From the NCBI GenBank assembly GCA_049509455.1, contig JBEKZX010000046.1:1-12064 (forward strand): a DNA stretch of 12,064 nt, written 5' to 3'. Below, one piece after another: positions 1-12,064 of this stretch (within the stretch, counting starts at the first letter, position 1; each line of letters starts with the position of its first letter). Position numbers and translations under genes: made by a program. The DNA is from Conexivisphaerales archaeon. GTDB taxonomy: Archaea; Thermoproteota; Nitrososphaeria; Conexivisphaerales; DTJL01. The notes beneath the pieces are model-generated. The model was not told where the DNA came from. It worked only from the letters and a program-made list of their open reading frames with translations, and made no database searches.

Positions 1-2
1 TA

Positions 3-623
3 GGCATCAGCGAAATCGACCTCTATCAGATGCACTGGACGGACCCCTGGGAGCAGGTCCCCCTCCGGGAGACGATGGAGGGATTGAAGAAGCTGCACCG
101 GGACGGGAAGGTAAGGTCGGTGGGGGTGAGCAACTTCGCGGTCAGGGACCTCAAGGAAGCTCGCGAGCTCTTGGACGGCCTGGATATCGTCTCCGACCAA
201 GTGAGGTACAACCTGCTGCAAAGGGAGGTCGAGGCTGAAGTCCTTCCCTACTGCATGGAGGAGGGGATCTCGGTCATAGCATGGAGCCCGCTGGCGAAAG
301 GCGTGCTCACTGGGAAGTACTCGACGGGGAAGGTGCCGAAGGACCAGGTCAGGGTGGATGGGAAGCTCTTCAACTCTCGCAACCTGAAGGAGGCGGAAGG
401 CCTCTTGGAGGCGTTGAGAGAGGTGGCGTCAAAGCGGGGCAAGACCATGGCCCAGGTCTCTTTGAACTGGCTGCTGAGCAGAGGTGGGGTCGTGGCCATT
501 CCTGGAGCGAAGAAGCCCAGGCAGGCGGAGGAGAACGCAGGGGCCACAGGCTGGAGGCTCACGCAGGCGGAGATCCGAAGGATAACGGAAGCCGCCGCGA
601 AGACGCACCTTTCCTACTTTTGA
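3..623 (+). CDS. Aldo/keto reductase, 5'-truncated by the window edge
   Basis: The frame is open upstream of the track ATG (GISEIDLYQMHW, the typical 'IDLYxxHWP' motif). It also shows GKVRSVGVSNF, NLLQRE, VIAWSPLAKGVLTGKY, MAQVSLNWLL and IPGAKKPRQAEENAGA, all classic AKR motifs. Confidence 0.95.
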   Translation, partial: GISEIDLYQMHWTDPWEQVPLRETMEGLKKLHRDGKVRSVGVSNFAVRDLKEARELLDGLDIVSDQVRYNLLQREVEAEVLPYCMEEGISVIAWSPLAKGVLTGKYSTGKVPKDQVRVDGKLFNSRNLKEAEGLLEALREVASKRGKTMAQVSLNWLLSRGGVVAIPGAKKPRQAEENAGATGWRLTQAEIRRITEAAAKTHLSYF

Positions 624-729
624 GTTCAGTGACCGTGTCGGCGTCGGTCGCCAACGCTGTAAGTGGTTACCGCCCAGATGAACTGCGCATAGAAGTGCTT
701 TGACCGTGCAGACGAGTTAACGGTCTCCA

Positions 730-951
730 TCAGATGACAATTTCGATAACCTTGTCTCTGGATCTCGCCCCACTCACAAGGCGGATTCTTGACTTAGGGA
801 CCTTGAAGTGCTTGGCCAGAATCTCCACAAGCCTCTTGTTGGCCCGGCCCTCTACAGCCCTTTCGTCCACTTTCACTTCGAAGATGTTTTCGCCTATTCT
901 GACTACATTGGCTTCCCTTGCATTGGTGCTCACGTGAACCGCGATTAGCAC
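730..951 (-). CDS. yggU: DUF167 / UPF0235 (YggU-like) family protein
   Basis: 73 aa, GTG start. The motifs VKVDERAVEGRANKRLVEILAKHFKVPKSRIRLVSGARSRDKVIEI match the family pattern 'PxxGkANxxLixxLAxxfxVxksxVxIvxGxtSRxK'. Confidence 0.9.
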   Translation of the reverse strand: MLIAVHVSTNAREANVVRIGENIFEVKVDERAVEGRANKRLVEILAKHFKVPKSRIRLVSGARSRDKVIEIVI

Positions 952-1088
952 ACCATTGGTGCCACAATCGCTTCACTCTAAACCTTGCGGAGGCTCCGCA
1001 GTCGATGCGCCCGGTTGCTGAATCTAAGGTCGCACCAGGATTCAGTTGAATGATTCGAGTCCTGTCTCCATCTCACGACTTCGAGCGC

Positions 1089-1113
1089 GCCCATTCGCAA
1101 GTCCAAGCCTACG
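1089..1113. repeat. Dispersed short repeat, copy 1 (GCCCATTCGCAAGTCCAAGCCTACG)
   Basis: Matches 9764..9789 with one substitution and one 1-nt indel. Overlaps the stop codon of the methyltransferase. Confidence 0.6.
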
Positions 1114-1879
1114 CCTGAAGTCCACAATCCGAGATCGCCAAAGGCTCTGTGATCGGTTCCTCACTCGGTTGGCTCACGGGCTTGGTCCCGAAGAAAAATA
1201 CGTACTTCCTGAGCGGCGGCCCCATGGCAATGACGAACTGAGGGACGCTCCCACCTCGAAAGGAGCTCACCCCTTCGAAACCCGCTGCCCTGAGAAGCAA
1301 CTCCAACGTTCGGTCGGGGAGCAGCCTCCACACGACGAAGCTGCTCTTGAAAGGAAGTGGGATGTGTCGAATTCTTCTGGGCTCGTCGCCGCCAGCCATC
1401 TCCCTCACTCCCAGGTGGCCGTCTTCTTTGAGGATGCGGAAGGTCTCGTGCATTGCTAGGGCCGGATTGGGGAGGAACCTCAAGGTCCCCGTGCATGTGC
1501 TGGCTCCAAAACTTGAGTCTCTGAACGGCATCGCTTCCACGTCTCCCAACACGAATTCGCTCGCTTCCTTCTGGCCAGCCCGCTCGATCTTTCGACTAGC
1601 CCTTTCGAGCATCTCAATGGAGAAATCCAGCCCAACCATCAGGTCCGGATGGCCTTCGCCGACCAAGCGCAAAAGCGTGCCGGTGCCGCAACCCAAGTCG
1701 AGCAACCTGGAGGGCTTCGAATCACCCAGCGCCCTCAACAGGGTCGTGTGGGACCTGGCAATCAAGGGCCCCAGAAACCAGCAGGTGATGAACTCGTAAA
1801 CTCGGCTCATCAGAGTGTCATAGCCTTCCTTTACGGTGGCTTTGTCAATGGCAGCCGAAGGCTCGACGGGAAACGACAT
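1109..1879 (-). CDS. Class I SAM-dependent methyltransferase (UbiE/Methyltransf_11-like)
   Basis: Motif I LLDLGCGTG, followed by VGLDFSIEMLERA, GDVEAMPFRDSSF and NPALAMHETFRILKEDGHL. The start is placed at ATG 1879 (MSFPVEP), 16 nt after the radical SAM stop and preceded by a G-rich tract. The track start at 1951 overlaps the upstream gene. Confidence 0.9.
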   Translation of the reverse strand: MSFPVEPSAAIDKATVKEGYDTLMSRVYEFITCWFLGPLIARSHTTLLRALGDSKPSRLLDLGCGTGTLLRLVGEGHPDLMVGLDFSIEMLERASRKIERAGQKEASEFVLGDVEAMPFRDSSFGASTCTGTLRFLPNPALAMHETFRILKEDGHLGVREMAGGDEPRRIRHIPLPFKSSFVVWRLLPDRTLELLLRAAGFEGVSSFRGGSVPQFVIAMGPPLRKYVFFFGTKPVSQPSEEPITEPLAISDCGLQA

Positions 1880-1895
1880 GGTAACATCCGCCCCC

Positions 1896-3248
1896 TTAGT
1901 AGATTCGTCTGCCGTCGCGATCTGCGAGGTAATACGCGCAGAAGGGCACAAGCTGCCCCCCCGGCCTGATTATGTGGACGCGGCACCTCCTCATCCTCTC
2001 GACGTCGAGCGTCCAGCCGTCTTGAAAGGCCATCATGGAGATGGAAAGTATCTTCTTTGACTCAGCTCCCTCGATTTCCAGGCCCAAACCCGCAAGATAC
2101 CTCCTGAGCCTGTCGAACGTCTCCCTTTCATTCGAAACGTCCCAGAGCTTGGGGATGGCCTTGGTGACCGTGCAACACGGATTCTCGAGGCGGTTCACGA
2201 CATCAACGGCGTCCACGATTCTTGAAAGGGGGATTAGCCCCTCCTCTCCTGCGAGGGCGAGGGTCACGGCTGAACAGGAATGGTGAAGCGACGGTATAGG
2301 GAAGAAGTCCCTAGCCGCCACTTCACCCCCGGTCTGGGCCTCGATGGCCCGGACGACGTCGGGGATAGTGGTCCTGTCCTCGGAGTTCTTCAGGTCGTCG
2401 GGAAACCTTCCAAGGTAGGTGGCTGGCTGGAAGTTGACTCCCTTGATCTCTTCTCTGGCCGCGGCGAGCCTTATGAGGTCGCCAAGCTGTCCATCGTTAA
2501 CTCCCTTTACAACCGCTGGCACTAGCACGACTGCCAGATGGCTCCTCCTGCAGTTCTCGAGGGCTTTCATCTTGACGTCAAGGAGGTCGATACCTCTGAG
2601 CTTCCGGTACACTCTGTCATCGAGGCCATCGAACTGCAGATAGATGGCACTCACTCCGGCCTCGGCCAGCCTTTCGGCCACCAACGGGTTGTTTCCAAGA
2701 GCCACCCCATTCGTATTGATTTCGATGTGGCGTAAGCCCATCTCTCTCCCCATGCTGACGATCTCTGCGAGGTCTCTTCGGGTCGTCGGCTCTCCTCCCG
2801 ACAGCTGGACGGGGCGGGTCGCGCCACCGTTGTCGACTACGGTCTTGAACTCTTCTGCCAGGGCTTCCAGTGAAGGCTCCTCCCTCCTTCCTTCATTCGA
2901 TGCCGCGAAGCACACCTTACATCTCAGGTTGCACCGGTTCGTAACTTCGACGATGGCCACGCATGTCCCCTGCTCATGCGACTCGCACAGGCCGCATTCG
3001 AAAGGGCACGCATCCTTCATCTCTCCTGCTTGGTTAATGTCGAACATCTCCTTGTAGGAGAAATACATCCCGCTGTCGCTCCAGACTAGAGCCCGGAAGG
3101 ACCCATGTTTCTCGCAGGTCTTCTCCATGTAGATCCTGCCGCCCTCCTCGGTCAGCGTCGCCGATACAGGCTGGAGGCAGACGGGGCAGACGCTCTTGGT
3201 TTCGGTCCTGCCTCGCAAGAACGGCCCCAGTGCGGGGGTTTGAATCAA
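1896..3248 (-). CDS. Multi-cluster radical SAM protein of the Tes/GDGT-MAS (MJ0619, COG1964) / TrsS-like family
   Basis: Radical SAM motif C106xxxC110xxC113, plus QLSGGEPT, INTNG, YLQFDG and GVNFQP. N-terminal C21xxC24...C45xxH48 and C81xxxC85xxC88xxH91. C-terminal HSC, MAFQDxW, RRC and PFCAY. The TTG start overlaps the upstream TGA (TTGA). Confidence 0.9.
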   Translation of the reverse strand: MIQTPALGPFLRGRTETKSVCPVCLQPVSATLTEEGGRIYMEKTCEKHGSFRALVWSDSGMYFSYKEMFDINQAGEMKDACPFECGLCESHEQGTCVAIVEVTNRCNLRCKVCFAASNEGRREEPSLEALAEEFKTVVDNGGATRPVQLSGGEPTTRRDLAEIVSMGREMGLRHIEINTNGVALGNNPLVAERLAEAGVSAIYLQFDGLDDRVYRKLRGIDLLDVKMKALENCRRSHLAVVLVPAVVKGVNDGQLGDLIRLAAAREEIKGVNFQPATYLGRFPDDLKNSEDRTTIPDVVRAIEAQTGGEVAARDFFPIPSLHHSCSAVTLALAGEEGLIPLSRIVDAVDVVNRLENPCCTVTKAIPKLWDVSNERETFDRLRRYLAGLGLEIEGAESKKILSISMMAFQDGWTLDVERMRRCRVHIIRPGGQLVPFCAYYLADRDGRRIY

Positions 3249-4384
3249 ACCTGAGCGGACAACCTCACGAGGTTCTCCACAAGGCAGAGGCCGCTGAACT
3301 GCGACTTGCTACGCCTATAGATGGATTCGTAGTCAGGCAAGCTCCCCTGCTCGAGAAGGTCAAAGGCATGAACGACCCTGACTCCTGATTCCTTGGTGAC
3401 GGCGCCGAGCTGGACGCCGCACGAATTGCAGAAGGTGACGATGGTGTCCGCGCCATGCTCCTTAGCGTCCCTCGTTCTCACCCTCGCTCCTTCCTTGGCC
3501 AAGCTCTCGTTAGCATAGCTCACCGCCCCTCCCGCTCCGCAGCACAGGAGCGAGTCCCGGGAGTACTTCATCTCGACCCGCTTCCCCCCGTAGAATGTGT
3601 CCACGAACTTCCTGGAGACGTCGAAGAGCTCAGGGTTCTGCCTGTAGGGGCAGGAGTCATGTATCGCCACGGTCCCCAGGTCCGTTCGGCCCCCAGGTTT
3701 GGAAGGAGCCAAGGTGTCCAGGAGCGCCTCGGCCGCGAATGTAACTTTGGCAAATCCGATGTCGGGCTTGAAGTTGTTATAGCAATTGGGGCAGGCAGTA
3801 ATGATCTCATTGGGCTGGAGCCTCTCAAGGAGTTCAACCACGGATTTGTGGTGCTCTTCATACTCCTTCCTCGCGCCGATTATCTTGAGGGGCTTCCCGC
3901 AGCACTCGTATTTCATGATATATGGGTCTCCCAGCAGATGGCCCACTTTCTCCATCAGTTCAGGCCTGTATCCCCTTAGGGAGCACCCGGGGAAGAAGAC
4001 CCTGTCGGCGTGCTCGGGATAATCGATCTTCCTGTGGGCCGAGCCGTCGAGGAGGCTGAAGAAGTTCACTTTCCTGTTCACGTACAGCGGCGTATGTGCG
4101 GCCAGAGGCCCCTGGCCGCTGGCGACGTAAGATTCGCGCACGGCCAACATCAGGTCCTTGACGCTGACGTCGTAGGGGCACTGCGTTTCACAGAAGCCGC
4201 AGAACGTGCACCTGTAGGCCACGATGGCATCGTCCACGTCCACCGTGCCCTCCTTGAGGGACTTCGACAGCCCCTTGAGGAACCTCTTCTCGAACCCCTG
4301 GTAGGAGGGGCAGTGCCTGAGGCAAGCGAAACAGTCGGTGCACTTCTCGAACTCTTTGACGACCTCCTCTTTGCTAGGATTCAT
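3245..4384 (-). CDS. (Fe-S)-binding protein, HdrD/GlpC-like: 4Fe-4S dicluster plus two CCG domains
   Basis: Two ferredoxin motifs (C15xxC18xxC21xxxC25P and C59xxC62xxC65xxxC69P). Two CCG repeats: FFPGC...ECCG...TACPNC and HDSC...LCCGAGG...TFCNSC. Confidence 0.9.
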   Translation of the reverse strand: MNPSKEEVVKEFEKCTDCFACLRHCPSYQGFEKRFLKGLSKSLKEGTVDVDDAIVAYRCTFCGFCETQCPYDVSVKDLMLAVRESYVASGQGPLAAHTPLYVNRKVNFFSLLDGSAHRKIDYPEHADRVFFPGCSLRGYRPELMEKVGHLLGDPYIMKYECCGKPLKIIGARKEYEEHHKSVVELLERLQPNEIITACPNCYNNFKPDIGFAKVTFAAEALLDTLAPSKPGGRTDLGTVAIHDSCPYRQNPELFDVSRKFVDTFYGGKRVEMKYSRDSLLCCGAGGAVSYANESLAKEGARVRTRDAKEHGADTIVTFCNSCGVQLGAVTKESGVRVVHAFDLLEQGSLPDYESIYRRSKSQFSGLCLVENLVRLSAQV

Positions 4385-4385
4385 T

Positions 4386-5045
4386 CTATAGCACCAGGCC
4401 CGCCATCCTCAGGAGCGCCCAAACATCATTGAATATAAAGTAGGCCCCGATGAGGGCGAGGACGGGGCCAACGACCCACTTGACCTGCACTCTGTGGCGT
4501 CTCAGGAGTCCTGCTACTGGGACCGCCAGGAGATAGGCCAACAGGGCGGCCCCTGCGACGGTCAATCCAAGTCCGAATGCATAGGCGACGGCTTCGTAGG
4601 TGAGAGAGGAGCTCGTAGCGGAGAAGAGCTTGCTGTAAATCTGCAATACGGCCAGGTCTCTGGTCGAAAGGTAGTTCATCCAGAGTGCTCCGAAGAGTAT
4701 GCCCATCATGAATGTTCCGTAGCACCAAGCCAGGAAGTTCTCCCTCGCCGCGCGAATCACGAAAGCACCCTCCCTTCGGGCCACGGCATAGCCCAGCCAG
4801 ACTAGGAGCAGTCCCCAAATGATGTCCAGTTCGTGGGCGTCTAGGAGGAAGACCGTGGGAAAGGCGCGAATGAGCACGATGCTGATTCCGAAGATGAAGA
4901 CGACTCCGGCCGGGAAGAGGAGCAGCCTCGATAAGATCCTCTTCTTCCCTAGGTCATCTGCGACGTTGAAAAGAATGAGAAGGAGTAGACTCGGGAGGAC
5001 GACCAAAGAAAGTCCCCCCGAGAGCCCCGCGATCAGCGCGTCCAA
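4386..5045 (-). CDS. CcdA/DsbD-transmembrane-fold integral membrane protein lacking the redox cysteines
   Basis: 219 aa with about 6 hydrophobic segments. GLSLVVLP sits where CcdA has xxSPCVLP and FGALWMNY sits where CcdA has FGxxWxPC, followed by AYAFGLGL and a C-terminal VGPVLALIGAY. TTG start; 1-nt gap to the next gene. Confidence 0.7.
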   Translation of the reverse strand: MDALIAGLSGGLSLVVLPSLLLLILFNVADDLGKKRILSRLLLFPAGVVFIFGISIVLIRAFPTVFLLDAHELDIIWGLLLVWLGYAVARREGAFVIRAARENFLAWCYGTFMMGILFGALWMNYLSTRDLAVLQIYSKLFSATSSSLTYEAVAYAFGLGLTVAGAALLAYLLAVPVAGLLRRHRVQVKWVVGPVLALIGAYFIFNDVWALLRMAGLVL

Positions 5046-5060
5046 TCGAGTTCACGGAAC

Positions 5061-5735
5061 CTAGGATGCTATTTGATAGATGAAGGTTACGTTTTGCCCT
5101 GGTTGTATGAGGTTCGAGTTCAGGGTCCACATCAAGGGCGATTCCCAACCGTTGACGTTGCTGCTGACTATCCCTATCGCGCAGGAGAAGAAGCAGGCCA
5201 TGCATCCCGTCCCCACCGCGGTGTTGGTGGCTAGGTTCCCGCCGAACCCGAATGTGCCAACTCCGGAAGTGAGATTGTAGTTGTTGAACAGGTCCGTGAG
5301 CAAGTACTTCTTGGGGGCTCCGGTCCAAGTCACGTAGATGGTGATGTGGGTTCCGGTCGTCAGCGTGCCCGCCGGCGAACTAAGCAGGACATTGTTGGAC
5401 GGCACGGCGCCCAAGCTCACCAGCGCGTTGTAGAGCTCGGTAGGAGTCACCACAGTCGTGAATGCTGCCTGGTCTGCTATGCTGCCGCCTTCCCAGTTCA
5501 AGCCATGCATCGTCGCGTTGACGAAAGCCGCAGGGTTGGCCGTAGCTTGTATCATGACCTCCTTGTTAGAGGATTCGACGTATATCGCCAGGCTATTCCG
5601 GGCGTTCGTCAGGCTGATGATCGTCTGCTCTTGGAGCAGCCAGCCTCCCGAGAATCCGATGGCTAGGCCGACGATGAGAAACACCGCCAGCGCCACAGTT
5701 TTCGAAACGGCGCGTCTTGATTTCAAGGTAATCAA
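5061..5735 (-). CDS. ydjY: YdjY-domain exported protein with CxxCxxxC motif
   Basis: FGFGGN...TGCMACFFSCAIGIVSS, TPTELYNALVSLGAVPSNN and IYVTWTGAPKKY resemble E. coli YdjY as recalled (FGGN...TGCxxCxxSCxxGIVSN). N-terminal KSRRAVS followed by a hydrophobic stretch. TTG start. Confidence 0.8.
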   Translation of the reverse strand: MITLKSRRAVSKTVALAVFLIVGLAIGFSGGWLLQEQTIISLTNARNSLAIYVESSNKEVMIQATANPAAFVNATMHGLNWEGGSIADQAAFTTVVTPTELYNALVSLGAVPSNNVLLSSPAGTLTTGTHITIYVTWTGAPKKYLLTDLFNNYNLTSGVGTFGFGGNLATNTAVGTGCMACFFSCAIGIVSSNVNGWESPLMWTLNSNLIQPGQNVTFIYQIAS

Positions 5736-5757
5736 GACTGCTTACGAGCTATGGGCA

Positions 5758-5772
5758 CATATTAATGCTTTG
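5758..5772 (-). promoter_or_regulatory. Putative BRE/TATA promoter of the five-gene operon
   Basis: The minus strand reads AAAGC-ATTAATAT about 24 nt upstream of the TTG at 5735, the geometry expected for an archaeal leaderless transcript. Confidence 0.5.
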
Positions 5773-6105
5773 TATGTTGAATAAGTACGTGTAAGTAGCT
5801 TCGCTTACCAAGTCTTGGATTTGGTGGACCCGACGTCCCATTCTCAGTCAATTAACCTATTGTTTTCAATAACATAAAGATGATTAAGTGATAGTCGTGT
5901 GTGTCGGTCAGGTTCATAGAACAAGCTCTTTCCGGCAGCGACAGATATCCAAAAGTATCGAGCGACCTCATATGCACAAGCCGTGCTCTGCCCCGTCGGT
6001 AGGCAGGCCAGAACCCAAGGTATGCGCTTGTTGGAAGCGCCGCCTTCATCGAGTTCTGCGGTTGGACCATGAAGACCATCTTGAGCAGGATCCGCTGGGA
6101 AAGGC

Positions 6106-7080
6106 TCAGCCTGCGTAGAATCTCTTGAAGACGCGGGCGACGGCGTAGGAGACCCACAGCCTCGTGTCCTTGTCCCTCCCCCGGAGGAGCCTGAGGTCCC
6201 AGGTGCCGTCCGGGCCCTGCCGCTCAGCCAGCCAGGCCAGACCCTCCACTATCTTGGGCTCGTCCCGGCTGAGGCCTAGCAGCGAAAGGGAGTCCGTGGC
6301 GGAAACGAGGTCCGTGAACCAGAAAGGATAGGAGAAGCCGGTCCAGAAGCTGGGGTCCCCCCTGTCTGGGTAGTAGTCCCTTTCCAGGATGCGGGAGCAC
6401 AGGAACCGTGCCGCGTCCAGCGCGACTTGCGACCTCCTGTGAACCTGGTGGGCGGCGTACGCCCTAAGGACCATTCCCGTGACCAGGTGTGAGGAGGGCT
6501 TCGAGCGGAGGGGCTCGACGGTGGGCTTGTTCATCCAGATGACGTTGAGCTTCAGGTCCCTGGTGCGCAGCGGGAGGGCCCATCCGCCGTCGTCCTGCCG
6601 CATGGAGGCGAGCCAGGAGAAGCCCCTCTCGACCCTGGAGTCGTCGCGGTAGCCCGCCTTAATCATGAGCTCAAGCATTGCCGCCGTGTAGTAAGGCGCG
6701 TACTGGTGTCCCAATATGCCCCGGATATCCCCCTCTTCGGTCTGGTGAGAGAGCAGGAACTCGCATGCCTTCTCCACAGCCGGGTGCTCCCGAGTGAAGG
6801 CATACTTCTCGACGAGTTCGCCCAGGGACCGGAAGGTCTCGATCTGGTCGTAGTCCTCCCCCGAGCGAATCTTGGGGTTCCCTCCCGGATAGCGCCAGCC
6901 GCCACTCGGCCTCTGTCTCCTCAACAGCCTCTCCGCACGATCCTCCGTCCAGATCCGGCGGAGGTCTACGTCCTCGTCTTGGAGGTCCCGCCTCGCCTTT
7001 AGCGCCAATGCCTGGTTTCGCGACGCGACAGGTGGCGCAACGGGATCGTGTCTCAGAGTCCTCCGCCAGTCTTTCGCCAA
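6106..7080 (-). CDS. Prenyltransferase/squalene-oxidase (QW) repeat protein, single (alpha/alpha)6 barrel
   Basis: QW-type repeats RLLRRQRPSGGW, EFLLSHQTEEGDI, SWLASMRQDDGGW and AWLAERQGPDGTW. The start is proposed at TTG 7080 (MAKDWRRTLRHDP), with CTTATTT about 30 nt upstream; the track ATG at 7167 is an alternative. Confidence 0.85.
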   Translation of the reverse strand: MAKDWRRTLRHDPVAPPVASRNQALALKARRDLQDEDVDLRRIWTEDRAERLLRRQRPSGGWRYPGGNPKIRSGEDYDQIETFRSLGELVEKYAFTREHPAVEKACEFLLSHQTEEGDIRGILGHQYAPYYTAAMLELMIKAGYRDDSRVERGFSWLASMRQDDGGWALPLRTRDLKLNVIWMNKPTVEPLRSKPSSHLVTGMVLRAYAAHQVHRRSQVALDAARFLCSRILERDYYPDRGDPSFWTGFSYPFWFTDLVSATDSLSLLGLSRDEPKIVEGLAWLAERQGPDGTWDLRLLRGRDKDTRLWVSYAVARVFKRFYAG

Positions 7081-7417
7081 GAAAGCTTCGGTCCCGTGTC
7101 GCAAGGGGAGCGAAATAAGGGTTGGCGTCCCTCGACGGGAGCCGACAGGTTCGCTTGGGATGGTCATTACCTGTCGGAGGCAACAGTCCTTCCAGTTGTC
7201 GAACTGACATCGATATCTACGCGCTGGGCAAGCTCAAAGATGAGGCGTCGATGGAGGATATGCAGACGCCTGCGACATTGCGGGGTCTAGCTCGCTGCCT
7301 TGGGCTCGAAATGACTAGTGTTCAGTATCGTTTCAACCATGTGGGAGACGGTATCAAGATCGTTTCACCGAACCTATTTACCCCATCGTTTCCACATAGC
7401 ATCCGTGGCCAAAAAGA

Positions 7418-7825
7418 ATGACACAAGACACGACATCCGGTTATCCGAACACCGCTTCGATACTCGCCCTAGTGGGCGGTATCCTGATAGTGTTATGCGG
7501 AATGCTACTTGCGGCCGTCGGAGCTTTCATCCTACCGTACATCGACTACACGCATCTGCGGGCCCCCGCCAATATCACCAATCTCCCCGGGCTCGTATCT
7601 GGCGTTGTCACAATGGTAGGGCTGTTCGGGCTGATATCGGGAATCATAGTGCTGGTATCGGCAGTGATGCTCCGAGCGTATCCGAGTCAGAGGAGAACAT
7701 GGGGCGTGCTCATGTTGGTCTTCTCTGTCCTGAGCTTCTTGGGGGTAGGAGGCTTCGTCCTGGGGGCGATTCTGGGGATAGCGGGGGGCATAATGACCCT
7801 GACATGGAAACCACGGATTCAGTAG
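7418..7825 (+). CDS. Small polytopic membrane protein, DUF6114-like
   Basis: 135 aa with about 4 hydrophobic segments. The C-terminal GGFVLGAILGIAGGIMTLTWKP resembles the DUF6114 pattern GGFxxGxxLGxxGGxxxxxW. Confidence 0.75.
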   Translation: MTQDTTSGYPNTASILALVGGILIVLCGMLLAAVGAFILPYIDYTHLRAPANITNLPGLVSGVVTMVGLFGLISGIIVLVSAVMLRAYPSQRRTWGVLMLVFSVLSFLGVGGFVLGAILGIAGGIMTLTWKPRIQ

Positions 7826-7912
7826 TGTCGGTTATCGGGGAACCTTGACGATCTGTTGGGCTCGGATGAGGTAAAGGATTTATCCCATAAGTAGAAGTAG
7901 GAAGCAATAGAG

Positions 7913-8425
7913 ATGGAGAAGCTCAAGGTTCTGCTGATATTGCTCTTGACGGCGACCTTCGGGCTTGCGGTGTCCATGTACGTCCTTGCGATGAGCCTCG
8001 CTCCGACTGAGTCGCCGTTGAGCGTACTCGCTCGGATTATGATGCGGGGTTTCTCGTCGGACCTACCCTTCTTCATACCGCTATCGTCTCTCCTTTTTCT
8101 TTGTACCGTCCTCGCCAGCATGGTAGGGGTCATCTACTTCCTCGTCCTTCCTGAGATGAAGGACTATGTGTCGGGCAATGGGAAGGACACCATCTCAATA
8201 GTCCCGAGGACCCTCAAGCCCGAGGAGAGGAAGGTAGTCAGCGTGCTTGACGCCCACGGAGGCACCTATCTACAGAAATTCATCACAAAAGAAGCCGCTC
8301 TATCAAGACTGAAGACACACAGGGTCGTCGCTGCGCTTTCGGAGCGAGGCATTGTCCACGCTGAGAAGCGGGGAAACACGAACGAGGTCTCGCTCGCGAA
8401 GTGGTTCCAGGACGGAATGCATTAG
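7913..8425 (+). CDS. Membrane-anchored winged helix-turn-helix protein (COG2512/DUF7343-like)
   Basis: Two N-terminal TM helices, then LKPEERKVVSVLDAHGGTYLQKFITKEAALSRLKTHRVVAALSERGIVHAEKRGNTNEV, the wHTH pattern typical of this family. Confidence 0.85.
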   Translation: MEKLKVLLILLLTATFGLAVSMYVLAMSLAPTESPLSVLARIMMRGFSSDLPFFIPLSSLLFLCTVLASMVGVIYFLVLPEMKDYVSGNGKDTISIVPRTLKPEERKVVSVLDAHGGTYLQKFITKEAALSRLKTHRVVAALSERGIVHAEKRGNTNEVSLAKWFQDGMH

Positions 8426-8586
8426 TAGCGCAATTTCAACGACCTTTTTGAGACTCATTGTACCTTTGTGAGAAATCAAGGCGTCGGTCGGCAGCATTGG
8501 TTTGCGGGAAGAGCCCTAACCAGGCCCAGAGCCGGACGGCAGAGGGCTCGGACTAGACGGCGTTTCATGGAAGGGACGGCAGCGGC

Positions 8587-8724
8587 TCATTCCTTCTTCT
8601 TCATGGCCTGGGACACCATTTCAGGCATCTTGGACGCCATCTCCTTGCAGAGGTCCATCAGCGCCTCGTTCACCTCGACGTCCACGGTGACCCTGACGTG
8701 CCCCTTCTTCTTCTCCTCGCTCAA
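8587..8724 (-). CDS. 45-aa small protein MSEEKKKGHVRVTVDVEVNEALMDLCKEMASKMPEMVSQAMKKKE (not in the ORF track)
   Basis: TTG at 8724 lies 7 nt downstream of GGGAGGTGA and 3 nt after the upstream stop. Third codon positions are strongly G/C. TGA at 8589-8587. Confidence 0.8.
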   Translation of the reverse strand: MSEEKKKGHVRVTVDVEVNEALMDLCKEMASKMPEMVSQAMKKKE

Positions 8725-8727
8725 TCG

Positions 8728-8985
8728 CTATTCACCTCCCTTCTCTGGATCCAGGAAGAGGTCCACCTCGAAGACGTAGTGATACTTCTTGACCCTCTTC
8801 GCCCTTATCCTGTAGTCGGAGATGGTGCCCCTCTCCTTGTACTTCTTGAGCTGACGCCCCATGTACAGCTTGACCAGCCTAGGGAAGAACCTCTCAAACC
8901 TGAACGAGGCCCTGACCAGCCCCGATTTTGCCCGACTGGCCAACTTCACAGAGGCGCACCCTCCGCCTGACTTGTCGGTGTCCAA
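8728..8985 (-). CDS. 85-aa basic hypothetical protein
   Basis: Protein-like composition and G/C-ending codons. It carries the SD of the next gene in its 3' end. The exact start (TTG 8985) is uncertain. Confidence 0.75.
   Translation of the reverse strand: MDTDKSGGGCASVKLASRAKSGLVRASFRFERFFPRLVKLYMGRQLKKYKERGTISDYRIRAKRVKKYHYVFEVDLFLDPEKGGE
8732..8740 (-). promoter_or_regulatory. Strong Shine-Dalgarno site GGGAGGTGA for the 45-aa ORF
   Basis: Canonical anti-16S motif embedded in the last codons (KGGE) of the upstream gene. Confidence 0.75.
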
Positions 8986-9206
8986 GGCACCTCTTAAGCG
9001 CGTCGGGTTATCCGCAAAGGGACAAAACCCATGAAAGCGCGATTCATGTTTGTCTAAGCTACAGGTTGCGCAGACTTAAGCTTCTGAAATCTTGCCTACG
9101 TCTGCCCAAAGCTCAAGGTGAAGGTACCTGCGAAATAGGTCTGTAACGTCAACCCAATCACCCTGACCGGATAACCTTATTTCATATCGCCTCTTAACTG
9201 CTATTC

Positions 9207-9743
9207 ATGGCCGCAAAAGTCGTCAGCTCCCTGGCTTTGGAGAACCGTGCCCACCCCACTTTGGCTTTTGATGTTGAGGATGATTTCGGCGCAGGCCAAC
9301 AGGCATTTGTAGGGATTGAAGGATGGTTGAAAGCCATGACAACTGCGCCTGCAGGCGGCAAATCTCACACTGGTCGAAATATTGGCATCGTAGTAGTGGT
9401 TCTGGCTGTTGTGGTCGTTGGTTATCTACTCCTGACACTGGGCACATCTCTGGGTCATCTGACACCGTCCACGGTCACAGTCACAGGTTCTGTAAGCACC
9501 ACAGGAGTTGGCACCCATGCAGTGAGCGTCGGTTTTAGCAGCGATGACGGCCAAGTATTCAACGCTGCGGTAGTGAACGGTCAGTACAGTGTTAGCCTTC
9601 CGAACGACCATACCTACTCGGTTCAAATTGGGTGGTCGGGGTTTGGCTTTTCTGGAATTTGTAATGCGGGGTCCTTACCCGTGAACCAAGGACCTGGGAG
9701 CTCGGGTTTAACGAACAATTGGTCTTGCTGGCCTGAGAGCTGA
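9207..9743 (+). CDS. Membrane-anchored exported beta-rich protein (alternative start ATG 9336)
   Basis: A single TM helix (IGIVVVVLAVVVVGYLLL) followed by a Thr/Gly/Val-rich beta-strand pattern (TVTVTGSV, NGQYSVSLPNDHTYSVQI) and a Cys pair (ICNAG...NWSC). TTATTT lies about 22 nt upstream of 9207. Confidence 0.7.
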   Translation: MAAKVVSSLALENRAHPTLAFDVEDDFGAGQQAFVGIEGWLKAMTTAPAGGKSHTGRNIGIVVVVLAVVVVGYLLLTLGTSLGHLTPSTVTVTGSVSTTGVGTHAVSVGFSSDDGQVFNAAVVNGQYSVSLPNDHTYSVQIGWSGFGFSGICNAGSLPVNQGPGSSGLTNNWSCWPES

Positions 9744-9763
9744 CAAACTCAGAATTGAACTGG

Positions 9764-9789
9764 GCCCATTTCGCAGGTCCAAGCCTACG
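9764..9789. repeat. Dispersed short repeat, copy 2 (GCCCATTTCGCAGGTCCAAGCCTACG)
   Basis: Near-identical to 1089..1113. Lies in the gap between convergent genes. Confidence 0.6.
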
Positions 9790-9918
9790 TTCGAGATTGG
9801 CGGTTGATGTCATACTTTGCAGCAGCAAGAGATATCCAAGATTATGAGGTCTAACAGGAAAGACGGGGTTGTTATCAGACCGATGACTGCTGAAGACGCG
9901 CACTGCCAGAATTGCTCT

Positions 9919-10290
9919 TTATGATTCCTTCTTTGGTTCGGTCTTTGCTGTTTCTTCTTCGACTGTCTTCGAAGCTCCCTTTATCTCGACTCTAATCTCC
10001 CTCAACAGGTTGACGCCCAAGGATGCAATTCTTCCACCACCCCACATGACGAAAGCCATTAGAACATACCAAGCAGCCATACCAGCAGCCTTGTCCAATT
10101 CTTGGCCTGAAATCAGCAGCATGCTGTTTAGAGAAATGTCAGAGAAATTGAACAGTTTCGGAGGGGGGCTGCCGCCTGTGAAGACGAACATCATCTCGAA
10201 GATTGAGAGGAAGATCATGATGACGCCCCCGGCCAACAAGACGTATCCCACAGTCTTTTCGTCTTTCAACTTTACACGTTTCAGCCTCAC
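9919..10290 (-). CDS. Hypothetical two-TM membrane protein
   Basis: 123 aa, GTG start. TM1 is VGYVLLAGGVIMIFLSIFEMMFVF and TM2 is AAWYVLMAFVMWGGGRIASLGVNLL, followed by a charged tail. Confidence 0.8.
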   Translation of the reverse strand: MRLKRVKLKDEKTVGYVLLAGGVIMIFLSIFEMMFVFTGGSPPPKLFNFSDISLNSMLLISGQELDKAAGMAAWYVLMAFVMWGGGRIASLGVNLLREIRVEIKGASKTVEEETAKTEPKKES

Positions 10291-10310
10291 ACGTTACTGA
10301 AGTTACTTGC

Positions 10311-10317
10311 TATAAAA
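10311..10317 (-). promoter_or_regulatory. TATA box (TTTTATA) for the 9919..10290 gene
   Basis: Lies about 21 nt upstream of the GTG start, consistent with a leaderless mRNA. Confidence 0.55.
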
Positions 10318-10661
10318 GCTTGAATGCAAGGTGCTGCTCTGAATGTGATTACGAACGAAGGGGAAAATCATGAAATACTTCATGACAAACCAACGGTCCG
10401 ATTGAAACAACCGATTCTCCAGCAAGATGATAACTAGCCATGGTTCCATAGCAGAACCGATACCCAAGGATAGAACGAGTTGCGGGAAAAGAACTTTTCA
10501 GAGAACCGCGAAAGAAGTTGCAGCGGACCAACGCTCAAGTAGCCGGATTTGACATCTGCAAGACTCAAGATTCAAGAAGAGAGCTAGTAGAAACTGACGG
10601 AATCGCCACGGTTCAAGAAACGATTATAACATGACGAAGTGCATGGTAGGGCGGAGAAACG

Positions 10662-11171
10662 ATGAAAGGAACTCGTCTTTTCAGCATAATCGGAGGGCTG
10701 ATTCTGATCGTTGCGGCATTCCTCCCGTATGGCTACTCCACATGGGCTTCGGGGTCGACCTTCGATGTGACGATGAAATTGCTGAACAACTTGAACAGCG
10801 ACAACGTGATGTTCAGCGAGCTGACGCAGATAGGCCTCTCGAATACAATGTCGGCAGTGGTACTGGGCATGGTCATCGTCGCGTTCTTCCTGTTCGTTGT
10901 GGGTGGAGTTCTGGCACTCGTTATGACTGGCGGAGGGTCTGTCGCAGGACCGGTGGGGGCAGTCCTTCTTACAATCGTGCCGTTCCTAGCCGGAGGAACA
11001 GCATCAGCCATCACAGGGTTGGGGGTAGGTTACTGGTTGGGATGGGTTGGAGCCATCATTTGCGTAATAGGTGCCGCAGGCAAGTCCAAGCTCGAAGGGA
11101 TGAACCTGTTCGTAAACCAGACCGTCAATGTCCAGCAGCCACCGCCCGCTCAGCCCTCCCAGGGTAGCTAG
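10662..11171 (+). CDS. Hypothetical polytopic membrane protein with Pro/Gln-rich tail
   Basis: 169 aa with about 4 hydrophobic segments and a GxGYW motif in the last TM. GATTATAA lies about 33 nt upstream and a GGCGGAG SD-like site precedes the start. Confidence 0.8.
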   Translation: MKGTRLFSIIGGLILIVAAFLPYGYSTWASGSTFDVTMKLLNNLNSDNVMFSELTQIGLSNTMSAVVLGMVIVAFFLFVVGGVLALVMTGGGSVAGPVGAVLLTIVPFLAGGTASAITGLGVGYWLGWVGAIICVIGAAGKSKLEGMNLFVNQTVNVQQPPPAQPSQGS

Positions 11172-11219
11172 GCGCTCGCCTTCGGTTCCTGGACGATTCG
11201 ACGAGCGCTCCTCCTTTTT
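11172..11219 (+). terminator. Possible terminator: GCGCTCG/CGAGCGC stem followed by a pyrimidine and oligo-T tract
   Basis: 7-bp inverted repeat (11172-11178 and 11202-11208) immediately after the stop codon, then TCCTCCTTTTT. Confidence 0.4.
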
Positions 11220-11688
11220 ATCTGGTACCACCGAGAGCATGCCAGAATGGAGTCGCGGTGGCAATTCTTGCAATTGAGAGTGAGTTAGTTCAATTCAGTC
11301 GGCGATCCCTCTCAGATAGAACCCTGAATGATATGAGTGCGGACTCGGACATGAAGTCCGGCGCCCCAGGGATTCGTAGACGGGCAACTCTTGTGCAGTA
11401 ATGTCGATTTCCTTTCAAGCTGCTATGGAGACCTAGGAATGGGGATGCGCTGACGAAAGTGACGCACCATATTTGCTCCACGGGGGAGGCGGCCATCTCA
11501 CCTCATCGGAAGTGGGACCCGCACCCGCCGCGGCCCTTTGGTGGTTCCGTATGACCCCTTGTGATGTTGTCAGTTGAGAATTGACTCGCGTTCAGCATTG
11601 CATTGTGAGGGCAAACGAAAGGGTGACTTGAGGCAGATCCGCAACCGAGTTGTTGGCGACGATGCGGCCATCCATTTCTGTGAGTCTC

Positions 11689-12063
11689 TCATGTGGAGAA
11701 TCTCTTTCCGCAGCTGCGGCAGAACTGAGCGGACGCCGCGTTCGCAGTGCCGCAGGCCTGGCAGTACTTTGTGGTCTTGACTTCTGCCTTGGCCGAGGGC
11801 GGCGGAAGCACATTGACCGTCTGGGTGATCGACATCCCCTTGGGGGGCGCCTGTCCCCCTCCACCTCTTCGCCTCGTCATGATGAGCCCTAGGACCACGA
11901 TCGCGATGACGACTATTAGGACGACGTAAAGCGTATTGCCGCTGAGAAGGTTACGCATCGAAAACGCATTGGCAGAGGTATTGGTTGAAGTGACGGTGGA
12001 CGTACCGGTGGAGGTATTGGATGAGGATGTCATGACGGCCGTCCACCACTGATCCACGGTCGT
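11689..12063 (-). CDS. C-terminal part of a surface protein: Ser/Thr linker, TM anchor, cytoplasmic zinc ribbon (5'-truncated)
   Basis: The frame is open to the window edge. It contains TSSSNTSTGTSTVTSTNTS, a hydrophobic helix, RRRGGGG, and CQACG-x9-CRSCG (two CxxC). Confidence 0.85.
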   Translation of the reverse strand, partial: TTVDQWWTAVMTSSSNTSTGTSTVTSTNTSANAFSMRNLLSGNTLYVVLIVVIAIVVLGLIMTRRRGGGGQAPPKGMSITQTVNVLPPPSAKAEVKTTKYCQACGTANAASAQFCRSCGKRFST

Positions 12064-12064
12064 C

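Follow-up and report, generated by a model that had tools for sequence, protein, structure and literature searches.

A conserved archaeal operon combining a TrsS-like radical SAM module with a YdjY module

An uncultured archaeon of the Conexivisphaerales carries, in a 12,064-nucleotide stretch of DNA (the window), an operon of five genes that is a composite of two recurrent modules, both already catalogued as gene sets but functionally uncharacterized. The first comprises a TrsS-like radical SAM enzyme, a SAM-dependent methyltransferase and an HdrD-like CCG protein, the combination at the heart of the TrsS/DVU_1551-1559 cassette of bacteria. In the second, a YdjY protein located outside the cytoplasm is combined with a small polytopic membrane protein and a protein with Fer4 and CCG domains. 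One CCG-protein subfamily, common to both, forms the hinge between them; by linking the two modules through a common Fe-S reductase, the operon offers a testable clue to both of their functions. The original prediction, made from the DNA alone, knew of no archaeal precedent, and our literature search likewise gave no paper describing this archaeal combination.

Organization and conservation of the operon

Five co-oriented genes occupy positions 5735 to 1109 (Table 1). The intergenic distances from G1 to G5 are 15, 1, -4 and 16 nt, the negative value reflecting a TTGA overlap of G3 with G4, and the ORF listing and sequence agree exactly with the spacing initially reported. A single TATA-like promoter had also been proposed; the motif is present, but it is a sequence motif only. 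A second AT-rich stretch lies approximately 140 nt upstream, and the 370-nt intergenic region holds other such stretches.

Table 1. Operon features and their positions in the window
Feature	Position	Strand	Basis
G1, YdjY-domain protein, 224 aa	5061..5735	-	NF040466, 81.6 bits (cut-off 50)
G2, polytopic membrane protein, 6 TM, 219 aa, very small family	4386..5045	-	no Pfam/NCBIfam family
G3, HdrD-like cytoplasmic protein, 2x[4Fe-4S] and two CCG	3245..4384	-	PF13183 (Fer4_8), PF02754 x2
G4, radical SAM, TrsS-like Tes paralogue, 450 aa	1896..3248	-	TrsS NF045646, 458.7 bits; Tes NF045702, 381 bits
G5, class I SAM-dependent methyltransferase, ATG start at 1879, 256 aa	1109..1879	-	PF08241, 69.6 bits
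TATA-like ATTAATAT motif	5759..5766	-	read from sequence; 27-28 nt upstream of first TTG of G1

A neighborhood survey had been suggested in order to see whether the five families co-occur, and they do so in every relative examined: all five parts were found in nine of nine non-redundant loci from Conexivisphaerales and Bathyarchaeia. With Y, M, C, R and T denoting the YdjY, membrane, CCG, radical SAM and methyltransferase genes, four arrangements with varying flanks were observed, namely Y-M-C-R-T, Y-M-C-T-R, Y-M-C-[R~T fusion] and one with T on the opposite strand; in P0010/P0011 the counterpart of G5 and the radical SAM enzyme form a single protein. Since all nine loci of the radical SAM clade carry the complete set, the operon is more than a chance association, and the five genes very probably form a real, tightly packed operon that joins the two modules.

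Characteristics of the five proteins

The original prediction had recognized an exported YdjY protein with a Cys triad (G1), a CCG iron-sulfur protein (G3), a Tes/TrsS-like radical SAM enzyme (G4) and a methyltransferase (G5), and the profile matches in Table 1 bear out each of these identities. G4 is a Tes paralogue nearest to TrsS, with scores below the NCBIfam cut-offs of both families (490 bits for TrsS, 450 bits for Tes), and in the tree it branches apart from the main TrsS clade, within a sister lineage from archaea. The true Tes of this genome is encoded elsewhere (717 bits), and in a search of 151 Nitrososphaeria genomes the operon partners were never seen beside Tes.

G4 belongs to the same fold family as Tes (GDGT-MAS, MJ0619; PDB 7TOL/7TOM; PMC9433317). 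Alignment to 7TOL, read against the ligand motifs of PMC9433317 and combined with Cys columns, predicts that the two have four metallocofactor sites in common: a rubredoxin-type CX2CX20CX2H site (C21/C24/C45/H48), the [4Fe-4S]N cluster with CX3CX2C and a His (C81/C85/C88/H91), the RS cluster with CX3CX2C (C106/C110/C113), and the [4Fe-4S]C cluster with three Cys (C325/C422/C437) and the labile Met of Tes (M406, equivalent to Met439). With all four sites kept, Tes-type chemistry is possible for G4. It differs from Tes by an additional, TrsS-specific Cys96 and by a C-terminal domain that is shorter by approximately 40 residues. The Sec/Cys site of TrsS corresponds to S320 in G4, and its partner position to R423; the pair C320/C423, retained in most TrsS proteins, has been lost from the Conexivisphaerales subclade, whose chemistry may therefore differ from that of bacterial TrsS.

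In G3, an N-terminal 2x[4Fe-4S] ferredoxin domain (HdrC-like) accompanies two complete CCG domains (HdrB-like), its sequence matches in the PDB are HdrC and HdrB, and among NCBIfam models it scores highest against the C-terminal part of NF045663 (158 bits). G5 also scores against the MenG/UbiE subfamily (71.9 bits) and the DVU_1556 family (60.5 bits, cut-off 155), and its PDB matches cover the SAM-binding core only.

G1, the only YdjY gene in the genome, encodes a protein with a membrane helix at its N-terminus, followed by a helical stalk and a domain on the extracytoplasmic side; the AF2 model (pLDDT 88) displays a helix at residues 12-48 followed by a beta-rich domain. Columns over 26 sequences revealed H77, FGGN164-167 and the C178-x2-C181-x3-C185 triad to be invariant. 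The shape resembles YdjY clusters of the ESM Atlas (TM 0.74); Foldseek identified no solved relative, and the best VIA match was DUF371 (Z 6.2). Because homologues begin with MKSRRAVSK, the true start is probably the second TTG, at 5726, which would give 221 aa.

G2 matched no Pfam or NCBIfam profile, even at an E-value of 10, and its family is tiny, with only 2 matches in 1.84 billion representatives. The AF2 model is all-helical (pLDDT 76). ESM features of G2 point to DsbD_TM/DsbD_2 clusters (0.94, 191/256), VIA matched it over its full length to CcdA (5vkv, Z 7.1) with MFS halves alongside at Z 8-10, and hhalign paired TM1-3 with DsbD_2 (probability 52%, E 1.4e-4). A remote CcdA/DsbD_2-like fold without the TM1/TM4 catalytic Cys pair is thus probable. 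The protein had been described as a Cys-less CcdA: the catalytic pair is absent, but a single Cys, C108, is present and invariant in the family, and two of the seven full-length homologues carry a further Cys at the TM1 position (LPCL). We also considered G2 as a VTT/DedA protein, which was not detectable (hhalign probability only 6.5%).

Relationship to bacterial cassettes

The bacterial TrsS/DVU_1551-DVU_1559 neighborhood corresponds to NCBIfam entries NF045645, NF045646 and NF045663-NF045669, and TrsS is termed a radical SAM selenoprotein in a passage of PMC13188914 that cites Haft & Tolstoy 2025. In 80 TrsS-like loci, a methyltransferase neighbors the radical SAM enzyme in 63 and a PNDR-dicluster or CCG protein does so in about 55, in agreement with the bacterial context given in the original prediction. 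As in that cassette, the neighbors of the archaeal Tes-related radical SAM enzyme are a class I methyltransferase and a dicluster/CCG protein, the latter belonging to one subfamily in both settings. In contrast, G4 scores just under the TrsS cut-off, the archaeal CCG protein carries no NAD(P)H/FAD (PNDR) domain, and genes for the AMP-ligase, the C-GCAxxG-C-C protein, DVU_1557, aldehyde oxidoreductase, XdhC and the MocA-like protein are absent. YdjY and G2 are added, which occurs only in the archaeal clade among the 80 loci.

YdjY was flanked by DedA/VTT proteins in 32 of 55 loci, and a Fer4-CCG-VTT fusion lay directly upstream on the same strand in 11. The bacterial forms in which the second module recurs are DedA-YdjY-DedA and Fer4-CCG-DedA fusions adjoining YdjY; the Fer4-CCG domain of these fusions is of the G3 subfamily. 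The gene order in E. coli-type loci is DedA-YdjY-DedA-CMD(YnjA)-SBP-permease-ABC-rhodanese(YnjE), again in agreement with the original prediction. With this ydjXYZ-ynjABCDE(F) locus the archaeal operon shares a YdjY protein, with its invariant His and CxxCxxxC motif, directly beside a small polytopic membrane protein. However, the membrane partner belongs to the tiny CcdA-like family and not to DedA/VTT, the ABC transporter, AhpD-like protein and rhodanese are missing, and the archaeal operon additionally encodes a radical SAM enzyme and a methyltransferase. A rhodanese was encoded within 7 kb of YdjY in 17 of the 55 loci, largely near-identical enterobacterial contigs; other neighbors included TusA-DsrE, cysteine desulfurase, an Se/S carrier, SelD, a TtuA-like protein and MauE/DoxX. 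G3 groups with the CCG/PNDR-dicluster proteins linked to TrsS and with the Fer4-CCG-VTT fusions linked to YdjY in a single clade (SH-aLRT support 100%).

The pairing of an HdrD-like (HdrC+HdrB-type) cytoplasmic subunit with a membrane protein is also reminiscent of the membrane-bound CCG reductases HdrDE and DsrMK, and the remote CcdA-like signal in G2 of the CcdA/DsbD thiol relay. Unlike those systems, G2 displays neither a conserved heme His nor a Cys pair, and there is no evident connection to quinone or methanophenazine.

A candidate sulfur pathway and its alternatives

A sulfur-handling pathway running from outside to inside is the best explanation of the operon, and we give it about an even chance; sulfur or thiol handling by the operon stands at much the same level. 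The specific order of import, C-S or C-C bond formation and methylation is more tentative. YdjY, anchored outside the membrane, would bind a sulfur species or thiol-reactive substrate at its invariant Cys3/His site, and G2 would carry this substrate, or a small carrier molecule, over the membrane. At the inner face, G3 could perform reductive disulfide or persulfide chemistry on the substrate or supply electrons to G4. The latter would functionalize an unactivated carbon by means of 5'-deoxyadenosyl radicals and its Met-ligated, Tes-type C-terminal [4Fe-4S] cluster, which in Tes forms a substrate C-S(cluster) adduct, and G5 would methylate the product. We infer all of these steps from gene neighbors.

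Sulfur is the likely chalcogen, and the rhodanese and the other neighbors listed above would tie YdjY to it. A selenium compound had been listed among the candidate products, which is improbable because the Sec/Cys site is a Ser and no SelD scored above the cut-off in this genome (95.5% complete). Several observations count against the sulfur pathway: the AMP-ligase, usual in the bacterial TrsS cassette and encoded in 59 of the 80 loci, is missing, as are the aldehyde oxidoreductase and maturation genes often found with bacterial TrsS; the kinship of G2 to CcdA is weak; the C320/C423 pair has been lost; and the link of YdjY to rhodanese comes largely from near-identical enterobacterial contigs.

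A less probable reading is membrane-lipid tailoring, in which G4 would couple or functionalize isoprenoid tails, G5 methylate the lipid, G2 flip it, YdjY act outside and G3 provide electrons for SAM cleavage. DedA/VTT proteins are flippases of lipids or polyprenyl-phosphate, and G2 occupies their place beside YdjY, but a VTT identity is not detectable for it. Conservation of every Tes metallocofactor ligand in G4, including the labile Met, is consistent with this reading, as is the presence of a genuine Tes elsewhere in the genome, with which the paralogue would be free to carry out a modification; the shortening of G4 relative to 7TOL, which lies between shared blocks, argues against it. Tes itself holds lipids in hydrophobic pockets (PMC9433317), which also fits. 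On the other side, the genes beside bacterial TrsS (PaaK-like ligase, aldehyde oxidoreductase, XdhC, MocA-like) encode soluble enzymes that act on small molecules or cofactors and not on lipids. A prenyl-cyclase-like gene lies upstream of the operon, but is not kept beside the cassette in relatives.

A further reading is the maturation or service of molybdenum hydroxylases, in which the cassette would serve one of this archaeon's many xanthine-oxidase-family enzymes, either through a modification that depends on sulfur or as an outlet for electrons; we consider this unlikely. Bacterial TrsS sits with a Mop-type aldehyde oxidoreductase, XdhC and a MocA-like transferase (aldehyde oxidoreductase in 23, XdhC in 19 and the DVU_1551 NTP-transferase in 17 of 80 loci), and the archaeal genome has 10 or more genes for large subunits of the xanthine oxidase family. 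E. coli YnjE, from the YdjY operon, has been linked to molybdopterin sulfur transfer. However, the aldehyde oxidoreductase link is limited to one bacterial TrsS subclade, none of the nine archaeal loci has a Mo-enzyme, XdhC or MocA gene beside the cassette, and nothing in the genome passes the NF045668 cut-off.

Equally unlikely is an outward redox conduit, in which G3, G2 and G1 would export reducing power or thiol as a CcdA/DsbD-like relay, keeping the YdjY Cys triad reduced, with G4 and G5 merely co-transcribed. The remote CcdA resemblance of G2, the additional TM1 Cys in some of its homologues, the three invariant Cys of YdjY and an HdrD-like thiol/disulfide catalyst in G3 would fit such a relay. 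Nevertheless, the Cys pair required by CcdA is absent from G2, as it is from the bacterial stand-in DedA; the radical SAM-methyltransferase pair is never apart from G1-G3 in the nine loci; and the G3 subfamily accompanies TrsS even where YdjY is absent. Lastly, adjacency of five unrelated genes by chance is hardly credible given reading frames that overlap or nearly touch, and the presence of the full set in all nine loci, which come from two archaeal lineages, show 40-90% identity and include rearranged gene orders and a gene fusion.

Operon layout and the membrane-side proteins

The five minus-strand genes G1 to G5 are co-oriented, and the gaps of 15, 1, -4 and 16 nt between them in the original prediction were reproduced by the ORF listing and the sequence. 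G3 and G4 overlap at the -4 nt junction, with stop and start codons sharing the sequence TTGA, and the operon has a uniform GC content of about 0.58. A TATA-like promoter had also been proposed. The motif ATTAATAT is present at 5766-5759, 27-28 nt 5' of the first TTG of G1, and as a motif it is a plausible candidate for an archaeal TATA box, but the 370-nt spacer upstream of G1 holds further AT-rich stretches. G1 homologues begin with MKSRRAVSK, and the second TTG (5726) is therefore the likelier start of this gene. The cyclase-like gene on the same strand, 370 nt upstream of G1, was considered as a sixth operon member and rejected, since relatives do not conserve it next to the cassette (the five parts together). 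Rfam and tRNA scans of the whole window gave no match.

Genes of the operon and other coding features of the window
Feature	Position	Strand	Description	Basis
G1	5735-5061	-	YdjY-domain protein	ORF listing and sequence
G2	5045-4386	-	small polytopic membrane protein	ORF listing and sequence
G3	4384-3245	-	HdrD-like CCG protein	ORF listing and sequence
G4	3248-1896	-	TrsS-like radical SAM enzyme	ORF listing and sequence
G5	1879-1109	-	class I methyltransferase	ORF listing and sequence
Cyclase-like gene	6106-7167	-	353 aa; prenyltransferase/squalene-hopene-cyclase repeats; SQHop_cyclase_C, 54.7 bits	
Aldo/keto reductase	3-623	+	3' part of gene, truncated by window edge	
DUF7343 protein	7913-8425	+	membrane-anchored winged-helix protein	
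178-aa protein	9207-9743	+	membrane-anchored, without family match	
Zinc-ribbon ORF	11689-12063	-	runs past window end; hydrophobic segments, then C-terminal zinc ribbon (DUF7577/Zn_ribbon_3)	

The assignment of G1 to YdjY was borne out: the protein passes the YdjY-domain model (NF040466 / PF27149) at 81.6 bits, with a cut-off of 50, and carries the residues invariant across 26 diverse YdjY sequences (H77, FGGN164-167, C178-x2-C181-x3-C185 and S191). In its AF2 model (pLDDT 88), an N-terminal helix (12-48) precedes a compact domain that resembles ESM Atlas YdjY clusters (TM 0.74). Foldseek comparison of the model to the PDB returned nothing significant, and DUF371, the top VIA match, was discarded as a structural relative (Z 6.2, too weak to use). 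The N-terminal helix is hydrophobic, and bacterial YdjY homologues bear Sec signals, lipoboxes or (n = 2) RRxFLK motifs. TatC is encoded in the window's genome. Tat export of G1 was not adopted, since SRRAVSK is not conserved in the YdjY-linked archaeal radical SAM lineage that holds G4, hereafter the clade (one SRHAVSK; Bathyarchaeia copies without RR), and is also disfavoured by the Sec or lipoprotein signals on most bacterial YdjY proteins.

G2 had been described as a Cys-less CcdA. The catalytic TM1/TM4 Cys of CcdA are indeed absent, with Ser at the TM1 position (VVLPSL), but the protein does have one Cys, C108, which is invariant in its family (where no His is), and its probable kinship to CcdA would be remote. 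Pfam and NCBIfam gave no match for G2, and eight family members remained unmatched even at E 10; the CcdA/DsbD HMMs PF02683 and PF13386, run on the genome, matched other genes and not G2. Neither a PDB profile search with the family nor Foldseek of the G2 model against the PDB yielded anything significant, and phmmer against 1.84 billion representatives retrieved only two relatives. VIA aligned G2 to CcdA (5vkv) across its full length with Z 7.1, a value exceeded by MFS halves, which are unrelated, and by Tic214. Language-model (ESM) features led to DsbD_TM/DsbD_2 clusters (0.94, 191/256), and hhalign with three DsbD_2 proteins (prob 52%, E 1.4e-4, 88 columns, TM1-3) placed VVLPSL on the CLP motif. 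A divergent DedA/VTT protein (PF09335) was rejected at an hhalign prob of 6.5%, with only a 19-column GxLFGxxW-like stretch aligned. G2 is probably a remote member of the CcdA/LysE superfamily without a redox Cys pair, and therefore likelier to be a small-solute carrier than an electron relay.

The CCG protein, the radical SAM enzyme and the methyltransferase

G3 carries an N-terminal dicluster ferredoxin domain (PF13183) and two CCG domains (PF02754), both with complete C..CC..CxxC motifs, in agreement with its prediction as a CCG Fe-S protein. Its top NCBIfam match is to the C-terminal two-thirds of NF045663 (diclust_near_Sec), at 158 bits, below the 530 cut-off, and covers model positions 295-634 of 759; the PNDR domain and C-terminal Sec segment of that architecture are absent. 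Among proteins of solved structure its best matches are HdrC and HdrB, and we therefore describe it as HdrD-like.

The Tes/TrsS-like call for G4 also held, with scores under both family cut-offs: 458.7 bits for TrsS (NF045646, cut-off 490, model positions 2-440 of 441) and 381 bits for Tes, the tetraether lipid synthase (NF045702, cut-off 450). Since a genuine Tes (717 bits) is encoded on contig C59 of the same genome (2.05 Mb, 95.5% complete), G4 is a paralogue. It keeps the ligand sets of Tes, namely C21/C24/C45/H48 (rubredoxin-type CX2CX20CX2H), C81/C85/C88/H91 ([4Fe-4S]N, CX3CX2C and His), the RS motif C106/C110/C113, and C-cluster C325/C422/C437 with M406, aligned to the labile Met439 in the Tes structure 7TOL. 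In a quick IQ-TREE phylogeny rooted on Tes, G4 falls within a TrsS-like superclade (support 100). It belongs there to an archaeal lineage (94) whose sister group is the main TrsS clade (64 rows, support 100), and lies outside that main clade. The YdjY-linked clade itself comprises 15 rows (support 99) and groups with five other archaeal sequences.

The TrsS family is listed as a selenoprotein family (PMC13188914). Three Acidobacteriota TrsS genes have a TGA (Sec) codon that aligns to S320 of G4, and the partner column aligns to R423. The two columns co-vary: the sister archaea and the Bathyarchaeia subclade have Cys in both, as do 5/15 of the clade overall, and the Conexivisphaerales subclade has lost both (Ser, Arg). 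Within the TrsS family, likewise, the Sec site is retained or lost jointly with the second cysteine of the CC motif beside a C-cluster ligand (TGA in loci L043, L050 and L089). This joint behaviour in the alignment suggests a Sec/Cys-Cys redox pair beside the TrsS auxiliary cluster. As G4 has Ser at the Sec site and no SelD over cut-off was found in the genome, selenium, one of the output chalcogens initially proposed, is unlikely here, and a selenium pathway was rejected.

G5, predicted as a methyltransferase, matches generic class I methyltransferase domains; its best named match is the MenG/UbiE subfamily (72 bits), and it reaches 60.5 bits with the DVU_1556 family (NF045667), below the 155 cut-off. 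The MenG/UbiE match led us to consider a caldariellaquinone-type methylthio-quinone synthesis, which was rejected because the S. acidocaldarius control has no TrsS-level match and the range of the cassette misfits.

Archaeal distribution and comparison with bacterial TrsS loci

The closest G4 homologues (47-100% identity) form a small clade, beyond which identity drops to about 41% in the broad TrsS family. Co-occurrence of the five families in other genomes was confirmed by the neighbourhood survey, with all five parts present in every readable non-redundant locus of the clade. These are nine loci: the window, G065/L095, G063/L010/L148, G057/L149, L011-13, L014, L017/L151, L237 and the P0009 contig. 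Four arrangements occur: the order of the window, the methyltransferase before the radical SAM gene, a 724-aa radical SAM-methyltransferase fusion, and the methyltransferase on the opposite strand. Upstream flanks vary among L011-L013 around a constant cassette of the fusion type; behind it, at 9177-11510, come a second radical SAM gene (412 aa), an ORF of 79 aa and one more methyltransferase. Contig L095, from the same genus, also has an aldo/keto reductase homologue close to the cassette, at a different position from that in the window. Among 151 Nitrososphaeria genomes, the G4 paralogue was found at >=71% identity only in the genus of the window, in 4/5 genomes, the fifth being 59% complete. 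One further genome (G043) has a TrsS-like gene at 39%, and only Tes-level matches occur in the other matching genomes. The tally includes one unpublished genome, G131, on which no claim rests.

We retrieved 80 TrsS-like loci and grouped the neighbouring genes by clustering. That bacterial TrsS clusters carry a methyltransferase and a dicluster/CCG protein, as the original prediction had it, is reflected in 63/80 loci for the former and about 55/80 for the latter (PNDR-dicluster protein, NF045663, or a 379-aa CCG protein), and both kinds of gene adjoin G4 as well. Other neighbours are a DVU_1553-family AMP-ligase (59/80), a C-GCAxxG-C-C protein (30/80), a Mop-type aldehyde oxidoreductase (23/80), a CobC-like phosphatase (20/80), XdhC (19/80), and the DVU_1551 NTP-transferase and DVU_1557 (17/80 each). 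Homologues of YdjY and G2 are confined to the close archaeal clade. Unlike most TrsS loci, no archaeal cassette locus has the DVU_1553-family AMP-dependent ligase, for which the window's genome gave no match over cut-off; unlike the main TrsS proteins, G4 has neither Sec nor Cys at the selenocysteine position, and it lacks the CC motif by the C-cluster. A direct link to aldehyde oxidoreductase was rejected, with none adjacent to the cassette and none over cut-off. Several Dehalococcoidia and Bacillota loci have tandem TrsS paralogues ahead of the AMP-ligase (L019, L025, L028, L051, L056, L060, L065, L083).

The bacterial cassette is already catalogued in NCBIfam, and lipid-proxy surveys (e.g. 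bioRxiv 10.1101/2024.06.25.600576) often count TrsS as a 'bacterial Tes homologue'. Our literature search found no paper on the archaeal YdjY-linked form, in line with the suggestion that this combination may be undescribed in archaea, or on the CCG clade presented below.

YdjY neighbourhoods, the shared CCG clade and a possible pathway

A census of 55 metagenomic YdjY loci, each of >=4 kb, found DedA/VTT proteins flanking YdjY in 32, among them loci of the E. coli type, which add an AhpD-like protein, an ABC transporter and YnjE, a three-domain rhodanese. A ~615-aa Fer4-CCG-VTT fusion lies directly upstream of YdjY, on the same strand, in 11/55 loci; the archaeal cassette accounts for 4/55, and other arrangements, such as rhodanese with MauE/DoxX and YdjY, for 8/55. 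Further neighbours are TusA-DsrE, cysteine desulfurase, a Se/S carrier, SelD and a TtuA-like protein. The bacterial proteins of the 11 fusion loci (L128, L161, L166, L176, L177, L180, L182, L184, L185, L194, L222) measure ~611-646 aa and join a 2x[4Fe-4S] ferredoxin, CCG and a C-terminal DedA/VTT membrane domain. A conserved protein of ~150 aa without Pfam match follows YdjY in several of them and in some fusion-less loci. In a Poribacteria ESM Atlas cluster CARDB is fused to YdjY, and 21% of its members have SQHop_cyclase_C.

A single tree unites three groups in one clade at 100% support: the CCG proteins of the cassette, the CCG/PNDR-dicluster proteins linked to TrsS, and the Fer4-CCG portions of the VTT fusions linked to YdjY. 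The GlcF-like CCG proteins branch outside this clade. The operon is therefore best described as two modules, YdjY with membrane protein and CCG, and CCG with TrsS-like enzyme and methyltransferase, joined via a shared reductase. It ties TrsS, a widespread relative of tetraether lipid synthase, to YdjY, an uncharacterised part of the E. coli proteome, both physically and through this common CCG clade, and so narrows the hypotheses on the two proteins to a membrane-linked redox chemistry of sulfur or thiols that feeds a radical SAM enzyme.

In such a scheme, G1 would bind sulfur or a thiol-reactive species outside the cell, and G2 would transport through the membrane either that species or a carrier thiol. 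G3 would perform reductive S-S chemistry or supply electrons, G4 would functionalise inert carbon via its Met-ligated C-cluster, as in Tes, and G5 would methylate the product. Alternatively, the operon may tailor lipids, may service Mo-hydroxylases, or may form an outward thiol-redox conduit. In a wider form of the sulfur-capture scheme, which we consider improbable, two sets of orphan systems, YdjY-DedA (E. coli ydjXYZ among them) and the radical SAM systems of TrsS type in anaerobes, would be halves of one chalcogen-dependent pathway with a dedicated HdrD-like reductase; the complete pathway of these archaea would attach extracellularly captured sulfur to an unactivated carbon in a membrane lipid or a cofactor, by Tes-type cluster-mediated radical chemistry with subsequent S-methylation. 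The operon is a compact five-gene unit suited to heterologous reconstitution, and it warns that a Tes-like match in an archaeal genome can be a paralogue with another role.

Elsewhere in the window, the 9.0-11.0 kb region has a GC content of 0.48-0.50, compared to 0.54-0.64 in the remainder, and few convincing ORFs. The window's genome (G000) encodes >=10 xanthine-oxidase-family molybdoenzyme large subunits (contigs C119, C2, C97, C64, C45, C98, C57, C44, C49 and C56), and two matches to this family contain in-frame stops (one TAG in one, three TGA in the other).

Follow-up and report, generated by a model that had tools for sequence, protein, structure and literature searches.

Why does an archaeon that already encodes a tetraether synthase (Tes) carry a second gene of the same superfamily, and what might the second enzyme make? 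The window, that is, the whole 12,064-nucleotide stretch of DNA that we analysed, holds such a gene at 1896..3248, where the initial annotation had correctly placed a 450-residue feature without giving its strand, which is minus. The gene and its domains, with all motifs of the enzyme verified codon by codon, are as follows:

1896..3248, minus strand: radical SAM enzyme of TrsS-like type within the Tes/GDGT-MAS superfamily, 450 aa from a TTG start or 440 aa from a second TTG at 3218
3078..3203, minus strand: N-terminal rubredoxin-like zinc-ribbon domain, residues 16-57, with C21/C24/C45/H48 (PF23545, 3.9e-19)
2961..3008, minus strand: N-terminal auxiliary [4Fe-4S] motif C81-x3-C85-x2-C88-x2-H91 and the TrsS-specific Cys96 (family alignment)
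2463..2951, minus strand: radical SAM core spanning residues 100-262; its triad C106/C110/C113 lies at 2910-2933 (PF04055, 6.2e-28)
1938..2285, minus strand: C-terminal auxiliary-cluster domain with C325, M406, C422 and C437 and the TrsS-type residues S326, S404, A407, W412 and I426 (alignments)

The reading frame comprises 450 codons, with its TTG start at 3248 and a 4-nt overlap with the upstream stop. Three congeneric genomes encode orthologues that each have exactly 450 codons and an ATG at the same start position, and a 440-aa form of the window enzyme is also on record from gene callers. Comparison with these three orthologues gave a dN/dS of 0.10-0.15, indicating purifying selection, which together with the intact ligands ruled out a pseudogene or inactive relic. 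The family matches of the enzyme are far beyond chance: Pfam Radical_SAM at 6e-28 (98.5 bits, cut-off 29.5), Zn_ribbon_HMPTM (PF23545), the NCBIfam models for TrsS (1.6e-137) and Tes (5.8e-114), and the PDB entry 7TOL (8.8e-94).

The motifs first read from the sequence, a rubredoxin-like CxxC...CxxH, a CxxxCxxCxxH, the radical SAM triad and the C-terminal HSC / M-AFQD / RRC / PFC, all stood up to this verification. In the N-terminal domain, C21-x2-C24-x20-C45-x2-H48 has the spacing of the GDGT-MAS motif C9X2C12X20C33X2H36 (PMC9433317); of the 120 grouped family members in the alignment, 119 keep these ligand columns and one, a bacterial TrsS, carries Cys in place of H48, and C81/C85/C88/H91 are invariant across all aligned groups. 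The triad C106-x3-C110-x2-C113 places the protein in the radical SAM superfamily. Towards the C terminus, the landmarks are C325 (HSC), M406 (MMAFQDGW), C422 (RRC), H425-I426-I427 and C437 (PFC), and HMMER alignment to 7TOL equates M406 with Met439 of GDGT-MAS, A407 with the His that follows it and I426 with Tyr459. All four metallocofactor sites, including the labile Met, are therefore present at GDGT-MAS spacing, and the differences from Tes that had been noted, MAFQDGW for MHFxDxYN and H-I-I for IHY, proved correct.

Structure prediction led to the same relationship. The AF2 model of the window enzyme (pLDDT 86.6, pTM 0.90) matched 7TOL in Foldseek (E 8e-43, TM 0.82), and VIA-align superposed it on 7TOM over 407 residues, almost the full length, with a Z of 47.6 and 38% identity, the next fold being MoaA at Z 20.9. 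Both the 7TOL alignment and the structure comparison thus show the motifs to be homologous to the GDGT-MAS ligands. With ~16 residues fewer than in sampled Tes and ~40 fewer than in GDGT-MAS, the C-terminal helical insert is comparatively short. In the window clade it matches the hydrophobicity of the Tes insert (GRAVY 0.01 versus -0.14, a measure of segment hydrophobicity that weighs little as evidence), so the substrate could still be a lipid.

Is this enzyme, then, the tetraether synthase of its host? The same genome carries a canonical Tes on another contig (G000:C59:19578-21020; 717.3 bits to NF045702, cut-off 450), so the window gene is not the only Tes-like gene of the genome, and the initial annotation was right to call it a Tes paralogue. 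The window enzyme itself falls short of both family models, with 458.7 bits to TrsS (NF045646, cut-off 490) and 381.4 bits to Tes (NF045702, cut-off 450); bacterial TrsS members score 553-685 bits to NF045646. Phylogenetic analysis gave supports of 100 for bacterial TrsS, 100 (FastTree) or 99 (IQ-TREE) for Tes and 97-99 for the clade of the window enzyme, which lies outside the Tes clade, with no nesting inside it, and also outside the fully supported group of bacterial and Hadarchaeota TrsS. The centre of the IQ-TREE phylogeny is a polytomy, and these trees, unrooted for want of a suitable outgroup, are compatible with a sister relation of the clade to TrsS or to Tes; an AU test did not reject the window clade and Tes as one group (p 0.072).

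The family alignment sets the enzyme beside TrsS in its active-site residues. C96, G142, S326, S404, A407, W412 and V/I426 agree with TrsS-like proteins, whereas all 22 sampled Tes carry H407, Y412 and Y426 where the window enzyme has A407, W412 and I426. The altered C-terminal signature that had been noted is real, but it is not particular to this protein: MAFQDxW, the Val/Ile and the Ala are common to all sampled TrsS-like proteins. Likewise, the "extra" Cys96 is present, as a family trait found in 98/98 TrsS-like proteins versus 2/22 Tes.

These residues bear on an alternative in which the enzyme is a second lipid tail-coupling enzyme that in certain circumstances makes GDGT, macrocyclic archaeol or a similar lipid spanning the membrane. 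The four retained cofactor sites including Met406, the GDGT-MAS fold over the full length, the hydrophobic C-terminal insert and the outcome of the AU test all speak for it, and a second copy has a precedent in MA_1114, a Tes homologue of Methanosarcina acetivorans that yielded no GDGT and traces of macrocyclic archaeol when expressed in M. maripaludis (PMC8941075). Set against this are the sub-threshold Tes score and the replacement of the reaction-centre His, Tyr412 and Tyr426 conserved in Tes. Tyr459 of GDGT-MAS is strictly conserved in 1,000 homologues, yet its Y459F/L variants are still active (PMC9433317), so that loss of the tyrosine alone does not exclude lipid coupling. The distribution of the gene is also patchy: among 41 related genomes the TrsS-type gene is confined to the genus of the window, while Tes is near-universal in these relatives, and full-length TrsS-type copies occur in ~8 of 301 genomes of the phylum. 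The genomic setting, described below, weighs in the same direction, and on balance we consider a second tail-coupling enzyme improbable.

The radical SAM gene is the fourth of a five-gene operon, the other members of which are, from first to last:

5061..5735, minus strand: YdjY-domain protein, first in the operon, anchored in the membrane by its N terminus and carrying an invariant CxxCxxxC (NF040466, 81.6 bits, cut-off 50; alignments; synteny)
4386..5045, minus strand: DsbD/CcdA-fold membrane protein, probably with six helices (Atlas feature matches of 0.93-0.94 to DsbD_TM/DsbD_2 clusters; alignment; synteny)
3245..4384, minus strand: HdrD-like iron-sulfur protein with an HdrC-like 2x[4Fe-4S] domain and two CCG domains (Pfam CCG, 4.9e-22, and Fer4 families; PDB matches to HdrC and HdrB)
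1109..1879, minus strand: class I SAM methyltransferase, UbiE/MenG-like and weakly DVU_1556-like, 256 aa from an ATG at 1879, closing the operon (Methyltransf_11, 4e-19)

Spacing within the operon is tight, with one 4-nt overlap and gaps of 1, 15 and 16 nt. The same five-gene module is found in three further genomes (G002, G003 and G004) and, to the extent that each contig reaches, in all ten loci that represent the clade in metagenomes, at 50-74% identity. The HdrD-like gene is translationally coupled to the radical SAM gene and adjoins it in all loci of the clade; among NCBIfam models its product comes closest to NF045663 'diclust_near_Sec', matched in its C-terminal part (158 bits, cut-off 530). 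The methyltransferase (MenG/UbiE, 71.9 bits; DVU_1556, NF045667, 60.5 bits, cut-off 155) is kept in the module at a variable position. The CcdA-fold protein lacks the canonical redox Cys pair and has one invariant Cys, C108. For the fold of the YdjY protein, Foldseek returned no match and the best VIA-align hit, DUF371 7Y7N at Z 6.8, lies in the range of chance matches. A 'variant radical SAM' gene (NF045502) adjoins the module at loci L134, L136 and L138/L139; as the window genome holds only a 20.6-bit match, we rejected it as a sixth member. A scan of the window with bacterial promoter and terminator models gave no more sites than in shuffled sequence. For a tail-coupling role, the setting is unfavourable: the gene always stands in an operon with the HdrD-like protein, the methyltransferase and the two envelope proteins, and no lipid gene is among them.

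We subsequently compared this module with the neighbourhoods of TrsS, a family listed as 'radical SAM (seleno)protein TrsS' (NF045646) among selenoprotein families in PMC13188914, citing Haft & Tolstoy 2025; in the accessible literature we found no experimentally tested function for any TrsS-like protein or non-canonical Tes homologue. In 80 sampled TrsS loci, 67 of them bacterial, a CCG/dicluster homologue lies within 10 kb in 53 (51 on the same strand, 2 on the opposite one) and a methyltransferase was detectable by blastp in 28; the family identities of both were confirmed at loci L062 and L034. The conserved TrsS neighbourhood as modelled in NCBIfam (NF045645, NF045663-NF045669) also takes in the ligase DVU_1553, the C-GCAxxG-C-C protein DVU_1555, the small protein DVU_1557, an XdhC-type factor, the NTP transferase DVU_1551 (NF045665) and a MOP-type aldehyde oxidoreductase. 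The annotated neighbours in the bacterial loci are redox, ligase and molybdoenzyme-maturation genes and not lipid genes, which counts against the use of such homologues as markers of tetraether producers.

The window enzyme might accordingly be an orthologue of bacterial TrsS with the same role, in a cassette that travels with molybdenum/tungsten enzymes such as a MOP-type aldehyde oxidoreductase. TrsS is its best HMM match, the signature residues and the CCG and methyltransferase types of partner are common to both, and the window genome encodes at least 10 xanthine-oxidase-family molybdoenzymes. Yet the enzyme scores below the TrsS cut-off and lies outside the TrsS clade, and five further members of the cassette did not reach threshold in the 95.5%-complete genome, where the aldehyde oxidoreductase NF045668 (383 versus 1100 bits), XdhC-AOR NF045664 (141 versus 350) and the ligase NF045666 (DVU_1553; 110 versus 300) have no match over their cut-offs and DVU_1555 (NF045669) and DVU_1557 (NF045645) have none at all. 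Conversely, a blastp comparison at E <= 1e-5 with the ORFs of the 80 sampled loci matched neither the YdjY nor the CcdA-fold partner. We therefore regard orthology with the same role as highly improbable. The suggestion of a closer relation to bacterial TrsS-like proteins held in part: the higher TrsS score, the signature residues and the CCG and methyltransferase neighbours bear it out, but the protein is not of the bacterial type, does not reach the family cut-off and falls in a separate archaeal clade with its own operon.

Taken together, we consider it likely that the window gene encodes a functional four-cofactor radical SAM enzyme that is not the tetraether synthase of the organism, and that within the Tes/TrsS superfamily it represents a third lineage, which is archaeal, carries TrsS-type active-site residues and has a conserved five-gene operon. 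What the analysis shows directly is the fold, the ligand set, the paralogy to a canonical Tes, the signature residues of the family, the conservation of the operon and the purifying selection. That the enzyme acts on a substrate, or forms a bond, different from that of Tes is what we infer.

How such an enzyme might work can be outlined by analogy with GDGT-MAS. Four sites are predicted: an iron site of rubredoxin type, an auxiliary [4Fe-4S] cluster in the N-terminal part, the cluster that cleaves SAM and, near the C terminus, a further auxiliary cluster with a labile Met. Cleavage of SAM would yield a 5'-deoxyadenosyl radical; a hydrophobic substrate would lose a hydrogen to it from an unactivated carbon, and the resulting substrate radical would be captured at the C-terminal cluster. 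This intermediate may then be resolved to a product other than two coupled archaeol tails, which the methyltransferase would methylate. Judging from gene linkage, the HdrD-like protein could supply electrons or reduce a sulfur-containing intermediate, and the membrane protein and the outward-facing YdjY protein could carry substrate or product across the membrane.

Methylation belongs to the chemistry, as natural gene fusions show: sister lineages join the enzyme to an ArsM-like methyltransferase domain, which scores 243.8 bits against NF008823, the arsenite methyltransferase model (cut-off 263), and has a Cys-rich N-terminus, GCGSP, SNCVINLSPDK and WSAC, which we take to be the ArsM motifs. 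By analogy, the operon might form a C-As, C-Se or C-S bond on a hydrophobic substrate, with the heteroatom then methylated. Besides the fusions and their motifs, this would fit the bacterial DVU_1556-type methyltransferases, which score 73-98 bits to ArsM models, and the Cys/Sec-Cys pair beside the C-terminal cluster of many TrsS: Cys/Sec320 and Cys423 are both present in 31 of 70 bacterial TrsS, a common but not universal pair, and in one case, at locus L045, a TGA codon aligns with S320 of the window enzyme. GDGT-MAS itself forms a substrate-sulfur bond, a sulfur adduct of the lipid, at its C-terminal cluster (PMC9433317). The window module departs from this pattern in that its methyltransferase is UbiE-like and without ArsM motifs, its enzyme has Ser320 and Arg423 in place of the pair, as do all 17 sequences of its subclade, and its operon contains no ars genes, the ArsM-like gene of the genome being on another contig. 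An organo-metalloid or organo-sulfur operon of this kind appears quite unlikely.

A further, tentative and rather unlikely reading is that the five genes form a self-contained pathway in which Tes-type chemistry has been turned from C-C coupling to the formation of a bond between carbon and sulfur, selenium or arsenic: a radical on an unactivated lipid-like carbon would be captured at an iron-sulfur cluster, the heteroatom methylated, and the product passed across the membrane to the YdjY protein. If so, the product would belong to a new class of modified lipids or cofactors in archaea, and the TrsS branch as a whole, the bacterial 'Tes homologues' proposed as branched-GDGT synthases among them, would gain its first function. 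Non-canonical Tes homologues are often cited as candidate bacterial makers of branched GDGTs, which underpin palaeoclimate proxies (PMC8941075). The archaeal clade offers a compact case, with only four conserved partners and a host that has its own Tes; because that Tes is normal, the product of the second enzyme would be cleanly separable from GDGT synthesis.

Among known systems, radical SAM enzymes paired with ArsM (ArsS/ArsM, ArsL/ArsM) act in organoarsenical synthesis, for example of arsenosugar and arsinothricin, and are not known to have the Tes fold. The sister lineages of the window clade resemble these pairs in joining a radical SAM enzyme to an ArsM-type methyltransferase, unlike the window operon with its UbiE-like one. 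With Tes/GDGT-MAS (MJ0619; 7TOL, 7TOM; NF045702), the window enzyme shares the fold, identically spaced rubredoxin, N-auxiliary and radical SAM motifs, the C-terminal Cys ligands and the labile Met; it differs in the residues replacing the His after the Met and tyrosines 412 and 426, in its shorter C-terminal insert and in its operon context. MA_1114, likened here by its published description, is similarly a second Tes-superfamily copy beside a working Tes; the M. acetivorans control genome held nothing over the TrsS cut-off. The GMGT synthase Gms was set aside as a counterpart, being an AhbD-like SPASM/Twitch enzyme without the Tes fold (PMC11214058). TrsS shares with the window enzyme a length of ~450 aa, the four cofactor motifs, C96/S404/A407/W412/V/I426, MAFQD and the short C-terminal insert, and its loci resemble that of the window in having proteins of the CCG/dicluster and SAM methyltransferase types beside the enzyme, both of which score below the NCBIfam cut-offs in the window. 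What sets the window enzyme apart from TrsS is Ser320/Arg423, a separate archaeal clade, the YdjY and CcdA-fold partners, and a set of four conserved partners compared with eight or nine in bacteria.

The sequence comparisons argue that the window's radical SAM gene is genuine and functional, and that it encodes a TrsS-like paralogue of Tes (tetraether synthase, GDGT-MAS) from a distinct archaeal clade, in support of the initial annotation, which had read it as a TrsS-like paralogue within the Tes superfamily. The gene and the domains of its product are as follows:

1896-3248, minus strand: TrsS-like radical SAM enzyme, 450 residues, TTG start
Residues 16-57 of the product: zinc ribbon, HMPTM/MJ0619-type (Pfam)
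Residues 100-262 of the product: radical SAM domain (Pfam)

The TTG start and the upstream stop share a 4-base overlap, the orthologues in three same-genus genomes are exactly 450 codons long with ATG in place of the TTG, and a dN/dS of 0.10-0.15 indicates purifying selection. All motifs listed in that annotation were found in the 450-aa ORF, namely the zinc-ribbon ligands (C21-x2-C24-x20-C45-x2-H48), a second Cys/His motif (C81-x3-C85-x2-C88-x2-H91), the radical SAM triad (C106-x3-C110-x2-C113) and the C-terminal residues C325, M406, C422 and C437; through the triad, the spacing is that published for GDGT-MAS (PMC9433317). HMMER alignment to the GDGT-MAS structure 7TOL (8.8e-94) pairs M406 with the labile Met439, A407 with the next His and I426 with Tyr459. 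A confident AlphaFold model (pLDDT 86.6, pTM 0.90; 113 homologues as input) matches the GDGT-MAS fold (7TOL/7TOM) over nearly its full length, both by Foldseek (E 8e-43, TM 0.82) and by VIA-align (Z 47.6, 407 residues aligned), with MoaA as the runner-up fold (Z 20.9).

The protein scores below the cut-offs of both NCBIfam models, TrsS (458.7 bits; cut-off 490) and Tes (381.4 bits; cut-off 450). Because a canonical Tes sits in the same genome (contig 59, 717 bits; genome 95.5% complete), the window gene is a paralogue, as had been proposed. An alignment took in 70 group A TrsS proteins (mainly bacterial: 67, with a few rows from archaea), 28 TrsS-like proteins from archaea and 22 Tes. C96 occurs in every TrsS-like protein (98/98) but in only 2/22 Tes, and positions 407/412/426, which are His/Tyr/Tyr in 22/22 Tes, are Ala/Trp/Val-or-Ile in TrsS-like proteins; G142, S326 and S404 split the two likewise. 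The altered C-terminal signature and Cys96 noted previously are real differences, but they are a signature of the TrsS-like family rather than peculiar to this protein. Most discriminating positions adjoin the C-terminal cluster ligands in sequence, and the contrast with Tes appears to lie in the reaction centre rather than in the cofactor set.

Phylogenies from FastTree (115 rows) and IQ-TREE (LG+C20 PMSF, 57 rows) were concordant in their main groups: bacterial TrsS with a small number of sequences from archaea (support 100), canonical Tes (99-100) and the window clade (97-99), the last joined at 88-89 to a Bathyarchaeia/Thermoprotei/Nezhaarchaeales group. The centre of the tree is poorly supported, and grouping Tes with the window clade was unrejected in an AU test (delta lnL 11.3, p 0.072). 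In both trees the window protein falls outside Tes and outside TrsS proper; its residues, length and neighbours place it on the TrsS side, consistent with the placement first suggested. In a set of 41 related genomes, full-length copies of the paralogue are confined to the window's genus (G002, G003 and G004, 71-89% identity), the remainder having Tes-type copies only, and about 8 of 301 sampled genomes of the phylum carry a full-length TrsS-type copy. The nearest named relatives are MAG proteins of Conexivisphaerales and Bathyarchaeia. Members of the sister archaeal clade (Bathyarchaeia, Thermoprotei, Nezhaarchaeales; L043, L037/P0026, P0082, P0116, L224, L226) have G-C-H-F-A-Q-D for S-M-M-A-F-Q-D, the labile Met motif being replaced by a Cys-His pair at the GDGT-MAS Met439 position, which may be a different ligand of the C-terminal cluster.

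A selenocysteine site is marked by an Acidobacteriota MAG TrsS (L045:9879-11156), in which an in-frame TGA lies 5 residues ahead of the invariant C325 ('FIPPG-U-EESHCSFS'), in the column of Ser320 of the window protein. Across the 70 mainly bacterial TrsS, this column holds Cys in 34 and Sec in 1, and tends to co-occur with Cys423 (both in 31, neither in 19, one alone in 20). Both residues occur in the Bathyarchaeia-type members of the clade, whereas all 17 sequences of the window's own subclade (17/17) carry Ser320 and Arg423; this lineage operates without the Cys/Sec320-Cys423 pair, whatever its role.

The enzyme is encoded in a tightly coupled minus-strand operon of five genes, the other four being:

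5061-5735, minus strand: YdjY-domain protein
4386-5045, minus strand: membrane protein of the DsbD/CcdA fold, lacking the canonical Cys pair
3245-4384, minus strand: HdrD-like protein with an HdrC-like ferredoxin domain and two CCG domains
1109-1879, minus strand: UbiE-like methyltransferase

This module is kept in the three genus relatives, at times with the methyltransferase ahead of the radical SAM enzyme, and in 10/10 metagenomic loci of the window clade, down to 50% identity and as far as contig ends permit, while the flanking genes show no conservation. In the YdjY-domain protein, a CxxCxxxC motif (C178, C181, C185) is invariant, and its model (pLDDT 76) lacks a clear known fold (top match DUF371 7Y7N, Z 6.8). 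In the CcdA-fold protein, both canonical Cys are absent from the window's genus and the first is retained in sister lineages (LPCLP); C108 ('AWC[YF]GTF') is invariant in 10/10 aligned sequences. Lying 370 nt upstream of the operon, a 353-aa protein (6106-7167, minus strand) matches the squalene-hopene-cyclase repeat only in part (PF13243, 54.7 bits) and is not kept beside the module in relatives. Elsewhere in the window are a small membrane protein (11689-12057, minus strand) whose N-terminal region is rich in Thr/Ser and which has a single hydrophobic helix and, at the C-terminus, a CxxC...CxxC zinc-ribbon, and several further small membrane ORFs without assigned function (7418-11171).

An ArsM-like domain is fused to the C-terminus of the TrsS-like enzyme in one sister lineage (L134:7779-10124, L136:7659-10130; P0011, P0012). 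This domain scores 243.8 bits against arsenite methyltransferase NF008823 (cut-off 263) and has what we take to be the usual cysteine motifs of ArsM; the UbiE-like methyltransferase still lies downstream. Shorter sister-lineage forms (P0008, P0010, L132, L137) stop right after the Cys-rich ArsM N-terminal segment. A variant radical SAM protein (NF045502, 171-189 bits) adjoins the module in two sub-lineages (L134:10117-11364, L136:10295-11530, L138:3301-4542) and was not found in the window's genome.

Cofactor sites, fold and gene linkage are direct observations; from GDGT-MAS, in which a sulfur of the C-terminal cluster forms a bond with the substrate radical (PMC9433317), we infer that SAM cleavage would lead to hydrogen abstraction from an unactivated carbon and trapping of the radical at this cluster. 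The reaction centre, remodelled and less polar, could then steer to a different outcome, followed by methylation by the partner methyltransferase, with the HdrD-like protein probably donating electrons or reducing a sulfur bond and the membrane and YdjY proteins suggesting trans-membrane transfer. A hydrophobic substrate is weakly favoured, because the C-terminal helical insert of the window clade is as hydrophobic as that of Tes, above bacterial TrsS. Our literature search turned up no paper that tests a TrsS-like protein, the sole text match being an entry in one table of a review on selenoproteins (PMC13188914); for bacterial Tes homologues, a role in branched-GDGT synthesis is still a hypothesis only (PMC8941075).

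The five-gene context of the window clade is new. Among TrsS loci of 80 named genomes, a CCG/dicluster homologue lies within 10 kb in 53 (same strand in 51 of these) and a blastp-detectable methyltransferase is adjacent in 28; the YdjY and CcdA-fold proteins had no blastp match in these 80 loci and are therefore specific to the window clade among the loci examined. The full set in Clostridium tyrobutyricum comprises a MoeA-like protein, a molybdopterin aldehyde oxidoreductase, a flavoprotein/dicluster reductase, the DVU_1556 methyltransferase, a DVU_1555 protein, TrsS, the DVU_1553 ligase, an XdhC-type factor and the DVU_1551 nucleotidyltransferase. A Chloroflexota MAG locus (L034) has the reductase split into HdrA-like and CCG genes, a methyltransferase, two tandem TrsS (9986-11386 and 11413-12762, 586 and 553 bits) and a ligase. 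In the window's genome (95.5% complete), the oxidoreductase (NF045668), XdhC-type factor (NF045664) and ligase (NF045666) profiles gave nothing above cut-off, and the DVU_1555 and DVU_1557 (NF045645) profiles gave zero matches. This genome has at least 10 xanthine-oxidase-family molybdoenzyme large-subunit genes; two full-length fused frames of this family contain in-frame stops (G000:C64:193-2910, one TAG; G000:C45:106-2865, three TGA). The bacterial loci and the window operon have just three components in common, namely the enzyme itself, the CCG portion of the reductase and a methyltransferase, and the archaeal operon offers a tractable way in to TrsS-like function.
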